Shown: piece after piece, positions 1 to 64,000 of the stretch
Layout of the letters: every line of letters starts with the position of its first letter
Position numbering within the stretch: the first letter of the stretch is position 1
DNA from: an uncultured euryarchaeote
GTDB lineage: Archaea; Thermoplasmatota; Poseidoniia; Poseidoniales; Poseidoniaceae
Assembly (NCBI GenBank): GCA_937899865.1
Contig: CALBRH010000025.1
Coordinates: 44,176-108,175, forward strand
Reading direction: 5' to 3'
Length of the DNA: 64,000 bases
Position numbers and translations under genes: made by a program
The notes under the pieces: generated by a model
Database searches by the model: none
The model's input: only the letters and a program-made list of their open reading frames with translations
What the model was told of the DNA's origin: nothing

Positions 1-399
1 GAATTAATCCGAACTGCTGAAGTGCCAATAATTGGAATTTGTTTTGGCCATCAGATTATTGCTGCAGCCCTTGGGGGTAAAGTAGAGCGAGCATCCAAAG
101 GTAGTCATTTTGTTTCTGAAGTGAAATACATAGATGGTGCTGTAGTTAATGCTGTGTTCACCCATCAAGACCACGTTGTAGATGCAGGAGAGTTAGAGGT
201 GATTGCTTCTGCACAACATTGCAAGATAGCGGCTTGTCAACATCCAACTAGGCCGATAAGAACAGTCCAATATCATCCTGAAGCAACATCTCGTATATTG
301 TCTAAAGCACTTAAGCACGGTGATATGACTAAAGTCGAAGCAGAAGTTTTTGATATGTCAAAGCCTTTGATAGATGTTTATGATTCACTCCTTGCTTGA
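1..399 (+). CDS. Class I glutamine amidotransferase family protein, 5'-truncated by the window edge
   Basis: Frame is open from base 1. It has the nucleophile motif PIIGICFGHQ and the QYHPE His-Pro-Glu motif. Confidence 0.85.
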   Translation, partial: ELIRTAEVPIIGICFGHQIIAAALGGKVERASKGSHFVSEVKYIDGAVVNAVFTHQDHVVDAGELEVIASAQHCKIAACQHPTRPIRTVQYHPEATSRILSKALKHGDMTKVEAEVFDMSKPLIDVYDSLLA

Positions 400-1113
400 A
401 TTGGAAAGTTCAATGAAATCTTGTTCAAACGAGTAAAGACACAATATTAATCCAACAAAAAGAGCATATTCTGCATATGCTGCAACATCAATAGCATACT
501 GGATTTTGTCCAAAGTTAGAATTGTATCTCCCTCAAGTCCATATTTGTCTAAACCATTAACTGCACGAACGACTGCTTGAGACATTATCACATAGGATAT
601 TAATGATAGTGAGATACTAAAAATTCGCAACTTCTTCCCCTTCTTATTGGCATTTGGAATAGCAAAGTGAGCCACGATTGCCCATACCATGCCGCCTTGA
701 AAAACCATTGAGGCTGTAATGACATGTAGTGCAAGATAGTCATACATGTTAGCAAATGACATTACAAACAAATTTCCACCAGTGAAAAGACCGCATAACA
801 TTGCTAAAAACAATAATTTGCTAGACTTTATTCTACTAAATTCGTACCACATCCGATAAGAAAATAGCATTTGAGCAAGTCCTGAAATTGCTAAACCAAT
901 TGTGAATACCCATCGCTCTACACCAGGGAAATCAGCTTCAGAGATGAAGAAGGGGAAGTCTCTGGAATTGCCATTTAGCAAATGAATTACCATGGCTAAA
1001 GGTACTACAGTAGCAGGTAGTAACCAACTAGTCTTAACTAGGGTTTCATCAGACAGGAATATTTTTCCAATTTTGATGCCATTTTTATCATTTTTCACTA
1101 CGACACCGTGCAT
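385..1113 (-). CDS. Multi-pass membrane protein resembling the Frag1/DRAM/Sfk1 family
   Basis: About six hydrophobic segments and an FPFFISEAD...ERWVF segment like the family's PYISDxG..PE motif. ATG at 1113 is preferred over the TTG at 1143 because a TATA-like element lies about 25 nt upstream. Confidence 0.55.
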   Translation of the reverse strand: MHGVVVKNDKNGIKIGKIFLSDETLVKTSWLLPATVVPLAMVIHLLNGNSRDFPFFISEADFPGVERWVFTIGLAISGLAQMLFSYRMWYEFSRIKSSKLLFLAMLCGLFTGGNLFVMSFANMYDYLALHVITASMVFQGGMVWAIVAHFAIPNANKKGKKLRIFSISLSLISYVIMSQAVVRAVNGLDKYGLEGDTILTLDKIQYAIDVAAYAEYALFVGLILCLYSFEQDFIELSNSSKE

Positions 1114-1174
1114 GGCGAATGGATTCGTGCCTATAACCTTCAAGTGTGATGGCTAACACCGCAACCTGTTTCAA

Positions 1175-2662
1175 ATGCCTCTGCGAGTCCACGACACCCG
1201 CCGTCGAGAGAAAGTTCCGTTCAAAACAATGGAGCCAGGTAAAGTCTCGATGTATGTCTGTGGCGTGACTGTATACGATAATTGTCATTTAGGCCATGCT
1301 CGTTGCTATCTTGCGTTTGACTTGATCCATCGTTGGCTTGAAGCATCAGGATTTGATGTACATTATGTTCAGAATTTCACCGATATCGATGACAAAATCA
1401 TCAATCGTGCCAACGAAACAGGAGCAGATTGGCGAAAATTGGTAGATGAAAATATTGCAGGATATTATGAAGATATGGACGCACTCAACATATTGAGAGC
1501 TGATGATTATCCACGTTGTACGGAATATGTAGATGATATGATTCGTATTACTCAAGATTTAATCGATAAAAATCATGCATATACTGCCCACGATGGCGTT
1601 TACTTCCATGTTGAGTCAGCACCTGAGAAATATGGGCAATTGACCGGGCAAAGTATTGATGCGGTACGCTCAGGTGCAGGTGGTCGAGTCGATGATACTG
1701 GATCTGGAAAGCGAGATCACAAGGATTTCGCTCTTTGGAAAGCCGCTAAACCAGGTGAGCCACACTGGGATTCTCCTTGGGGGCCAGGAAGGCCTGGTTG
1801 GCATATCGAATGTACTGCAATGTCAATGGATTACTTTGGCAAACAGTTTGATATTCACGGTGGGGGTCATGATTTGCGATTCCCGCATCATGAAGCAGAA
1901 ATCTTCCAAGGTGAATGTCACACAGGTTGTTCACCAGTAGTTCATCATTGGTTGCACAATGGTTTTGTTAATATCGATGGAGAGAAAATGAGTAAATCTC
2001 TGGACAACTTTTGGACTATCAAAGATATCCTGAAACAAGTTGATGCAATGGTGTTAAGATTTGCTTTAATCAATGCACATTATCGCTCACCAATCGATAT
2101 GAATGAGACCTTGTTAAAGGATGCTGAGCGCAATTATAATCGTGTTTTGAAGTGCTATATCAATGCACTAAAGAGCATGACTACGAAGTCACCAATTGCA
2201 TTACCACAACCAGATATTACTTCTCAACAGCCGCTAATCAAGTCTTTAGCAATGCTCGAGAAAATGGGCGAAGGATTTGCTCAAGCAATGGATGATGATT
2301 TCAATTCTCGCGATGCAGTTGCTAAGGTTCTTGGAGGAGTAAGAGAAATTTCCAAAGTGCTAGACAGTGGTTTAGATGACGCAGATAAAGACGCATTTGC
2401 TCATTATGCAGTTGATTGGTTAGAAGAATCTGCAGGCGTAGTTCTTGGGATTTTACCAACTCGAGAATTTGCCTTATTAGAACCGGAAGAAGACCCGCGT
2501 AAAGCAGAGATTGCACCCCGAGTGGAGGGTCTTCTTATCGAGAGAGCAGAAGCAAGAGCTAACAAAGATTGGGCAAAGGCTGACCAAATTCGTGATGAGT
2601 TGAACTCAATGGGAGTAATCGTAACTGATTCAGCCGATGGACCAACTTGGGAACTTGAGTAA
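1175..2662 (+). CDS. cysS: Cysteine--tRNA ligase
   Basis: [15 protein letters not shown] (HIGH motif), [30 protein letters not shown] and a C-terminal ADQIRDEL anticodon domain. Confidence 0.98.
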
Positions 2663-2689
2663 TTAGTAATCTCATTTGGAAGATTTACT

Positions 2690-5572
2690 TCACTTGGGCG
2701 GTGGTTTTAGATCAGGTAAAACCGGCACGAATTGTTTTGGTTGGTGCTTTTCCATCACTGTTAGGAACTCATCCAAACTGATTACTCCATCACCATTAGC
2801 ATCAAATGTATCCAGCATAGCATCGATATCTGAAACCTTTACAGAGTCTTTGAGCAATGTGTTGACAGCGGTTCGAATCTCTCTCCTTGAGACATAACCA
2901 TCGTTAGTTTGGTCAATAGCAGTGAACAACCTTACTGCAGAAAGTCCGGAGGATTTCATAGCGCTAGCAACCTTGTCCTTGATGTCGATTGAATCATCTT
3001 TACCATCAGAATCACTTGAAGATTCATTCACATCTTCATCATCCCAAATTTTGTCGATTACTGTTGTTTGAGAATTAAGAAGATCATCATCGTCACCTCG
3101 ACTGACAACATACAATCCAAATAGCAATGCAATCACAATAATTAGTAAAATTAGTTTCAATTGATTCTTTGTTGCTTCATCTGCTTCTGCTTCATCAATA
3201 AATTGGTCATCTGGTTGGTCAGCAAACATGTCATCGTCATCATCAACAGTATTGTTATCGGTTGGTCCAGGTAATGTAGTAGTGTCGCCACCATTGTTGG
3301 TATTGCCGCCATTGTTGTTATTGTTACCAGTATTTGTGTTGTCATCGGGAAGTTGAACATTGACATTTATCCTGTCACCATTTTCCATTTCAACAGTGTA
3401 ATAATTGTCATATAATTTTGTCAAATCAATGTGATAATTTGCATGAGTTGAACGATTGATTACATCGAAGTAGCGGTCATCTCCAGAAGTAAATATTGGG
3501 TCCAAAGTCAGGTTCTTCAAACGATTAACATTATCTTTGTAATCACCATCAAAAGTAGTATTCAACCAAGCATTGATTTCTTCATCGCTGTCGCCGTTGA
3601 ACTCGACCCAATTAGCCTTCATGTCATCAAACTCATGACGCATAGCCATGGCCAGACCTGCCTCGATTTCGGCAAAGGTTTGACTACCATCTACCTCGGT
3701 CAGTGATGTCACATCTACGGCTTTTTGGAATCCTGTACCATTGACATATTCCCAATCATCACCTTGCAATTGTTGCATGAGGTCAACATCACCAAATACG
3801 GCTTTACCTTGTACTACGGTTAGTGCTACATCAGCATCAATAGCTTCAATCAAGTTTCGATATGGGTCTTCATGGAAGGTATCTATGACAACAAGGTCAG
3901 CATATAGGTCAGCCTTGATTCGTCCAACAAAAGGAGTCCACCCTGTGGCATCAGCAGGATTACAAGTAACCATTTCTACCAATTCATAATTGCTAAAGTG
4001 GCCACCAAGATTGTTGGTGTTCCACATATCTGCAACCTTTAATTCATGCAGGTTATTTTTCGAACCACTTGGCCCCCAATCTGGTGAGATTGAGATGCTT
4101 ACACCTGCTTGGTCTGCCGCGACAACATCAGTTGTATCACCGTATAGTAATAGATTAGAAAGCGGAGACCACACAAGTTCTGAATTGACACTAGCCATTT
4201 TACTAAATTGTGAGGAGTCTAATGCTGTTCCATGAATGACAATAGTTTCATCCATTATCAAATTCTTACTCCACAATGCATCAAATTCGTCTTTGCTGGA
4301 TTGATCAACTCCTTCTGATAAGTGAACAAACCACGCGTTTAGTGTTCCTGCCTCACTTTGACTAATCAGGTGGCTACCTGTATAATCGTCATCAGCAGCA
4401 CCACATACAGCGCATGTAGAAATACCGTCTTGTCCGAAGTTGTATAACTCGACATTTCTCGACAGAATGCTATCCCATGCTTGGGTGCCTGAACTTGGTG
4501 AACCTTGCATGGCAGTCACTCCACCGGAGACTGCTTGTACCTCAGCGTACTTCATCTGTTCACTTGCCATATCCCAACGATAAGTCGACTGAATATTGGT
4601 CTTCATCCAAGTAATACTTGGTCCGTAATCCCAGTTGTTACCCCATTGGTATCTGTTAGTGTATCCGCCTTCCTCTGACTTTTGAGAGTCACTAAGATGC
4701 ACATCGAAATCCCAAAGAGGTATGTGATTGTAATGTACGTGATTGTGCAAATCAATCAATCCAGGATAAATTGTCCCTTCAGTTTCAACGATTGGCACAT
4801 CAGTAAAATCAACACCAGCAGGTGGATTGGCATTTGATGCCCATACCCCGGTAATCTTACCGTCACGAATCATCACATTTCCATCATTTATTACGTTATT
4901 TTCACCATCCATTGTGACAACTCTTCCTTTGAGAAGGAATGCTCTAGATGAGTCTGTGTTGGTCAACTTATAGCAATTAACAATGTTGTCAGGTACAGTA
5001 TACGGCTCTGAATAATCTGCAGCCCTACCGGGGGTCGGGTCGTCCTTGGTTAAACTGCCATCATCCGAAATGTAAGACCTGCCATAACTAGAGTCACTTG
5101 CTGGGAAAGACATAGAGTTGATTAGATTAGAATTGGTATCAGAAATACTGACTGTCTCGCCATCAAAATAACTCAGATCGAGGTCGGAATCAGCACGGAA
5201 TACTACCAATCTCTCATCAGCATCGAGCGTAGTATTGTATGGAAGTTGACAAGGCGGGCTACCACTGGTTGTTGAAAGGAGCCAACTTGAGACATCCTGT
5301 GGTGCATCACCGGAATTCCATATTTCGATAAATTGGTCACTATATTTACCGTAATCTCCGTCGCCATTCCAGTCAACTGCGCCGTAGATGTTAGAATTAG
5401 TTTCATTGGCTACAAGATTATTTGGACTAATGAAAAGTTCCGAAATAACCACATTTGCCGCACGACCATTTGCCTCTTTTGCATCGTCTAATTCTAGGCT
5501 ATTGACTGTTGAAGACCATGAAGAAAACATCAGCAGCAGCAACACGCTTGAGGCAACTAGTACTCGTCGCAT
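2690..5572 (-). CDS. Secreted, membrane-anchored amidohydrolase with an N-terminal lamin-tail domain and a C-terminal EF-hand pair
   Basis: Signal peptide MRRVLVASSVLLLLMF; lamin-tail-like VVISEL...QFIEIWNSG; metal motifs IDLHNH, HLSEG, IHG and ISPDW; TM helix LILLIIVIALLFGLYVV; EF loops DQTNDGYVSRRE and DANGDGVISLDE. Start moved from 5623 to the ATG at 5572. Confidence 0.85.
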   Translation of the reverse strand: MRRVLVASSVLLLLMFSSWSSTVNSLELDDAKEANGRAANVVISELFISPNNLVANETNSNIYGAVDWNGDGDYGKYSDQFIEIWNSGDAPQDVSSWLLSTTSGSPPCQLPYNTTLDADERLVVFRADSDLDLSYFDGETVSISDTNSNLINSMSFPASDSSYGRSYISDDGSLTKDDPTPGRAADYSEPYTVPDNIVNCYKLTNTDSSRAFLLKGRVVTMDGENNVINDGNVMIRDGKITGVWASNANPPAGVDFTDVPIVETEGTIYPGLIDLHNHVHYNHIPLWDFDVHLSDSQKSEEGGYTNRYQWGNNWDYGPSITWMKTNIQSTYRWDMASEQMKYAEVQAVSGGVTAMQGSPSSGTQAWDSILSRNVELYNFGQDGISTCAVCGAADDDYTGSHLISQSEAGTLNAWFVHLSEGVDQSSKDEFDALWSKNLIMDETIVIHGTALDSSQFSKMASVNSELVWSPLSNLLLYGDTTDVVAADQAGVSISISPDWGPSGSKNNLHELKVADMWNTNNLGGHFSNYELVEMVTCNPADATGWTPFVGRIKADLYADLVVIDTFHEDPYRNLIEAIDADVALTVVQGKAVFGDVDLMQQLQGDDWEYVNGTGFQKAVDVTSLTEVDGSQTFAEIEAGLAMAMRHEFDDMKANWVEFNGDSDEEINAWLNTTFDGDYKDNVNRLKNLTLDPIFTSGDDRYFDVINRSTHANYHIDLTKLYDNYYTVEMENGDRINVNVQLPDDNTNTGNNNNNGGNTNNGGDTTTLPGPTDNNTVDDDDDMFADQPDDQFIDEAEADEATKNQLKLILLIIVIALLFGLYVVSRGDDDDLLNSQTTVIDKIWDDEDVNESSSDSDGKDDSIDIKDKVASAMKSSGLSAVRLFTAIDQTNDGYVSRREIRTAVNTLLKDSVKVSDIDAMLDTFDANGDGVISLDEFLTVMEKHQPKQFVPVLPDLKPPPK

Positions 5573-5659
5573 GTAGCGACCTTTACTAACAAGGACATTA
5601 ACCCGCCGGTATCGATTTGGCAACGATTAGATGATAGACTAAATCAAATTGGTAGAGTT

Positions 5660-6034
5660 ATGGCCACATTAGATATTAGTGAACCAGAGTTCTCCGGAAT
5701 CATTGAAAATAACAAAATTGTCATACTTGACTTTTGGGCTGAGTGGTGTGGCCCATGTAAGGCATATGGGCCGGTGTATGAGCGGGTTTCAAACGAATTT
5801 GAAGATGTGGTTTTTGCTAAAATCAATACCGAAGAGGAACCTCAATTGGGTAGAATGTTCAATATTAGATCTATTCCAACAACCATTGCTTTCAAAGAAC
5901 AGATTGGCGTTTTTATGCAGCCGGGGGCGCTTCCGGAAGCAGCATTACGTGATTTAGTGGTAATGTTACAAGACCTAGACATGGATGAAGTTAGAAAAGA
6001 GATGGAATCTATGAAGACCGAAGAATCAGAGTAA
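5660..6034 (+). CDS. trxA: Thioredoxin
   Basis: DFWAEWCGPC active site and IRSIPT cis-Pro loop. Confidence 0.95.
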   Translation: MATLDISEPEFSGIIENNKIVILDFWAEWCGPCKAYGPVYERVSNEFEDVVFAKINTEEEPQLGRMFNIRSIPTTIAFKEQIGVFMQPGALPEAALRDLVVMLQDLDMDEVRKEMESMKTEESE

Positions 6035-6080
6035 GTCATATCATGCGATGATTTCAATAGGTTGAGGTTTAGCGCAACCC

Positions 6081-7889
6081 ATGCACTGGAAGCCTTGGCT
6101 CATCATTATGGTAATGATGAGTGCAACTCTTTCCGGTTGTCTTGGTGAAGACTCGAGTACAGAGTCAGAGTCTATCAGCTATGATTCTTATCCTGAACCA
6201 TGGGATAGAGCCAATATAGTGTACGACAATACTGATGTCTTTAGTCGAGTTTCAGTAAATGGAACATTCAATATTTCAGCGCCACAATCAATCTATGTCC
6301 CAGTTCCAACAATTACCGCTGCTGATGGTGGAGCGGGTGTAACTGGTGGTGCAGAGGTTCATCTTGGCTTATGGCTGCCTGAAATTGATGGCTGTGATTT
6401 CACTGCTGGAAATGTTAGCGAAGAATGTAAAGTACCAGTCATTGCTGATGTCGGACCTTACTATGATGATGGAGATGTTTCGGCAACAACTCCGGCAGAC
6501 AGGCTAGGTCGATTTTTAATCGAAAACTATGTTCCACATGGCTTTGGTGTTGCCCAAGTATCGGTATTTGGTACCGGTAATTCAAATCATTGTATGGACT
6601 TAATGGGTACTGACGAGCAAAGAGGCATTGACGCTGCAGTGACCTATTTAGGAGAAGCAGGTTGGTCAAATGGAAAAGTTGGCTTAATTGGAAAATCCTA
6701 TGATGGTTCAACACCATGGCAAGCTGCTACTTTTGGAAATCCATATCTTGCAACAATTGTTCCAATGTCTGGATTGATTGGTGTTCATGATTTGATGTGG
6801 CGCAATGGAAGTATGGAAGCAAGAGGCGCAATAATGCACAATGGAGTATACGGATCATTTGGAATTGATGGTGATGGCGGTGATACTGGGAACCTATGTG
6901 AGGGTTATATGGAAGGTTATGTAAACGGTCCACTAGCCTATCAAACTGGAGGCATGGTAGACTATGCTGGCAATACTTATTGGACCGAGCGTTCATTCTT
7001 GTCTAGAGTATTAGAGAATTATCAAGGTTCAATTTACATAATCCAAGGAATGCAAGATTGGAATGTAGATCCGCACATGGCATTCCCCGTTCATCAGCAA
7101 GTCGAAGATGCTGGAATAGAGGTCAAAACATTAGCCGGACAATGGGCTCACGATTATCCTGACCGTGTTGAAGGTCATAGTTCACAAAACTCTGGCCGAG
7201 GTGCTGAGGCTTATCCCTACACATTGAGATGGGATTGGGCTGACGAGATGCTATTTTGGTTTGATTGGTACCTCAAGGGCGAAGGTAGAGCACCAACATT
7301 AGGAGTTGAAATGCAGGATAATCGTGGTGGCTGGAGATTTGAAACCACTTACCCAGCACCAGATACCGAATACTTGGAAATCAACGGTGCTGATATGGCG
7401 CCCGATGGAACTTCAATGTCAGCAGCATCGTCCATAACTCTAAGTTATGGGCCGTTCGAAGAAGATGTCTACATTGCTGGTATGCCAACATTCCATATTC
7501 CGGTTACACCTAGTACGCTAAATGGCGCACATGGGTTCTTGGAAATGACAGATGAAGAAGGAATGCACCTTGGACATGCTGTAATGGATTTCAGATTTCA
7601 TGCAGGAGGTCGTGATGGCCAACTAACTTTAGTGCCATATGTGGAAGTTCTAGGTTTGATGGAATTTATGCCAATGGATGTATTCATTAGTGCGGGAGAA
7701 ACTATCTTCATCACTTTGACTCAAACCGGTGAGGATTATGTTCCGTCATCATCTGCCGTTGGTGGTTATTCAGTTGATTGGAGTGCCTCAACTCTAACAT
7801 TGCCAATAGTAAAGCGCACCTGTGAAGATTTATTCCAAGCCCCAATGCAAGTATATGGTACCGAAGATGCTGGCGTTAGAGAATGCTGA
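6081..7889 (+). CDS. CocE/NonD (peptidase S15-like) alpha/beta hydrolase lipoprotein
   Basis: Lipobox-like LSGC, nucleophile elbow [14 protein letters not shown] and GQWAH catalytic Asp/His segments, C-terminal jelly-roll region. Confidence 0.85.
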
Positions 7890-7925
7890 TTTGTCATTGA
7901 GTACCAGGTGATTCTGAATAGTTAT

Positions 7926-9326
7926 TCAGTAATCTGGCAAGATTAACTCAACTGCAAATAACGGGTCAGGGTCAGTAGAATCATGATATGCTACAACTAC
8001 TCCTCCGTCGTTTAGAATTGCTAAAGAAGCAAAGTCGAATCGAATATCATTTCCTGCACCTGAAGTAGAATCTAGATCGCCTTGACCTATGTAAGTCAAG
8101 GTATCAGGTGACATGTCTTGGGAGTAACCTCTAACATGGTATACAGTATCGACATCAGGCCCTTCAGAGCTTTGATACCTAACATTCAACACAAATAGGT
8201 CTAATTCGCCATTGGCTTGGAATTCCCACTCTTCAATTTGAGTTGCCTGTTCATTCAATTCGTAAGTATAATTCATCCAAGTCATTGCGCCATCATCTGA
8301 CATATAATGGGTAAAAGATGTACCAGTATTTGCTACACAATGTATTATTCCTGCTGAATCAATTTGACAATATTCGCTAGGGAACTGAACAAATAATTCA
8401 TTCCAAGATAGTGATGTGTCCATGAATGCAGCATTGCCGTTGCTGTAATATGAGGGGAATACCAATCCACCACTTGGCATAGGAAACGCTCGCATTTCTT
8501 TGTGTGGCTTATTGACATCGTAGTATGCTGGTAAGTTTGCCTCAGTGAAATCTAGATCGAGTTCAACCTCTGGGTCACCACCACTGCGGTCAGGAAATTG
8601 GAATGGATAATAGTTCAAACCATCAACACTAATTTGCCCACCAGCATTCATTGACTGATGCCAAAAGTTTGACACAACAATGCTTGCCCATTCACCATTA
8701 CCCAAGGTTGACTCAATAGGCCCAATAACCTCAACTTGCCATGAACGGTCATAAAATGGTTCAGTAATTCTATTGTAGCACCATTTCCATTCATCTTCAG
8801 ATTCATCATATAATATTGCATAGAATTTGTCCAATTTTAGATCAGCACCTGGGTAAGGGAACCAAGACATTGAAATTATATCGCCATTGGTTGCTTGTAC
8901 AATACTTCCTTCGCCCAATCCTTCCTGACCAGGATTGGTTGGAACGAAAGTCACACATTGTCCGACTGCAGGTAAAACTCCAGGGATGTAAGTATCCCAT
9001 TCATGACCACGGTCAAGACTCCATACAGGATATTCCCCACCTATGTTGAGTATTTGTCCATCGATTGTTGTAGCAAGGTAATGTTCACAGCAATTTCCTC
9101 CTTTTGACGCATCAAATACTGCCCATGACATGTTAGTAGATTGATTGGTCCTCAAGTCAATAGTGGTGAATGGTCGTGGGGACTCGTGAGATGCGTTATC
9201 AATCAAGATATATTCTGTCCAAATATTCTCGACAACTTCTTCTTCGACGAATGTTTCACCTTCGCCAAAACAACCTGCTAGCATTGTAGAAAGTGCTAGC
9301 AAAATCGCCAAGGTAATTCTTCGCAT
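7926..9326 (-). CDS. Lipoprotein with Asp-box (BNR) motifs, probably a beta-propeller
   Basis: MRRITLAILLALSTMLAGC signal and lipobox; Asp-box-like WSLDRGHEW and YMSDDGAMTW. Confidence 0.6.
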   Translation of the reverse strand: MRRITLAILLALSTMLAGCFGEGETFVEEEVVENIWTEYILIDNASHESPRPFTTIDLRTNQSTNMSWAVFDASKGGNCCEHYLATTIDGQILNIGGEYPVWSLDRGHEWDTYIPGVLPAVGQCVTFVPTNPGQEGLGEGSIVQATNGDIISMSWFPYPGADLKLDKFYAILYDESEDEWKWCYNRITEPFYDRSWQVEVIGPIESTLGNGEWASIVVSNFWHQSMNAGGQISVDGLNYYPFQFPDRSGGDPEVELDLDFTEANLPAYYDVNKPHKEMRAFPMPSGGLVFPSYYSNGNAAFMDTSLSWNELFVQFPSEYCQIDSAGIIHCVANTGTSFTHYMSDDGAMTWMNYTYELNEQATQIEEWEFQANGELDLFVLNVRYQSSEGPDVDTVYHVRGYSQDMSPDTLTYIGQGDLDSTSGAGNDIRFDFASLAILNDGGVVVAYHDSTDPDPLFAVELILPDY

Positions 9327-9374
9327 GTTGGGTCTAAGTAGCACTCATGTTTGAATGCGTCGTTTATTAGATTT

Positions 9375-12300
9375 CTATGAAACTTTGAAGTAAATCTTAG
9401 CTTCATCAACCTCAAAATTCTCGATTTCAGAATTAGGCGACTCACCATTTGGATAGAAAATTGCTGCATTTGCTCTTGTTTCAGAAATTATCCAATCTTG
9501 GTCAATCTTGAATAATTCTGGAGCATTTTCCATCCATACTTCAAGTTCGATAGTTGCTTCAATTTCCAAGTTCAAATCTTTACGCTTGGCTTGAATTCTT
9601 CTTGTTATGTCACGGGCTAATCCCTTGGATAATAGTTCAGGAGTATCGTTCATGTCCAATACAAGGCTAACATGGTATGAATCATCACCTTGTCCAACTT
9701 GAATTGTAGATGCAGCAAAACCTGATTTTTCAACACGCTTTACTTCAACATCACCCTCTTCTATTTGTATACCCATAATCTCCAAACTTCCAGCTTTGAT
9801 TTGTTCAAGCATTGCCGCAGGGTCATCTGCGTTACGAATCTCAGCAGCGATTGAATTTACATCGCCTCTTGCACGTGGTGCTAATGCTCTAAAGTTAGGA
9901 GCCAGTTCAATCTGTTGAAATCTATCTAAGTCAGTCTCTATTGAAATATTTTCAACATTCAATTCCTCTGCTAATATATCATGGAATTCAGCCAAATCAG
10001 GACCAGAGACAATCCATCCATCTCCACATGGCAATCTTTGTCTTCGTGATGCATCTACTCGAATTCGACGACCTGTTTCAGCAAGTTCTCGAACTAAATT
10101 CATTTTCTCTTCTAAATCAAGGTCTTGTGGAGGTAGGGTTGCAGTAGCATTTGCAGCCTCCTCATCCCATGAGTCAGCAGTAGCACCATCAAGGCTACCT
10201 GGTGTGCCAAGAGGCCAATCAGCCAAATGGACAGTTGAGCCAGCCAAGTTACGATAAATCACATCGACCATAAACGGGCTTACTGGTGCAACCAAGCGGC
10301 AAACAGTGGTTAGAACTTCATGCAGGGTGTTTTGACATGCGAGTTTGTCGGTATTTTCAGCCTCGTCCCATAATCTTCTGCGACTTCTTCGGACATACCA
10401 ATTTGATAAATCATTGACTACAAAGTCTTCAAGTTCTCGACATGCTTTGTGGTAATTCCAATTAGTGAAACCATCATGATAGCCCTTTGCTACAGTTGCT
10501 AATCGAGATAAAATCCAACGGTCAAGAGGTGATCTTTGCTCTACTGTAATGTGGTTTGTTTCGGGGTCAAAGCCATCAAGAGCAGCATAATCAGCATGGA
10601 ATTTGTAGATGTTCCATAGAGTCAAAAACATCTTGGCATAAGTTTCTCGCACACCATTAGGGTCGAATTTTAGTGGACTCCAAGGTGCTCCTGCGGTCAC
10701 CATATACCATCTTGTAGCATCTGCCCCTTCTCGATTAAAATGGTCCCAAGGGTCGACAATATTGCCTTTTGATTTTGACATTTTCTTTCCTTCTGCATCA
10801 AGAATTAATCCTAAAGATAGACATCTCTTGTAAGCAGGTGAGTCAAATACAGTAGTTGAAACTGCTAACAAAGTGTAAAACCATCCACGTGTTTGGTCAA
10901 CACCTTCACAGATGTAGTCAACAGGGAAAGATGAGTTGAAAGTTTCTCCACCATCGAAAGGATGATGCCATTGGGCAAATGGTGCACATCCTGAATCAAA
11001 CCAACAATCCATGACAAATGGTTCTCTATGCATTGGTTTCCCATTATCGGAAAGTAAAGTGAATCCATCAACAATTGGCCGGTGAAGGTCAACATCGTCA
11101 GGGCATTCTGGATTTTTAAAACCAGCAGCATTAGCTTTAGCGACTTCTGCTTGCAATTCCTCGATTGAACCAATACATTTCATCTGTCCATCTTCACAAC
11201 GCCATACAGGAAGTGGAGTGCCCCAATATCTCTCTCTTGAGATTGCCCAATCTTTGACATTTCTAAGCCATTCACCGAATCTACCCTCGCCAACCCAATC
11301 AGGGGCCCATTCGACTCCATCATTGAATTCTAGTAGTTTTTCTTTAACGGCAGTCATACGAACAAACCATGAATCCATGGCATAGTATAGTAATGGATGG
11401 TCTGTTCTCCAACAATGTGGATAGTCGTGAAGGTAGGCTTTTTCACGGTATAAAAGTCCACTTTGAGGGCCTTTGCCATTGCTGCCATTAGGTGCAGATA
11501 ACAAGTCAATAATTGTTTGATCACATTCTTTGACATAACGTCCATCAAGTTGTTCATGAATCCCTTCAACAAAGGCACCGTCCATTCCTACGGTATGGAA
11601 TGCTGGGAGGCCTACTTCCATACCAAGATTATAGTCATCTTCACCATACATTACTGCGGTGTGAACTACGCCAGTACCATCGGTTGTTGTTACCCAATCT
11701 GCTGACAGAACTGTCCAAGCAGTCTCGGAATCGCCTCTTGGAACAGCACTTGGGAATAGAGGTTCGTAAGAGCGACCAACCAATTCACTACCAGGAAATT
11801 CTTCCACGATTTCGACATTGTGTCTCAAGACTTCCTTCATCAAATCTTTTGCTAAAATCATTGTTTCACCAATATCAGCACCACCAGAACCACTCCAATT
11901 TGCTGCAGCTTCAGAAACTCTAACTTTGACATAGGTTACATCAGGTCCAACAGCAAGGCCGACGTTACCTGGCAGAGTCCATGGAGTAGTTGTCCAAGCG
12001 AGAATAGATGAATCATCATCGGTTAGTTTGAATTTTACATAAACCGAAGGTTCCTCGACTTCTTTGTAGCCTAATGCTACTTCATGACTTGAATAAGAAG
12101 TACCTGTTTGAGGGCAGTATGGCAATACTTTGTGGCCTCGATAAAGCAGTCCTTTGTCGAACATTTGCTTTAATGCCCACCAACATGATTCAACATAGTC
12201 ATTGTCTAGAGTGACGTATGGATTATCAAGGTCGACCCAATAAGCCATACGTTCTGTCATTTCACGCCATGCAGACTCATAAGTCCATACAGATTCTCGA

Positions 12301-12662
12301 CAAGCCTGATTAAAATTGCTCATTCCGTATTCTTCAATGGCTTCATTGGACATTAGATCCATGCGCTTTTGGACTTCGATTTCAACAGGTAGGCCATGAG
12401 TATCCCAGCCACCTTTTCGTTCGACCAAGAAACCTTCCATAGCTTTCCAGCGGCATACTAAATCTTTGTACGCACGTGCAACGACGTGATGTATTCCTGG
12501 CTTCCCATTAGCAGTTGGAGGACCTTCAAGAAAAATGAAAGGAGCGCCAGTTCTGCGTGATTCTATTGAATTTTGGAAGGCGTTTTCTTCACTCCATGTA
12601 TTCAGTAGCGCAGTTTCAAGCGCAACTGCGTCGAGTTCTCCGGCGGGTTTTGGCTTAGCCAT
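9375..12662 (-). CDS. ileS: Isoleucine--tRNA ligase (archaeal/eukaryote-like type)
   Basis: EGPPTANGKPGIHH (HIGH), GWDTHGLPVE, WTTTPWTLP, DWAISRERYWGTP, EGVDQTRGWF and KMSKS. Confidence 0.98.
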   Translation of the reverse strand: MAKPKPAGELDAVALETALLNTWSEENAFQNSIESRRTGAPFIFLEGPPTANGKPGIHHVVARAYKDLVCRWKAMEGFLVERKGGWDTHGLPVEIEVQKRMDLMSNEAIEEYGMSNFNQACRESVWTYESAWREMTERMAYWVDLDNPYVTLDNDYVESCWWALKQMFDKGLLYRGHKVLPYCPQTGTSYSSHEVALGYKEVEEPSVYVKFKLTDDDSSILAWTTTPWTLPGNVGLAVGPDVTYVKVRVSEAAANWSGSGGADIGETMILAKDLMKEVLRHNVEIVEEFPGSELVGRSYEPLFPSAVPRGDSETAWTVLSADWVTTTDGTGVVHTAVMYGEDDYNLGMEVGLPAFHTVGMDGAFVEGIHEQLDGRYVKECDQTIIDLLSAPNGSNGKGPQSGLLYREKAYLHDYPHCWRTDHPLLYYAMDSWFVRMTAVKEKLLEFNDGVEWAPDWVGEGRFGEWLRNVKDWAISRERYWGTPLPVWRCEDGQMKCIGSIEELQAEVAKANAAGFKNPECPDDVDLHRPIVDGFTLLSDNGKPMHREPFVMDCWFDSGCAPFAQWHHPFDGGETFNSSFPVDYICEGVDQTRGWFYTLLAVSTTVFDSPAYKRCLSLGLILDAEGKKMSKSKGNIVDPWDHFNREGADATRWYMVTAGAPWSPLKFDPNGVRETYAKMFLTLWNIYKFHADYAALDGFDPETNHITVEQRSPLDRWILSRLATVAKGYHDGFTNWNYHKACRELEDFVVNDLSNWYVRRSRRRLWDEAENTDKLACQNTLHEVLTTVCRLVAPVSPFMVDVIYRNLAGSTVHLADWPLGTPGSLDGATADSWDEEAANATATLPPQDLDLEEKMNLVRELAETGRRIRVDASRRQRLPCGDGWIVSGPDLAEFHDILAEELNVENISIETDLDRFQQIELAPNFRALAPRARGDVNSIAAEIRNADDPAAMLEQIKAGSLEIMGIQIEEGDVEVKRVEKSGFAASTIQVGQGDDSYHVSLVLDMNDTPELLSKGLARDITRRIQAKRKDLNLEIEATIELEVWMENAPELFKIDQDWIISETRANAAIFYPNGESPNSEIENFEVDEAKIYFKVS

Positions 12663-12802
12663 GACCCTGCGAGATAGGTTTTTGTCTTGAATCTCACCCT
12701 TGAATTAGTGGTAAAATTATTTGTTAACAGATTATAACTCAATCTAGGTATATTGATTATTGTAACGGTATGTTTGAAGTCCTTTCATACCTACGGTTGT
12801 AC

Positions 12803-15800
12803 ATGTCCGCCGCTACATCTTGGCGTAGTGCCCTGTTTTTGGCCATTCTTATGGCAATTATCGGGCCTTTGCAAATGACAGGTAATATTACTGCTAATTC
12901 AGCAGAATTCACCACATTAGCAGAAGAAAATACAGTTAAGTTTTCAACGATTGGAAATGACGAATTTATTCAATTGATTGGCGATGGCGCTGTTAACAAT
13001 GATTTCACTGTTGAAGTTCCAAGCACATCTCCAATTTCAGATTTGCAACTTAGCATTGAGCCATCTGTCATGCAAACACATTATGGATTCGTATGGAATA
13101 GTGATGCGATTTGGTCAAATGCAGATGCTACTAAAAATGGAACAGTTGTTGAGGTGAATTCACTAACTGGTTCAACAGCAGGAACCATCTGGGATTTCAA
13201 TACTGGATTACAAGGCTGGACTGTATCGAACCCAACCTTTGTTGGCCGATATACCAATACTTGTGGTGTTAATGGAACTTCAGGTGGTTCAATAAAGACT
13301 CAAGCGAATTATAACGCGCCTCATCATGCGACTTCACCGCGAGTTAATCTTGCTGGCGCTCAAAGCATGCCTTTACATGCTTGGGTTTTACAAGGCTCCT
13401 TTAATTGTGGAGAAGAGCCAGATACTAATGAAGATCTCCAAATTCAATATATTACTTCCAGTGGCAACTGGGTTACATTGAATACATGGGCAGGCTCAAC
13501 ATCAGGAGGGACCGCTCAGCAATGGTCAACCAATTTGCCTGCTGCTGCACTTCATTCGGCCACTCAAATTAGAATCAACCAAGTAAGTGGTTCAGGTGCG
13601 AGTGGTACATGTTGTGATTTTTGGTTTGTTGACGATGTTCATTTAGCATCTCCACCGGAATCTCACTGGATAAGTCCGACAATCGGTTGGGGGCAAGGTG
13701 CAGTACAACCGGTTTCAAGAAGCACATACGCACCAATATATCTCGATGCTGTCATTCCTCAAGGCGCTTTCCTAAATTGGTCAATACTTGATGCAAACGG
13801 TGTTGAAATCATGGGCGCCTCTGGTAGTAATGATGCTATGATACCACTCAATATGATAGATTATGAAGCGTATCCGTTGATAAGACTAAAATTAGAGTTT
13901 AGAGGTTCGCCTATCGGCACAGGAATTCCTATTCTACATTCGATTGCTGGAGACGGACAGATTCATACAAATTTCAGAGGTAGTATCCTAAATCAAGATT
14001 GGGAAGCTGCTTGTATGCAAGGTGGAACAGTTTCTTTTACAACAGGGGCAACTGCAACTGCGGATTGTAACTTGACTTCACCTTGGTATAACCCTCTAAG
14101 TCCCGCCAAAGGGATTACAGGAAACATAGAACTAACTAACGGAATTTTACAAATTCGTTATTCCGATTCGGCTAATTGGACTAATTTGACTTCTCCTACA
14201 TTTACCGATCAAAATGACGAAACAATATACCGGTATCAATTACGTGTGATTCATGATAATTCAAGTACAAATTCATGGAAATCTAGTTCACTTTCGTGGA
14301 CATTACTAAGCGGTAAACATCCAGCTGAACCTGCTATTGACTTTAATCAGGATGGATTTGTAGAATGGGGTGGCAGCGATAACAGAGTTGGCTCATGGGG
14401 CTGGCAAGACCGATTTGAAAATGGAGAAGAGATAATCTCAGTCACACCAGGGATTTCCGGAAGCGATAGTGTATCTGCATGGTTGCCACGAGACAATATC
14501 CAATCTTTTTCAGTCGGCGTGATGGCAGAGACTGGAGTGCTTACTGGAATATATTTGAGAGTTGCCAATCAACTGATTGCTAATTGGTCATATGATAGTG
14601 TCAAAAGTGCATACATTACACTAAATTCATCTCAACTTTACGCATTGAGTTATGCTGCCTCTACGGCATCTAGTGTTGGATTCTTAGGGTCTAATTTCGT
14701 GCAAATGGATTTTGAAGTCACCGGAACTGGTGGCATGAAGATGGCAGGATTATCTGTTCCTTATCCTGTATCTGTATATCTTGACTCTGATCAACAATCA
14801 CCGATGGTTTTGGGTATTAATGATGCAAGATCAACTCTTTCAGATGTTAATGGCCAGCACATTATCCCAGTCCCATTTGTCTCAGATACAGCAGGTGGAA
14901 TGATGGTTACTCTTGATGGAGTAAATTATTCATCCGATGTAGAGGTATTAAATTCCTATATGGAAGACCCAGTGCAAGTAATTACTACTAGCCAAAAATG
15001 GCATACAATGCACACTAATTTCAAAGTTAGTGCTTCGAATCCAGGTCTAGTTAGGCTCGATGTAGTCGGTGATAACAATCATGCAACATGGTTAATTCCA
15101 AGCGGGGGAGGTTCTCCAATTGGGCAAGGAGATAGCGAATTAGTAGAATTACATCCAACAAAATGGCTTAATTTCACTCAAAACGGTGATGACGTTAGTG
15201 TTGCGGTAAAATATCGAATTGAGCCAGGATGGGATGATGAAGAATATTTAACTGCATCAACAAGATTGGTTCTCTCCAACGGTGTAGTCTCAATTCCAGC
15301 AACCCATTCTTGGGGCAGCACTACCGGTGGCTCCAAAGCGTTGGAAAACGATTTGGAAATAAAAAGTGTCACATTTTCAACAGAACTTGGCGAATTGCCG
15401 AGTGATGAATATTATCTGCCAGCAGGGCAAGATGTTGATATTTCAGTCGATATTGGATTTGAAGGCTTGACTGGTAGTGAATCATTTGCCGATGGAGATG
15501 CATTGTTGTCATTGTATCAAGGCAGTAATGAAATTGCTAATACTACAATGCTTGATGTTGATATGTGGAATTATACCGATACAGTACCATTCACTAATGG
15601 AGTTCTAGATTGGCGAGTTGAAGTTGTATCACTTGCTGGCGGAGGAGTTACTGATGACGCAGTGCAAGAGAGAACGTTCTTTGCTGATTCTGTAGTTCCA
15701 TCTGTTTATTGGTCTAGTGTTGCAGCATACGATCACAGAGTTCCATCTTCCACTCAAACAATCCAAGTACAAATTACCGACCAACCATTACTTCCTTCAA

Positions 15801-17962
15801 ACATTGAAGCAATGGTTTGGCGAGAGTGGGTTAACGATTATGACTTCAATGGTCAACCAAGTCCAGATGAGTATGAGTCTTTCTCAAATGTATTGCTGCC
15901 TAATGATATGACTGCTTTTGTTGGGCAATACACAATATTGCTTGACGATAGTGGCGGTGTTATTGGTGACAAAGTTGCCGTTTATCTAACGGGTAATGAC
16001 GCCGCTGGCCATCCACTAGAAGATAATGGAACTGGTGAACAAGGAGACCACCTCTTCATGTATCAATTGAAGGCTGATGGTCCACCATCAATTCCTACTG
16101 CAGCATTTACTTGGGAAGGAGGTAGACAGACATGGCTTCACCCAATGATAACTTATGAATTCGATGTCATGATGAATGAACCTAATGGTGGCTCTGACTT
16201 AAGCGTCGTCGAAGTTCAATTAGCCTCACAGCAAAATAGTGATCAGTTGCCGATTTCTTGGGATTTCATGACCGGAGATTGTACTACGACTAGTCCACAT
16301 TTAGTTATCGAAGATTGTCAAATGGTTGGGCAAGATGGAATTGCAGGTCCATATGAAGAAGACATAACATTGAATGTAGAATTCCATTTGCTTTGGACGA
16401 TACCAGATTTAGGTGATACCAAACGTGAACCTAAATTGATTGTAATGGACCGTGCAGGTAATACCGACCAACAATCTTTCCCAACTTTGAGATGGCGTTC
16501 TTCTGGCGACATGTATATCCCTGACGAAACTATTCAACTAATTATCAATCAAGGAACTGTTGTAGAAGATGGTGCGAGAATTGCTCCAAGTAGTTCTTTT
16601 GAAGTATCTGGAGATGTATTATTCCAAGAAACCAATACAAGACCTGACTTTGATTGTCCTGTTAGTGTAATGTTTGATGGAGTCACCTATCCAACTACTG
16701 CAATCGATGGTTCATGGACTGCGGTTGTGACAGCTTCAGAAAACTCAGGCAAGAAAGCATTGACATGGGGTATAGATTGTATATCTGGGCAAGGAAATGA
16801 TGCCACAGATGAGTCAGACAATAGGTGGATTTTGATAGACGGAACAGGACCTACTCCAGTTGAAATTATTAATCCAAGACCTAATACGATTCTCGAAACT
16901 GAGGTGTATGAGGTAAGAGTTGCAATCAATGAAGAAGGTGGACTTGATGTCGAATCATTACAACTTGAGTGGTGGGTTGAAGACGCAGATACAGGAGATA
17001 GATTAGTCAGTGGTTTTGAGACTATGATGCTTGAGGGCGATGATATAGAAGGGACACAACTGGAAGTTTATGCCAATGTTGATTTGTCAGAGATTACTGA
17101 CACTATGATAGAAAAACGACTAATATTGTTCATTAAGATAAATGGAAGAGACCTTGCTGATAATGCAATAACTGGAATGAACGGCGCACCGTCTGGTAGC
17201 CAAATCGCTCAATGGGATCTTGAGTGGTTGAGGCCAGAATTCACTATTGGACCACTTGATGTGTCATATACTCGATTGATTCTTGAAGTTGGACAATCAA
17301 CTTCAGTTCAAGCTCTTGTTAGTAATATTGGTTCATTGGACGGAACTGTAGATGCTACTGCCTATGTCGTAAGATTAAACGGTACTAAAGAGGTCTTACA
17401 GAGGCCAAACATGGAGATTCCTGCAGAAGGAAAGGGACTAATCTCCATAGATTGGGTCCCAACAACTGAAGGTATACAGTGGATTGAAGTTGAACTTGAT
17501 AATGGTCAAACAGCCAAAGGCCCAACAGTAGATGTTCGACCTGCGAGAGAACAGGGTTTTGTCGAGAACTTATTCGGTGATGTAAATCCAATTATCGGAT
17601 CGGTAGTAGCGCTCATTTTCGTCTCAATTATTGCGACTTTACTGATTTGGGCAAGAAAGGCAACGAGAGGTAGAGGCTCTCGTTCTGAATATGATTGGGA
17701 TGAATATTCATCTGAAATCGATTATGATGACTACGATGATTACGAAGATGAAGGTGTAACTGAATACGAAGAACAGCGGTCAATCGAACCTGCTGCATCA
17801 GTAAGTGCTGCTTCAGCAGCCTTAACCGGTGGATCAGAGGCTACTACTGAAGAAGAAAACGATTGGGTAATGGGCGCTGACGGTTACTGGTGGTACCATG
17901 ACAAAGATACAAATGAATGGTGGTACAAAGACGAGAATGGCGACATTGTCAAATTTAGTTAA
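12803..17962 (+). CDS. Large secreted single-pass surface protein (beta-sandwich/CARDB-like domains, acidic aromatic cytoplasmic tail)
   Basis: Signal peptide from MSAATSWR; a CARDB-like domain (VQALVSNIGSLDGT) before the TM helix IIGSVVALIFVSIIATLLIWA; tail ends WVMGADGYWWYHDKDTNEWWYKD. The start could be 12770. Confidence 0.75.
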   Translation: MSAATSWRSALFLAILMAIIGPLQMTGNITANSAEFTTLAEENTVKFSTIGNDEFIQLIGDGAVNNDFTVEVPSTSPISDLQLSIEPSVMQTHYGFVWNSDAIWSNADATKNGTVVEVNSLTGSTAGTIWDFNTGLQGWTVSNPTFVGRYTNTCGVNGTSGGSIKTQANYNAPHHATSPRVNLAGAQSMPLHAWVLQGSFNCGEEPDTNEDLQIQYITSSGNWVTLNTWAGSTSGGTAQQWSTNLPAAALHSATQIRINQVSGSGASGTCCDFWFVDDVHLASPPESHWISPTIGWGQGAVQPVSRSTYAPIYLDAVIPQGAFLNWSILDANGVEIMGASGSNDAMIPLNMIDYEAYPLIRLKLEFRGSPIGTGIPILHSIAGDGQIHTNFRGSILNQDWEAACMQGGTVSFTTGATATADCNLTSPWYNPLSPAKGITGNIELTNGILQIRYSDSANWTNLTSPTFTDQNDETIYRYQLRVIHDNSSTNSWKSSSLSWTLLSGKHPAEPAIDFNQDGFVEWGGSDNRVGSWGWQDRFENGEEIISVTPGISGSDSVSAWLPRDNIQSFSVGVMAETGVLTGIYLRVANQLIANWSYDSVKSAYITLNSSQLYALSYAASTASSVGFLGSNFVQMDFEVTGTGGMKMAGLSVPYPVSVYLDSDQQSPMVLGINDARSTLSDVNGQHIIPVPFVSDTAGGMMVTLDGVNYSSDVEVLNSYMEDPVQVITTSQKWHTMHTNFKVSASNPGLVRLDVVGDNNHATWLIPSGGGSPIGQGDSELVELHPTKWLNFTQNGDDVSVAVKYRIEPGWDDEEYLTASTRLVLSNGVVSIPATHSWGSTTGGSKALENDLEIKSVTFSTELGELPSDEYYLPAGQDVDISVDIGFEGLTGSESFADGDALLSLYQGSNEIANTTMLDVDMWNYTDTVPFTNGVLDWRVEVVSLAGGGVTDDAVQERTFFADSVVPSVYWSSVAAYDHRVPSSTQTIQVQITDQPLLPSNIEAMVWREWVNDYDFNGQPSPDEYESFSNVLLPNDMTAFVGQYTILLDDSGGVIGDKVAVYLTGNDAAGHPLEDNGTGEQGDHLFMYQLKADGPPSIPTAAFTWEGGRQTWLHPMITYEFDVMMNEPNGGSDLSVVEVQLASQQNSDQLPISWDFMTGDCTTTSPHLVIEDCQMVGQDGIAGPYEEDITLNVEFHLLWTIPDLGDTKREPKLIVMDRAGNTDQQSFPTLRWRSSGDMYIPDETIQLIINQGTVVEDGARIAPSSSFEVSGDVLFQETNTRPDFDCPVSVMFDGVTYPTTAIDGSWTAVVTASENSGKKALTWGIDCISGQGNDATDESDNRWILIDGTGPTPVEIINPRPNTILETEVYEVRVAINEEGGLDVESLQLEWWVEDADTGDRLVSGFETMMLEGDDIEGTQLEVYANVDLSEITDTMIEKRLILFIKINGRDLADNAITGMNGAPSGSQIAQWDLEWLRPEFTIGPLDVSYTRLILEVGQSTSVQALVSNIGSLDGTVDATAYVVRLNGTKEVLQRPNMEIPAEGKGLISIDWVPTTEGIQWIEVELDNGQTAKGPTVDVRPAREQGFVENLFGDVNPIIGSVVALIFVSIIATLLIWARKATRGRGSRSEYDWDEYSSEIDYDDYDDYEDEGVTEYEEQRSIEPAASVSAASAALTGGSEATTEEENDWVMGADGYWWYHDKDTNEWWYKDENGDIVKFS

Positions 17963-17967
17963 CCACG

Positions 17968-19743
17968 GTGAGTCTTTTGTCCAAAATTATCGGCTTGTTA
18001 CAAATTGATTCTACAGTCGGTGATTTGGCAGGTAATGCAAAACGATTGGAATTGTTAGCAAATATCGCTAACCAAAACGGAGCCAAATTGGCAGTTGCTA
18101 CCGAGTTGGCAATCTGTGGCTATCCACCTCGTGATCTATTACTGCAACCAGATTTCATCACTACTTCATTTGAATCCGCTAAATCTCTGAATGTGGATAT
18201 TCCAGTACTTGTTGGGACTCCAGTTCCATCCGAGCACGAGAGGAATTTGCCTGCTAATGGGGTAGTACGTTCTGGATTACTAAACGCATCGCCAAATGGA
18301 GAAAACACCAATAGAGTGGTGGCCAAAAAACAACTTTTACCTTCATATGACGTTTTTGATGAAACAAGATATTTTTCACCGGCAAATCGTTCTGGTATTT
18401 GTCGCTCAATCGGTGATATTGACCTTGGAGTGACAATCTGTGAGGATGCTTGGCAAGCTGCGGGAATGACACCATCTACATATGGACAAGACCCAATCGA
18501 GAGCCTTGCTGAGTGGGGGCGACAAGGTGTAGCACTTGATGCTACGGTTAATCTTTCAGCCTCGCCGTACCACGCTGATAAAGTAAGTACAAGAATAGAA
18601 GTTTGTCGTACAGCCGCCCGTATTTTACAACATCCATTTTTACTGTCCAATCAAGTTGGAGGCAATGATGATTTGTTATTCGATGGTTGCTCATTGGTAG
18701 CATGGCCAAACGGTAGAGTAGTGGTTGCACCTGCTTGGCAAGAAGGAGTTTTACTGGTTGATTTAGAACAGCCAGATAACTGTAAATGGGTAGGTATGGA
18801 TAGTAGTGATGCGCTCTCAATTGGTAGTGATGAAATCAAATTCCTTGCTAGCGAATCAGATGGTCACGAAGATTCTGCATCATTAATCGAAGACATTACC
18901 GATGCTGTGATTACTGGACTTGCTGATTATTGTCGTAAATCTGGTATCAAAAAGATAGTTCTGGGATTATCAGGTGGTATCGATTCAGCTGTTGCTGCTT
19001 GTGTTGCATGTGCAGCAGTAGGTTCGAAAAATGTGCTTGGAATTGCGATGCCAAGTCGATTTTCATCACAACACTCACTGGATGATGCACAGTATACTGC
19101 TAATTCTCTTGGTATGGAATTCAAAATACAATCTATCGATGATATGCATTCGACATTGGAATCCCAAATCAGTAGCGTACTCGAAAATGGTAATCCCGTG
19201 GCATCTGAAAATATTCAGTCACGTTTGCGTGGAATAATTGTCATGGCTCATGCTAATGCGCAAAATAGAATGGCGATTGCAACCGGAAATAAATCCGAAC
19301 TCGCTCAAGGTTATTGCACATTATATGGCGATATGGCTGGAGGTTACACGCCACTTGGCGACTTGTATAAGATGCAGGTTTACGCCCTTGCAGAAATTTT
19401 CAATCAACGCGCAATAGCCATTGGCCAAGCGCCACCAGTGAATCAATCAACATTAACAAAACCACCATCTGCAGAGTTGGCACCAAATCAGAAAGATGAA
19501 GACTCATTACCGCCATATGAGGTATTGGATGAGATATTAAGACTCCATATTGAAAATACTATGGATGCAGATGATATTGTTAATGCGGGATATGACCGTT
19601 CTGTTGTAGTCGATGTACTTACTAGACTTGAGCGCAATGAGCACAAGCGCTGGCAAATGTCACCAGCACCTCGTGTGACTGGTAAAGCGTTTGGTCAAGG
19701 TTGGCGTAGACCATTAGCATCAAGACATGATTGGCGTGATTGA
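17968..19743 (+). CDS. nadE: Glutamine-dependent NAD+ synthetase
   Basis: Nitrilase domain (TELAICGYPP, KQLLPSYDVFDETRYF, TICED) fused to a synthetase domain (LGLSGGIDSAV, NIQSRLRG, ATGNKSE, GYCTLYGD). Confidence 0.96.
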   Translation: MSLLSKIIGLLQIDSTVGDLAGNAKRLELLANIANQNGAKLAVATELAICGYPPRDLLLQPDFITTSFESAKSLNVDIPVLVGTPVPSEHERNLPANGVVRSGLLNASPNGENTNRVVAKKQLLPSYDVFDETRYFSPANRSGICRSIGDIDLGVTICEDAWQAAGMTPSTYGQDPIESLAEWGRQGVALDATVNLSASPYHADKVSTRIEVCRTAARILQHPFLLSNQVGGNDDLLFDGCSLVAWPNGRVVVAPAWQEGVLLVDLEQPDNCKWVGMDSSDALSIGSDEIKFLASESDGHEDSASLIEDITDAVITGLADYCRKSGIKKIVLGLSGGIDSAVAACVACAAVGSKNVLGIAMPSRFSSQHSLDDAQYTANSLGMEFKIQSIDDMHSTLESQISSVLENGNPVASENIQSRLRGIIVMAHANAQNRMAIATGNKSELAQGYCTLYGDMAGGYTPLGDLYKMQVYALAEIFNQRAIAIGQAPPVNQSTLTKPPSAELAPNQKDEDSLPPYEVLDEILRLHIENTMDADDIVNAGYDRSVVVDVLTRLERNEHKRWQMSPAPRVTGKAFGQGWRRPLASRHDWRD

Positions 19744-19782
19744 ATTCGATGGTCATAAAAATCAACTGCTTTACCTCGGGTT

Positions 19783-20619
19783 ATGTCCGGCGAAGTTGTC
19801 AACATTGCAGGCTATCGGTTCACCGATATGCCTGACCGTGATGATTTACGACAGCCATTTAGAGACTTATGTGATAAATTAGACCTAAAAGGTACAATAC
19901 TACTGGCTCATGAAGGAATAAATTTCTTTCTTGCCGGAAGCAAAACAGCAATTGACTCATTTGTAACTTCTCTAGAAGAAGATGAACGATTTCGCGACAT
20001 TCCTCTCAAGATTTCATATTCTGATTATCAACCATTTCGTCGAATGAATGTTCGACTAAAAAAAGAGATTATTTCACTCGGTCTTGACCACATCAAACCG
20101 GCAGAAATGACTGGTGATGAGATTGATCCAATGGAATTTAAACAAATGCTCGATGCTGGAGAAGAGGTAGTTGTACTTGATACTCGTAACGAATATGAGT
20201 GCCGCATTGGAACTTTTGAGAATGCATTGGAACTTAACATACGCTCATTTAGAGACTTTCCTAAAGCGATTGAGGAAATTGATGAGGAACTCAAGGATAA
20301 GCCGGTAGTTATGTTTTGTACTGGTGGAATTCGATGTGAGAAAGCGAGTGTTGTCATGATGGATGCAGGTTTTTCTAATGTTAAACAGTTGAAAGGTGGT
20401 ATCCTTGGTTACTTCGAACAAGTCGGCGGCGATTATTGGAATGGCGATTGCTTTGTTTTCGATAGAAGAGTAGCAGTTAATCCTCAACTTGAGGAGACTG
20501 ATGTAGTACAATGCTATGCCTGTAGAGAACCATTACTTCTTGAAGAACAAAATACAGGTGAATATGTTATAGCTCAATCATGCCCGTATTGTTCAGGAAA
20601 GAATAACTCACCAAATTAG
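19783..20619 (+). CDS. trhO: Rhodanese-domain protein of the UPF0176/TrhO family (tRNA U34 hydroxylase)
   Basis: LKGTILLAHEGIN, VRLKKEII, LDTRNEYE, MFCTGGIRCEKA, GDCFVFDRRVAV and C-terminal Cys pairs. Confidence 0.85.
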   Translation: MSGEVVNIAGYRFTDMPDRDDLRQPFRDLCDKLDLKGTILLAHEGINFFLAGSKTAIDSFVTSLEEDERFRDIPLKISYSDYQPFRRMNVRLKKEIISLGLDHIKPAEMTGDEIDPMEFKQMLDAGEEVVVLDTRNEYECRIGTFENALELNIRSFRDFPKAIEEIDEELKDKPVVMFCTGGIRCEKASVVMMDAGFSNVKQLKGGILGYFEQVGGDYWNGDCFVFDRRVAVNPQLEETDVVQCYACREPLLLEEQNTGEYVIAQSCPYCSGKNNSPN

Positions 20620-22827
20620 CCACTCGTCATTCAAGGTTAATGGACTCCACAAATGCAATTCATGGCCAGATATTCCATCATCAGCAACAAACATTACCAA
20701 TTCATTATTACCAACTAAATCACCATAGTTTGTCGCATCTGAATTATTTCCAATACCAGTCCATGGGTCGTATACTAACTTAGCCTGTAATGTTGTAACA
20801 TCGAAACTCCACAAACAATGACCGGTATCAAGACCACCTTCCTCGCCATTAGCGATGATTAGGAGATGGTTATCAGTAGCCATCATTCCTCTGATTTCAG
20901 CTGAGTTCATGCCTGGTTGGAATTCATGAATTACCTTAGTGCCTGTAGTAGTTCCATCACTCACACACAACTCTTCTGCAGTGCTGCCGGTAATACAGTC
21001 AAACCAAATTCTGTTATCGAGAATTACTGGCTCAACTCGCTCACTTGGAGCAACCATTAGGCTTGATAGTTCGGTTACAGTATTACTTAGCAAATCATAA
21101 CTCCAAACGGTTGGATCAACACCGGAAATCTGAGCATCAAATATTATCTTGTTTGCAAGTAGATTTAACCCAAGGTTTTCCCCTACGTTAGTTGGTGGGT
21201 TCCCATTACTTTGCAAGGTCATACTGGTTAACCATGAATGACTGCCATCAGTTTGTAATTCGACTAATTGTCGTCCATTTATTCCATCATCAGCAACTAA
21301 AATTGTACTTTGTCCAAGAGATAAAATGGCATTAGGTGAACTATCTTCAAAGCTGTTTAAATTCCAAGACATTAGTTGACCATCATTGCTCAAGTAATGC
21401 ATTTCAAATCCAATATCATCGTGGATTCCAGAAAACCAAATTCCAGATTCATCAACAACAAAAGTAGTACTGGTGTGAGATGAGATTTTGTTTTGTACAG
21501 GATCCAATAGAATTTGGGCGTCCAGTCCAATAAATGGTGCATCGAATAAATTGTATAGACTCACGCCATCAGTCCACATCAAATCATAATTGGAGTCGGA
21601 GAAAACTAAACCATTCATCCATACTATACTGACAGAGTCAGCAATGATTCCATCACCGCTGTATCCAGTGAGTTGCTGGGTGCCACTTGCAGATAGATTA
21701 CTAGTCCATAATTCACGACCATTGACTCCACTATTTGCATCAAATAGCCATAATTCTTCATCATTGACAGTTAGTGATGTAAATCCTAAGTGAAGCCCAG
21801 GGCTAGAATCAGCATTGCCAGGATTGATGTCGATAAGTTGCTGAGTTGTATCAGATGTGCCATGACTAGTCCACAATTCACAACCCGAGGCGCTATCGCT
21901 TCCAGAAGTGATAACCATACTATGAGTTGTAGACCAAGCAAATTCAGAACATTGGCTTGAGTAACCATCAGATACTCCAACAAAGAAATCAGAAATAGGT
22001 CCAAAATTTAATGGCTCACTACAAATCTTTAGTGATTCAACTATCTCGTCATCATGCATAATCTCATCATCTGCAACTCCATCACCATTGCCGTTATCAA
22101 CTCCGAAATTTATGACAAATCCATTACTACAGAGATGTTGAGGGGGGTCGATTCTCTCAACCAATGCTGAATGGCCGCTTGTGCCATCTGCACCATTTAT
22201 GCCGTTAGCGCCAATCATTCCGTTACAGACGAATTCTGAACTGGTGATTTCTTCAGCATCCAATGTATCATTGTCATTAAGATCCAAGCCTACTGAAATT
22301 AGTAGACCACCGTACATGCAGGATTCATTGCCATAATCAATGACAGTTGTGTTTACAAGACTATCAAATCCAGGTATGCCGTTAGGACCAGTAGCTCCTT
22401 GAGGCCCAGACAATCCTTCCTTACCGTGACATAATCTGGTAGTTGAGGTGACTTCATCTTCTTCGAGAATACCATTTCGATTACTATCGTTGCCGATGAA
22501 GATATCTGCTCCTCCTTCAGTACAAATGTGGTCTGCTTCACGCCCTTCTGTACGAACTAAAACCTCTGTGGCATCATTGCCAGATTTGCTTGTTGGGTCG
22601 TCTAAGGAATCGATAATGGTAAATGAGTATGCAGATAGTATTAGAGCAATAATGATGCTAATTGTTTGGATGGCAAGCATAATTCTTTTTTTAGGAATCT
22701 TGTCATTGCTCTCATCTTGTTCAACATTTATGCTACCATCAAGTGGAGGAATGGGTTTGATTGGGGAATCATTAGCAGGTTCTCCTGCAATAGGTCTGAT
22801 ATCATCAAGTTGAGAACTATTGTTCAT
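20608..22827 (-). CDS. Type II membrane protein with Cys/Asp repeat domains, collagen-like triplets and an ELWxxDGT-type beta-propeller
   Basis: N-terminal TM helix; repeats of the form CxxGG..GxDxNxNGxLxxxEI..C; Gly-X-Y runs; blades GCELWTSHGT, GRELWTS, EELCVSDGT and GHELHLW. Confidence 0.7.
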   Translation of the reverse strand: MNNSSQLDDIRPIAGEPANDSPIKPIPPLDGSINVEQDESNDKIPKKRIMLAIQTISIIIALILSAYSFTIIDSLDDPTSKSGNDATEVLVRTEGREADHICTEGGADIFIGNDSNRNGILEEDEVTSTTRLCHGKEGLSGPQGATGPNGIPGFDSLVNTTVIDYGNESCMYGGLLISVGLDLNDNDTLDAEEITSSEFVCNGMIGANGINGADGTSGHSALVERIDPPQHLCSNGFVINFGVDNGNGDGVADDEIMHDDEIVESLKICSEPLNFGPISDFFVGVSDGYSSQCSEFAWSTTHSMVITSGSDSASGCELWTSHGTSDTTQQLIDINPGNADSSPGLHLGFTSLTVNDEELWLFDANSGVNGRELWTSNLSASGTQQLTGYSGDGIIADSVSIVWMNGLVFSDSNYDLMWTDGVSLYNLFDAPFIGLDAQILLDPVQNKISSHTSTTFVVDESGIWFSGIHDDIGFEMHYLSNDGQLMSWNLNSFEDSSPNAILSLGQSTILVADDGINGRQLVELQTDGSHSWLTSMTLQSNGNPPTNVGENLGLNLLANKIIFDAQISGVDPTVWSYDLLSNTVTELSSLMVAPSERVEPVILDNRIWFDCITGSTAEELCVSDGTTTGTKVIHEFQPGMNSAEIRGMMATDNHLLIIANGEEGGLDTGHCLWSFDVTTLQAKLVYDPWTGIGNNSDATNYGDLVGNNELVMFVADDGISGHELHLWSPLTLNDEWLIW

Positions 22828-22932
22828 GGTGATATATCAGAACCTCAATGATATCAAAACTTCCGGTTGAATTGTCAATTAATTGGTCCTTTAGGGGTTT
22901 AGTTCATGAGATAGATAGTACACCCGAGTATC

Positions 22933-24705
22933 ATGGACTTGCCAGATAGGCTTGCTGCTCAACTAGCAGGGGATGAAGGGAAGACCAGGCAAAAGGCCGC
23001 AAGATTAGTAGTAGATTTAGCAGAAATTGCTAATGCTGAAGGCTTTATTGAAGTTGATAATGCTCATGTTTCAGGAGTTTCAGTAATCACTGGGGGGCAT
23101 GGTCTTCGACGCTTCCTTTCCGATTTATCAGATGACGAAGATGGTCAAGTTGCAATCACTACAACATTGAATTCAGCGGGTTGCGATAAGGAAAAAATGC
23201 AAGAGATGGATATTGATTGGCCAGATTTTCTTGAACAGCAATTTGAAATTATTCATGCATACGAGCGTTTGGGAATTGAGGCTACCTTATCTTGCACACC
23301 TTATGACCGAGGAATAGAATTAGATTCGGGAGTAGCATCTTGGGCAGAATCAAATGCTGTTTGTTTTTCTAACTCTTGGACTTCATTGATTACTAATCGA
23401 GAATCCGGATTATCCGCATTGGCTACTGCATTAACTGGCTTTGCTCCGAAGTGGGGTCTTCATTTATCGAAGAACCGGGTGCCAAATATTCTAGTAAATA
23501 TTTCATGTGAACTTAGCGAACTTGCTGATTGGTCAATCCTCGGCGATTGGATTGGTAAACAGGTCAGGCCCGATTGGGATTTGTCTTGGGGGCCGATGCC
23601 ATTTATTCGAGGAATGCCTGAACATGTTTCCTTTGCCAGCAAAAAAGCCTTGACAGCTGCAGCAGCAAATTATGGCTGCCCAATGTTGTGGGCAGAAGGC
23701 CATAGTGCAGATCCACCGCTTGATAAAAATGCGAATGGAGAGTGGCTTGAACCAAAATTAGGCTGGGCAGGTGTGCTTGAATTTACTGAGGAAGACCTAA
23801 TCCAACGATACCAAGATTTAGCACCTAAGGGTCAAGTAGATTTGGTCGTCATTGGGTGTCCACAAGCAAGTCTTGAAGAGATTAGAAGGACTGCTTCAGC
23901 AGTTCGTTCATACGCAGAGATGGGTGCAAAAATACCTAACAACAGATTATGGTTGTTTACTAGTGGTGAGAATTATCAATTAGCTAGTGAAGATGGTAGT
24001 ATCGATTTGTTAGAAGATGCAGGAGTAGTAATTTTACAAGATACCTGTCCAGAGGTCACACCATACAATCGTCAGCATTACAATCATTTGCTTACTAATT
24101 CTCTAAAGGCTGAGCATTATTTGACAAGTGGGCTAAACCGAATACCTACCAGTGTTATGTCGATTCAGGATTGCGTAGCTCATGCTTTTGATCCAGACTT
24201 GTCAAAGGGGGAAAGGCCAGTATTTTCAACCAAGGCTCAACCTCAACACCAATCTTCAAAATCACTGCGTACAGGAGAATATAGTGCACAAGGTAACGGA
24301 CTTTCCTCACAGGGTGATTTTACAATTACAGGTAGGGCTATGTCTACAGATGTTGCAATAACTTATCTTGGCTATGTTAATCGTGACACAGGTGTTATTG
24401 AAGAGACAGGCCATCCTCTTGACGGTCAAGCGATTGAGGACACCATTCTCATCTATCCCAAGGGCTCAGGCTCAACCGTAGCACCATATGTTTTGATGGG
24501 ATTGATTTACACCGACAAAGGCCCTAAGGGAATTGTAAATCGAGATATCTGCTCACTAACCATTCCTGCATGTTCCTTGCTAAATTTGCCCTATGGTCAT
24601 GGATTTGAATCCGATCCATGTATGGAAGTAAATACTGGTGATTTGGTTGAGATGAGTAAAGTTGGCGATAAGGTTACACTTACTGTCCTTGAGCGAGCCG
24701 ATTGA
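22933..24705 (+). CDS. Aconitase X, with catalytic (DUF521) and swivel (DUF126) domains fused
   Basis: AHVSGVS, LSCTPY, SWAESNAVCFSNS, IGCPQAS, DTCPEV, and a C-terminal PKGSGSTVAPY small-domain motif. Confidence 0.85.
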   Translation: MDLPDRLAAQLAGDEGKTRQKAARLVVDLAEIANAEGFIEVDNAHVSGVSVITGGHGLRRFLSDLSDDEDGQVAITTTLNSAGCDKEKMQEMDIDWPDFLEQQFEIIHAYERLGIEATLSCTPYDRGIELDSGVASWAESNAVCFSNSWTSLITNRESGLSALATALTGFAPKWGLHLSKNRVPNILVNISCELSELADWSILGDWIGKQVRPDWDLSWGPMPFIRGMPEHVSFASKKALTAAAANYGCPMLWAEGHSADPPLDKNANGEWLEPKLGWAGVLEFTEEDLIQRYQDLAPKGQVDLVVIGCPQASLEEIRRTASAVRSYAEMGAKIPNNRLWLFTSGENYQLASEDGSIDLLEDAGVVILQDTCPEVTPYNRQHYNHLLTNSLKAEHYLTSGLNRIPTSVMSIQDCVAHAFDPDLSKGERPVFSTKAQPQHQSSKSLRTGEYSAQGNGLSSQGDFTITGRAMSTDVAITYLGYVNRDTGVIEETGHPLDGQAIEDTILIYPKGSGSTVAPYVLMGLIYTDKGPKGIVNRDICSLTIPACSLLNLPYGHGFESDPCMEVNTGDLVEMSKVGDKVTLTVLERAD

Positions 24706-24706
24706 T

Positions 24707-25666
24707 ATGTCAGATATGCGAATTTTAGTTACTGGTGGAGCTGGATTTATCGGTTCATCACTGTGTGAGTCATTGGTTTCAATGGGCCATAAAGTGGTGG
24801 CAATAGACTCTATGTTTCGTGGTAGTGAAGATAACCTTGATGCAATCCTTGGCAGTGAAAATTTTTCCTTGTATGCTGGTGATGTTAGAGATGTTGACGA
24901 CTTAGACACTTGTGTTGAAGCATTAGGAGGCCTGGATTTAGTTTACCATCTTGCTGCAATCAACGGCACGAAATGGTTTCATGAAGCAGCACATTCGGTA
25001 ATTGATGTTAATGTCAATGGCACTCTTAGGACCTTAGAATTAGCCATGGCTCATGATGCAAAATATGTCTTTGCATCTTCACCAGAAGCATTTGGTGAAC
25101 CATTATCTCAGCCAATAACTGATGGCGATTCGATGGTATTTACTGACCCTAGAGAGCACCAAAGACATTCATATGGTGGTAGTAAGTATTTGGGAGAAAT
25201 CGCTTGTCAACATGCAGCTAGAGATGGTTTGAATGTACAAATTATCCGCCCATTCAATACCTATGGTCCAAGATTGTGTGGTGATGAATACGGTCAGGTA
25301 ATTGCAATGTTTTTCAATCAACTAATTGATTCAGGAGTTTTGGCTGTTCATGGTGATGGCAGCCAAACTAGGAGTTTTACTTGGATTGATGATGTTGTCA
25401 AAGGCTTTGTCAGTGCAGGTATGCAAGACTTACCAACTGGAGAAGCATTCAATCTTGGCTCAACTGAAGAAATCTCAATTATTGATTTAGCAACTAAAAT
25501 AACTCAATTTGGCGAGGATGTTGATTTGATTCACAGTGAAGGATATCATGGCGATGTTAAACGAAGGTTGCCAAATATTTCCAACAGCGAGAAATTTCTC
25601 AATTGGAAAGCAAAAGTCTCACTCGATGAGGGTTTGGAAATGATGTGGAACTCACTCAATCTTTAG
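24707..25666 (+). CDS. NAD-dependent nucleotide-sugar epimerase/dehydratase (extended SDR)
   Basis: ILVTGGAGFIGS, YHLAA, FASS, catalytic YGGSK, RPFNTYGP and QTRSFTWIDD. Confidence 0.92.
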   Translation: MSDMRILVTGGAGFIGSSLCESLVSMGHKVVAIDSMFRGSEDNLDAILGSENFSLYAGDVRDVDDLDTCVEALGGLDLVYHLAAINGTKWFHEAAHSVIDVNVNGTLRTLELAMAHDAKYVFASSPEAFGEPLSQPITDGDSMVFTDPREHQRHSYGGSKYLGEIACQHAARDGLNVQIIRPFNTYGPRLCGDEYGQVIAMFFNQLIDSGVLAVHGDGSQTRSFTWIDDVVKGFVSAGMQDLPTGEAFNLGSTEEISIIDLATKITQFGEDVDLIHSEGYHGDVKRRLPNISNSEKFLNWKAKVSLDEGLEMMWNSLNL

Positions 25667-26468
25667 TTCCATAATGCTTGTCTACTTTTTTTGACCATCC
25701 GTTTGGTGCTGCCATGATATTGTCCATGCCATGTTGTGTCAAGACATCTAATCCCGTTTCAGGAATATTATCGCTCGAAGTCCAGATGTGAGTTACTTTC
25801 ATGACTGCAAGTCTTGCAACAGCATTTGGCAATTCTTTTTCTTCAACAAGTTCTACTTCAATTGCAGCAATCGCTTGTTGGATTAACATATCTTCGTCAT
25901 CATTTGGTGTGACATCAATAAGATCCCATTCGCTTTCTTCTGTCGAGATTGGACTGCCCGCCATATCAATCCAATCAACTGCTTGTAAAGTACTTGGCAT
26001 TACATGAAGAATTGCTTTACCGGTCTGGCGCATATTTAGTAAAGTCCCTCGGTATTGCTTGTGTTTGTTTCTACTAAATGATGCGATAAATAGCGGAGGA
26101 GTGTTAGATACGCCCATTACAGATGTAAGCGGAGCGAGATTTTTGATACCGTTCTCATCAATTGTCGAAGCAAGAATCAATGGACGTGGAGAGACGATTC
26201 CTGCCAACCAAGCAGAACGTTCTTTATGGTCCATTTCCATTATATCAATGCGCTTAGGGCTACTTAGATTTGGTCTGGATTTTCTTTCGAACCATGCGTC
26301 AAGTTTCCCTGTATGGATTTCATCGATTGCATGTTGGGTAAATTCGATGTATGTTTGCCAAGCAGGGATTAGTTCATTTTCACCGCGTTCTCTCTTTCTT
26401 GTTATCGAATCATTTGCATAATCAATACATTTCCTGAGGAAGTCTGCAACAACAGCTTTTCTATCCAT
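25656..26468 (-). CDS. Flavin reductase (DIM6/NTAB family) with a helical N-terminal extension
   Basis: GIVSPRPLILASTIDENGIKNLAP and K..TLLNMRQTG motifs after about 65 extra residues. Confidence 0.75.
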   Translation of the reverse strand: MDRKAVVADFLRKCIDYANDSITRKRERGENELIPAWQTYIEFTQHAIDEIHTGKLDAWFERKSRPNLSSPKRIDIMEMDHKERSAWLAGIVSPRPLILASTIDENGIKNLAPLTSVMGVSNTPPLFIASFSRNKHKQYRGTLLNMRQTGKAILHVMPSTLQAVDWIDMAGSPISTEESEWDLIDVTPNDDEDMLIQQAIAAIEVELVEEKELPNAVARLAVMKVTHIWTSSDNIPETGLDVLTQHGMDNIMAAPNGWSKKVDKHYGTKD

Positions 26469-26496
26469 CTAATCACCTCCAGTTATTCCAATATAA

Positions 26497-26967
26497 TTAG
26501 CGCTTGGCATCATATTCTTCTCTTGTCATCAAATAGGTCGCAGGATTGCCTGCCCAAACTTCGTCATTTGGCAAGGATTTTGTTAATACTGCACCAGCAG
26601 CCAGAACTGAATTTTGGCCAATATTACACCCTGGTATTATTGTTGCACCTCCTCCAATAACTGAATTGTGGCCAACTGTAATTGGTTGCCATAATTGTTT
26701 ATTGCCCGATGGAGGATAGCGATCATTCAGTAATGTAGCATTAGGTCCAATGAATACTTCATCACCTAAAATACAGCGATCAGCGATATAGGCGCCACCT
26801 TGTATTCGGCACCTGTCTCCTATAGTTACATCTCTGCCAACATGAGCTAAAGCACCAATAGAACAATCACTTCCAATATTCAAACCTGTTCCAATTGCAC
26901 ATGGTGACCAAGCAACACTGTTGTTTGGCAACTCAATCCTTTCATTAGGAGAGAAGCCACTCGACAA
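26497..26967 (-). CDS. Hexapeptide-repeat acyltransferase (sugar N-acetyltransferase-like)
   Basis: Repeated IGxxCxI hexads, VFIGPNATLLNDRYP, and a terminal WAGNPA. Confidence 0.85.
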   Translation of the reverse strand: MSSGFSPNERIELPNNSVAWSPCAIGTGLNIGSDCSIGALAHVGRDVTIGDRCRIQGGAYIADRCILGDEVFIGPNATLLNDRYPPSGNKQLWQPITVGHNSVIGGGATIIPGCNIGQNSVLAAGAVLTKSLPNDEVWAGNPATYLMTREEYDAKR

Positions 26968-26976
26968 ATTATCGCC

Positions 26977-27459
26977 TCACGCAATGCCAAGTTCAGTAAT
27001 TAATTTTTCAACATGGCCTTTCGCTCTTACGCCATATCCAACCCATTTCAGATTGCCATCACTGCCAATTACGAAGGTAGATCGTGAAGTTCCCATGTAG
27101 GTTCTTCCATACATGCTCTTTTCTCTCCAAGTACCATACAATTCATGCAGTGAAGTATCTTCATCCATCAATAATGGGAAGTTAAGGTCCTGCTTAGCAA
27201 TGAATTTATCATGTGATTTAGCAGAATCCTTTGACACTCCAAGTACAACGTAGTCGCCGTTATTCAAACGCGACATAGAATCTCTAAAGTCACAAGCTTG
27301 ATTAGTACATCCTGGAGTAGAATCTTTTGGATAGAAATACAAAATTACTGTTTTTCCATCTTTCATATATTGTTCTAAAGAATGCTTTTCTCCACTAGAA
27401 TCTAGACATGAAAATTTGGGTGCGGCCTGGCCAACTTCGAGATTAATTACATCGCTCAT
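26977..27459 (-). CDS. bcp: Thioredoxin-dependent thiol peroxidase (BCP/PrxQ)
   Basis: YFYPKDSTPGCTNQAC, GVSKDS and RSTFVI. Confidence 0.93.
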   Translation of the reverse strand: MSDVINLEVGQAAPKFSCLDSSGEKHSLEQYMKDGKTVILYFYPKDSTPGCTNQACDFRDSMSRLNNGDYVVLGVSKDSAKSHDKFIAKQDLNFPLLMDEDTSLHELYGTWREKSMYGRTYMGTSRSTFVIGSDGNLKWVGYGVRAKGHVEKLITELGIA

Positions 27460-27589
27460 GCACAAACCTATCCGATACTATTGATGAATTATTGCATTTT
27501 GGCATATTTTTGTGAAAAATCCGATATTTATGTCTAAATTCGTTAAAATTTATGGCAAAAATGTGGCTTAGTGAGCCTTTTATGCACTT

Positions 27590-27607
27590 TGAATGAAAAA
27601 CCATTCA
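27590..27607. promoter_or_regulatory. Palindrome TGAATG-N6-CATTCA in the divergent promoter region; candidate operator
   Basis: Perfect 6-bp inverted repeat in an AT-rich intergenic region. Function is not shown. Confidence 0.3.
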
Positions 27608-27670
27608 TTACGACTTAAAGCCCCCTAAGCAACCGATTCTTTGAATAACTGCCTTGTACAACCCGTGGCT

Positions 27671-28111
27671 ATGGTAGGGCTACGTCTGTCTCGTCGAGCC
27701 CGAAAGTTTCTGAAGAAGATTCAACGCGCTCCAGGCAAATATGAACTCCAAGAAGCGGCCTCTACAATCCAAGCAGAATTGGATAAGCGACTAATTTCTT
27801 ATGATGAGGCATTGACTCTCGGCAACATCATTCAACATCGTGCTGATCAATTCGTTGACGATGATACAATTGTCTATGCGATTTCAGACCGCGATGCTTA
27901 TCGAAGGACATTGGAGTTGTATCTAAGAGATGCACTCTTAAGCAAGACAGAGCAACTACTGTTGTGGGAAGAAAGGCGCCGTTTAGGAATCAGCGATAGG
28001 GATCACGAACGCCTTCTTGAGCAATTACTTGCTCAGTGGAGGAAACAGGGTAAGAAGGTCAATATCGATAGTTTCGAAGCTCCTAAAGGAGGAGGTGGAG
28101 TTTCTGCTTAA
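27671..28111 (+). CDS. Small helical hypothetical protein; first gene of the operon upstream of arl
   Basis: Open frame overlapping the next gene. The segment YRRTLELYLRDALLSKTEQLLL..RRRLGISDRDH loosely resembles TerB-like helical hairpins. The start could be the TTG at 27641. Confidence 0.7.
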   Translation: MVGLRLSRRARKFLKKIQRAPGKYELQEAASTIQAELDKRLISYDEALTLGNIIQHRADQFVDDDTIVYAISDRDAYRRTLELYLRDALLSKTEQLLLWEERRRLGISDRDHERLLEQLLAQWRKQGKKVNIDSFEAPKGGGGVSA

Positions 28112-31100
28112 CCGTGGTAAAACAGCGATAGCAGTCATGCTGTTAGTTATGTTTGTGACGCCTATGGCAACGCCGTTTGCATCATCTGAAGCAACAACAT
28201 CAGCCAGGGCATCACCTGATTTTAGTGTCACAAATTTCGTATTGGATGGCGCTGGTTCAGTTAAAGACGGTGTCAACATCTATGTTGAGAACGCGACACA
28301 TGTAGCTAGAATAGTTGTTTCAAATACTGGTTCAGCAGCAGGGACAGTCGTTGTTTCATTATATCACCAAGGTTCATCATCATCGGCTAAGACTTTAGTT
28401 TCTGCAATTGAAGTTGGTCCAATTTCACCGGGCACCTCTCACATTCCTGTTTTGATTGATTGGACTGCTTCTCCGGGTAACGGTCAGAGCCTTTATGCTG
28501 AAACGTTCTCATTGTCAGATACAAACTCTGGTAATAATGAGTGGAGGCTTGATTTTGACGTTAGAAGCGCTCCACGTTATCTAGTAGGTACAGTACTAAG
28601 CTCCACTATTCCATCACCAGAGGCCGGACAAACTGAGGCCGTAATTGATAATGGTATTACTCCAATTAACGCAACAGTTCAGAACGACGGCGTAGAAACA
28701 ATTACGGCAAACTTCAAATTGCTATTTGAAGATCCAACAGACCCCGCAATAACTCACAATTTTGAAACAGGTGAGATTTTTATTGACCCAGGTTCACTTC
28801 ATGTCGGCCCGATTCCATCTAATGGTAGTATAAACTTTGATGGTTCTGTGCTAACCGGTATTTGGACTCTTACCGCTTCTGTTGTTTTCATTGGAACTGG
28901 TGGCTGGACGGACACGCATGTCATAAGCACGACTACCGTTAGGTTCTCTGAGTATTCGGCCACACTATCTTCTCCAGCAGATAGAACCACCGAGCCCGGC
29001 TTGGTTACAACTCTAAATTACTGGCTTACCAATACTGGTTCACAAGACGATTTCTTCGATATCGGCATTACTTCTACTCAAGGTTGGGCCGATATGACAT
29101 TAAATACCCAACAAACAACCAGTTTTTCTCCCGGAGTCACTATTAGCATTCAAGTTGAAGTTTCAGTGCCTTTGAATGCAGCTAGAACAGATATTGACAC
29201 TATTGTTTTGACGCTGACTTCAGTGAATGATCCAACCGTTCCAAGATATTCCCTTACGGCTTCAACCATGGTGATGGCAGGTGAGTCATACATTGCAATC
29301 CTAGATATGCCAGCCACAACACAACTTGTAGTCCCTGGCGATGAAGTAGGATTTAATGCCACGATTGAAAACGATGGTAATGCCAAAGGCTCTTATGACC
29401 TCATTGCTGGTTTTTCTACAACATCAAGTAGATGGAGTGTTAGGTTAGGTGCTACTACGACTGCAATTTTGGATCTGGGAGAGGTTGCAACATTTTCAGT
29501 AAACATCACCGTTCCGCCAATCAAAATGCCTAATGATATCGCCGATCATAACAAAGAAGCGGATACTTTGAGTGTATGGGTTCAAGCAATACCATCTAAT
29601 GGCGGTATCCCAGTCACTGCTAGTACTCCATTAGAAGTTGCACCTGTTATCGTTGTAGATCCAGGTTTAGAGGAAGAAACCATTGAACTCACAGTAGATG
29701 ATGTAATAGCAGCAAAGAATGGTAATGGCGTTGAAATATTTAGGCACATGGATATTGAAGTACGACATAATCTAAATAATCCCTTGATAGCTACCGTTGA
29801 TGGATTAATCGAAACGGGCAACTTGTCCTTCACTCCAACTAATAGCGGCGGATTTAGTGAAATTACTAGATGGAACGCGAGTGTTTCTAACGAATCACTT
29901 CTTGCAATGTCATTGGGTAGTACTAAGATTGGCGCATTAGGCGTTCAAGGTCCAGATGCCGATTATCCGTTAGCAGGAGTTTTGAGTGTTCCAGTCGTTG
30001 CATCGATACCAACTCCACCTTTGATTCCTAACTTGGTTACTACTTCGATTGAGCGTAATATATCGATAAATATTCCTTCAATTCAAGGAGCAGATATAGT
30101 AGACAAAGGTCCATTTGATGTCCCACTCGGCGAGACTACTGCTATCCCACTCCTGCTGGAAAATACTGGTAACGATTTAACCTCGTATAGATTGTCAATA
30201 ATGGATGATTTGCCAGATGGTTGGGTTACATCAATAAACACCGCTGGCTCAGGCGGCGATACTATACTTGATTTGTCAGCTGATGTAGCAGACTACCCAG
30301 ATAGTGGAAACTTGCACATGCGCGACTTTGTGTTGAATGTGGCAACAGACCCGCAAGCAGCGGCTTACTCTATTCAAGATGTAAATATCAAGATTGAAGA
30401 TAGTACATCAGGGTTACTAATCGATATAGTTCCCGTTTCGATAAGAGTTGGACCGTATGTTAATGCTTCACTTTCTCCTACCAGTCAATTAGTAGATATC
30501 AACACAACTTTAGCTGAAACTCCGCTTACTAGAGTTTACGTAACAAATACAGGAAATACTCCGACAATCTATTCTTTGTGGCTAGACGATTCTCTCGCAG
30601 GTGAGGTTGATTTTACACTTGAGAGTCCTAATCAAATTTTGATAGCACCCGGATATACTGATTCAGTAAAAGTTCGACTATCTGCCACAAATGATGCAGA
30701 TTCTGATGGTTTTTACAAATCAACGCTTTGGGTTTCAACTGAAACTGGCGTCAATATGAGTGCCGATATCATTGCAAACGTAAGTGAGCAAAGAGATCTA
30801 AGTATCGATGCACCATTCCAAATTGGCGTGCTTCCTGGTCAAGACCAAGTTGTCAACTTCACTGTAACTAACTCTGGGAACCTTGAGGAAACTTTCGATG
30901 TAGAAGTAGCAGTTGATGGAGGCTGGGTAGTAGTTCCAGCCTCTCAATCAATGACTCTGCCAATAGATGAGGAAATACAAGGTAGTGTGACTGTTTCTGT
31001 TCCTGAACTTGGTGAAGGTATTTCTCTTAACGATGGTTCTGTTCATAATTTGACCATTCGCTTGGTTGACCCTGCTACAGAACTTACCGCAGGCGTGGCA

Positions 31101-32972
31101 GTAGTTAGAATGCTAATCTCGCCAATGTTTATTCTTGAAGTGGTCGAATGGGAAGATGAAATGCTGTATCATAGATACTGGAATCGAACATTTGAAGCAA
31201 CTGTCATAAACATGGGTAATCGAGATGTTACTGTAGATTTGACTTATGCAATAAATAAGCCCGGTGGAGTGATAGAAAGTAGTGATTGGATGCTTCAATC
31301 CGGAGCACCTACAAGTCTATTCATGCCAGTCGGTCAAAATATCTCCTTCCAATTTGTTGTTAGCGCTCAAGAAATAAGCCCCGATCTTGGATTATATGCG
31401 CTTCTTTCAGTTCACTTAACTCCGCAGGATGCGGGTATTGATGGCGAAGGATACCTTAATTCAACCCTTAAAATGTCAAGATTCTTTGAGCCGAGCGATA
31501 TTGACCTTAAACCAGATGAAACAGATGGCCCAATGACGGTAGAAATCACGTATTCACACATTCCTATTGGCGCATCTAATGCCGTTGCCTATGAACTTGA
31601 GTTGTGTGCTGCAGAGCGATTATTTGATTTCAGCTCAGCCGGTTTAGATGAATCACTGTACCCATGGTCATTCACACTTGTTGTCGATGATTCTACATCG
31701 GTACCATTGTCTCTATCTCCAGAGGACTGTGGCAGTAGTTCAGCAGGTGCTGAGTCTAGGATTCAACTTCCAACAAGAGAGGCTTGGGATGTTAGCAATC
31801 CGCTAACTATTGTTGTTGACGCACCAAATCGTCCAAATATCATTACTGAGGATGGTTGGGACTTAACATTCAGACTATTCCATCCAACAGAAAATAGTGG
31901 ATATACCGTATTCAATGAGTCAACATTTACTTTCCAGTTAGATGTCTTCGCTGACCCTAGTGTTAGTGAAGTATGGATAAGTTCTGGTACTATGGAAGAA
32001 GGCACAGATGCAACAATAAGTGCTAAAATCCGTAATGATGGAACTGCACTAGCCTTGTTCTTTACCGCCTCTCTAGAATGTTCAGGCTCTACTGTTAATA
32101 CTCAAGTCGATCCAATTGTACAACTTGGTCCAAATAACGAGACAACCGTTAGTTGGGGCATTACTTCAGAAACTATTGATTGGTGGAGGCAATCTATTGA
32201 TGGTACTTGTGTAGTTGAACTTGATACAGACATGATTGCGAAAAATGTCGAAGGAAATGATCGTTATGTCTACAAGGATGAAGTTTACTCTTGGTCTCCA
32301 GGTCAATCTTCATCCTTTGTCGCGTTTATCATCTTTGGATTATTATCACTTGTATTGGCAAGATTAAACGGTCAAAATGAGAAATTCCGTCTGTTTTCGA
32401 TATATTCTGGAATTTTGGCATTTGGTTTTGCTTTCCACTTATTCAATATCATTTTTTGGGGTCCTGCTGTACTTACTATTGCCGCTCTTTGGTTATGGCG
32501 TATGACTTGGATGAGCACAGAAGAATTTAGATTGATTCACGAAGATTATCAAAGAGCAAGGAAAGGTGTATCAACATTATATGCCGACCATTTTCAAGCA
32601 CTTGCAGATAGTAGGAGACAACTGAGAATAATTCTTGCATTGCCAGTATTTGGGTTGTTAGGTGTTGTGCTGGGTATTCCACCTCAAATTGATACCAGTC
32701 AAGAGAATTTAATGACAATCGCTGCATATGTCCTGATATTAGCAGTTGGAGTTTGGATTCTAGTTCGTAGAGCAGATGCAATGTATGGCGCTCTATATGG
32801 CCGATTAACCGATGTAGAAGTTAAGGCAATTCGTATCGAAAGAGATTTATCGGACCCGGCGCGATTATTACATGACTTAGCTAATGATGGAATCGACCTT
32901 GATGCTATTTTTGACGATTTGCACTCTGGCAGAGAGGTTGGAATGGACGAGGAGGTGAGAGAAGATGTCTGA
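28095..32972 (+). CDS. Giant surface protein with tandem CARDB/NEW3-like Ig domains and a multi-pass C-terminal membrane domain
   Basis: GTG start after AGGAGGA; signal TAIAVMLLVMFVTPMA; recurring V.N.G..D.F Ig motifs (LTNTGSQDDF, IENDGNAKGSY, LENTGNDLTSY, VTNSGNLEETF); about five hydrophobic helices near the C terminus. Confidence 0.8.
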   Translation: MEFLLNRGKTAIAVMLLVMFVTPMATPFASSEATTSARASPDFSVTNFVLDGAGSVKDGVNIYVENATHVARIVVSNTGSAAGTVVVSLYHQGSSSSAKTLVSAIEVGPISPGTSHIPVLIDWTASPGNGQSLYAETFSLSDTNSGNNEWRLDFDVRSAPRYLVGTVLSSTIPSPEAGQTEAVIDNGITPINATVQNDGVETITANFKLLFEDPTDPAITHNFETGEIFIDPGSLHVGPIPSNGSINFDGSVLTGIWTLTASVVFIGTGGWTDTHVISTTTVRFSEYSATLSSPADRTTEPGLVTTLNYWLTNTGSQDDFFDIGITSTQGWADMTLNTQQTTSFSPGVTISIQVEVSVPLNAARTDIDTIVLTLTSVNDPTVPRYSLTASTMVMAGESYIAILDMPATTQLVVPGDEVGFNATIENDGNAKGSYDLIAGFSTTSSRWSVRLGATTTAILDLGEVATFSVNITVPPIKMPNDIADHNKEADTLSVWVQAIPSNGGIPVTASTPLEVAPVIVVDPGLEEETIELTVDDVIAAKNGNGVEIFRHMDIEVRHNLNNPLIATVDGLIETGNLSFTPTNSGGFSEITRWNASVSNESLLAMSLGSTKIGALGVQGPDADYPLAGVLSVPVVASIPTPPLIPNLVTTSIERNISINIPSIQGADIVDKGPFDVPLGETTAIPLLLENTGNDLTSYRLSIMDDLPDGWVTSINTAGSGGDTILDLSADVADYPDSGNLHMRDFVLNVATDPQAAAYSIQDVNIKIEDSTSGLLIDIVPVSIRVGPYVNASLSPTSQLVDINTTLAETPLTRVYVTNTGNTPTIYSLWLDDSLAGEVDFTLESPNQILIAPGYTDSVKVRLSATNDADSDGFYKSTLWVSTETGVNMSADIIANVSEQRDLSIDAPFQIGVLPGQDQVVNFTVTNSGNLEETFDVEVAVDGGWVVVPASQSMTLPIDEEIQGSVTVSVPELGEGISLNDGSVHNLTIRLVDPATELTAGVAVVRMLISPMFILEVVEWEDEMLYHRYWNRTFEATVINMGNRDVTVDLTYAINKPGGVIESSDWMLQSGAPTSLFMPVGQNISFQFVVSAQEISPDLGLYALLSVHLTPQDAGIDGEGYLNSTLKMSRFFEPSDIDLKPDETDGPMTVEITYSHIPIGASNAVAYELELCAAERLFDFSSAGLDESLYPWSFTLVVDDSTSVPLSLSPEDCGSSSAGAESRIQLPTREAWDVSNPLTIVVDAPNRPNIITEDGWDLTFRLFHPTENSGYTVFNESTFTFQLDVFADPSVSEVWISSGTMEEGTDATISAKIRNDGTALALFFTASLECSGSTVNTQVDPIVQLGPNNETTVSWGITSETIDWWRQSIDGTCVVELDTDMIAKNVEGNDRYVYKDEVYSWSPGQSSSFVAFIIFGLLSLVLARLNGQNEKFRLFSIYSGILAFGFAFHLFNIIFWGPAVLTIAALWLWRMTWMSTEEFRLIHEDYQRARKGVSTLYADHFQALADSRRQLRIILALPVFGLLGVVLGIPPQIDTSQENLMTIAAYVLILAVGVWILVRRADAMYGALYGRLTDVEVKAIRIERDLSDPARLLHDLANDGIDLDAIFDDLHSGREVGMDEEVREDV

Positions 32973-34176
32973 AGAAAAATCCGAAGAGGAAATAGATTTT
33001 GATCTCGATGATATCCTTGAAGATGAAGTAGTTGATGAGATTCAACTTGAAGATATTGAAATGGAGAACGAGCCTGACGATAGTTCCGAATCAAGTGATT
33101 CAGAAGATGAAGCCTCAGGTACATCATTCCAAGACAGAGTTAGGGAGTACATGGGAGAGTTAGAAGACGAAACTTTCCATGAGCCACCAGTGCAAGTTGA
33201 CGACGAGCCCGAGCCTGAGCCTGAACCTGAGCCTGTTGAAGAGGTTGTAGAATCGACAGATGTATCCGATGATGTCATCAATGAAGTTGAAAGTAGAATA
33301 ATGTCTGCTTCGCGAGAACTTGACAGTTTGGTTCAAGGAGTAATCCAACAAGATAGCAATTCCCTTGCAGCAACTGAGCTGGATATAATGGAAGCAAAGA
33401 AATATCTTTCATTACACAAATTAAAGCGAGCGAAAAGTAGTGTCAGAAAGGCTGAGAAGGCTCTTGTTACACTAGAAGAAGACGTGCTCTATTTGCGTAG
33501 AAGCATTGCAATGTTACACCGTTTGTTGAAAGAAAAGAAAATCGATAGAATCGAGGCAGAAAATATTCTAATCGGTCTAAGGAAGGCTACTTCCAATGCA
33601 GAAATTGGTGATGTTGGTCAAGCGGCTACTGAAATTGAATTCTTAGTTGACGATTTGATTGGCGGTAATACTTCAACACTCAACCCATTCTTTTTCCGCC
33701 ATTTTTGGCTTGGAGTAGATACTCGTTGGCCTGCTGGAGGTGATTCTGGAGTATTGCTTGTTAGATTGATCAATGACGGGCCAATTGCCATGCCGGCAAT
33801 GCGCTTGTCTCCACCAGTTCCAGAAGGTTGGAGTTCAATTCCTTCTTCAGTTGACCTGCCAATTATTGCTCCAGGCGGCAATCTGCCACTAAGATTTGAT
33901 ATCAAGTCTGAAGGCAGATATGGTGCTGACGAAATCCCATTGTCCCGAAAGTTGGCTGTTTCAACAGGCTATGAAATGCGCTCTGGTGAAATAATGGTTA
34001 CAATTAGAGCACAGAATCGCTCTATGGAGCCGCTTTCAGATGTTATACTCTCGCCGTGGTTGCCTCCGGGTTATACTACGGCAAAAGTTCCGTTTGTGGA
34101 ACGTTTATCCCCCGATGAGGTAGCGGTAATTAGAATGCCGCTGACCATCGACATGGGCACAGGAGGTAGTTCCTGA
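32965..34176 (+). CDS. Cytoplasmic protein with an acidic N terminus, helical middle and two Ig-like C-terminal domains
   Basis: Shine-Dalgarno GAGGAGGTGA upstream; 8-nt overlap with the previous gene; no signal peptide; EPEPEPEP linker; NEW3-like RLINDG..PEGW..SVDLPIIAPGG. Confidence 0.75.
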   Translation: MSEEKSEEEIDFDLDDILEDEVVDEIQLEDIEMENEPDDSSESSDSEDEASGTSFQDRVREYMGELEDETFHEPPVQVDDEPEPEPEPEPVEEVVESTDVSDDVINEVESRIMSASRELDSLVQGVIQQDSNSLAATELDIMEAKKYLSLHKLKRAKSSVRKAEKALVTLEEDVLYLRRSIAMLHRLLKEKKIDRIEAENILIGLRKATSNAEIGDVGQAATEIEFLVDDLIGGNTSTLNPFFFRHFWLGVDTRWPAGGDSGVLLVRLINDGPIAMPAMRLSPPVPEGWSSIPSSVDLPIIAPGGNLPLRFDIKSEGRYGADEIPLSRKLAVSTGYEMRSGEIMVTIRAQNRSMEPLSDVILSPWLPPGYTTAKVPFVERLSPDEVAVIRMPLTIDMGTGGSS

Positions 34177-34237
34177 GCCCAAATCATATTCCACCCGTAA
34201 AGCGGGAGGACGAGAAAAAAACAAAAAGGTGAAAAAA

Positions 34238-34831
34238 ATGAAAAGAAAAGAAATAACGAACGAAGAAAGCAATACCCTTGCTGCAATGGGTATCGGTGCG
34301 ATGATTGTATTTATCGCATTGATTCTTGTTGCGGCAGTGGCATCAGCGGTCATTATACAGACCGCTGAAAAGTTGCAGCAGAATGCACAGACCACAGGTG
34401 ACCAAACCCAACAACAGATGGCAAGTAAGATTACGCCGTTGAGTGTTGTTGTGCAAATAGAAGCAGGTGTTGCACCTAATGCTGCAGCCACTGAAGATGT
34501 ACTTAGAGTGACATTTGAACTTGCTCCTGGCTCCGAAAATGTAGACCCAGCAAATGCAGTTTGGAACGTAGTCTGTGAATTAGGCGTTGATGCTGGTGAT
34601 TTAACTGGTTTTGGAAGAGTAAGCACCCACACGCCAGAGCAAATTGCTGCTAACTTACTATACCCTGGTGAAATCTATGAGGTTTCAATAACACTCGGGG
34701 CAGCAACTCCTGGTTGCGATATGGAATTGAATACTGCTCATTACCTAATGTTCCAAGCCGGAAATGCAGGATTCACATATGAAGTAATGAACTATGGTGG
34801 TTCAAATTCAGTTGGGACGGTGATAATTTGA
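34238..34831 (+). CDS. flaB: Archaellin 1
   Basis: AMGIGAMIVFIALILVAAVASAVIIQT class III pilin helix, GSENVD motif, SD AGGTGA upstream. Confidence 0.92.
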   Translation: MKRKEITNEESNTLAAMGIGAMIVFIALILVAAVASAVIIQTAEKLQQNAQTTGDQTQQQMASKITPLSVVVQIEAGVAPNAAATEDVLRVTFELAPGSENVDPANAVWNVVCELGVDAGDLTGFGRVSTHTPEQIAANLLYPGEIYEVSITLGAATPGCDMELNTAHYLMFQAGNAGFTYEVMNYGGSNSVGTVII

Positions 34832-35391
34832 AGTCAAACAAAGAAACCCAAAACAATGACAACTGGGCTGCAATTGGTATTGGTGCAATGATTGTATTCA
34901 TTTCGCTAATTTTGGTCGCAGCGGTTGCTTCTGCGGTTATAGTTCAAACTGCTGAAAAACTTCAGCAGAATGCTCAAAGAACCGGTGAAGATACTTCTGA
35001 TGAACTGTCAGGTAAAATCACAATTCAATCAGGATATATCCAAAATGGTGGCGAGTATGTGCTTTATGTTAGACTAGGTGCAGGTAGCGATACAATTCAA
35101 ACCGTAGATATATCATACCAATTGTATTGTAATGCCGGAGCAGGATATGAATTTTCCCCACTGGATAATACAATGGTTCAATTACAATCTGATGCAAATT
35201 TTGCAGGTGGCGAAGATGAACTATTAGTTGCGGATCCATACAAGATTATGATTACGCCTGTTGAATGTACAGCTGCAGCAGTTAGTGCTGCTGATGGTAG
35301 AGTCGCACTTTATCTGCATGTAGAAGACGGCGGAACCACATACGAAATGTTACAATTTAATGTCGACGATGATGGAACCCCAATTATCTGA
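34828..35391 (+). CDS. flaB: Archaellin 2
   Basis: AIGIGAMIVFISLILVAAVASAVIVQTAEKLQQNAQ; the TTG start overlaps the archaellin 1 stop. Confidence 0.92.
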   Translation: MKSNKETQNNDNWAAIGIGAMIVFISLILVAAVASAVIVQTAEKLQQNAQRTGEDTSDELSGKITIQSGYIQNGGEYVLYVRLGAGSDTIQTVDISYQLYCNAGAGYEFSPLDNTMVQLQSDANFAGGEDELLVADPYKIMITPVECTAAAVSAADGRVALYLHVEDGGTTYEMLQFNVDDDGTPII

Positions 35392-35396
35392 TGTTG

Positions 35397-35429
35397 CTTG
35401 CTGTTGAGAATTAATTTCTCGACGGCAAG
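35397..35429 (+). terminator. 14-bp RNA stem-loop between the archaellins and the motor genes (attenuator or stability element)
   Basis: CTTGCTGTTGAGAA-TTAAT-TTCTCGACGGCAAG gives 14 consecutive pairs including two G-U. Its last base is the first G of the SD GGAGGTG. Confidence 0.6.
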
Positions 35430-35440
35430 GAGGTGTACTA

Positions 35441-36298
35441 ATGGCTTGGCCATTTAGTAATAACACAGGTAATATTCGAGATGCAGATGCCGAACTAAGT
35501 GAAGAGCGACTCAAAATATTGTCAAACGTGGCAATTGAACAGGTCCCACTTCCTGAAGAGGGAGAACTTAGTGAAGAAGATGCATGGACGATTTCACCAG
35601 GTCCGACGAGGGCTAAGATGAACAGCATCGGTAGTGTACCGACAGTGGCACAAACACTGGCGCCATCACAACCCGCTCAAGTCAATGCTCAAGTCGACAC
35701 ATCTGGATTGGAGCGATTGATCAGCAGCCGTCTCGACATGGTCGAGGATGTACTAGGATTGGTCGAAAAACGCCTTGAAGAAAGCATGACATTTAGTCCT
35801 GAAGGACAAAAGGTTGATGCTGAAGGCAATCCAATCGTTCATGATGATTCTGAGGAAGCAGAAATCGGAGCAGGAGATACGATTATCACCGCAAGTGGTG
35901 AAGTTATTCCTGCTGCGGGAGTTAACCGCTTGATGGCAGAAGATGAGGCGCCATTGGTTGAGTTGTATGAAGCCCAAGCTTTAGCAGCCAACCCATTCCT
36001 TGTCGCACCTTCTTCAGGCCCAACAACTGAAGCAAACAAAGTTGGAGCACCGACTGTTGCTGCTCTATTACTTGACAATATGTCGGGTATGGCTGCAGTA
36101 AATTTTGTTCAGAAGGCGATTAATTCAGGCATGCTAAATCAAGATGAAGGCAATTCAGTATTGGCGATTGTTCAACTTGCAACGCCAGGCGAAGCCGAAG
36201 AGGCATTAGAAGACCATCTTCCGCATAGAGAATTGCTAACATTTTCAGCATTGGTAACATCTTGGAGACAAGTAAAGCAACTTAGAGGAGAAGAATGA
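35441..36298 (+). CDS. Divergent ArlC/D/E-like archaellum accessory protein
   Basis: Lies between arlB and arlF; coiled-coil LERLISSRLDMVEDVLGLVEKRLEE; acidic linker; helical C terminus loosely like FlaD/E. Confidence 0.55.
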   Translation: MAWPFSNNTGNIRDADAELSEERLKILSNVAIEQVPLPEEGELSEEDAWTISPGPTRAKMNSIGSVPTVAQTLAPSQPAQVNAQVDTSGLERLISSRLDMVEDVLGLVEKRLEESMTFSPEGQKVDAEGNPIVHDDSEEAEIGAGDTIITASGEVIPAAGVNRLMAEDEAPLVELYEAQALAANPFLVAPSSGPTTEANKVGAPTVAALLLDNMSGMAAVNFVQKAINSGMLNQDEGNSVLAIVQLATPGEAEEALEDHLPHRELLTFSALVTSWRQVKQLRGEE

Positions 36299-36299
36299 A

Positions 36300-36947
36300 A
36301 TGGGAGCATCGGTCGGTATTGGTGGCCTGATTGTTGGCACTTCGATGTTGGTAGTATTAGCGTTAGCCGTTAATGCTGTTGATCTTCGATTAGAGTCATC
36401 ATTAGAAACCATTGAATCGGCCAATGAACTATCACCAACCTTCACTATAGATAATGCAGATATCGCTTTAGGAGCAGTTACTGCATTACAATTAGATGAT
36501 CCAGGAACTGGATATGTAAATGGAACGTTAAGCGCCACAGGCGGCGGTGGTTCTGGATTTTCTGGAACTTTTACAGTCAACAACAGCGGAGCAATAATCT
36601 CATGGTCAATCACCAACCATGGAGATTACTCGTCCGACCCAACTATTGTTATTGACGGTCCGCAACCTGGTGGCGTAAACGGCTCATTTTCGGTTGTTGC
36701 AAGAACTACAGTTGTTGATGTAACCATCACTAATACTGGTTCTGTTATTGTCCCAGTGAACGAAGTATGGATGTTCCTTGATGGAGAAAATGCCCGAAAT
36801 TTGGCAAAGTTAGCGCCTATAACAGACTCCGAGACTTTTTTTCCCGGCGATACAGTTGAAGTTATATGGCGCGGGCATGCAAATAATGTATTTGAAGTAG
36901 CAGCGCTTTCTTGTAATGGATTTAACACCGCAAGAGTACTTGTATGA
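36300..36947 (+). CDS. flaF: Archaellum stator protein ArlF-like
   Basis: N-terminal TM helix MGASVGIGGLIVG..., VTITNTGSVIV, FLDGE and FFPGDTVEV; position before arlG. Confidence 0.7.
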   Translation: MGASVGIGGLIVGTSMLVVLALAVNAVDLRLESSLETIESANELSPTFTIDNADIALGAVTALQLDDPGTGYVNGTLSATGGGGSGFSGTFTVNNSGAIISWSITNHGDYSSDPTIVIDGPQPGGVNGSFSVVARTTVVDVTITNTGSVIVPVNEVWMFLDGENARNLAKLAPITDSETFFPGDTVEVIWRGHANNVFEVAALSCNGFNTARVLV

Positions 36948-36956
36948 GGTATTATT

Positions 36957-37460
36957 ATGGCAGACGGAGGAGCATCTACATTCATTTTCTTGACAACCGC
37001 TCTATTAGTATCAGGTGCAGTTTCAGCAGTACTAATTAGTCAATATGGAGACATAACTTCAGCCATGGAGGCTGAACGTCGAGAAAACGAAGCGGATGCT
37101 AAAACTTCATTCGAATTTGCTGGCGATTTAGCTAATGTGGCGTATGATAATGATCCTATCAACCCAACTGAGACAATCACCTTTTACTTACAGAATACTG
37201 GGGAATATGTCATCGATGAAGGTTCATTATTTGTTCAATTAAATGGTTCTGTAATTGCAGATGCAAATGTTTCCACAACTGTTCTTCCTACTGGAGGCGC
37301 ATGGGGTAATACAAATTTACTCGAGGTTGAAATATCAGGCGCATGGGGCTTTGCGGACAATACTGACATCAATCTTACAGTTTTGGTACAATCTGTTCTT
37401 GTTAGCGGATACCAAGGAGAAGATGTAGAATCTACGGTGGTGAGATTAAATGAATTATGA
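36957..37460 (+). CDS. flaG: Archaellum stator protein ArlG
   Basis: MADGGASTFIFLTTALLVSGAVS N terminus and ITFYLQNTGE motif. Confidence 0.8.
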   Translation: MADGGASTFIFLTTALLVSGAVSAVLISQYGDITSAMEAERRENEADAKTSFEFAGDLANVAYDNDPINPTETITFYLQNTGEYVIDEGSLFVQLNGSVIADANVSTTVLPTGGAWGNTNLLEVEISGAWGFADNTDINLTVLVQSVLVSGYQGEDVESTVVRLNEL

Positions 37461-38181
37461 TGATCCATTGAATTTCCCCCATAAGCCGGTTGAAGACGGT
37501 TTTGCCTTTGATGTAGAAACAGATTCACTCGCCGATACGATGGGACTTAGATTGCCTAATCGCTCACTATACGTCTTACAGGGTGTAGTCGGTGCAGGAA
37601 AATCACTAATATCTCAAAGATTAGTTCACGGAATGCTTGACAACGGCGTGAAAGTTTTAGTTGTAACAACAGAATTGACCACTCGAGGCTGGATAGAACA
37701 GATGGAATCGATTGGTTACGGCATTACAGATGCGTTGCGTGAAGGCCGTTTGATGGTTTTCTCGCGGTTCGGTACAGTTGCAGAAGCCAGAGCAGAAGTT
37801 GGTCTTGAAGAGGTATTGAACAGCGAAGCTGTTGGCGAGGCTGATGTTGTCATACTTGATTCAGCAAGTGCCTTGATGCCTGACAACCTTGACGATAAAC
37901 AGCGTTTTGATTTAATGCAGAAATTGAGAAAAATTACCGCTGAAGGGCGTTCAGTAATGTTATGTGTTGACCCTGATGAAATGGATCACAAATTGTTGCA
38001 TAATATGAGGGCTTCTTCAGAAGTAGTACTCGACCTTTCCACAGCATTAATCGGTGGCGATTTGAAAAGAAATATTGTTGTAACTAGATTCCTAAGAGCA
38101 GCAGGTCCAGTTCAAACAAGCGTTGGTTGGCGTGTTGAGCCAAGTATGGGCTTCATCGTAGATATTACTGCAGTTAGTTGA
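37450..38181 (+). CDS. flaH: Archaellum KaiC-like nucleotide-binding protein ArlH
   Basis: Walker A GVVGAGKS-LISQR, Walker B VILDS, and the C-terminal FRVEP-like WRVEPSMGFIVDI. Confidence 0.92.
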   Translation: MNYDDPLNFPHKPVEDGFAFDVETDSLADTMGLRLPNRSLYVLQGVVGAGKSLISQRLVHGMLDNGVKVLVVTTELTTRGWIEQMESIGYGITDALREGRLMVFSRFGTVAEARAEVGLEEVLNSEAVGEADVVILDSASALMPDNLDDKQRFDLMQKLRKITAEGRSVMLCVDPDEMDHKLLHNMRASSEVVLDLSTALIGGDLKRNIVVTRFLRAAGPVQTSVGWRVEPSMGFIVDITAVS

Positions 38182-38192
38182 GAGGAGTTATC

Positions 38193-39911
38193 ATGGCAGA
38201 AGAATCAAGATTTGCAAAGGGCGACCTTAATGGCGTCATGGCGGCCTATCCGCATGTTGCAGATTGGATTCGAGATTTCGAATCTCGTTATGGTTCACGC
38301 CCTATTTACTACGGTCCTTTGGATAGAGATGCCAAGAAGACGAGACCTTACAATTTGATTTACTTGGCTAAAGAGCCAATTTTTATTCACATTTATGAAC
38401 CACCAGAAGATGATGAAGGTAATGGAGGTCAAATCCTATGGTTTGGTCTTGAACCGCAACTTTCTGAAGAAGAAGAAAATATGCGTCGAGAATTAGTTGA
38501 AACATTGTTACAAGAAGCACCAACTGCTCCGACTTTTACCACTGATGGCGAATTTGAAAATATTTTGACTCAAATGATAGAGCGCTATTCCGTTCTTGAA
38601 AGCGAAGTTGGTGTCACCCCAAGGCGACAAGGTCGTTTATGGGAAATGGTTGGTATGGATGACAAGCGTGTTGTAGTTGATACAGAACAAAGAGAGCGTC
38701 TAAAATATATTATTATTCGAGATTTAATTAAGAATGGACCACTAGAGCCACTACTTTCTGATGAGATGCTGGAAGATATTCACTCCGTAGGATTGAAGCA
38801 TATCCATATGGATCACAAAGTATTCGGGATGGTGACCTCTAATATTAGATTTAGAGAACGTGAGATGTTATCTCGCTATCTAAGGGCCATGTCAGAACGT
38901 ATTGGCCGTCCAGTTTCTGACAACAAACCAATTATTGACGGTGCGTTGCTTGACGGTTCACGTATCAATATCATATTCTCTGATGACGTATCTATGCTAG
39001 GTCCGTCATTCACAATCCGTAAATTCGCTGAAGAAACAATTTCAATTATCCAACTAATCAAATGGGGTACAATTTCCTCGCAAGTAGCTGCATATATCTG
39101 GATTTGTCTTGAGTACGGTATGTCTGTTTTGGTATCTGGTGAAACAGCATCAGGTAAAACGACAACACTTAACGCGATTCTACCATTTATTGACCACAAT
39201 GTCAAAATCTATTCCGCTGAAGATACTCCTGAGGTAAAGGTCAGGCACAAGATTTGGCAGAGATTAGTCACACGTGATTCCAAGAATGAAGAATCAAGAG
39301 TTGAGATGTTCGATTTGCTGAAGGCTGCACTACGAAGTCGTCCAAGATACATCATCATCGGTGAAATTCGTGGAGTAGAGGGTGCGACAGCTTTCCAAGC
39401 GATGCAGACTGGCCACCCGGTTATCGCGACTTTCCACGCATCATCAATCGTTAAGATGATTCAGAGATTCACTGGTGACCCAATCAATGTTCCAATTCGT
39501 TTCTTTGACAACTTGAACTTCGCTATTTTCCAAGAAGTAGTTGAAGCACCTGGTGGCGGTATTGCTCGACGTGTAACCGGTATCGATGAGGTAATTGGTT
39601 ACAATAAACACAGTGACGGTGTTCTAACTCGTGGTATGTTCGAGTGGGACCCTGTCAAAGACAAACACTATTTCCGCGGTATGTTCCAAAGCCACTTGTT
39701 AGAAAACAAGATTGCTGCTATGGCTGGATTTTCCAATAAGAGGGATATCTATGATGAAATGTTGAGAAGAGCTGCCTCTTTGGAAAGGATGGCTGAAAGA
39801 GATTTAACACATTATGATGATGTGTTTGACTTGCTTGGCATTTACTACAATAATGGATTCGAAGCCTTCGACCGAGCAGTTGACACTTGGACAGGGGTCA
39901 ATCACGGTTAG
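38193..39911 (+). CDS. flaI: Archaellum motor ATPase ArlI
   Basis: SGETASGKTT, SAEDTPE, LLKAALRSRPRYIIIGEIRG, AMQTGH and TFHASS; SD GAGGAG upstream. Confidence 0.96.
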   Translation: MAEESRFAKGDLNGVMAAYPHVADWIRDFESRYGSRPIYYGPLDRDAKKTRPYNLIYLAKEPIFIHIYEPPEDDEGNGGQILWFGLEPQLSEEEENMRRELVETLLQEAPTAPTFTTDGEFENILTQMIERYSVLESEVGVTPRRQGRLWEMVGMDDKRVVVDTEQRERLKYIIIRDLIKNGPLEPLLSDEMLEDIHSVGLKHIHMDHKVFGMVTSNIRFREREMLSRYLRAMSERIGRPVSDNKPIIDGALLDGSRINIIFSDDVSMLGPSFTIRKFAEETISIIQLIKWGTISSQVAAYIWICLEYGMSVLVSGETASGKTTTLNAILPFIDHNVKIYSAEDTPEVKVRHKIWQRLVTRDSKNEESRVEMFDLLKAALRSRPRYIIIGEIRGVEGATAFQAMQTGHPVIATFHASSIVKMIQRFTGDPINVPIRFFDNLNFAIFQEVVEAPGGGIARRVTGIDEVIGYNKHSDGVLTRGMFEWDPVKDKHYFRGMFQSHLLENKIAAMAGFSNKRDIYDEMLRRAASLERMAERDLTHYDDVFDLLGIYYNNGFEAFDRAVDTWTGVNHG

Positions 39912-39922
39912 GAGGTTTGAGT

Positions 39923-41725
39923 ATGGAGAGAATGCCGATCTGGCAAGTAGCGGTTAGACGGCTTGAAATGCCGATTGCGCGTTTCTTATTCATCTTCGTA
40001 GGCGGTGCTACATTTGCTGGATTGTTGGCTGCGTTAGCTCTTATTTTCTTCACCGGTGGATTAGGTGAAGGAGCGTTATTCCAAGGCTTTGCTGGAATTT
40101 TAATGATCATTGTTTTTCCTTTGATTTGTGCCCTTGCTGCATTAGCATTTCCACTACTTGAAGTTCAACGCTCAGCCACTAGAATAGAGAAAGAAATGCA
40201 TATGTTCATTACAAGAATGGGTATACTTTCTCTTGGAGAAGTAGGCGCAAAATCAATTTTTGATATTCTCAAGCAGATGTCAGATTATGGAGAATTGGCC
40301 TCTGAAGTAAAGCGTATTGAGACATTGGTAGACAAGTGGCATACATCTTTACCAGAGGCAGCCAGAATTGTTGCACATCAAAGTCCAAGCCCATTGTGGA
40401 CCGATTTTCTCGACAGAATGGCGTTTTCAATTGAAGCGGGTCAGCCAATCGATGAGTTTATGCGTGCTGAACAAGAAACAGTTGCTGAGCAATATAACAC
40501 TCTTTACGATACAAGATTAGAATCAGTTGATACGCTCAAGGAGATTTATGTCTCATTAGTTTCAGCAGGCTTATTTGCTTTGGTTATCGCTGGCATACAT
40601 CTTGTTCTGTTTGAGGTTGGCTCACCCGATGCAGAACCGATTGAGATTTTTAGTAGAATTAGATTCTTGCTACTTGCGGGACTTGTTTTTGTTATTGTCC
40701 AAATTGGTGCAATGTTTGCTTTTAGAGCAACAATACCCGAAGACCTAACCTTTGCTAGAGATGATATGGATACGCCATTTAGAATCAATTTCCGGCGAGC
40801 TTTTTTGGTGGCAGGTGCATTTTCAATCTTACTTTCAGTAGTCATGTCGATAGCTGTAATGTCTGCTTGGGAGGTGCTAAGTGACCAATGGGATAAGTAT
40901 GGATTACTGGTTTTTGCGATTCCTCTAACTCCACTACTATTTCCAGCATTTATGATAGGTCGAGAAGAAAAAATGGTTTTACGTAGAGATGAAACATATC
41001 CTGATTTTATTAGGGCTCTTGGAGGAACTGCTCAGGCTAGGTCTTCTGAACCATCTGCAACTATCAAGGCGCTGCGAGGTATTGATTTTGGTATGTTAGA
41101 TAATTCAATTGACAGACTCGAAAAGCGGCTTTCGACAAGAATTGATTCGGATAGAGCTTGGGATTACTTCAACGCTGATACAAATTCAGCGGTTATTTCT
41201 CGCTACATGAGAATTTACATCGAGGGTTCACAGTCATCTGGTAGGCCAGCGGAAACCGCTGAGATGGTCAGCCGATCTGTTGGTAGTTTACTGTCTCTAA
41301 GGCGAAGACGTGCACTTTCTGCCAGTACTATGTGGGGTGTTGCAATCGGTTTGTTAGTCGCTAGTGTAACAAGCCTCAACGTAACAATTTCAATTGTTTT
41401 GCAACTTGGAGATGCGATTGCTGGCGTGGCAAGTGGACTTGCAGATACTGATGTTTCAGCCCTTTCTGACTTTGGTGGAGGTGTTGCATTGCCGGTTATG
41501 GAGGATGCTAGTTCGGTCGGAGAAAATATTAGGATGTTCAAAATTGTAGTATCGATTTTGGTTCTCATTCAGGTTGCAGCTGTCTCTTACATAGCCACAA
41601 GATTGCGTGGTGGTGGTATTACTAGTTCGTTAGGACAAATGATTTCCTTATTGTGGATTGCCGGTATTACTTCTTTACTTACGGCATTTATACTTGAAGC
41701 AGCATCTTCAATATTCTCGGTCTAA
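39923..41725 (+). CDS. flaJ: Archaellum platform membrane protein ArlJ
   Basis: Polytopic protein with two T2SS-F-like cytoplasmic domains (YGELASEVKRI..LVDKWHTSLPEA; FIRALG); SD AGGAGG upstream. Confidence 0.93.
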   Translation: MERMPIWQVAVRRLEMPIARFLFIFVGGATFAGLLAALALIFFTGGLGEGALFQGFAGILMIIVFPLICALAALAFPLLEVQRSATRIEKEMHMFITRMGILSLGEVGAKSIFDILKQMSDYGELASEVKRIETLVDKWHTSLPEAARIVAHQSPSPLWTDFLDRMAFSIEAGQPIDEFMRAEQETVAEQYNTLYDTRLESVDTLKEIYVSLVSAGLFALVIAGIHLVLFEVGSPDAEPIEIFSRIRFLLLAGLVFVIVQIGAMFAFRATIPEDLTFARDDMDTPFRINFRRAFLVAGAFSILLSVVMSIAVMSAWEVLSDQWDKYGLLVFAIPLTPLLFPAFMIGREEKMVLRRDETYPDFIRALGGTAQARSSEPSATIKALRGIDFGMLDNSIDRLEKRLSTRIDSDRAWDYFNADTNSAVISRYMRIYIEGSQSSGRPAETAEMVSRSVGSLLSLRRRRALSASTMWGVAIGLLVASVTSLNVTISIVLQLGDAIAGVASGLADTDVSALSDFGGGVALPVMEDASSVGENIRMFKIVVSILVLIQVAAVSYIATRLRGGGITSSLGQMISLLWIAGITSLLTAFILEAASSIFSV

Positions 41726-41768
41726 TGAGATTGTCAAGTATTATAGATTGATTTTACAATCACCAATT

Positions 41769-42209
41769 ATGCAACCGGCACCCGGACCCCCTGTACAAGC
41801 CCCCGCACCTCAACCTATGCAGCCAATGGCAGCATACCAACCACAACCAAAATTTCTTGATAAGTATGGCACTTACACCTTTAGTAAGTGGCTGATGATT
41901 GGCGCAGTATTGATTGTTATCGGAGCGATGTTTACTCAGGTGACAGATTTGGTTGGTGCGCCTAATCCTGCAGATTATGATGATGCAGGTAAGTATGCTG
42001 AAGATCAATTCTCACATGAGAAACTTGGCACAACACTTGGAGCGTTTGCAAATATGTTGCAATCAATAGGTTTGGGTCTAATTGGTTACGGCCTACTTAG
42101 AGAAGCCAGTGAAGGAGATGCTCACCACACAGCAGTTAGAGTGACAGCAGTAATCACTGGTGTATTGGTAATTGGAAATATTGCAGCAGCGAATATATTG
42201 CCAATTTGA
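41769..42209 (+). CDS. Small membrane protein with a Pro/Gln-rich N terminus
   Basis: Three hydrophobic helices; TATA-like GTATTATAG about 25 nt upstream of the ATG. Confidence 0.7.
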   Translation: MQPAPGPPVQAPAPQPMQPMAAYQPQPKFLDKYGTYTFSKWLMIGAVLIVIGAMFTQVTDLVGAPNPADYDDAGKYAEDQFSHEKLGTTLGAFANMLQSIGLGLIGYGLLREASEGDAHHTAVRVTAVITGVLVIGNIAAANILPI

Positions 42210-42860
42210 TTAACGTTTCATTTCTTCATTGATTCGTTTTTTAGTTGCAGCCCATGAACAGATAGGACACTGGGTTAAGTCGTGATTTCTTGCTGGACAG
42301 TATTCCCTGCCAAAGAAAATAATTTGCAGGTGTAATTTATTCCACAATTCTTTGGGAAAAATAGCTTTCAAATCCTTCTCGGTTTTCTCCACATTCTTGC
42401 CGTTAGATAATCCCCATCTTGCTGCAAGTCTGTGAATGTGAGTATCGACGGGGAATGCAGGTATCCCAAATGATTGTGCCATTACTACACTGGCAGTTTT
42501 ATGACCAACACCAGGTAGATCTTCTAATGCTTCAAAAGATGCAGGAACTTCTCCATCATACTTTTCAATCAATATTTCAGATAGGCGGCGAATATTCTTT
42601 GCTTTGGTTGGTGCAAGTCCAACTTGTCGTATGTCTTCAAGAATCACTTCAACAGGTAACTTAGCCATCTCTTTGGCAGTTGGTGCTTTAGCAAATAGTG
42701 CTGGAGTGACTTCATTGACTTTCAAATCAGTAGTTTGAGCACTCATCAAAACAGCGACTAATAATTGAAAGGCATTTTCATGGTCGAGTGGAACTGGTGT
42801 TTCGGGGTATAATTCTTCGAGCATCACTGCGATACGTTCTGCCTTGTCTATACGTTTCAT
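42210..42860 (-). CDS. nth: Endonuclease III
   Basis: LVAVLMSAQTTD, HhH LPGVGHKTA and catalytic VDTH. The Fe-S motif is atypical. Confidence 0.95.
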   Translation of the reverse strand: MKRIDKAERIAVMLEELYPETPVPLDHENAFQLLVAVLMSAQTTDLKVNEVTPALFAKAPTAKEMAKLPVEVILEDIRQVGLAPTKAKNIRRLSEILIEKYDGEVPASFEALEDLPGVGHKTASVVMAQSFGIPAFPVDTHIHRLAARWGLSNGKNVEKTEKDLKAIFPKELWNKLHLQIIFFGREYCPARNHDLTQCPICSWAATKKRINEEMKR

Positions 42861-43166
42861 TCACTCGCCTCTTCGCTTGAGGATTTCAGGTGGTATTCGA
42901 TAAGTGTAGTCGATTGATTCGCCTAAAAGAGTGATTGCTGTATTTGAAAAAATAACCTTACTTACCATAGAATCGATACCGTGAAGCGGCATTGATGCAG
43001 AAAACTGGCCATTAGAATAGATGGCAATTCCCGTTTCGACATCAGGTGCTCTAGAAGTGAATGATGCCATTTCTTCATTGTGAAGTACCGTTCCCAAACC
43101 ATCGAAAATCTGAGTGAACTTTACTATTATCTTGTCCCATTGTTCAATAGCAAATTCTTCATCCAT
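42861..43166 (-). CDS. Hypothetical protein
   Basis: Open frame abutting nth within a same-strand gene run. Confidence 0.65.
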   Translation of the reverse strand: MDEEFAIEQWDKIIVKFTQIFDGLGTVLHNEEMASFTSRAPDVETGIAIYSNGQFSASMPLHGIDSMVSKVIFSNTAITLLGESIDYTYRIPPEILKRRGE

Positions 43167-43174
43167 GACAATCC

Positions 43175-43372
43175 TCAACCTTCGTACTCGCCACCAGTAA
43201 GCCAACCAAAAGCCAAGCCCAAACCAACTGAAATCATTGGTATAACATTACAAATCAATGTTTCCAATGGCTCAGTATTAGGCTTGCCAGCAATGTACCA
43301 GATAATCAATGCAAGAAACATTCCCGGTAACACCATAGAAGCACCCATGATCATGGTTCGTAATGTTCGCAT
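43175..43372 (-). CDS. Small two-helix membrane protein
   Basis: 65 aa with two hydrophobic segments; SD-like GAGGAAGTGG upstream. Confidence 0.65.
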   Translation of the reverse strand: MRTLRTMIMGASMVLPGMFLALIIWYIAGKPNTEPLETLICNVIPMISVGLGLAFGWLTGGEYEG

Positions 43373-43408
43373 AATATCTCCACTTCCTCGTATTTGATGA
43401 ATGTATGT

Positions 43409-45346
43409 TCACGAAAGGCGCGCAGCCATAGCATCTGCAGATAGTGAATTCAGAATATCATCCACTTCAAGCCAGCCTTTCCTTGCTGTCATTACACCGT
43501 ATGCAAAATCACTCAAGCCACGTACTGAGTGAGCATCTGGATTAATTATGACAGGGACATTGTTAGTCTTTGCATATTTACAAAGCCGCCAATCTAAATC
43601 CAGTCGATACGGACTTGCATTCAATTCCACTGCTTTTAGTCGACCTGCTTCATTGTGTTCAGCCATATGATCGATTATGGCAAACATATCAACTTCGTAA
43701 CCATCTCTGCCCTGTAAGATTCTTCCTGTTGGATGTCCAAGAACATTGGTAGCAGGATGGTCGATACAGCGAATTAATTCTTCAGTATTGGTGACTTCAT
43801 CACGATTTTTCCATTTGGTCATAGCGTGAACTGATGCCACAACATAATCTAATTCAGCCAATACATTGTCAGGATGGTCCAACTTCCCACCTTCCAAAAT
43901 ATCAGATTCTACCCCATGGAATAATCTGAAATCGACTCCCTCATTTGCCCATGCAGCATTATACTGCTTGATTTTCTTACCTTGGTCAAGTAGGTCTTCA
44001 GCACTTGCTCCGTTAGCCACCTTCAGAGATGGCGAGTGGTCAGCAACACCTAACCATTTCCAGCCAATATTACGAGCCGCATCAGCCATTTCCTCCAATG
44101 TTGCATCACCATCGGATAGAGTAGTGTGGTTATGTAAAGCGCCCTTGACATCAGATGGGACAATCAATCTTGGCAATAAGTCATCATTTGCTGCTGCTAT
44201 CTCACCAGTATCTTCTCTAAGTTCTGGCGGCACCCAATCAAGTTCTAAGTGCCGGTAAATTTCACCTTCATCAACAGCTGGCAAAGATAGATGGGCAGCA
44301 GCCATGCCTTTCAGTTCACCAGCCTCTGCCTCAGGTATAAGGCCAAATTCACTCAATCTCAAACCACGGTCTATCGCTCTTTGACGCATGACAATGTTGT
44401 GTTCTTTACTACCGGTGAAGTATGCTAAAGTAAATGGGAATACTTCAGGAGTAACCAATCTAACTTGAGCATCAATAGTTCCGCCGGATTCGAGTTGCTC
44501 GTAATCATCGCCTCCAATAGCATCCATGACATTCGGATCAATATGACCTATAGTGAAACCGCCATCGAAAATACTGGTATCAAGTATGAGACTTATTTTT
44601 GAATCTCCTGCACCTTTTACATCAGCTATTCCAGGTAATGCTAAGATTGCTTTACTAACTTGTTCTTTGTTTTCATCAAGCACTCCAACTACTACATCAA
44701 GGTCGCCAATAGTTTCTCTTCGACGACGAGCACTACCGGCTAACTGTGCTTTGATAACACCATCAATTGAGGCGATTTTTTGCTCGAATGCTTCACCATA
44801 CATTAGCCCAACATCAAGGCGACGACGAGATCGAAATCTTGCTAATAGTTCGATACCGTCTAGCATTTTCTGTTGTGATTTAGCACCGAAACCCTTCAAA
44901 CTTGCAATTGCATCATCTTCTGCTGCCTGTTTTAGTGTAGCGATAGAGTCGATGCCCAATTCTTCGTTCATTATCTTGATTCGCTTTGGACCAAGGCCGG
45001 GAATGCCAAGCATTTCAATAAGTCCAGGAGGCGTATTATTGTGTAAATCGATCCAGTCATTTGGCCAACGTCCTTCGCCAACTGCTTGAGATATTGCCGA
45101 ACCTAATCCTTTGCCTATACCTTTGATTTCGAATAACTGGCCAGTTGCGACAAGTTCTCCAAGGTCCTCTGTAATGCTACCAAGAGTTCTACTGGCATTT
45201 TGATAAGAACGGAGTCTAAACACATTAGCTCCTTGTAGTTCGAGTAATACTGCTACTTGATGTAGAGCTGCTGCAATTTGGTTGCGAGAAAAATATGGCG
45301 GACCGCTGGGTCTCGGCTTAGGTAATGAGAAATTTCCGCCTGCCAT
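43409..45346 (-). CDS. polX: Family X DNA polymerase/PHP exonuclease (PolX)
   Basis: HhH IKGIGKG and IPGLGPK, AGSARR..ETIGDLD, YFTGSKEHN; PHP motifs LHNHT, ADHS, GVESDI, VLGHPTGR and INPDAH. Confidence 0.93.
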   Translation of the reverse strand: MAGGNFSLPKPRPSGPPYFSRNQIAAALHQVAVLLELQGANVFRLRSYQNASRTLGSITEDLGELVATGQLFEIKGIGKGLGSAISQAVGEGRWPNDWIDLHNNTPPGLIEMLGIPGLGPKRIKIMNEELGIDSIATLKQAAEDDAIASLKGFGAKSQQKMLDGIELLARFRSRRRLDVGLMYGEAFEQKIASIDGVIKAQLAGSARRRRETIGDLDVVVGVLDENKEQVSKAILALPGIADVKGAGDSKISLILDTSIFDGGFTIGHIDPNVMDAIGGDDYEQLESGGTIDAQVRLVTPEVFPFTLAYFTGSKEHNIVMRQRAIDRGLRLSEFGLIPEAEAGELKGMAAAHLSLPAVDEGEIYRHLELDWVPPELREDTGEIAAANDDLLPRLIVPSDVKGALHNHTTLSDGDATLEEMADAARNIGWKWLGVADHSPSLKVANGASAEDLLDQGKKIKQYNAAWANEGVDFRLFHGVESDILEGGKLDHPDNVLAELDYVVASVHAMTKWKNRDEVTNTEELIRCIDHPATNVLGHPTGRILQGRDGYEVDMFAIIDHMAEHNEAGRLKAVELNASPYRLDLDWRLCKYAKTNNVPVIINPDAHSVRGLSDFAYGVMTARKGWLEVDDILNSLSADAMAARLS

Positions 45347-45445
45347 GTACTAAACAAAGCCAAGTTGTTCTCAAACCTTGTCATAAGTTATAGAGGTGTA
45401 TTTTGACATAACCGTGCTTAAGAACATCAAACAACAGGGTGCTCC

Positions 45446-45778
45446 ATGGCAGGTGTTGATCCAGTATTCATCGAGCACCTTGCCGAAGCATTGTGCGGTA
45501 TATCAGCCGTCTTGTTTACCTTTATTGCAACCTTTTCTCGTTCGGAAAAAGCAGAGTATATGGCGCAAAATGTAATTGCTATATCTCTAATTTTGTGCGC
45601 TATTGTTCTGTGGTGGCTCTCCTTATCAGGTGGCTCTCTTTGGGGCTCAAATTATTTGCCAAAGCCGTTATCTTTAGTTTGTGTAATCATTGCATTTTCT
45701 GCCAGAATGAATATCAAAGGCACCAATATCTCATTTGGTGCTAATCCGCATTCGATTGGTAAAAAAGAACAGGAGTAG
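45446..45778 (+). CDS. Small three-helix membrane protein
   Basis: 110 aa hydrophobic ORF that fills the gap between polX and the NifU-like gene. Confidence 0.65.
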   Translation: MAGVDPVFIEHLAEALCGISAVLFTFIATFSRSEKAEYMAQNVIAISLILCAIVLWWLSLSGGSLWGSNYLPKPLSLVCVIIAFSARMNIKGTNISFGANPHSIGKKEQE

Positions 45779-45779
45779 G

Positions 45780-46121
45780 TCAAATTATTTCGCCACGAGG
45801 TTCGTGGTCACCATCAGAGGTTAAGTTTTGATTCTCTTGTGATGATTCTTTTTCCATCTTCTTTTTTATGAAGTCACGCATGTATTCTGGTAACTCGCCG
45901 TTGACAAAGATAACATCATTGACCGCGTCAAGTTTCATCAGTGAATAGAAAATTTGCATTGCAGTCATCGGAGTCGATGAACAACCATTACAACCACCAT
46001 CAAGTGATAACATGATGTTGCCATCAGCAGTATCAATGACAGTAACAACACCATCGTGTGCGTCAAGAACTTCTTGGACAGGTCCAATCTCTGCCAGAAT
46101 CTCCTCCGCGGTGATTGCCAT
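45780..46121 (-). CDS. NifU C-terminal-domain (Nfu-like) Fe-S carrier protein
   Basis: VLDAHDGVV...LSLDGGCNGCSSTPMT with a CxxC motif. Confidence 0.8.
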   Translation of the reverse strand: MAITAEEILAEIGPVQEVLDAHDGVVTVIDTADGNIMLSLDGGCNGCSSTPMTAMQIFYSLMKLDAVNDVIFVNGELPEYMRDFIKKKMEKESSQENQNLTSDGDHEPRGEII

Positions 46122-46283
46122 GGTAAGGCGAGGAAGCCGTCTTTAATGAATCATTTCTTAGTAATTTAAAGAAAACAGTATTCGGCGATAGGAAAAGTAG
46201 TCTGCAATCGTGTATTAATGCGGGATTAACAGGCGAACCACTTATGAGGAGTTCGTCGGTCGCCGGCTCAATAGGTGTTTATT

Positions 46284-48383
46284 ATGGATATTACAAACAT
46301 ACCTTTGATTGCAGCAGGGACAGGTCTTTTTGGGCTTGTAATTGCTTTTATGTTATACATGCGAGTGAACAGTGTAAAGATTGACAACAAAGTTGTTGCC
46401 GACATTACCGAAGAAATACAAGATGGTGCTATGGCCTTCCTTAAGGCAGAGTACAAAATTCTTGGATTATTCGTCGCAGCAGTAGGTGTTCTGTTGTTTG
46501 TTCTCAACGATGTTGAGACAACAATAGCATTCTTTGCTGGTGCACTGGCATCAGTCGCTGCAGGGTTCTCTGGAATGAGAGCAGCAACTTCCGCAAACGG
46601 CAGAACTGCAATGGCTGCTAAGAGCGGTGGACAACCAGCTGCACTTGCAGTTTCCTACAACGGTGGCGCAGTTATGGGTCTATCAGTTGGAGGACTTGGT
46701 CTGCTTGGTATTTCACTAGTCGCATGGTGGCTAGGTGCTGGTGAAACAGCATCAGGTAGTGGAGATGCAGCAGCAAGCGGACTAAATGTAATCCAAGCAG
46801 CAGCCGGATTCGGTATGGGTGCATCTTCAATTGCTCTCTTCGCTCGTGTTGGTGGTGGAATTTACACCAAGGCGGCTGACGTGGGTGCTGACTTAGTCGG
46901 TAAGGTTGAAGCAGGTATTCCAGAAGATGACCCAAGAAATCCTGGTGTCATCGCTGACAATGTCGGTGACAACGTCGGTGACGTAGCTGGAATGGGTGCT
47001 GATATCTTCGAATCGTTCGTCGGTTCTATTATTGCAGCAATGATCATCGCTAACGAGTTCACTGGCGACAATGCTGCTGACTATGTTCTACTTCCAATCA
47101 TGCTTGGTTTCATTGGTTACGCCGCATCCATAATCGGTGTTTTCTCAATGGCCTTCCTAAAGAACGGCAAAGACCCAGCAGCAGCACTTAGAAACACCAC
47201 ATTCATTGGTGCAATTCTATTTGCAATTGGTGGTTATGCATCAATCCAACAAGGTATCATCGATGTCGAATACGGCGTCATGCACTCAGTTGTTCTTGGT
47301 AGCATAGTCGGAATCCTAATCGGTTTAGTGACAGAATACTACACTGGTATCGAGCCGGTATTTGGTATCAAGACCAAGGCGATTCCACACATTGGTGAAA
47401 TGTCCAAGACTGGACCAGCAACCAACGCTATCGCTGGATTATCAGTAGGTATGATGTCGACTTTCATTCCTATACTTTTGATTGCACTTGGTATTCTTGG
47501 CGCTAACGAATTTGGCGGCGATGAGTACGGCCTGTACTGTATTGCTATGGCAGCAATGGGTATGCTAGCAACTGTTGGTGTAACAATGACAGTTGACGCA
47601 TATGGACCAGTTGCTGACAATGCTGGCGGTATTGCAGAGATGAGCGGTCTTGGCGATGATGTCAGAGCTATCACAGACGAACTTGACTCCATTGGTAACA
47701 CCACTGCAGCAGTTGGTAAGGGATTCGCAATCGGTTCTGCTGCTCTAACAGCACTTGCTCTATTCGCTGCTTACAACACAGCAGTCGGTGGCGTTAACCT
47801 AAATCTAACAGAGCCAATGGTCGTAATTGGTCTACTAATTGGTGGCGGACTACCATTCGTAGTTGCTGCTATGACAATGACTTCAGTCGGTAAGGCTGCA
47901 GGTGACATGGTTGTTGAGATTCGCCGACAATTCAGAGAAATCGACGGTCTGCTAGAAGGTAAGGAAGGTGTCAAGCCAGATTCCAAGAAGTGTGTCGATA
48001 TCTCTACTCAAGCAGCACTAAGAGAAATGATTGGCCCAGGTGTGGTAGCAATTCTTGCACCAGTAGTTGTTGGTCTTGCTCTTGGTACTGCTGCTCTAGG
48101 TGGTATGTTGGCAGGTTCATTGGTTACTGGAGTACTTCTTGCACTATTCATGGCTAATGCTGGTGGTGCATGGGACAACGCCAAGAAAGCCATCGAGCAA
48201 AACCACATTGAAGGCGCTAAGAAAGGTGACGAGGCTCATGATGCAGCAGTTATTGGTGACACTATTGGTGACCCATTCAAGGACACCTCTGGTCCATCAC
48301 TAAACATTCTGATCAAGTTGATGTCAATCGTTGCTGTAGTTCTTGCTGGAACCGGCGAATTAACCAAGAATGGTCTTCTGTGA
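46284..48383 (+). CDS. hppA: Membrane-bound cation-pumping pyrophosphatase, K+-dependent and probably Na+-translocating
   Basis: [35 protein letters not shown] and [20 protein letters not shown] (Ala, not Lys) is the known K+-dependence signature. Confidence 0.96.
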
Positions 48384-48433
48384 TTAAATCATACGCTTTC
48401 AAGCGTTAGACTTTCAAAAGAAGTCATACACGC

Positions 48434-49396
48434 ATGCACATGCGTGCTTACTTGTTGTCGCTGTTAATGATGACAGTTAGCCTTGCAGGATGCATTAACG
48501 ACGAAGGCTCAAACCTTGGCGGTATCGGTGATACTACTGAGGACGAGTTAGCCCTTCCTGATTGGCAAATAGGCGACCAATGGCTATACACATTCATCAC
48601 ACCTGAATTTGGTGAAGATAGCACCCGCTTGGTGGTTGCTGATGTTAGAGAAGATGATGGCCAGTTCATGCTTGGAATCTCCTCTGAAGGTGAGGCACAG
48701 CGTCATGCAGTAATCAATCACAATCCATTTTTAGGCAGAGTCACTATGGATGGTTTGTCTGTATATGAAAACGGAGAGCCACAACCAGTATTCAATTTCC
48801 CATGGGCAGTTGGCAATACATGGGATTTCAGACTGTTTGGACAACAATGGACAGCAAGTACTGACAACATCTACAACGGTGAAGTCACAGTTTCTGCTAG
48901 TTCAGATGAAGGGCATGAATTAGATTATGTCTTCAGTGGCCGCCAAGGATTCATCAAGACATTGGTGTGGCAAGATAGTGAAGGTACTGAGAATTTGCGA
49001 ATGAATCTAAACCAAAAAAAGACTGGTTACACAGGAGATGTTTTCTTCTATCGTGCAGGAGACCTTCACGATAATCTTTACACCGAAAATGACCAAGAAA
49101 TTTATGACTCATTCTTTGATGAAGGCTATTCCTCTAACGAAGCTTGGGATACTTTAGTGTGGTATTTAGATGTTGAAATTGATGAAAAAGGTTCAGGTTC
49201 ATTGACAATAAGTGATCAGCAAGATGGTTCATCTCCACTGTCAAGAGCGTGGGGTAATGGTGCGACTGAGAAAGGTTCTTTCGGTACAATTCCATCAAAG
49301 TCTGGCGAGCATAGGATAACTCTTACCTTACAAGGTGAGACCTCAGTAGTACATCTCAAAGTAGCAGGTGCACTAGTTCGCTCATGGTCGCTATGA
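48434..49396 (+). CDS. Hypothetical lipoprotein
   Basis: YLLSLLMMTVSLAGC lipobox followed by an acidic, beta-rich domain (LPDWQIGDQWLY). Confidence 0.7.
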   Translation: MHMRAYLLSLLMMTVSLAGCINDEGSNLGGIGDTTEDELALPDWQIGDQWLYTFITPEFGEDSTRLVVADVREDDGQFMLGISSEGEAQRHAVINHNPFLGRVTMDGLSVYENGEPQPVFNFPWAVGNTWDFRLFGQQWTASTDNIYNGEVTVSASSDEGHELDYVFSGRQGFIKTLVWQDSEGTENLRMNLNQKKTGYTGDVFFYRAGDLHDNLYTENDQEIYDSFFDEGYSSNEAWDTLVWYLDVEIDEKGSGSLTISDQQDGSSPLSRAWGNGATEKGSFGTIPSKSGEHRITLTLQGETSVVHLKVAGALVRSWSL

Positions 49397-49405
49397 GGTG
49401 AATAC

Positions 49406-50017
49406 TTGCCAACTCTAATTATGATGCATGGCATGACTGGCGACGCAGAAATGATGCGTCCGTTTGCTGAAAAAATACTTCCAAATGGCTGGACACTAAT
49501 TGTCCCAGAGGCTCGTTATGACCATCCTGTTAGAGGTAAGACTTGGTGGAGATACGAAGATTATGACTCTGACGCAACTCGCCGTGCTAATCTTTCAAGA
49601 AGAGAATTAATCGATGTTGATTCAAGTTTATCACAATTAGAACAATTGATTGCTAATGAAGCGCCTAAAGGCCCGCTTGTAGTTGGTGGATTTTCACAAG
49701 GCGGTGCTATGGCACAAGAATTACTTCATTTGCCAATTGCCGACCGAATTTTAGGAATAATATGCATTGGAACTCGACTTGTCCGCCCTATGGAGTTACG
49801 CATGAGACTTGAAGAATTAGAAAGTAAGCGAATGTTTTGGATGCATGGGGAGCGAGATGTCCGAGTATCTTTGGAGGATGGTTTTGCAATAGCCAGTTTG
49901 TTCGAGTCTGCTGGATGGGCAATCGAGATGATTGAACACAAAAAAGGACATATGATTCCTACAGAACATCATGAATCTTTGATAGAATGGCTTGCAACTT
50001 TTACCGATTCATCTTAG
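49406..50017 (+). CDS. Phospholipase/carboxylesterase family alpha/beta hydrolase
   Basis: MHGMTG, GGFSQGG, HGERDVRV and GH catalytic motifs; SD GAGGTGA before the TTG start. Confidence 0.88.
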   Translation: MPTLIMMHGMTGDAEMMRPFAEKILPNGWTLIVPEARYDHPVRGKTWWRYEDYDSDATRRANLSRRELIDVDSSLSQLEQLIANEAPKGPLVVGGFSQGGAMAQELLHLPIADRILGIICIGTRLVRPMELRMRLEELESKRMFWMHGERDVRVSLEDGFAIASLFESAGWAIEMIEHKKGHMIPTEHHESLIEWLATFTDSS

Positions 50018-50284
50018 GTATACATTGGTTTCATCAAAACCACCAATAAACATTACATTTCCTTCTCGTAAATCAAAAATAACCGGTACGGTTCTGTGTC
50101 CTGTAGCTGCTACTACTGCTTGTCGAAGTCCTGGATGCTCATCAAAATTGAATTCTTTGTAGGTCAAATTCTTATTGGCAAATAGTCGCTTTGCTGCATT
50201 ACAGTAGCCACAAAAGTTACCGGTATAGAGCAAAAAATCAGTACCAGCATCTTTAGCGTGCTCCAAAATCACTTCTTCCGACAT
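50009..50284 (-). CDS. Glutaredoxin
   Basis: CGYC active site, GHRTVPVIF and IGGFDE. Confidence 0.88.
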   Translation of the reverse strand: MSEEVILEHAKDAGTDFLLYTGNFCGYCNAAKRLFANKNLTYKEFNFDEHPGLRQAVVAATGHRTVPVIFDLREGNVMFIGGFDETNVYLR

Positions 50285-50396
50285 GATGTCCACAACTGCC
50301 TCATACCTATCTATTTTAACAGTTAGTATTGGTCAATGTTATGGATTTTAGCAAGGGTTTGAATACCATATTTACTACCTTTGTAATGGTGAGAAA

Positions 50397-51236
50397 GTGG
50401 TTAAACGTAGTGTCAAATCAATCATTCCAACTCATACGGTACTGGAGGGTGGCGGCTTCAAGGTAAGACGGCCAGTTGCTATGGGCTCTCTAATGTCACC
50501 ATTTTTATTACTCGATGAAATGGGTCCAGTAAACTATGGTCCAAGGGAAGCAATTGGTGCCCCTTCACATCCTCATCGTGGTTTTGAAACCGTTACTTAC
50601 ATGCTTGAGGGAGCAATGCAACACGCAGATTCAGCAGGTAATTCTGGCGATCTAAATCCTGGTGATGTTCAATGGATGACTGCTGGTAGAGGCATTATTC
50701 ATTCAGAATTACCGCATCCTGATTTCTATGAGGCAGGTGGCAAAATGCACGGTTTTCAAATTTGGGTAAATCTACCCGCTAAGGATAAGATGATGTCACC
50801 TCGCTACCAAGATATTCCTTCAGAAGATTTGCCAACAGTTGAGTCAACAGATGGTAATGTGTGGGCCAAAATTATAGCGGGTGAGGCCATGGGTGCCAAG
50901 GCAGTAATAGATACTGTTATTCCAATTCAATTCATTCATTTTCGTATGAAACAAGATGCTGAATTGGTACATCATGTAGGTAATGATTTGAACGCTATGA
51001 TGTATATGTTCGGCGGTAGTGCAAAGATTGCTGGTGAAACAGTTGAGGATGGACAATTAGTTTTGTTAGATGGAGGTAGTGAAGTCGATATAAGTACTGA
51101 ATCAGGTGCAGAATTCTTACTCTTAGCAGGTCCAGAAATCAATGAACCAATTGCTCGTTATGGTCCGTTTGTCATGAATACAAGACAAGAGATTCACCAA
51201 GCAATTATCGATTATCAAAATGGTACTTTGGCTTAA
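50397..51236 (+). CDS. Pirin family cupin
   Basis: PFLLLDEMGP, HPHRGFETVTY, GDVQWMTAGRGIIHSE, FQIWVNLP and YGPFVMN. Confidence 0.95.
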   Translation: MVKRSVKSIIPTHTVLEGGGFKVRRPVAMGSLMSPFLLLDEMGPVNYGPREAIGAPSHPHRGFETVTYMLEGAMQHADSAGNSGDLNPGDVQWMTAGRGIIHSELPHPDFYEAGGKMHGFQIWVNLPAKDKMMSPRYQDIPSEDLPTVESTDGNVWAKIIAGEAMGAKAVIDTVIPIQFIHFRMKQDAELVHHVGNDLNAMMYMFGGSAKIAGETVEDGQLVLLDGGSEVDISTESGAEFLLLAGPEINEPIARYGPFVMNTRQEIHQAIIDYQNGTLA

Positions 51237-51306
51237 TCAATAAAAGACGGCAGAATTAACGATTTTCATCGGAATAACTTAGATACCCAAACTTCGAGTG
51301 ATAAAT

Positions 51307-51954
51307 ATGGAATGGGAGGCATTGGCAACTGTTTTGACGTTGTTAACAATTGGCGTTGTAACTCCTGGTCCTAACAATATAACCTGCATTTCACACAGCG
51401 CAATTCATGGGGCTAAGTCAAATAAAAACCTAATATTTGGTATGGCTATCGGTTTTATTATTGTTCATTTGATTGTTGGAATGTTGGTTGAGAATGTTGA
51501 AGAAGGTAGCACTGCATTACAGGTCTTTCATTATTTTGGGTTGCTATTTATTTTCGCAATTGCCCTTAGAGTATTCACGCTAAACCCTGCATTAATCAAC
51601 AAAGCAGTGGAAAGTAATTCGCTATTATCACTTACAGAACGAACAGTGACCTCAGTCCCTATTCTTGGTTTTAAAACCGGCTTGTTTATGCAGTTTATCA
51701 ACGGCAAGGAGTGGGCATTTGTTTTTGCAATTATGTGGTTGGCATTGGAAGGTTTTGGTGGTGGCTGGATTGGAATTCTAAGTATTACTGCAATAACAAC
51801 TACTGGTGGTTTAATTGCCATGATTTTATGGACATTTGTTGGCGGCAGACTCGTAGATTATGTTAGTGAGGAGAGACGTGGTAGAATCGTATTTCGCACT
51901 CTGGGTTCGTTGCTATTCTTACTTGGATTAGCAATGGCTGCTCGAGGAGCCTAA
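51307..51954 (+). CDS. LysE/RhtB family exporter
   Basis: VTPGPNN motif and QFINGK (NPK-like) motif with six hydrophobic helices. Confidence 0.85.
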   Translation: MEWEALATVLTLLTIGVVTPGPNNITCISHSAIHGAKSNKNLIFGMAIGFIIVHLIVGMLVENVEEGSTALQVFHYFGLLFIFAIALRVFTLNPALINKAVESNSLLSLTERTVTSVPILGFKTGLFMQFINGKEWAFVFAIMWLALEGFGGGWIGILSITAITTTGGLIAMILWTFVGGRLVDYVSEERRGRIVFRTLGSLLFLLGLAMAARGA

Positions 51955-52614
51955 TCACTTCGCTTGGTCTGCCCATGACTGAATAATTGTACTTTCAGCC
52001 GATTGTAAATGCTCTGCAACAGTTCCTTGTCTAACACCTAATTTTTCGGCTAAAGCTCGCTGAGTGCATTTCCTTGGTGTACTATAGTATCCTAACTTTA
52101 CCGCTAACTCCAACACTTCTTTTCGCCTAGTTGGTAGTTGTGGAGCAGCAATCCAATCTGCCTTGAGGTCTTTACTAATTCTTATTTTGATCGATGATGG
52201 TAATAATTCTGCAATACCATCACGGAATTCCTTTAGCCCTTTAGTAGTGCCATGTACAGTCATAAATAGCCCATTGGTGCTTGAAACTACAGATGGAGTT
52301 TGTAACCAGACAGATTTATTTTTGTGAATTAGCATTGGTAACGGTCCGTAAGTTCTGGCCTGTACTAAACTATAGCCTTCTCGTTCCTCAATTATACGAG
52401 TGATTTCAAACTGAGAGATGTTTTTGAAATTTTCCAATGCTGTTTGGTCTTTGTATCTGAGGGCTAAAATGTATTCCGGAAAGTCTCCGATTGTAGATAC
52501 TGCACTTACATATTCTAACGAAGTTAATGTATCCATTATTACAGCTGCAGGCAAAGACTGACCTTGCTCCTTGCTGACTTGAATTTGTAAAAACCTCAAT
52601 TCGTGAGATGCCAT
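51955..52614 (-). CDS. Bacterio-opsin-activator-type (HTH-10) transcription regulator
   Basis: C-terminal RRKEVLELAVKLGYYSTPRKCTQRALAEKLGVRQGTVAEHLQSAE. Confidence 0.88.
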   Translation of the reverse strand: MASHELRFLQIQVSKEQGQSLPAAVIMDTLTSLEYVSAVSTIGDFPEYILALRYKDQTALENFKNISQFEITRIIEEREGYSLVQARTYGPLPMLIHKNKSVWLQTPSVVSSTNGLFMTVHGTTKGLKEFRDGIAELLPSSIKIRISKDLKADWIAAPQLPTRRKEVLELAVKLGYYSTPRKCTQRALAEKLGVRQGTVAEHLQSAESTIIQSWADQAK

Positions 52615-52845
52615 GGTACCAACCAGTTTGGCCTTTACATACTGGTTATCAAGGTAATGCGGTAACTACTTATGGCATGGGTTAATTTGACCACTTTCCC
52701 GTTCATAATCGGCTTTTTATCACCAATCAGTGTTACTTGGTCAAATGTTCTCTTAGTGGTTGTCAGTCTGCCTTTTTGTGGGGTTTTTTTGTTAGCAAGT
52801 ATAGGGGGAAGACTCAAAACATGAACATTTGTAGGCGGCACACTG

Positions 52846-54156
52846 GTGAAGTGCATGAGTGTAGTTGATGATGTAATTGATTCAATTAATGAACAGATTG
52901 ATGTTGCAAGTGATTTGCACCCTGGTATCAAATTTTTAATTTGTATAGTATTAACTGCAATTGGTTATTATCTTGTTAAGTACGCTGTTGTAAGGCCTTG
53001 GGGTCGAGTTGTAATGTCGACTGATACCGCATGGGATGACAAATTACACCGACCAGTGGCAAATCGCGCATATTTCTTTTTGTTTGTTGGTTCAGCCCAA
53101 TTATCGATATTGTGGGTTTCAGACCAAGCCTCATTCAATGATGGGCTATCTCCGTATTTCTCTGCGATTTATATCTTGACTGCAACTTCGATTGCAAGTG
53201 TATCAATCAAACACATTATTCCAATGGTAATGGACCGCTTCACAGAGAAGTCAAGTGTAACCGTATCTGGTAGTAATCCTCTGATCACATTCACCCTTAG
53301 ATTCGTAGTTTGGTTTGGCGGTATGTATCTGGCCTTGACTGAAATCGGAGTTGAATTATTTGGTGTTCTTGCATCTCTTGCTGTATTCTCGCTAATTATT
53401 GGTTTAGCTGTACAACAAACACTTGGTAACATCATCAACTCGTTCTTACTGGCAATAGACCGTCCGTTTGAAATTGGTGATAGAATCGAAGTTGAAGGGA
53501 CATGGGGGTCAGTAGTTGGCACAGGTATTCTATCAACTAAGGTTCTTGACCGAGATGAACGCTTAGTAGTTATTCCAAATAATACTCTAGTGCAATCAAC
53601 AATCATTAACCACGCTCGTGGTGGCGGTGATGGTGTTGCAAGGAGAATTTCGATTGTTGTTGATGTTGGCGTTGACTACCGTGAGAGTACAGAACACGTT
53701 AAACTAACTATGATCAAAATCGCTAGAGATTGTGAATATATTATGGATGAACCAAAGCCACAAGTTCTTCTCACTGAACTGGGTGATTTTGCTAAGGTTT
53801 TCCGTTTATTCGCTTGGGTCAATGATTACTCAGATGAACAACTTGCCAGAGATTGGTTGCTTAGAACTATCGATAGCAGATTTAGCGAAGAAAGCATCAA
53901 CATCCCATATCCAACATCTGTTGAGTTGACAGAAAGTGTATACACTCAAGTATCTACCAGGAAGCAAGCTGCAGCAACTAAGAAGATGGAGCAGGAAGAA
54001 CAGAAGCATCTTGAAGAGCGTGAAGAAGCGAAGGAAAAACTCGATGATCTCAACGAGCAACTCAAAGATGTCAATATGGACAAGAAGAAGAGAGCTGAAC
54101 TTGAAGAAGAGGCTCGACGTCTTGAAACAGTAATCAATATGTTTGATTCTGCTTGA
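52846..54156 (+). CDS. mscS: Small-conductance mechanosensitive channel with a charged coiled-coil tail
   Basis: IIGLAVQQTLGNII, RPFEIGDRIEV, LVVIPN, and INIPYP followed by an Glu/Lys-rich helix. Confidence 0.9.
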   Translation: MKCMSVVDDVIDSINEQIDVASDLHPGIKFLICIVLTAIGYYLVKYAVVRPWGRVVMSTDTAWDDKLHRPVANRAYFFLFVGSAQLSILWVSDQASFNDGLSPYFSAIYILTATSIASVSIKHIIPMVMDRFTEKSSVTVSGSNPLITFTLRFVVWFGGMYLALTEIGVELFGVLASLAVFSLIIGLAVQQTLGNIINSFLLAIDRPFEIGDRIEVEGTWGSVVGTGILSTKVLDRDERLVVIPNNTLVQSTIINHARGGGDGVARRISIVVDVGVDYRESTEHVKLTMIKIARDCEYIMDEPKPQVLLTELGDFAKVFRLFAWVNDYSDEQLARDWLLRTIDSRFSEESINIPYPTSVELTESVYTQVSTRKQAAATKKMEQEEQKHLEEREEAKEKLDDLNEQLKDVNMDKKKRAELEEEARRLETVINMFDSA

Positions 54157-54189
54157 TTGCCAAGGCTGTAACCGTTCATAAAAGGGATA

Positions 54190-54197
54190 CTATATAT
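54190..54197 (+). promoter_or_regulatory. TATA box of the giant surface protein gene; implies a leaderless transcript
   Basis: AAAGGGATA-CTATATAT lies about 26 nt upstream of ATG 54223, which is the canonical archaeal BRE/TATA spacing. Confidence 0.5.
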
Positions 54198-54222
54198 GTG
54201 CCTTATTGGCACATTTACACAC

Positions 54223-57200
54223 ATGAACGGTAGCGCAAGCCATGGAAAAACTGTAAAATCGGCGTTTTTAGTCATTCTAATGATTATAATGACTCAAGTC
54301 GGGTACTTGGACCTGATAAATAGTCCAAAAACCGGTAATGATTCATTGAGCGAAGAAACTTCAGTGTTTGAGACTGCTCAAGGAACCTCGATTATTTACG
54401 GCAATAATACTCAATGGGCGCCATCTGGTTCATTAGAAACATATGGTTTCTCAGGTAATGCCGATATAATTGCGACAAGTGACGATGTAATTTTGCTCAA
54501 AGGGCAAAATGGTAAAGACAGTAACATTCGTTGTATAATTGCCTACAATTATGTCAACAAAACCTCTTGGCAGCCAAATGTTGTAGGTACATCGCAATGC
54601 CCGGGTGCACATTCTTTTTGGAAGTTCATTGGCATCATCGACGGAGTGACATTGGTGCGGTATGACTCAGGGAGTTCGAATAGTCAAAACCATGCGCTTT
54701 TTGGCTACAACCCGAATAACGATACTTTCTATCCAATAGCAAGCCTTCCAAACACACTAGATACAGTAGGTGGTACTGCGATTATTGGTAGAAATGTCTA
54801 CATGGGTACACTACAATCAGATGTGACTATTTTTAATTATGATAATCAGACCATTTGGGAACTGAATAATATTGGTTCATCAAGTTGCAACTCTTTAGAG
54901 TACTATGATACTGGCGCTGTCGGCGATAAATTTTTTGGAAGGTGTAGCAACCGTTTAGCTATTTTTGATCCAGCCACACAATCATTATACACTCCAAGCA
55001 GTATGTCTTCTGTGTATGTTAATAATACGCATACAACAACTAGAACTGCGGTAATAGGCAACCAATTATTATTCCAAGGATATGATAGTGTCAACGGTAA
55101 GGAGTTATGGGTCTATGATGCCAATAATGATTCTGCATGGATGGCTGCAGATATTGCAGTAGGTTCGGATTCAGCATGGTCAACGTATGGGCAGTTTAAC
55201 CCGCTGCGTTCAGGAACAAAAGTTCTGTTTGAGGCTACCGACCAATTCGATGACAAAGACCTTTGGTGGTATGATAGCACCAATGCCTCAGTTTGGCGTG
55301 CAACAAATTTCTCAGATCCCAGCATAATATTTAACGGATGGAGCAGCAAGAATTATGGCGAATTGGCCAATGGTGTTATTGCCATAGGTCACGGAAATGC
55401 CGATGGAACTAATACGAATTATTACTCGAACTACATTTCATTCTACAACCCAAGTAATGGTACAGTATGGCAAGAGCCCACTTTGTATGAGTTAACTGAG
55501 CAAACAGGTTATGCGCCAAACACTAATGGCAATATCAAATTACGCGCAGTATATGGTAACACTATTATTGGAACTGCAGAAATCAATACAGGATCACCAG
55601 TAGGATATTACTACAAATTATTTGCTTTTGACCTCACCAATCAAACCCGACAGATCTCAGCCAACCTAGGCAATGCTCAATACTCGCATTATGATATTAT
55701 CAGTACCAACATAGTGACGTTTGGCGACCACATCTTGTATGGCTTGGCCTGCGGTAATAATATTGCAAATTCATGCCCTGCTGTTGGCGGGGGTCGGCAA
55801 GCCGCAGTCGCTTGGTCGCCCGGTGCAATAGCAGTTAATGATGCATGGAACATTTCGGCTGGAGACCGTCTTGACGGCCCAATTTCAGGTGGCGATGGGC
55901 GTTTCTACAACTCAGGGGCTGGCGTGCAAAATCTAACCGCCAGTTCAGAAGGTGCCGAACTGATGGTTGGCGATCTCATGGATGATATCACCTTCCAATA
56001 CAACGCCAGTGCAGCAAGCGGTTCCGGTAGTGGCTCAGGCAGCGTTTCAAGCGGAGTCTCTTCGAGTTCCTCGTCCTTTGCTTATGCGAACAATAAGTTG
56101 GGTGCTGGATTCCACACCTGCGCCATCCTTGACAACGGCGACCTGAAGTGCTGGGGATGGGACGTCGAAGGGCAGTTGGGCGATGGTGGTTTTTTCGTAG
56201 ACCTCAACTCACCTCCAAATACCGCGATTGACCTCGGCTCGGGCCGAACGGCCGTTGCGGTGTCAAATGGTTGGCGGCACACCTGCGCCATCCTCGACAA
56301 CGGCGATCTGAAATGTTGGGGACGGGACTATCACGGACAGTTGGGCGATGGTGGAAGCAACACGAACCTCAACGTACCTTCAACCACGGCGATTGACCTC
56401 GGCACGGGCCGAACGGCCGTTGCGGTGTCTGGTGGATATCAACACACCTGCGCCATTCTTGACAACGGCGACCTGAAGTGTTGGGGAGGGGACCAATACG
56501 GACAGTTGGGCGATGGCGGACCAGATTGGTCCAACAGTAACCCAACCGACACCAACGCACCTTCAACCACGGCGATTGACCTCGGCACGGGACGAACGGC
56601 CGTTGCGGTATCTACTGGATTCCACCACACCTGCGCCATCCTTGACAACGGTGAGTCGAAGTGTTGGGGCAATAATGGAGATAAACAGTTGGGCGTCGGT
56701 GCGTACACCACACACCTCACTACACCTCCAACCTCAGCGATTGACCTCGGCACGGGCCGCACGGCTGTTGCGATCTCAGCTGAATCTGTCAACACCTGCG
56801 CCATTCTCGACAACGGTGAGGCGAGGTGCTGGGGGTACAATGCCTACGGACAGTTGGGTAATGGAAACAACAACGCTCATGATTTACCTGTTTCAGTTTT
56901 CGGCAACGCTTGGGATTCCTCAACCGGACTGAGCAGCGGCTCGGGCGGCGGCTCAAGCGGCGGCATGACCAACGTCACCGGTGCAACCTCTTGCGTTGCA
57001 ACACCTTCGTTGCCTAGTGGTTTGAACATCGACAGCAATACGTGTACAATTAGCGGCACACCAACGGTTGAATCGGTCAATCAAACCTACACGGTCACCG
57101 CCGTCATCAGTGGAACGACCTTCCAAACAACAGTTTGGTTGTCCATCATCCCATTTGGCACAATTACCTCAACAGTTGATGGTGCTGAACTGCAACTTGG

Positions 57201-60200
57201 TGAAGCGATGACGCCGATCACGCTAAACTACACTTCACAAGCACCACCAGGTTCGACGATAAATGGCAACGGTTCAGTTTGGGATGTCACAAGTTACACA
57301 GCAAATGTTGGTTTACCAAGCACTATAAATCCAGGCCTAAATTTCCATCTCGTCGTTGGTGATGTCATTTACTTTGATGGTCAATGTTCTTCAGCCTCAT
57401 GGTCTCAGTGCAACGGCAGAGAGTTATGGGCTTATGATACCTCTAACCAAACAGGTTGGTTGGTTAAAGATATAGGGCCATCGTATTATTCAGGAAATCC
57501 AGGAATGTACTGGAATGAAGTTATTCTAATGGGAGATACGCTTTATTTCCCTGCAGTAAGTACAGGTTCTTGGCAGCAGAGTAAATACGAATTACACGCC
57601 TTTGATATCTCAAATCAAACACTTTGGCAAGTAACCAATTCTTCAGACCCCAATCCTATTTGGTCGCAATCCCATGCTCCTAATCGAGAGGCCTTACCAA
57701 AAGTGATTGGTGACACAATATTCTTCGAATATGACGATGGTTTGACAGGAGATGAACTCTGGGCGCACAATACCTTAAACGGAACAACATGGCAAGTTAT
57801 TGACTTAAATATTGGACAAAATTGGAATGACAGTAATCCAGGAGAAAAATTAACCAAGGTTGTTGATGGAGTACTTTACTTCGACGCTTATACTTCATCA
57901 TCAAACGGTTATTTTCTGTGGGCACATAACCCTTCAAACGGTTCGACTTGGCAAACTTCAAGCAATGTTGCCGTTTCATGTACGCCTGCATCCTCTGTTC
58001 GCTGTGAGAGTACTGTTGTCGATGGAATAATCTATTTCCAAGGCATTGAATCCACTTTCAATTCCAACACGAATGGTAAGGAACTTTGGGCTTATAGTAC
58101 ATTGAACGGTTCTGCTTGGTTAGCTGCTGATATTAATAACGTAGGATCAAATAGCAACAGTGAACCTGGTAAACATTTCATGATTGCCATTGGTGATGAA
58201 ATCTACTTTGATGCAGATGGTTGGTGGGATGACGGAGATGGCTTTTTGCGAAATGTCGGCCATGAAGTTTGGGGTTATAGTATTTCAAACGGTTCATATT
58301 GGTTAGCGTACAATTCACGTGTTGAATCGACCACAACCCCTCTGGGTAGCAATCCAGGATATAGGTTGAGTTATGCAATTGGTGACAAATTATACTTTAG
58401 CGCAGCCGACCCACAACCATATGGACCTGGATTATTTGTTTATGATACTTCTACACATGAGGGATGGAAAGTTGATGGAATAAGGGACGTAAAAGGACAT
58501 TTCAACACTCAAAGCGTAGTTATGGGTGACAATCTAATCATGGATGCTATGCCCGCCCATGGCTATGGTTGCAATGCTCAAAATGAATTAATGATTCACT
58601 CTCAATCAAATAATACAACATGGAATTTACACAATTGTGCAGGAAACATCCTTGGAATATCAACTGGTGACCACTTTATGGTAAACGTCGGAGACAAACT
58701 CTACTTCAATCAAGATGATGTTTTGATGGGCTATTATCCTCAGGAACTGACAATGAATACACCGCCACCAACGACTTGGGAAACTGAACCTCCACTACCT
58801 GCTGGTATGAGTATCTCAGGCGGTACGATTAGCGGCACACCTTCGGTTTATGCCAATAATCAAACCTACACAATTTACGCTAATCAGAGCGGTCAAACAA
58901 CAACTCATGACTTATACTTCAGCGTTGACAATGCTTATCCACACACTGTAGTGGAAGACCAACCGATTGATGCAATCGGCTTCCATCCTGCATTCTGGGA
59001 TGGTACAACCACATGGAGCATTTCACCAAGTTTGCCAAACACTCTATTGCAAGATAGTGCAACTGGTGAGATTACCGGTACGGTTGACAGTCCAATGAGT
59101 GATACATTTACCGTTACTGCTACTCATAGTAGTGGAGCATCTGAAACATTTACTTTCAGTATTGAGAGTTTACTCGATACTGATAGTGATGGCTTACCGG
59201 ATGACTTGCCACCAACTTACAACCCAGCCAATCCTCCTACTTCTGGATTGATTGCTGATGATGATGATGATGGCGATGGCCTACTTGACAGCGTGGAGAC
59301 TGATACTGGCCTCTACATTAATGGACAGGATACTGGAACTGACCCGCTTGACCCTGACACTGATGATGACGGAATTTGTGATGGTCCAAATGCAGTGCCA
59401 CCAGTTTGTATTGCTGGTCCTGACCCGTCACCTAATGGTAATACACCACCACCAACTTTGGTCGGAGTCAATAATACCGACATTGGCACTCTATCACCTT
59501 ACTTGGTAGTGCCTGGCGGAACTTTCGAGATTTCTCCAGACTTGCCAGACAGTTTGTCAATCGATCCAAATACTGGTGAAATTACTGGAACTCCAACTCA
59601 AACCTTGACTAACACGACATTCACAGTTTGGTGTAACCATACTGACGGAACTTCGGTATCTTGGGATTTCACAATTGAGATTCTTGAGGACAGTGATGGC
59701 GATGGTATGCCAAATGAGCTGCCAGATGATTACGACCCAACTAATCCGGACTCGCCTGGTTTGATTGAAGATTTGGATGATGATAACGACGGTAATTCAG
59801 ATGTTGATGAAGAAGCCGGCGGCACCGACCCAACCAACCCAGATACTGATGGCGATGGTATGTGTGATGGTCCAGTTGCCATTGAGCCAGACTGTGTTGC
59901 TGGTCCAGATGCTTTCCCACTTGACCCGTCAGCAGATACTGATACTGACGGCGATGGTGACCCAGATACTTTGACTCCACCATCCACCAGCATACCTCCA
60001 CTTGTTGAGGACTTGGACGATGATGGCGACGGTATTGAGGACGTCAATGAAACCAATACTGGAATCTACAATGGTGATACTGATACAGGTACCGACCCGC
60101 TTGACCCAGATACCGATAACGACGGTATTTGTGATGGTCCAGTTGATGTCCTACCAATCTGTGTAGCTGGTCCTGACGAAGACTTTGGCGTTGCAGTTGA

Positions 60201-63200
60201 TGGAGCAGTCTATTTGGTAAATAATACTCAAATGGTTATGTTAAATCCAAAATACACTATTGAAAACGGTGTCTATGAAATATCTCCTGACTTGCCTGAA
60301 GGAGTCATTATAAATCCACAGACTGGTGTTATTTCAGGTACTCCAACAGAAGTAATGGATAATACTACATACACTGTTTATGGAAATAACAGCCAAGGTG
60401 GCGTATTCTTTACCTTTGAACTTCAAGTTCTTGAGGATTCAGACTTAGATGGAATGCCAAATGAACTACCAAATGATTATCCAACCAATGATGATAACTA
60501 CAACTTAATTGAAGATCTCGATGATGATAATGACGGAGCATCTGATGTAGCTGAGACAGATACTGGAATCTATGTTGATAACAATGATATGGGAACAGAC
60601 CCACTTGACCCAGATACTGATGATGATGGTATATGTGATGGTCCAAATTCAGTATTGCCAATTTGTATTGCTGGTCCTGACTCCAATCCATTTGGTACAG
60701 GTCCACTTGGCCCAACCGTACTTGTCAACAATACTGAGATGATTCCACTACCTCCTGCTAATGCAGTTCCAGGTGCTATTTGGGCGGTATCTCCTGATTT
60801 ACCTGCTGGTTTGACACTCAATGTGACAACCGGAGTAATTAGTGGTACTCCAACAGAAGCAATGGAGAATACTACTTTCACATTGTGGGCGAATACTTCT
60901 GAGCCAAGAAGTGTTGAATCTACATTCTGGCTTGAAGTCTTGGAAGATACTGATGGCGATGGTATGCCTGATGAATTGCCAGACGACTATCCTGATACTG
61001 GACTACCGCCATTTGACTTAATCGAAGATTTGGATGACGATGCTGATGGTATGCCTGATGTTGATGAAGCAACCAATGGTACTGATTCACTCAATCCAGA
61101 TACTGACGGTGATGGCTTCTGTGATGGTCCTAGTGCAGTTGATGGCGTATGTTATGCTGGTCCAGACTCACACCCACTCGACCCAGATATGCCGGTTAAC
61201 ACCGATGGAGACGCTTTCCCAGATGACGATCCTGATGGTGATGGTGGCTTGATTGCTGATGATGACGATGATAATGATGGCTACTTGGACACTGAAGAAG
61301 TTGATTGTTTGTCTGACCCACTCGACGTAAATGATGTTCCGAGTGACATGGATGGTGACGGAATTTGTGATGCACTTGATGATGACATGGATGGCGATGG
61401 TGTGCTCAACGATGAAGAAACCAATAGTGGTAATTTCGGTAATGACCTTGACTCACTAACTGATCCAGCAAACCCAGATACCGACGGTGATGGAGTTTGT
61501 GATGGTCCTGCTACACCTGATGCAAGTATTTGCGTAGCTGGACCCGATGCATTCCCAGATGACCCTGCAGCCTCTCTTGATACCGATGGCGATGGTATGC
61601 CTGACGAGTTGAACGGTGAATCTACTACAGGTTTGATTGAAGATGAGGATGATGACAATGACACTATTGATGATGTTACAGAACTGATGTGTGGCACTGA
61701 TCCGAAAGTAGTCAACGTTTTGCCAGATATTGATGGCGATGGAATTTGTGATGCAATGGATGATATTCTTGACTTGCCGTTTGAGCTGTCTTATGAAAGT
61801 CAACATCTAGACCTATTTGTAAATAAGACAATGGTCGCATTTATGCCAAATGTTACCGGACTTGGTGATGTAGCAAGTTGGGAATTAGTTGGCGATTTAC
61901 CAGAAGGCTTGACCTTTGGAATTAGTGATGCGAGAAGTGGTGGACTTGACGGAGGAATTCGTGGAACACCAGCAAATGCAACAGATGAGCCAGTTAATCT
62001 AACGATTTGGGCGAACAATTCCAATTACCAGCGTTCATTTGCCTTGATGGTGACAGTCTTTAACGACACAGATAACGATTCCTTACCTGATTCACTACCA
62101 GAAAATTACACTGGTAATCTAACAGCAGATGATGATGATGATAACGATGGATTCTTTGACCAAGATGAGATAAACTGTGGCTCAGACCCACTTGATACTT
62201 CATCAGACCCAACCAATACTGAAGGTGAAATCTGTGAAAAGTTATCAGATGGTGGTAAGGATGATGGTGAAGATGGATTAGCCTGGTGGTGTTTCCCACT
62301 ATGTTTCCTACTGCTATTGTTACTACTTGTGCCACTACTACTATTCCGTGACAGAGTAATTGGCGTAATTGATGATGCTGAGCCAGAAAATACTACTTCA
62401 AAACCTAAGTTTGCTGAAGGTGCTGGAAATAAAGACAATCCATTTGTGCTCAAACCAGCTAAGACAGTAAAGCCTGGCGATACTGTTGTCAGTAAAGAAG
62501 TCATTACAATTACCAATATCACACCTGGTTTGAAAGTCAAGTCTGTTGATTACTTTGACCGTGAAAATGGACGCAAGTTCACCATGCAAGACCAATCCGG
62601 AAGTGATGAAGGCGTAAGGATGATTGAAGCTGATGAAGAAGGCGAGATGAAGTTTAGATTGATCTTTGATGACAGTTTCGATGCAACTCTTGCTGGTGGA
62701 GAATTCCAAGGTGCAATCAAGGTTGGTCGACGCTCGGTATACTTGATGTGGGATGTTAAGGTCAAGCCAGACCCAGACTACGTCAAAGAGCAGAAGAAAC
62801 TTGAAGCAGAGCGAAAGAAGGCTGAGAAGGAAGCTGAAAAGCAAGCCGAAAAGGAAGCCAAGGAAGCAGAAGCGAAGGCCAAGAAGGAAGCCGCAGCAGC
62901 CGAAAAGGAAGCCAAGAAAGAGGCTGAGAAGAAGGCTAAGGAAGAGGCAGAAGAAGCCGCAGCAGCCAAGAAGGCAGAGGAAGCAGCATTAGCAGCAGTA
63001 GCCGCTGCCGAAGCGGAAGAGAAAGCTCAGAAGAAAGCGGAAAAGGAAGCTAAGGCCGCTGAAGCCAAGGCCAAGAAGGAAGCCGCTGCAGCCGAGAAGA
63101 AAGCCAAGAAAGAGGCAGCTGAGGCTGAGAAGAAAGCCAAGGAAGAGGCAGAAGCAGCAGCAGCCGCTGAAGCAGAAGCGAAGGCCAAGAAGGAAGCTGA

Positions 63201-64000
63201 AGAGGCTGAAAAGAAGGCTAAGGCTGAAGCAGAGAAGGCCAAGAAGGCAGCAGCCAAGAAACCTGCAACCACCAAGGAAGCCAAGAAGCAAGAGGAAATC
63301 AAGCGTGTTAAATCTCGTGCGAAGAGTATTGACTTCAAGGTGCTTGGAACTGCATCTTCGACTAAGTTGAAGAGTGAAGTAAAGAAGGGTGCTAAGACTT
63401 TGGAAGTTGCTGATGCTAAAGAATTCGCTGATTCTGGAAGTGCCGCAATTACCGATGATAAGGGTTCAACAATGATTACTTGGACTGGTAAAGATGGTAA
63501 TACTCTAACAGGTGTTGGTGGAGTTACCAGAGTCTTTGGAAAAGCATCTGTAGTTATGGTAAGAGATGATTTGCAAGTTATCAAGGGAATCGGTCCGTTT
63601 ATTGAAGAGAAATTGAATGCTCTTGGAATCACAACCTACCGACAAATTGCTAACATGACTGCTAAACTTGAAACTCAAGTCAACGAGGCAATCGAGTTCT
63701 TCCCAGGCCGTGTCAAGCGTGACCAGTGGGTTGCTCAAGCCAAGATTTTGCTTGGTGAAGATGCTAAACTTGACGAGAAAGCGCTGAAAGAGGCTGAAGA
63801 GTTAGAGAGAATCGCTCAGAAGGCTGAAACAATTGACTTCGATACACTTGGTGTTGCGACTTTCGATGAGAAAGATGACCTCCAAACTATCAAGGGAATA
63901 GGTCCTTTCATCGCTGATAAGTTGTATGCTCTTGGAATCTACACCTTTGCTCAAGTTGGCAACATGACCTCGAAGATCGAAGAAGAAGTCAACAAAGCGA
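54223..64000 (+). CDS. Giant single-pass surface protein (at least 3259 aa, 3'-truncated): propellers, Ig-like (He_PIG) domains, Ca-binding repeats, TM helix, K/A/E helix and HhH domains
   Basis: Hand translation of frame 1 shows no stop from ATG 54223 to the window end. Signal MNGSASHGKTVKSAFLVILMIIMTQVGY; TM AWWCFPLCFLLLLLLLVPLLLF at 62281-62346. It is absent from the ORF track because no stop codon is present. Confidence 0.92.
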   Translation, partial: MNGSASHGKTVKSAFLVILMIIMTQVGYLDLINSPKTGNDSLSEETSVFETAQGTSIIYGNNTQWAPSGSLETYGFSGNADIIATSDDVILLKGQNGKDSNIRCIIAYNYVNKTSWQPNVVGTSQCPGAHSFWKFIGIIDGVTLVRYDSGSSNSQNHALFGYNPNNDTFYPIASLPNTLDTVGGTAIIGRNVYMGTLQSDVTIFNYDNQTIWELNNIGSSSCNSLEYYDTGAVGDKFFGRCSNRLAIFDPATQSLYTPSSMSSVYVNNTHTTTRTAVIGNQLLFQGYDSVNGKELWVYDANNDSAWMAADIAVGSDSAWSTYGQFNPLRSGTKVLFEATDQFDDKDLWWYDSTNASVWRATNFSDPSIIFNGWSSKNYGELANGVIAIGHGNADGTNTNYYSNYISFYNPSNGTVWQEPTLYELTEQTGYAPNTNGNIKLRAVYGNTIIGTAEINTGSPVGYYYKLFAFDLTNQTRQISANLGNAQYSHYDIISTNIVTFGDHILYGLACGNNIANSCPAVGGGRQAAVAWSPGAIAVNDAWNISAGDRLDGPISGGDGRFYNSGAGVQNLTASSEGAELMVGDLMDDITFQYNASAASGSGSGSGSVSSGVSSSSSSFAYANNKLGAGFHTCAILDNGDLKCWGWDVEGQLGDGGFFVDLNSPPNTAIDLGSGRTAVAVSNGWRHTCAILDNGDLKCWGRDYHGQLGDGGSNTNLNVPSTTAIDLGTGRTAVAVSGGYQHTCAILDNGDLKCWGGDQYGQLGDGGPDWSNSNPTDTNAPSTTAIDLGTGRTAVAVSTGFHHTCAILDNGESKCWGNNGDKQLGVGAYTTHLTTPPTSAIDLGTGRTAVAISAESVNTCAILDNGEARCWGYNAYGQLGNGNNNAHDLPVSVFGNAWDSSTGLSSGSGGGSSGGMTNVTGATSCVATPSLPSGLNIDSNTCTISGTPTVESVNQTYTVTAVISGTTFQTTVWLSIIPFGTITSTVDGAELQLGEAMTPITLNYTSQAPPGSTINGNGSVWDVTSYTANVGLPSTINPGLNFHLVVGDVIYFDGQCSSASWSQCNGRELWAYDTSNQTGWLVKDIGPSYYSGNPGMYWNEVILMGDTLYFPAVSTGSWQQSKYELHAFDISNQTLWQVTNSSDPNPIWSQSHAPNREALPKVIGDTIFFEYDDGLTGDELWAHNTLNGTTWQVIDLNIGQNWNDSNPGEKLTKVVDGVLYFDAYTSSSNGYFLWAHNPSNGSTWQTSSNVAVSCTPASSVRCESTVVDGIIYFQGIESTFNSNTNGKELWAYSTLNGSAWLAADINNVGSNSNSEPGKHFMIAIGDEIYFDADGWWDDGDGFLRNVGHEVWGYSISNGSYWLAYNSRVESTTTPLGSNPGYRLSYAIGDKLYFSAADPQPYGPGLFVYDTSTHEGWKVDGIRDVKGHFNTQSVVMGDNLIMDAMPAHGYGCNAQNELMIHSQSNNTTWNLHNCAGNILGISTGDHFMVNVGDKLYFNQDDVLMGYYPQELTMNTPPPTTWETEPPLPAGMSISGGTISGTPSVYANNQTYTIYANQSGQTTTHDLYFSVDNAYPHTVVEDQPIDAIGFHPAFWDGTTTWSISPSLPNTLLQDSATGEITGTVDSPMSDTFTVTATHSSGASETFTFSIESLLDTDSDGLPDDLPPTYNPANPPTSGLIADDDDDGDGLLDSVETDTGLYINGQDTGTDPLDPDTDDDGICDGPNAVPPVCIAGPDPSPNGNTPPPTLVGVNNTDIGTLSPYLVVPGGTFEISPDLPDSLSIDPNTGEITGTPTQTLTNTTFTVWCNHTDGTSVSWDFTIEILEDSDGDGMPNELPDDYDPTNPDSPGLIEDLDDDNDGNSDVDEEAGGTDPTNPDTDGDGMCDGPVAIEPDCVAGPDAFPLDPSADTDTDGDGDPDTLTPPSTSIPPLVEDLDDDGDGIEDVNETNTGIYNGDTDTGTDPLDPDTDNDGICDGPVDVLPICVAGPDEDFGVAVDGAVYLVNNTQMVMLNPKYTIENGVYEISPDLPEGVIINPQTGVISGTPTEVMDNTTYTVYGNNSQGGVFFTFELQVLEDSDLDGMPNELPNDYPTNDDNYNLIEDLDDDNDGASDVAETDTGIYVDNNDMGTDPLDPDTDDDGICDGPNSVLPICIAGPDSNPFGTGPLGPTVLVNNTEMIPLPPANAVPGAIWAVSPDLPAGLTLNVTTGVISGTPTEAMENTTFTLWANTSEPRSVESTFWLEVLEDTDGDGMPDELPDDYPDTGLPPFDLIEDLDDDADGMPDVDEATNGTDSLNPDTDGDGFCDGPSAVDGVCYAGPDSHPLDPDMPVNTDGDAFPDDDPDGDGGLIADDDDDNDGYLDTEEVDCLSDPLDVNDVPSDMDGDGICDALDDDMDGDGVLNDEETNSGNFGNDLDSLTDPANPDTDGDGVCDGPATPDASICVAGPDAFPDDPAASLDTDGDGMPDELNGESTTGLIEDEDDDNDTIDDVTELMCGTDPKVVNVLPDIDGDGICDAMDDILDLPFELSYESQHLDLFVNKTMVAFMPNVTGLGDVASWELVGDLPEGLTFGISDARSGGLDGGIRGTPANATDEPVNLTIWANNSNYQRSFALMVTVFNDTDNDSLPDSLPENYTGNLTADDDDDNDGFFDQDEINCGSDPLDTSSDPTNTEGEICEKLSDGGKDDGEDGLAWWCFPLCFLLLLLLLVPLLLFRDRVIGVIDDAEPENTTSKPKFAEGAGNKDNPFVLKPAKTVKPGDTVVSKEVITITNITPGLKVKSVDYFDRENGRKFTMQDQSGSDEGVRMIEADEEGEMKFRLIFDDSFDATLAGGEFQGAIKVGRRSVYLMWDVKVKPDPDYVKEQKKLEAERKKAEKEAEKQAEKEAKEAEAKAKKEAAAAEKEAKKEAEKKAKEEAEEAAAAKKAEEAALAAVAAAEAEEKAQKKAEKEAKAAEAKAKKEAAAAEKKAKKEAAEAEKKAKEEAEAAAAAEAEAKAKKEAEEAEKKAKAEAEKAKKAAAKKPATTKEAKKQEEIKRVKSRAKSIDFKVLGTASSTKLKSEVKKGAKTLEVADAKEFADSGSAAITDDKGSTMITWTGKDGNTLTGVGGVTRVFGKASVVMVRDDLQVIKGIGPFIEEKLNALGITTYRQIANMTAKLETQVNEAIEFFPGRVKRDQWVAQAKILLGEDAKLDEKALKEAEELERIAQKAETIDFDTLGVATFDEKDDLQTIKGIGPFIADKLYALGIYTFAQVGNMTSKIEEEVNKA
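56101..56900 (+). repeat. Five tandem RCC1-like repeats inside the giant CDS
   Basis: Unit HTCAILDNGxxKCWGxxxxGQLG..AIDLGTGRTAVAVS. The near-identical DNA GCGATTGACCTCGGC starts at 56224, 56389, 56572 and 56737. Confidence 0.92.
59173..62230 (+). repeat. Thrombospondin type 3-like DxDxDG Ca-binding repeats alternating with Ig-like domains
   Basis: Recurring DTDGDGMPDELP, EDLDDDNDG, GTDPLDPDTDDDGICDGP..C.AGPD and SPDLPxGL..TGxISGTPT. Confidence 0.88.
62790..63270 (+). repeat. Lys/Ala/Glu low-complexity helical stalk (TolA-like or single alpha-helix)
   Basis: About 160 codons that are almost all K, A or E (for example KAEKEAEKQAEKEAKEAEAKAKKEAAAAEK). Confidence 0.88.
63562..64000 (+). repeat. 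Tandem helix-hairpin-helix domains in the cytoplasmic tail
   Basis: DDLQVIKGIGPFIEEKLNALGITTYRQIA (from 63562) and KDDLQTIKGIGPFIADKLYALGIYTFAQVG (from 63871). More copies may follow beyond the window. Confidence 0.85.

Follow-up and report, generated by a model that had tools for sequence, protein, structure and literature searches.

A giant Marine Group II surface protein with a conserved cytoplasmic helix-hairpin-helix tail, a candidate adhesin moored to the nucleoid

We establish here a gene for a giant protein of the archaeal order Ca. Poseidoniales (Marine Group II), with its topology signals, a defined order of domains, a tail conserved throughout its family and helix-hairpin-helix (HhH) units homologous to those of known bacterial proteins. 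The complete product, of about 3,300 residues, is a real cell-surface protein of this archaeon. Because its HhH modules are related to that of the bacterial protein PhaH, the chromosome may serve as a mooring for the surface fibre, and to the reading of the protein as an adhesin moored to the nucleoid we assign a probability of about 0.45.

Results

The gene and its assembly

The gene runs to the end of the window (the whole 64,000-nucleotide stretch of DNA that was analysed) on the forward strand. Its frame, 54196..63999, is uninterrupted over 3268 codons and closes without a stop codon because the contig ends there, at contig position 108175. Residue numbers used below count from the opening of this frame at 54196, which makes the likely start codon, at 54223, Met10. 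This Met agrees with the N-termini of the orthologs (MQRSVSHGRTVKS...), which begin at the same residue, so that the first-pass annotation was correct in both the start and the 3259 residues it gave. The orthologs, whose genes are complete and syntenic with that of the window, include P0004 (3256 aa) and P0006 (3400 aa), both of which stop 30 residues past the last codon of the window; about 30 codons are thus missing from the gene. The giant gene of the ortholog locus L006 is directly preceded by one with PF00924 and PF21082, characteristic of an MscS-type mechanosensitive channel, and the ORF upstream of the giant gene in the window occupies the place of this channel gene, as judged by synteny with that one locus.

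A misjoining of an adhesin gene and a gene for a cytoplasmic HhH protein at repeats near the transmembrane (TM) segment, a danger that the first-pass annotation had named and that the abundance of repeats in the gene (TRF), the contig end within it and the presence of a paralogous tail on a 3.3-kb contig (C41) might suggest, can be dismissed with near certainty, since the same continuous architecture is present in 120 homologs among the matches listed, from many assemblies and including contigs of 1.5–2.1 Mb, and since the TM junction is crossed by contigs from independent samples, namely DNA contigs of two other studies that match 62094–62420 with zero mismatches and RNA-library contigs that span 61009–62858 and 62183–62858. 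The region covered by metatranscriptome contigs, 61009–62858, includes the TM segment; origin in an RNA library does not prove transcription.

Table 1. Coordinates of the giant gene, of the segments of its product and of the upstream ORF in the window
Feature	Residues	Position	Strand	Basis
Upstream ORF, 436 aa, outside the giant protein		52846..54156	+	ORF list
Giant surface-protein gene		54223..63999	+	ORF list, orthologs; 3' end lost at contig end
N-terminal signal/anchor segment	22–43	54259..54324	+	Kyte-Doolittle; conserved in orthologs
Distal tip, ELWxxDGT-like blade motifs	44–560	54325..55875	+	TIGR04534, motif scan
RCC1-like beta propeller	638–901	56107..56898	+	Pfam PF25390, PF13540, PF00415
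Second ELW-type repeat region	~1000–1480	57193..58635	+	Motif scan
Membrane-proximal stalk	1641–2696	59116..62283	+	Pfam, motif scan
Single TM helix, WWCFPLCFLLLLLLLVPLLLF, then RDR	2697–2720	62284..62355	+	Kyte-Doolittle; bridged by other-sample contigs
Juxtamembrane cytoplasmic beta sandwich (predicted)	2727–2860	62374..62775	+	AF2 of paralog, Foldseek
Ala/Glu/Lys spacer, 176 aa	2861–3036	62776..63303	+	Sequence, TRF
Basic lead-in helix (RVKSRAKSIDF..LG) and optional ~66-aa beta-barrel insert		63304..63558	+	AF2 of P0004:2995-3256
HhH unit 1, COG3743/H3TH type	3122–3190	63559..63765	+	Pfam Cdd1/HHH_5, NCBIfam
Helical connector and second lead-in	3191–3224	63766..63867	+	AF2 model helix 163-181
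HhH unit 2, cut at contig end	3225–3268	63868..63999	+	Sequence, orthologs

Membrane topology

Exactly two hydrophobic segments were found in a Kyte-Doolittle scan (aa 22–43 and 2697–2720). The first is preceded by the basic residues HGKTVKS, and the second, containing WWCFPLC, is the one TM helix with a WWC..C motif that had been noticed earlier. The ectodomain between them (aa 44–2696) has 43 Cys, 52 N-glycosylation sequons (35 expected) and a net charge of −345, and is probably glycosylated; the tail has zero Cys and a net charge near neutral overall. With these Cys, sequon and charge signals all lying N-terminal of the TM helix, the architecture and topology first proposed, an exterior ectodomain and an interior tail, hold. 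A location of the HhH units outside the cell, as in ComEA, was rejected on these signals: with a signal anchor and one TM helix, the tail and the ectodomain rich in Cys and sequons fall on opposite sides of the membrane.

Ectodomain

The distal tip probably forms a propeller, as suggested by six blade-like motifs, about 55 aa apart, found in a motif scan and by the ELWxxDGT repeat model of NCBIfam (TIGR04534), which matches three stretches, the best of them at 289–327, and scores 64.9 bits where the cut-off is 65. Orthologs bear other domains at this place, and aa 44–560 are not conserved in them. The propeller that follows is RCC1-like, with scores of 127.6 bits for RCC1_2 (cut-off 22, five stretches) and 75 for RCC1 (cut-off 21.7) in Pfam, and 140.2 bits for WD40_RLD, slightly under its cut-off of 150. 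Its DNA forms a 165-bp tandem repeat (TRF, 56113–56858) and has a GC content of 0.506, compared to about 0.42 elsewhere. The second ELW-type region, with seven blade-like motifs spaced by about 55 aa, may be another propeller; a search of aa 1000–1640 in a protein atlas returned only He_PIG clusters (0.85), uninformative on this question. Three propellers had been proposed in the first-pass annotation, of which the RCC1-like one is confirmed, while the two flanking ones are borne out in part, by their blade motifs and by the borderline score at the tip.

In the stalk, He_PIG Ig domains (PF05345, 131.5 bits against a cut-off of 24, six stretches), which account for the several Ig-like domains noted before, alternate with TSP3-like acidic motifs of the calcium type and with Cys-bracketed loops, CDGP...C.AGPD. 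The motif scan counted 23 D.D.DG motifs and six such loops in the ectodomain, consistent with the disulfide-bracketed, putatively calcium-binding repeats expected there. TSP3_bac (PF18884) scores 20.4 bits, under its cut-off of 25, and many homologs carry PF18884. The stalk is 82–86% identical to those of the orthologs.

Cytoplasmic tail

The internal beta domain of the first-pass annotation is predicted to be an Ig-like sandwich located immediately beneath the membrane. In the AF2 model of the corresponding domain of a paralog (pLDDT 86), the strands extend over residues 9–132 with pLDDT of about 90. The top Foldseek match is the PapD-like domain of HYDIN (2e6j; E 3.2e-6, TM 0.53 by target, 15% identity), followed by the ASH domains of OCRL and CEP192, among which pilins and Ig domains of glycosidases are interspersed. 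None of the Pfam families matched this domain, which, by the distribution of its homologs, is seen in this archaeal order alone.

At the DNA level, the spacer that follows consists of imperfect 33- and 81-bp repeats (TRF). In the family, spacers are composed of 26% Ala, 22% Glu and 18% Lys, a composition that suggests a helix, perhaps a single alpha helix of the ER/K type, which would be about 26 nm long in this protein. AF2 renders the short equivalents of the spacer as helices in the models of the paralog and of P0004. The K/A/E stretch reported earlier as a helix of about 160 aa is present, although it is longer than stated and its helicity is judged by composition. Across the family, 34–390 aa separate the beta domain from the first HhH unit. 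The beta-barrel insert associated with the basic lead-in helix occurs in part of the family and resembles phage tail proteins (Z 10.9 in VIA-align, with 74 aa aligned at an rmsd of 1.8).

Where at least two HhH domains had been anticipated, complete orthologs put the number at exactly two, the second being extended in them by ...AIEFFPGRVKRDEWAKQARELHKGKK, after which a stop codon follows. The region of aa 3030–3268 scores above the cut-offs of two Pfam families, Cdd1 (PF11731, 33.4 bits against 25.5) and HHH_5 (PF14520, 33.1 against 27). The HhH unit also matches the C-terminal regions of the NCBIfam models of NuoE, S2, L21 and PhaH, with E values ranging from 1.9e-19, for NuoE, to 4.4e-10, for positions 164–231 of the 234 in the PhaH model (NF045508). 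The tail protein is not itself a PhaH, as it scores 40.1 bits against the equivalog cut-off of 250, with the HhH region alone matching. Residues invariant in 27 tails (G188, G190, K196, G201, Q207, R229, R232, D233, W235, and Q238) comprise a G-h-G hairpin and an F.GR..RD.W..QA end, and they align with the PDB sequences 9wqv_a and 8yy9_O. The HhH cores are slightly acidic, with a mean net charge of −3.3 (range −8 to +1).

Structural comparisons of the HhH units were less telling. Foldseek found no match in the PDB at E ≤ 0.001 for the model comprising HhH1, the insert and HhH2, and the HhH part resembles DNA-binding HhH folds of known structure weakly (VIA-align Z 5.8 to NusA and PolQ). The VIA-align comparison is dominated by the beta-barrel insert, and the HhH fold was therefore barely probed by it. 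ComEA families gave no sequence match.

Distribution and conservation

All 120 giant homologs among the matches listed have a TM helix, a beta domain, a linker and one to three C-terminal HhH units, and those with a named source come from Ca. Poseidoniales or Marine Group III. The tail cassette is invariably found at the C terminus of these proteins, with the beta domain starting 2–10 residues past the TM helix, whereas their ectodomains differ. Conserved tails with variable ectodomains had been predicted in the first-pass annotation; the linkage, which it had conceded might prove rare, is regular. Identity among orthologs is highest in the tail (94%) and is 37–86% in the ectodomain, with no match in the N-terminal tip. 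Paralogs with different ectodomains have an identical type of tail. In this genome (91% complete), an HMM search of six-frame ORFs located the HhH and beta domains in the gene described here, on contig C25, and in the C41 fragment alone. The family is abundant in databases, where its members are labelled hypothetical or 'putative Ig domain-containing' proteins, and the intracellular cassette, of 550–600 residues, is common to the largest surface proteins of Ca. Poseidoniales.

Discussion

Relatives of the HhH units

PhaH, of which the primary study is reportedly that of Salinas et al. (2023, Mol Microbiol 120:307), considered here through reviews, is the only studied member of the COG3743/H3TH module. 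According to one review (PMC13052382), its HhH domain binds DNA non-specifically and ties PHB granules to the nucleoid in Caulobacter crescentus; PhaH is also treated in a second review (PMC12678847). The archaeal protein shares with PhaH a C-terminal HhH of this type and an attachment to a large body at the opposite end, as well as a proposed logic in which the nucleoid would serve as a scaffold through non-specific DNA binding. PhaH itself, however, is small, soluble and bacterial and binds PHB granules, whereas the archaeal protein would carry as its cargo a 2,650-residue extracellular fibre across the membrane; to this it adds an Ig-like domain and a long spacer, and its HhH units number two.

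The same unit, with its DDL..IKG(I/V)GP hairpin and F.GR..RD.W..QA end, is found at the C terminus of alphaproteobacterial NuoE (PRK12373) and on S2, L21 and protein-O, all of which differ from the archaeal protein in being small, bacterial subunits of energy or translation machines. The matches to protein-O of the Dinoroseobacter shibae RC-LH1 complex (PDB 8yy9, chain O) and to chain a of 9wqv have E values of 5e-13 and 7e-13. Protein-O is likewise membrane-anchored, with a flexible linker leading to the module, which the cryo-EM map does not show and whose function the authors called obscure (PMC12079452). Other bacterial relatives repeat the arrangement, with a membrane anchor (N-out, C-in by charge), a coiled coil and then 2–25 HhH units, a recurrence in favour of the mooring considered below. 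In the literature searched, COG3743 came up in two incidental mentions.

Function of the tail

The protein may be described as a surface fibre or adhesin of giant size, calcium-binding and probably glycosylated, in which a variable propeller tip would sit atop a conserved stalk. Built of Ig and TSP3-like units, the stalk would be held in the membrane by one TM helix. Adhesion is suggested by the types of domains. Inside the cell, the conserved cassette would begin with the Ig-like sandwich directly under the membrane, from which the spacer of variable length, probably a stiff single helix, would project the two HhH units into the cell interior. Their homology with PhaH makes non-specific DNA binding the most likely activity, which would fasten the fibre to the nucleoid, in line with the matches to the DNA-binding HhH families of Pfam. 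Such binding, like everything that would follow from it, is inferred. Mooring to the nucleoid could fix and space the fibres on the surface or share them between daughter cells; conversely, it could hold the chromosome to the envelope. As reported, PhaH offers a precedent for the DNA tether suggested in the first-pass annotation. The slightly acidic HhH cores and the near-neutral tail speak against the mooring, as do the weak fold match to solved HhH domains and the presence of the module on NuoE, S2, L21 and protein-O, where tethering to the nucleoid is not an obvious role.

Alternatively, what the tail holds on to might be a protein structure and not DNA, with the ASH/PapD-like sandwich or the HhH units acting as protein-protein modules that bind each other or a sub-membrane scaffold and form a cortical lattice holding fibres in the wall-less archaeal envelope. 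The best folds matching the sandwich are cytoplasmic protein-interaction Ig domains (HYDIN, and the ASH domains of OCRL and CEP192), the sandwich always follows the TM helix within a few residues, the HhH cores are acidic, and the module is also carried by subunits of large protein complexes. We nevertheless regard this arrangement as unlikely: the fold matches are those of generic Ig sandwiches (TM 0.5), no partner is predicted, the range of spacer lengths fits a reach into the bulk cytoplasm better than a fixed lattice, and the only studied HhH relative, PhaH, is reported to bind DNA.

HhH motifs contact phosphate backbones via main-chain amides, and the units might in principle bind phosphate head groups of the inner leaflet, or RNA and ribosomes, in place of DNA, so that the tail would lie along the membrane or gather translating ribosomes beneath the fibre. 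The fusion of the module to S2 and L21 in Alphaproteobacteria and its recurrence on membrane-anchored proteins are compatible with this proposal, yet a long stiff spacer would be needless for reaching the adjacent membrane, and we know of no HhH that binds lipids. With the HhH domain of PhaH acting on DNA, as stated in the review (PMC13052382), binding to lipid or RNA appears quite improbable.

A single-pass protein with a huge exterior of ligand-binding type and an interior of DNA-binding type could also be a signalling receptor resembling Notch or ToxR, in which binding to or pulling on the ectodomain would lead to intramembrane cleavage and free the HhH tail onto the chromosome; the mechanosensitive-channel gene immediately upstream in the syntenic ortholog locus would suit such a role. 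The HhH, however, is not sequence-specific, neither a protease site nor a partner protease was identified, and the same tail is carried by paralogs with different ectodomains, a pattern that fits a general-purpose anchor better than a dedicated signal. A search of Pfam at E up to 1 detected no sequence-specific DNA-binding domain (HTH, wHTH or RHH) in the tail, the sole trace of RHH being RHH_8 at 13 bits, and this led to rejection of a membrane-bound transcription regulator of the ToxR/CadC type. We consider signalling by a released tail very improbable.

Returning to mooring through DNA, we can speculate further that a dedicated cassette, consisting of the Ig-like domain, a stiff helix of tunable length and HhH units that bind DNA non-specifically, forms a physical link across the membrane between the giant surface fibres and the chromosome, although this fuller proposal seems somewhat doubtful. 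The coupled nucleoid might then act as an internal skeleton that spaces, anchors and partitions the envelope fibres, or, alternatively, the envelope might hold and segregate the chromosome through the same coupling.

Comparison with other surface and DNA-binding systems

ComEA, a membrane-anchored competence DNA receptor, has a C-terminal HhH that binds DNA without sequence preference. In ComEA this domain lies outside the cytoplasmic membrane and catches incoming DNA, whereas the HhH units of the archaeal protein are cytoplasmic by its topology signals. Integrin-talin and LINC (SUN-KASH) provide a functional analogy only, as single-pass surface proteins with a cytoplasmic part, short or long, that couples the outside to a large internal structure; they show no homology to the archaeal protein and bind the cytoskeleton or lamina, not DNA directly.

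In passages on adhesion and surface proteins, Rinke et al. (2019, PMC6461757) took thrombospondin-type and other adhesion proteins of Ca. Poseidoniales as evidence of cell adhesion. Those proteins come from the same organisms and share TSP3-like calcium repeats with the one described here, but in the same passages they are treated as secreted or surface glycoproteins, with no mention of a TM-linked cytoplasmic tail. A literature search found no paper describing an adhesin fibre moored to a chromosome, or the tail itself, in agreement with the earlier statement that no characterised system has this architecture, and nothing that links Poseidoniales with helix-hairpin-helix or Marine Group II with a giant protein.

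Ca. Poseidoniales, which are uncultured, rank with the most abundant surface-ocean archaea, and the cassette offers a concrete entry point for testing how fibres of 2,000–6,000 residues are retained in the membrane of an archaeon that lacks a wall. Should its HhH units fail to bind DNA, the cassette would still mark a new cytoplasmic anchoring system. If they bind DNA as that of PhaH is reported to do, this protein would be the first adhesin known to link the cell surface with the nucleoid, and a function would be suggested for the widespread COG3743 module on NuoE, S2, L21 and protein-O. If the coupling is real as well, it would represent a prokaryotic linkage from the outside of the cell to the nucleoid without a described counterpart.

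Continuity of the Giant Gene and Topology of Its Product

The first-pass annotation had placed the start of the giant gene at position 54223 and the length of its product at at least 3259 aa, and both hold: the start corresponds to Met10 of the open frame, and the N terminus (MNGSASHGKTVKSAFLV...) aligns with the N termini of the orthologs. The window ends exactly where contig C25 does, in a genome of 2.01 Mb (65 contigs, 91% complete). Where the HhH part of the tail can be aligned, the giant protein shows 94% identity to two near-orthologs, P0004 (3256 aa, encoded on a 2.1-Mb contig) and P0006 (3400 aa). Both stop 30 residues past the last codon of the window (...AIEFFPGRVKRDEWAKQARELHKGKK), so only ~30 codons of the giant gene are missing and the number of HhH units is exactly two. 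DNA contigs of two other studies match window positions 62094–62420 with zero differences. Contigs from metatranscriptome libraries cover 61009–62858 (95% identical) and 62183–62858 (98%), from the stalk through the TM segment into the spacer; the joined form of the gene exists in such libraries, though this is not proof of transcription. A misassembly is ruled out by the contigs of other samples that bridge the TM junction.

A hydropathy scan finds only two hydrophobic segments in the giant protein. The partition of Cys residues, sequons, and charge across the second of them fits an ectodomain that is exported, disulfide-bonded, and probably glycosylated, with the tail located in the cytoplasm. 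The motif WWCFPLC places two Cys residues at the outer end of the TM helix; both are kept in P0004 and P0006, and a paralog encoded on contig C41 of the same genome has one (RFLCLPL). Lipid modification and a disulfide are both possibilities for these residues.

Features of the giant gene, its product, and its neighbourhood, with identity to orthologs where available
Feature	Location	Strand	Residues	Remarks
MscS-type channel gene (by synteny)	window 52846-54156	+		40 nt upstream of the giant gene
Open frame	window 54196 to last base	+		3268 codons
Giant gene	window 54223-63999	+
Signal anchor			22-43	basic residues ahead of it
N-terminal tip				other domains in its place in orthologs
RCC1-like propeller			638-901	57-72% identity
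165-bp tandem repeat of RCC1 propeller	window 56113-56858			4.2 copies, 74% matches
Middle region				37-60% identity
Stalk			1641-2696	82-86% identity
Between the two hydrophobic segments			2653 aa	43 Cys; 52 N-x-S/T sequons (35 expected); net charge -345
TM segment			2697-2720	RDR comes next
WWCFPLC	window 62284-62310		2697-2705	in the TM segment
Tail (after TM)			548 aa	0 Cys; 4 N-x-S/T sequons; net charge about 0; 94% identity
Beta-barrel insert	window 63355-63561			between lead-in helix and HhH unit 1
Second giant surface-protein gene	contig C41, L004:628-2442	-		5' end cut by contig end
Genes downstream of ortholog P0004	L006:19829-29771			650-residue He_PIG protein, then 6117-residue giant

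Ectodomain

Three propellers had been claimed for the ectodomain. Pfam recognizes one of them, an RCC1-like propeller, as well as six He_PIG Ig stretches, whereas the other two are only probable: these candidate regions comprise 6 and 7 blade-like motifs with a spacing of ~55 aa, and with 64.9 bits the ELWxxDGT-repeat score falls just short of the cut-off of 65. The RCC1 part is encoded by a tandem repeat, and nowhere else in the window is the G+C content as high (0.506 vs. ~0.42). The stalk contains 23 acidic D.D.DG motifs and six CDGP...C.AGPD loops, with a score for Pfam TSP3_bac (20.4 bits) below the cut-off of 25. Identity to the orthologs drops with distance from the membrane, the pattern of an adhesin whose business end varies and whose anchor is conserved.

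Structure of the Predicted Cytoplasmic Tail

The layout of the tail was derived from an alignment of 27 tails (A1) and from AF2 models of the tail of the C41 paralog (pLDDT 86) and of the HhH region of an ortholog (pLDDT 85). A β sandwich of ~130 residues begins 2–10 residues past the TM segment and is followed by an Ala/Glu/Lys-rich linker. In the giant protein this linker has 176 residues, and its coding DNA is made up of imperfect repeats of 33 and 81 bp. The distance from the β domain to the first HhH unit ranges across the family from 34 to 390 residues (median 234). After the linker comes a basic lead-in helix (..RVKSRAK.IDF..LG) and, in some members, including the giant protein, a β-barrel insert of ~66 residues; the unit is closed by the HhH core, DDLQ.IKGIGPFIEEKLNALGI...AIEFFPGRVKRD.W..QAK.

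No Pfam family matched the β sandwich. Its best fold match is the PapD-like/ASH domain of HYDIN (E 3.2e-6, TM-score 0.53), followed by the ASH domains of OCRL and CEP192, pilins, and Ig domains of glycosidases, and the model suggests a generic Ig-like sandwich, possibly of the ASH type. The model of the insert matches small barrels of phage tail tubes, baseplates, and tailspikes (Z 9–11, rmsd 1.8–2.1, 72–74 residues), as well as domain II of translation GTPases and the N-terminal barrel of ATPases (Z ~7); these matches carry no information on function.

Identity of the HhH Unit

The HhH unit exceeds the Pfam thresholds for Cdd1 and HHH_5 and is the module found by NCBIfam at the C termini of alphaproteobacterial NuoE (E 1.9e-19), S2, L21, and PhaH, a phasin of Caulobacter (E 4.4e-10, model positions 164–231 of 234). 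JGI labels it COG3743, "flap endonuclease-1-like 5' DNA nuclease". An exhaustive search yielded 8140 cluster representatives at E ≤ 0.001, with two recurrent designs. One is the archaeal surface protein with an HhH tail; the other consists of an N-terminal TM helix, a coiled coil, and 2–25 tandem HhH units, and would be oriented N-out, C-in, since its TM helix is uncharged before and followed by Lys/Arg. An example of the latter from Verrucomicrobiota has 25 matched HhH stretches (24 by HMM count). Three proteins of 2,280–3,115 residues (P0123, P0124, and P0126) are almost wholly made of 18–25 tandem HhH copies; one is from a Verrucomicrobiota MAG, and P0123 has an N-terminal TM helix. Arrays this large recall topoisomerase V.

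By sequence, the module is present in two PDB entries, in chain a of 9wqv and in chain O of 8yy9. The latter chain is protein-O of the RC-LH1 complex of Dinoroseobacter shibae, in which the TM hairpin alone is resolved; the function of its C-terminal domain was termed obscure by its authors (PMC12079452).

Distribution and Gene Neighbourhood

A word-indexed search for homologs restricted to proteins of 1.8–5.7 kaa gave 130 matches, with the named ones assigned to Ca. Poseidoniales, Poseidoniaceae, Thalassarchaeaceae, or Marine Group III. All 120 matches listed have one β domain directly past the last TM segment and, truncated entries excepted, 1–3 HhH units located 0–4 residues from the C terminus. 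The β domain was found in 34 of 81 genomes of the order, in 1–4 copies each that are often clustered (three tail genes within 32 kb in genome G003, four within 55 kb in G054). In a profile search, 18 of 35 genomes from the two main families had it, and the 165 genomes searched from the rest of the phylum gave no match.

In the genome under study, β and HhH domains are limited to the giant gene and the paralog on contig C41 (3.3 kb), which is truncated at its 5' end. The paralog has the same type of tail, but with a short Lys-rich linker, a single HhH unit, and the end ...AKELAKKKK; its β domain is 51–57% identical to that of the giant protein. It may be the neighbouring gene past the end of contig C25. 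The upstream order PolX, H+-pyrophosphatase, pirin, HTH_10, and MscS is common to the giant gene and the locus of P0004 (L006), where the pairing with the MscS-type gene is kept. The downstream neighbours in L006, together with the clustered tail genes of complete relatives, make the region resemble an island of genes for giant surface proteins.

Possible Function of the Tail

The tail had been proposed to tether DNA, ribosomes, or another large complex. Its best-supported role, with a probability of roughly 0.45, is that of a DNA tether, in which the cytoplasmic cassette of the surface fibre would extend into the cell and bind the nucleoid without sequence preference; the predicted reach, were the spacer helical, is ~26 nm in the giant protein and 5–58 nm across the family. 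This role is suggested by homology to the DNA-binding domain of PhaH and to DNA-binding HhH families, by the repeated evolution of a membrane anchor followed by a long spacer and HhH units, by the multiplicity of HhH units, and by the strong conservation of the tail. According to a review (PMC13052382) that cites Salinas et al. 2023, the HhH domain of PhaH binds DNA non-specifically, and loss of PhaH leaves PHB granules disorganised along the nucleoid. Beyond PhaH, we found no functional statements on the HhH module in the literature.

However, the HhH cores carry a slight negative charge (mean −3.3), as the aligned bacterial homologs also seem to by hand count, and the module is also carried by proteins with no obvious nucleoid-tether role. 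Binding of a protein scaffold by the tail is worth considering, though less likely than a DNA tether; lipid, RNA, or the ribosome as the ligand appears distinctly improbable. Cleavage-type signalling via the tail is very improbable.

The building blocks of these proteins are already known, and many members of the family are listed in databases under names that say little. Thrombospondin-type adhesion genes were noted in Ca. Poseidoniales by Rinke et al. (PMC6461757); we found no description in the literature of the cytoplasmic cassette or of its link to the PhaH/NuoE module. It is conceivable, though on balance doubtful, that in this archaeon, which is abundant in the ocean, the giant protein would truly link the envelope to the chromosome.

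Follow-up and report, generated by a model that had tools for sequence, protein, structure and literature searches.

The window analyzed here, a whole stretch of 64,000 nucleotides from a Poseidoniales (Marine Group II) archaeon, contains a giant surface-protein gene, a single open frame that encodes at least 3268 amino acids and is still open where the contig ends (Table 1). The host assignment draws on an archaellum locus in the window and on the Poseidoniales source names of the homologues, which are 2000-5500 amino acids long and come from Poseidoniales metagenome-assembled genomes. Source records name homologues "ELWxxDGT repeat protein", and in the window protein the ELWxxDGT repeat profile (TIGR04534, NCBIfam ELWxxDGT_rpt) reaches 64.9 bits versus a cut-off of 65, with its best stretch at residues 289-327 in the N-terminal propeller. 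A stretch of the N-terminal hydrophobic segment, LMxxMTQVGY, is also present in homologues. N-glycosylation sequons occur at 19.6 per 1000 amino acids outside versus 7.4 inside, and we count these densities, together with the N- and C-terminal hydrophobic segments, as support for a probable extracellular location. The stalk carries 23 DxDxDG motifs and is 25% Asp plus Glu, and the Bacterial thrombospondin type 3 repeat profile (PF18884), which is carried by homologues, scores 20.4 bits in the window protein against a gathering cut-off of 25.

Table 1. Features of the giant surface-protein gene, in window positions.
Feature	Residues	Position	Strand	Basis
Giant surface-protein gene		54196..63999	+	3' end lost at contig end; homologues support
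N-terminal hydrophobic segment (signal or anchor)	~20-42	54253..54321	+	Kyte-Doolittle peak 2.14
Free N-terminal ELW-type propeller region, outside any Ig unit	~60-560	54373..55875	+	NCBIfam ELWxxDGT_rpt and in-house ELW HMM match
Unit 1 (socket 1) N-half, He_PIG Ig domain	579-605	55930..56010	+	aligns to N-terminal strands of intact units
Ser/Gly linker 1	606-629	56011..56082	+	sequence; pLDDT <50
Head 1, five RCC1 blades	630-907	56083..56916	+	Pfam RCC1_2, RCC1, WD40_RLD; model
Ser/Gly linker 2	908-925	56917..56970	+	sequence; unit-1 AlphaFold2 model
Unit 1 C-half	926-985	56971..57150	+	He_PIG match (Pfam, E 1.2e-9) at positions 36-90 of the 96 in the profile
Unit 2 (socket 2) N-half	986-1015	57151..57240	+	alignment; three strands, pLDDT 70/87/90
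Head 2, ELW-type beta-propeller, ~8-9 blades, 507 aa	1016-1522	57241..58761	+	AlphaFold2 strand pattern
Unit 2 C-half	1523-1579	58762..58932	+	He_PIG match (Pfam, E 8e-7) at positions 43-91 of the 96 in the profile
Stalk, five intact He_PIG units alternating with acidic thrombospondin-type-3-like repeats		58933..62265	+	
Intact He_PIG units of stalk		58933-59172, 59449-59688, 60199-60435, 60706-60945, 61798-62064	+	
C-terminal transmembrane helix		62284..62370	+	Kyte-Doolittle peak 2.96
Cytoplasmic tail, Lys/Ala/Glu-rich coiled coil and two helix-hairpin-helix modules		62371..63999	+	sequence, Pfam/NCBIfam profile searches

Two cadherin-like He_PIG Ig units in this protein are each broken between their third and fourth strands, and the five units downstream are intact. 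This agrees with the sequence-only reading, which had described two units split at an equivalent point and uninterrupted Ig units later in the protein: the strings that it quoted are all present, and once the inserts are cut out, the joined halves of both split units match the intact units in a gap-free alignment. He_PIG (PF05345) matches the whole protein in six stretches (E 1.5e-38, 131.5 bits versus a cut-off of 24), and each C-half alone exceeds this cut-off, with 38.9 bits for unit 1 and 29.8 bits for unit 2. Since the C-halves cover only profile positions ~36-91 of 96, each is without the first third of a domain; neither unit covers the profile contiguously, and the N-terminal third lies 320 residues upstream in unit 1 and 507 residues upstream in unit 2. 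The N-half motif of unit 1 also stands ahead of other heads in relatives. Pfam gives no match to the N-halves, and its scan of the whole of unit 2, or of a whole empty-site unit, returned nothing. Since the N-halves, and sometimes whole units, are missed by Pfam, the architecture is hidden from standard annotation.

The first insert consists of a Ser/Gly linker, five RCC1 repeats, and a second linker before the C-half, just as had been read from the letters and as Pfam and the sequence now confirm. Three RCC1 family profiles were considered (PF00415, PF13540, and PF25390), and head 1 matches RCC1_2 (E 9e-38, five stretches), RCC1 (E 7e-21), and WD40_RLD (E 1e-40), the last at 140 bits, under its cut-off of 150. 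Head 1 has exactly five RCC1 repeats rather than the seven blades of a closed RCC1 propeller, a form that also occurs in two relatives (G118 and G024). In the AlphaFold2 model of unit 1, the head has a pLDDT of 80-91 and superposes on five of the seven blades of UVR8 (Z 32.6, rmsd 1.7 Å, 254 residues aligned), so it may be an open arc instead of a closed ring. Lectin propellers are among its structural neighbors. Head 2 is without Ser/Gly linkers, and its AlphaFold2 strand pattern comes close to the "about eight" ELW-type blades proposed earlier. Its structural matches (VIA) are propellers of 8-9 blades, including 9qzc_i (Z 17.2, 373 residues aligned) and the nine-bladed eIF3b, 4nox (Z 12.4, 370 aligned), and its identity to the regular ELWxxDGT propellers that fill other sockets is 30-36%.

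Judging from empty-site orthologues and model confidence, the two halves of each unit probably close into one sandwich in the window protein. Relatives with an empty site have an ordinary contiguous Ig unit there, with the N-half connected to the C-half via a loop of 3-4 amino acids and the whole scoring as a single complete unit, and both halves are thus part of one domain. The AlphaFold2 model of unit 2 has a pLDDT of 82 and a pTM of 0.83, and its 30-residue N-half forms three strands and reaches a pLDDT of 87-90; together with the contiguous units of relatives, this leaves the notion of halves as separate domains unsupported. A census of 158 non-redundant relatives returned 224 C-half-only matches whose start positions in the profile cluster at 27-34, and the C-half alone comes after 77 RCC1 arrays and 27 ELW arrays. 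The split pattern is far beyond chance across relatives. A paralogue in the same genome (C62; G000:C62:11958-36974) has 8339 amino acids and 42 units of about 88 amino acids, eight of which are interrupted at HMM positions ~28-38, with N-half-only HMM matches directly ahead of inserts (iE 4.5e-7 and 2e-5). In regular arrays, exactly one N-half precedes and one C-half follows each head.

These results bear on a simpler arrangement, in which the propellers would be independent beads on a string with their own N-terminal cap strands, the 55-residue "C-half" would be a self-folding truncated Ig-like module, and there would be no split. The N-half of unit 1 is modeled at a pLDDT of only 48-55, even for intact units the Pfam match is confined to the last two thirds of He_PIG, and 11 RCC1 arrays in the census apparently lie between complete Ig units, all of which would suit such an arrangement. 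However, it does not account for the single complete unit of empty-site orthologues, the N-half matches that adjoin inserts in C62, the regular spacing of one N-half and one C-half around every head, or the confident N-half strands of unit 2. We regard it as very improbable and already largely refuted. Since some RCC1 propellers of relatives appear to lie between complete Ig units, insertion is not the sole arrangement.

The contents of both sockets differ among relatives, as the sequence-only reading had anticipated for homologues. At socket 2, orthologues with flanks 62-98% identical hold an ELW propeller (~480-536 amino acids), RCC1 x7 (~390-432 amino acids), an insert of ~720 amino acids, or nothing. 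Socket 1 is empty or holds RCC1 x5, x7, or x14, ELW, ELW plus RCC1 in one loop, FG-GAP (PF13517, E 1e-48), or LamG (PF13385, E 4e-19). A flank tree of 34 rows requires at least six changes of state, and one starred clade (96/89) holds all three states (ELW, RCC1, and empty). The design is seen in many assemblies from NCBI, ENA, and JGI; one searched genome is a single contig, whose one mapped RCC1 array looks tandem rather than inserted, and another consists of three contigs. What is visible is exchange between lineages over evolutionary time rather than switching inside one cell.

Base composition at third codon positions (GC3) also sets RCC1 heads apart. In the window gene, GC3 is 0.62 in head 1 versus about 0.33 across the rest, and in relative G118, where the rest of the gene stands at 0.79, the drop to about 0.5 coincides exactly with the borders of the RCC1 head, with the Ig halves staying at the host value. 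RCC1 cassettes have a GC3 of 0.5-0.66 regardless of the GC3 of the host gene, and this constancy hints at lateral exchange of the cassettes. Their intermediate GC3 could also reflect a constraint of the repeat itself and not transfer. If whole Ig-plus-head units were gained, lost, and shuffled, and heads were never exchanged in a fixed scaffold, the sockets would not be reusable. Such traffic in whole units would fit the anomaly in the window gene, which spans all of unit 1 with both Ig halves (residues ~560-985), an additional complete ELW unit that relative L004 carries between units 1 and 2, and the wide differences in unit number among homologues. On the other hand, at socket 2 the halves and neighboring units are orthologous and the content is different, the three states stand together in one well-supported clade, and GC3 in both G118 and G146 changes at the head edges, with Ig halves that retain the host composition. 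We therefore find it quite unlikely that whole units are all that moves; probably, both head replacement and whole-unit change operate.

Together, these findings suggest a model in which the window region would form the distal end, turned toward ligands, of a giant surface fiber that is anchored in the membrane, with He_PIG modules doubling as stalk extenders and "sockets". The chain would exit the sandwich after the third beta-strand, at the loop reading TNxGG in intact units, form a complete globular head outside it, and then come back to add the remaining strands; a beta-propeller would be suited as an insert in that its two ends come together. Two filled sockets follow each other in the window gene (RCC1 x5, then an ELW-type propeller of 8-9 blades), with the free N-terminal propeller behind them and, in front, a He_PIG/thrombospondin-type-3 stalk of ~1100 residues, the transmembrane helix, and the cytoplasmic tail. 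Across relatives, the sockets are kept and their contents are repeatedly lost, gained, or replaced (none, RCC1 x5/x7/x14, ELWxxDGT, FG-GAP, BNR-like, LamG, and two propellers per loop), most likely by recombination that moves at times the head alone and at times the whole Ig-plus-head unit. We consider it likely that this reading, of Ig modules serving as sockets for swappable heads on a membrane-anchored surface fiber, is correct; the domain anatomy, the polymorphic sockets, and the break in base composition are observed directly. The display scaffold with exchangeable binding heads that the sequence-only reading proposed thus gains support for its scaffold and exchange from the variation at orthologous sockets, and binding stays a prediction.

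The heads may be ligand binders, with glycans or proteins of particles, algae, or other cells as possible targets; swaps could adjust what they recognize or provide an escape from viruses for which the protein is a receptor. The heads could instead be enzymes, envelope spacers, or virus decoys or shields, in which case their variability would stem only from diversification driven by viruses or from relaxed constraint. Propellers, both generic and BNR-like (sialidase-type), can have catalytic activity, and giant surface proteins are typical targets of virus-driven diversification. However, profile searches placed no catalytic family over its threshold, lectin-type folds (the LamG, or concanavalin A-like, head) occur among the heads, lectin propellers lie structurally near head 1, and a membrane-distal site on a long Ca-binding-type stalk is where RTX adhesins and SraP have their ligand-binding regions. 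Thus, non-binding heads seem unlikely. More tentatively, a pool of head cassettes (RCC1, ELWxxDGT, FG-GAP, BNR-like, and LamG) might be common to the whole Poseidoniales lineage and be recombined into and out of conserved He_PIG sockets across genera of very different genomic GC, which would make the giants a modular, rapidly retargetable recognition system, although we would not yet bet on it. Such a pool would be an archaeal counterpart of tail-fiber and adhesin tip swapping, driven by shifting particle or phytoplankton ligands or by viruses, and the constant intermediate GC3 of RCC1 would be a footprint of cassette traffic.

Marine Group II archaea rank with the most abundant archaea of the plankton and are uncultured. 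Their attachment to particles and algae has been argued from archaellum and "thrombospondin" genes alone (PMC6461757). The giants described here, with clearly delimited swappable heads, are concrete candidate recognition molecules whose domain boundaries are fit for expression and binding assays. A 90-residue Ig module appears able to accommodate 300-900 inserted residues, even two propellers in the same loop, and the empty and filled orthologous sockets provide a natural test of fold tolerance to domain insertion and possibly a protein-engineering scaffold.

The split-domain design is already known in bacterial adhesins, and what we describe is an archaeal version with swappable heads. In the RTX adhesins AhLap of Aeromonas hydrophila, FrhA of Vibrio cholerae, and MpIBP of Marinomonas primoryensis, Ig-like "split domains" project ligand-binding domains, with some structures solved (PMC12077191, PMC10865825, bioRxiv 10.1101/2025.09.30.679566; also Graham et al. 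2024 Proteins 92:933, as cited in those papers). The RTX-adhesin split domain is a better analogue than the antibody framework with swappable loops invoked by the sequence-only reading. In RTX adhesins and the window protein alike, a beta-sandwich extender of a giant fiber is broken by a whole globular domain with meeting ends and finished afterwards, several split pairs lie in the distal region, nested splits occur, the stalk is of a Ca-binding type, and the set of heads varies between related proteins. The window protein likewise has predicted ligand-binding domains projecting from Ig-like split domains. This likeness is a shared working principle and not a sign of common descent. The archaeal host has a single membrane, in which a C-terminal transmembrane helix, followed by a cytoplasmic tail, anchors the protein; Pfam and NCBIfam matches at E <= 0.01 include no RTX beta-roll or type I secretion signal (the true C-terminus is lost at the contig end), and at the N-terminus a hydrophobic segment precedes a propeller, with no retention module (TolC-like pore plug) found. 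We therefore rejected membership in the RTX fibrillar adhesins. The split domain is He_PIG (cadherin-like) rather than BIg and is broken after the third strand, whereas RTX adhesins are split after the first strand or before the last two. The heads are whole propellers of 320-850 amino acids (RCC1, ELWxxDGT, FG-GAP, and BNR-like) and not CBM, PA14, vWFA, or PBD, and a further difference is that one orthologous socket is documented empty, filled, and refilled in Poseidoniales giants. The RTX-adhesin split-domain papers searched make no mention of propellers or archaea. Split-domain display reaches beyond bacterial RTX adhesins.

A loop of a beta-sandwich stalk domain also houses a ligand-binding domain in the integrin beta subunit, whose beta-I domain is inserted in an Ig-like hybrid domain, and in Gram-positive pilus tip adhesins such as RrgA, where a vWA domain is inserted in an Ig-like domain. 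Unlike the giants, each has a single fixed vWA-type insert and no socket polymorphism, and we know of no sequence relationship to the window protein. By sequence, the nearest solved relatives of the He_PIG units (E 0.0016) are the cadherin-like modules of the serine-rich adhesin for platelets, SraP, of Staphylococcus aureus (PDB 4M00, 4M03), which are likewise part of an adhesin's binding region, but there the modules are intact and the lectin head stands in series and not inside a module. The C62 giant has He_PIG sockets and the same loop position as the window gene, with ELW, BNR-like, and unknown heads; it differs in its much longer array, its other socket sequences, and its sole RCC1 array, which is N-terminal rather than in a socket.

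A single open frame in the window encodes a giant protein (Table), and its homologues carry the source names 'Candidatus Poseidoniaceae archaeon' and 'Poseidoniales archaeon', which point to Poseidoniales (Marine Group II) as its origin. On the N-terminal side of the membrane helix there are 19.6 N-glycosylation sequons per 1000 residues, vs 7.4 on the other side, and this higher density fits an extracellular N-terminal part. The sequence-only reading had proposed that whole propellers are plugged into the same loop of two consecutive Ig-like units, and this split was borne out. We found all the strings that it quoted at their positions, counted exactly the five RCC1 repeats that it claimed for unit 1, and obtained a zero-gap alignment of units 1 and 2, minus their inserts, with the five intact units. 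Unit 2 reads ...LQLGEAMTPITLNYTSQ, then the insert, then ...TTWETEPP, with the break in the TNxGG loop at the boundary of the third and fourth strands.

Features of the window protein and its gene
Feature	Location	Strand	Remarks
Single open frame	window 54196-63999	+	3268 residues, continuing past the contig end
Hydrophobic segment	N-terminal end
Free ELW-type propeller region	residues ~60-560
Unit 1 N-half	residues 579-605		followed by Ser/Gly linker
Unit 1 insert	residues 630-907		exactly five RCC1 repeats, followed by second linker
Unit 1 C-half	residues 926-985
Unit 2 N-half	residues 986-1015
Unit 2 insert	between the halves		507 residues
Unit 2 C-half	residues 1523-1579
Five intact He_PIG Ig units	after unit 2		in alternation with acidic repeats of the DxDxDG type (23 motifs)
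Strong transmembrane helix	residues ~2697-2725
Lys/Ala/Glu-rich tail with two helix-hairpin-helix modules	window 62371-63999		cytoplasmic, after the transmembrane helix

The Pfam family He_PIG covers the C-halves only from about position 36-43 of its 96, so each lacks the first third of the domain. Pfam scans returned zero families for the N-halves alone, which are invisible even within intact units, and zero families for the whole of unit 2 (window 57145-58941) and for a whole unit with an empty site (L040:2255-2575); an isolated C-half exceeds the He_PIG cut-off, unlike the unit scanned whole. Routine annotation would therefore miss such units, and since Pfam is blind to the N-halves and to these two whole units, we demonstrated the split with an in-house HMM of 88 states made from 37 intact units.

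We located the unit-2 site in homologous proteins (P numbers), loci (L numbers) and genomes (G numbers) through two flanks, the left comprising the end of unit 1 and the unit-2 N-half and the right comprising the unit-2 C-half and unit 3, with flank identities of 62-98%. The sequence-only reading had named identical inserts in all homologues as an outcome that would speak against it; the unit-2 socket instead holds an ELW-type propeller of about 480-536 aa (the window gene, L003, L004, P0010, P0011, P0018, P0007, P0042 and others), a seven-blade RCC1 propeller of about 390-432 aa (G054, G118, G074, G146, P0054, P0009, P0015, P0046 and others), about 723 aa (P0021, P0024) or nothing beyond 3-4 residues (P0058, P0075, P0029, P0090, G040). 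The empty-site proteins join the halves directly (...GEAMTPITLNYASQ-AGSG-TAPTTWETEPPLP...), and in G040 the in-house HMM matches one contiguous unit over positions 7-84; the halves therefore form one Ig domain into whose loop the propellers are inserted. On a maximum likelihood tree built from the flanks alone (34 rows, 199 columns), the head state changes at least 6 times, vs a minimum possible of 2, and ELW, RCC1 and empty states all occur within one starred clade (96/89). Chimeric metagenome-assembled genomes can be rejected as the source of this polymorphism, since many independent assemblies show these states, which cluster along the flank phylogeny.

The unit-1 socket is as variable in relatives as the unit-2 socket. 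It may be empty or hold RCC1 x7, ELW, RCC1 x5 (the window gene and G118), RCC1 x14 (G028), a seven-blade FG-GAP propeller (G118; PF13517, E 1e-48) or ELW x9 followed by RCC1 x7 in one loop (P0010, P0020, P0009). In these last three proteins (residues ~38-1019 of P0010), a Ser/Gly linker separates the two serial propellers, and the insert places about 900-980 residues in a single Ig loop. A unit-1-type socket of the same genus holds a LamG/concanavalin A-like domain (L035:5101-6489, on G054:C3; PF13385, E 4e-19). A strand motif similar to an N-half comes before this LamG domain, and behind it come its own He_PIG C-half and, immediately next, the outer C-half, an order that looks like two-level nesting of an Ig unit within an Ig unit, with the lectin innermost. 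Among 158 non-redundant relatives, we counted 77 RCC1 and 27 ELW arrays with only a C-half behind them and 11 RCC1 arrays with an apparently complete Ig unit in that place. In L012, L018 and L042 (G003, G092 and G036), the Ig unit behind the RCC1 propeller is almost complete (HMM start 5-10), and from this arrangement the propeller seems to separate Ig domains rather than interrupt one. Unit 1 was matched at least partly in 130 of 151 genomes sampled order-wide, mostly via its RCC1 part.

Third-position GC content (GC3) stays at about 0.30-0.38 throughout the window gene and in neighbouring genes, except over all of unit 1 (residues ~560-985, window 55870-57150), where it reaches 0.50-0.70; the loci L004, L045 and L023 were grouped with this observation. 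In other genomes the RCC1 heads have a GC3 of 0.50-0.66 while that of the rest of the gene spans 0.35 to 0.79, and a codon constraint inherent in RCC1 repeats may explain this. The genes of G118 and G146, otherwise at 0.75-0.79, show a GC3 drop at the head edges, with Ig halves that retain the composition of the host gene; in G118 the break coincides exactly with the head edges. From unit 2 on, the window protein shares 84% identity with L004, and 96% over the unit-2 C-half and unit 3, but the identity of the two RCC1 heads is only 64-68%. L004 also has one more whole ELW unit, placed between unit 1 and unit 2. The GC3 breaks, the divergence of the L004 head and the extra ELW unit suggest two modes of change, in which either the head would be replaced within its socket or whole Ig-plus-head units would be gained, lost or replaced. 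The conserved sequences of the Ig halves would probably serve as recombination arms.

The usual blade count of RCC1 propellers is seven, and five-blade arrays were found in at least three genomes (window 56083-56916; L006/L045 on G118:C34; L008 on G024:C21). Assembly collapse can be dismissed as the source of the five blades, since a five-blade unit is also found in G118 (64% identical, full length) and in G024. The model of the RCC1 head in unit 1 overlays five of the seven UVR8 blades (1.7 A) and may be an open arc; the ring could be closed, open or finished by another chain.

The unit 1 model, from a 14-sequence alignment, reached a pLDDT of 71.5 and a pTM of 0.65, with a propeller at pLDDT 80-91, a C-half at 62-79, disordered Ser/Gly linkers and an N-half of two strands at only 48-55. 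For unit 2, a first alignment (A2) with 37 intact units set these contiguous against the last propeller blade and was dropped, and the model was made from alignment A3, in which MAFFT divided 13 intact units correctly across the insert. Since the outcome varies with the input set, we did not count this splitting as evidence. The unit 2 model (pLDDT 82, pTM 0.83) has three strands in the N-half (pLDDT 70/87/90), five in the C-half (75-90) and an 8-9-blade propeller as insert, whose best structural matches are 8-9-blade propellers. Fold searches with both models gave only propellers among the matches listed, because one domain fills the list. The confidence of the 30-residue unit 2 N-half and the high pTM are consistent with a packed sandwich; for its closure in the window protein, the main support is from the empty-site orthologues.

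The same genome encodes a second giant (G000:C62:11958-36974; L001, L002) of 8339 aa, with a C-terminal transmembrane helix and 42 He_PIG units spaced by about 88 aa, one of the intact ones reading ...FDLIVGEAMTPITPSNSGGTATSWSISP... Eight of the 42 are interrupted, by 366-496 residues, at in-house HMM positions ~28-38, and N-half-only matches directly precede several of the inserts (iE 4.5e-7, 2e-5, 0.011 and 0.012). Of these heads, two belong to the ELW type, two resemble BNR weakly and the other four have no Pfam family match.

The working principle of split-domain display has already been described in bacterial RTX adhesins, whose Ig-like 'split domains' hold ligand-binding domains (CBM, PA14, vWFA, peptide-binding, beta-roll) off the fibre axis, have crystal structures (e.g. 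9CSE), may be nested and serve those authors as a marker of ligand-binding domains (PMC12077191, bioRxiv 10.1101/2025.09.30.679566). The window protein is not an RTX adhesin, since, as far as the contig encodes it, it lacks a beta-roll, a type I secretion signal and a retention module, and it has a transmembrane anchor in an archaeal host. Its split domain is He_PIG, with the cadherin-like modules of SraP as nearest solved relative, and it is split after strand 3, whereas RTX adhesins are interrupted behind their first strand or ahead of the last two. Its heads are whole propellers, unlike theirs in kind and size, and one orthologous socket is documented here as empty, filled and refilled. Neither PMC12077191 nor bioRxiv 10.1101/2025.09.30.679566 mentions propellers or archaea. 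We found nothing specific in the literature on He_PIG with a propeller or insertion or on giant proteins of Poseidoniales, and 'thrombospondin' genes are the only sign of adhesion in the Marine Group II literature (PMC6461757).

What the sequence-only reading had called exchangeable binding heads on an Ig scaffold is supported as exchange at the evolutionary level, by the socket states across relatives. The putative ligand binding is plausible, since the heads include lectin-type folds and occupy the distal end of a long stalk. The cytoplasmic tail, with its long coiled coil, is unusual for a surface fibre, and its modules resemble C-terminal extensions of NuoE, ribosomal protein L21 and the phasin PhaH (NCBIfam E 1e-10 to 1e-19).
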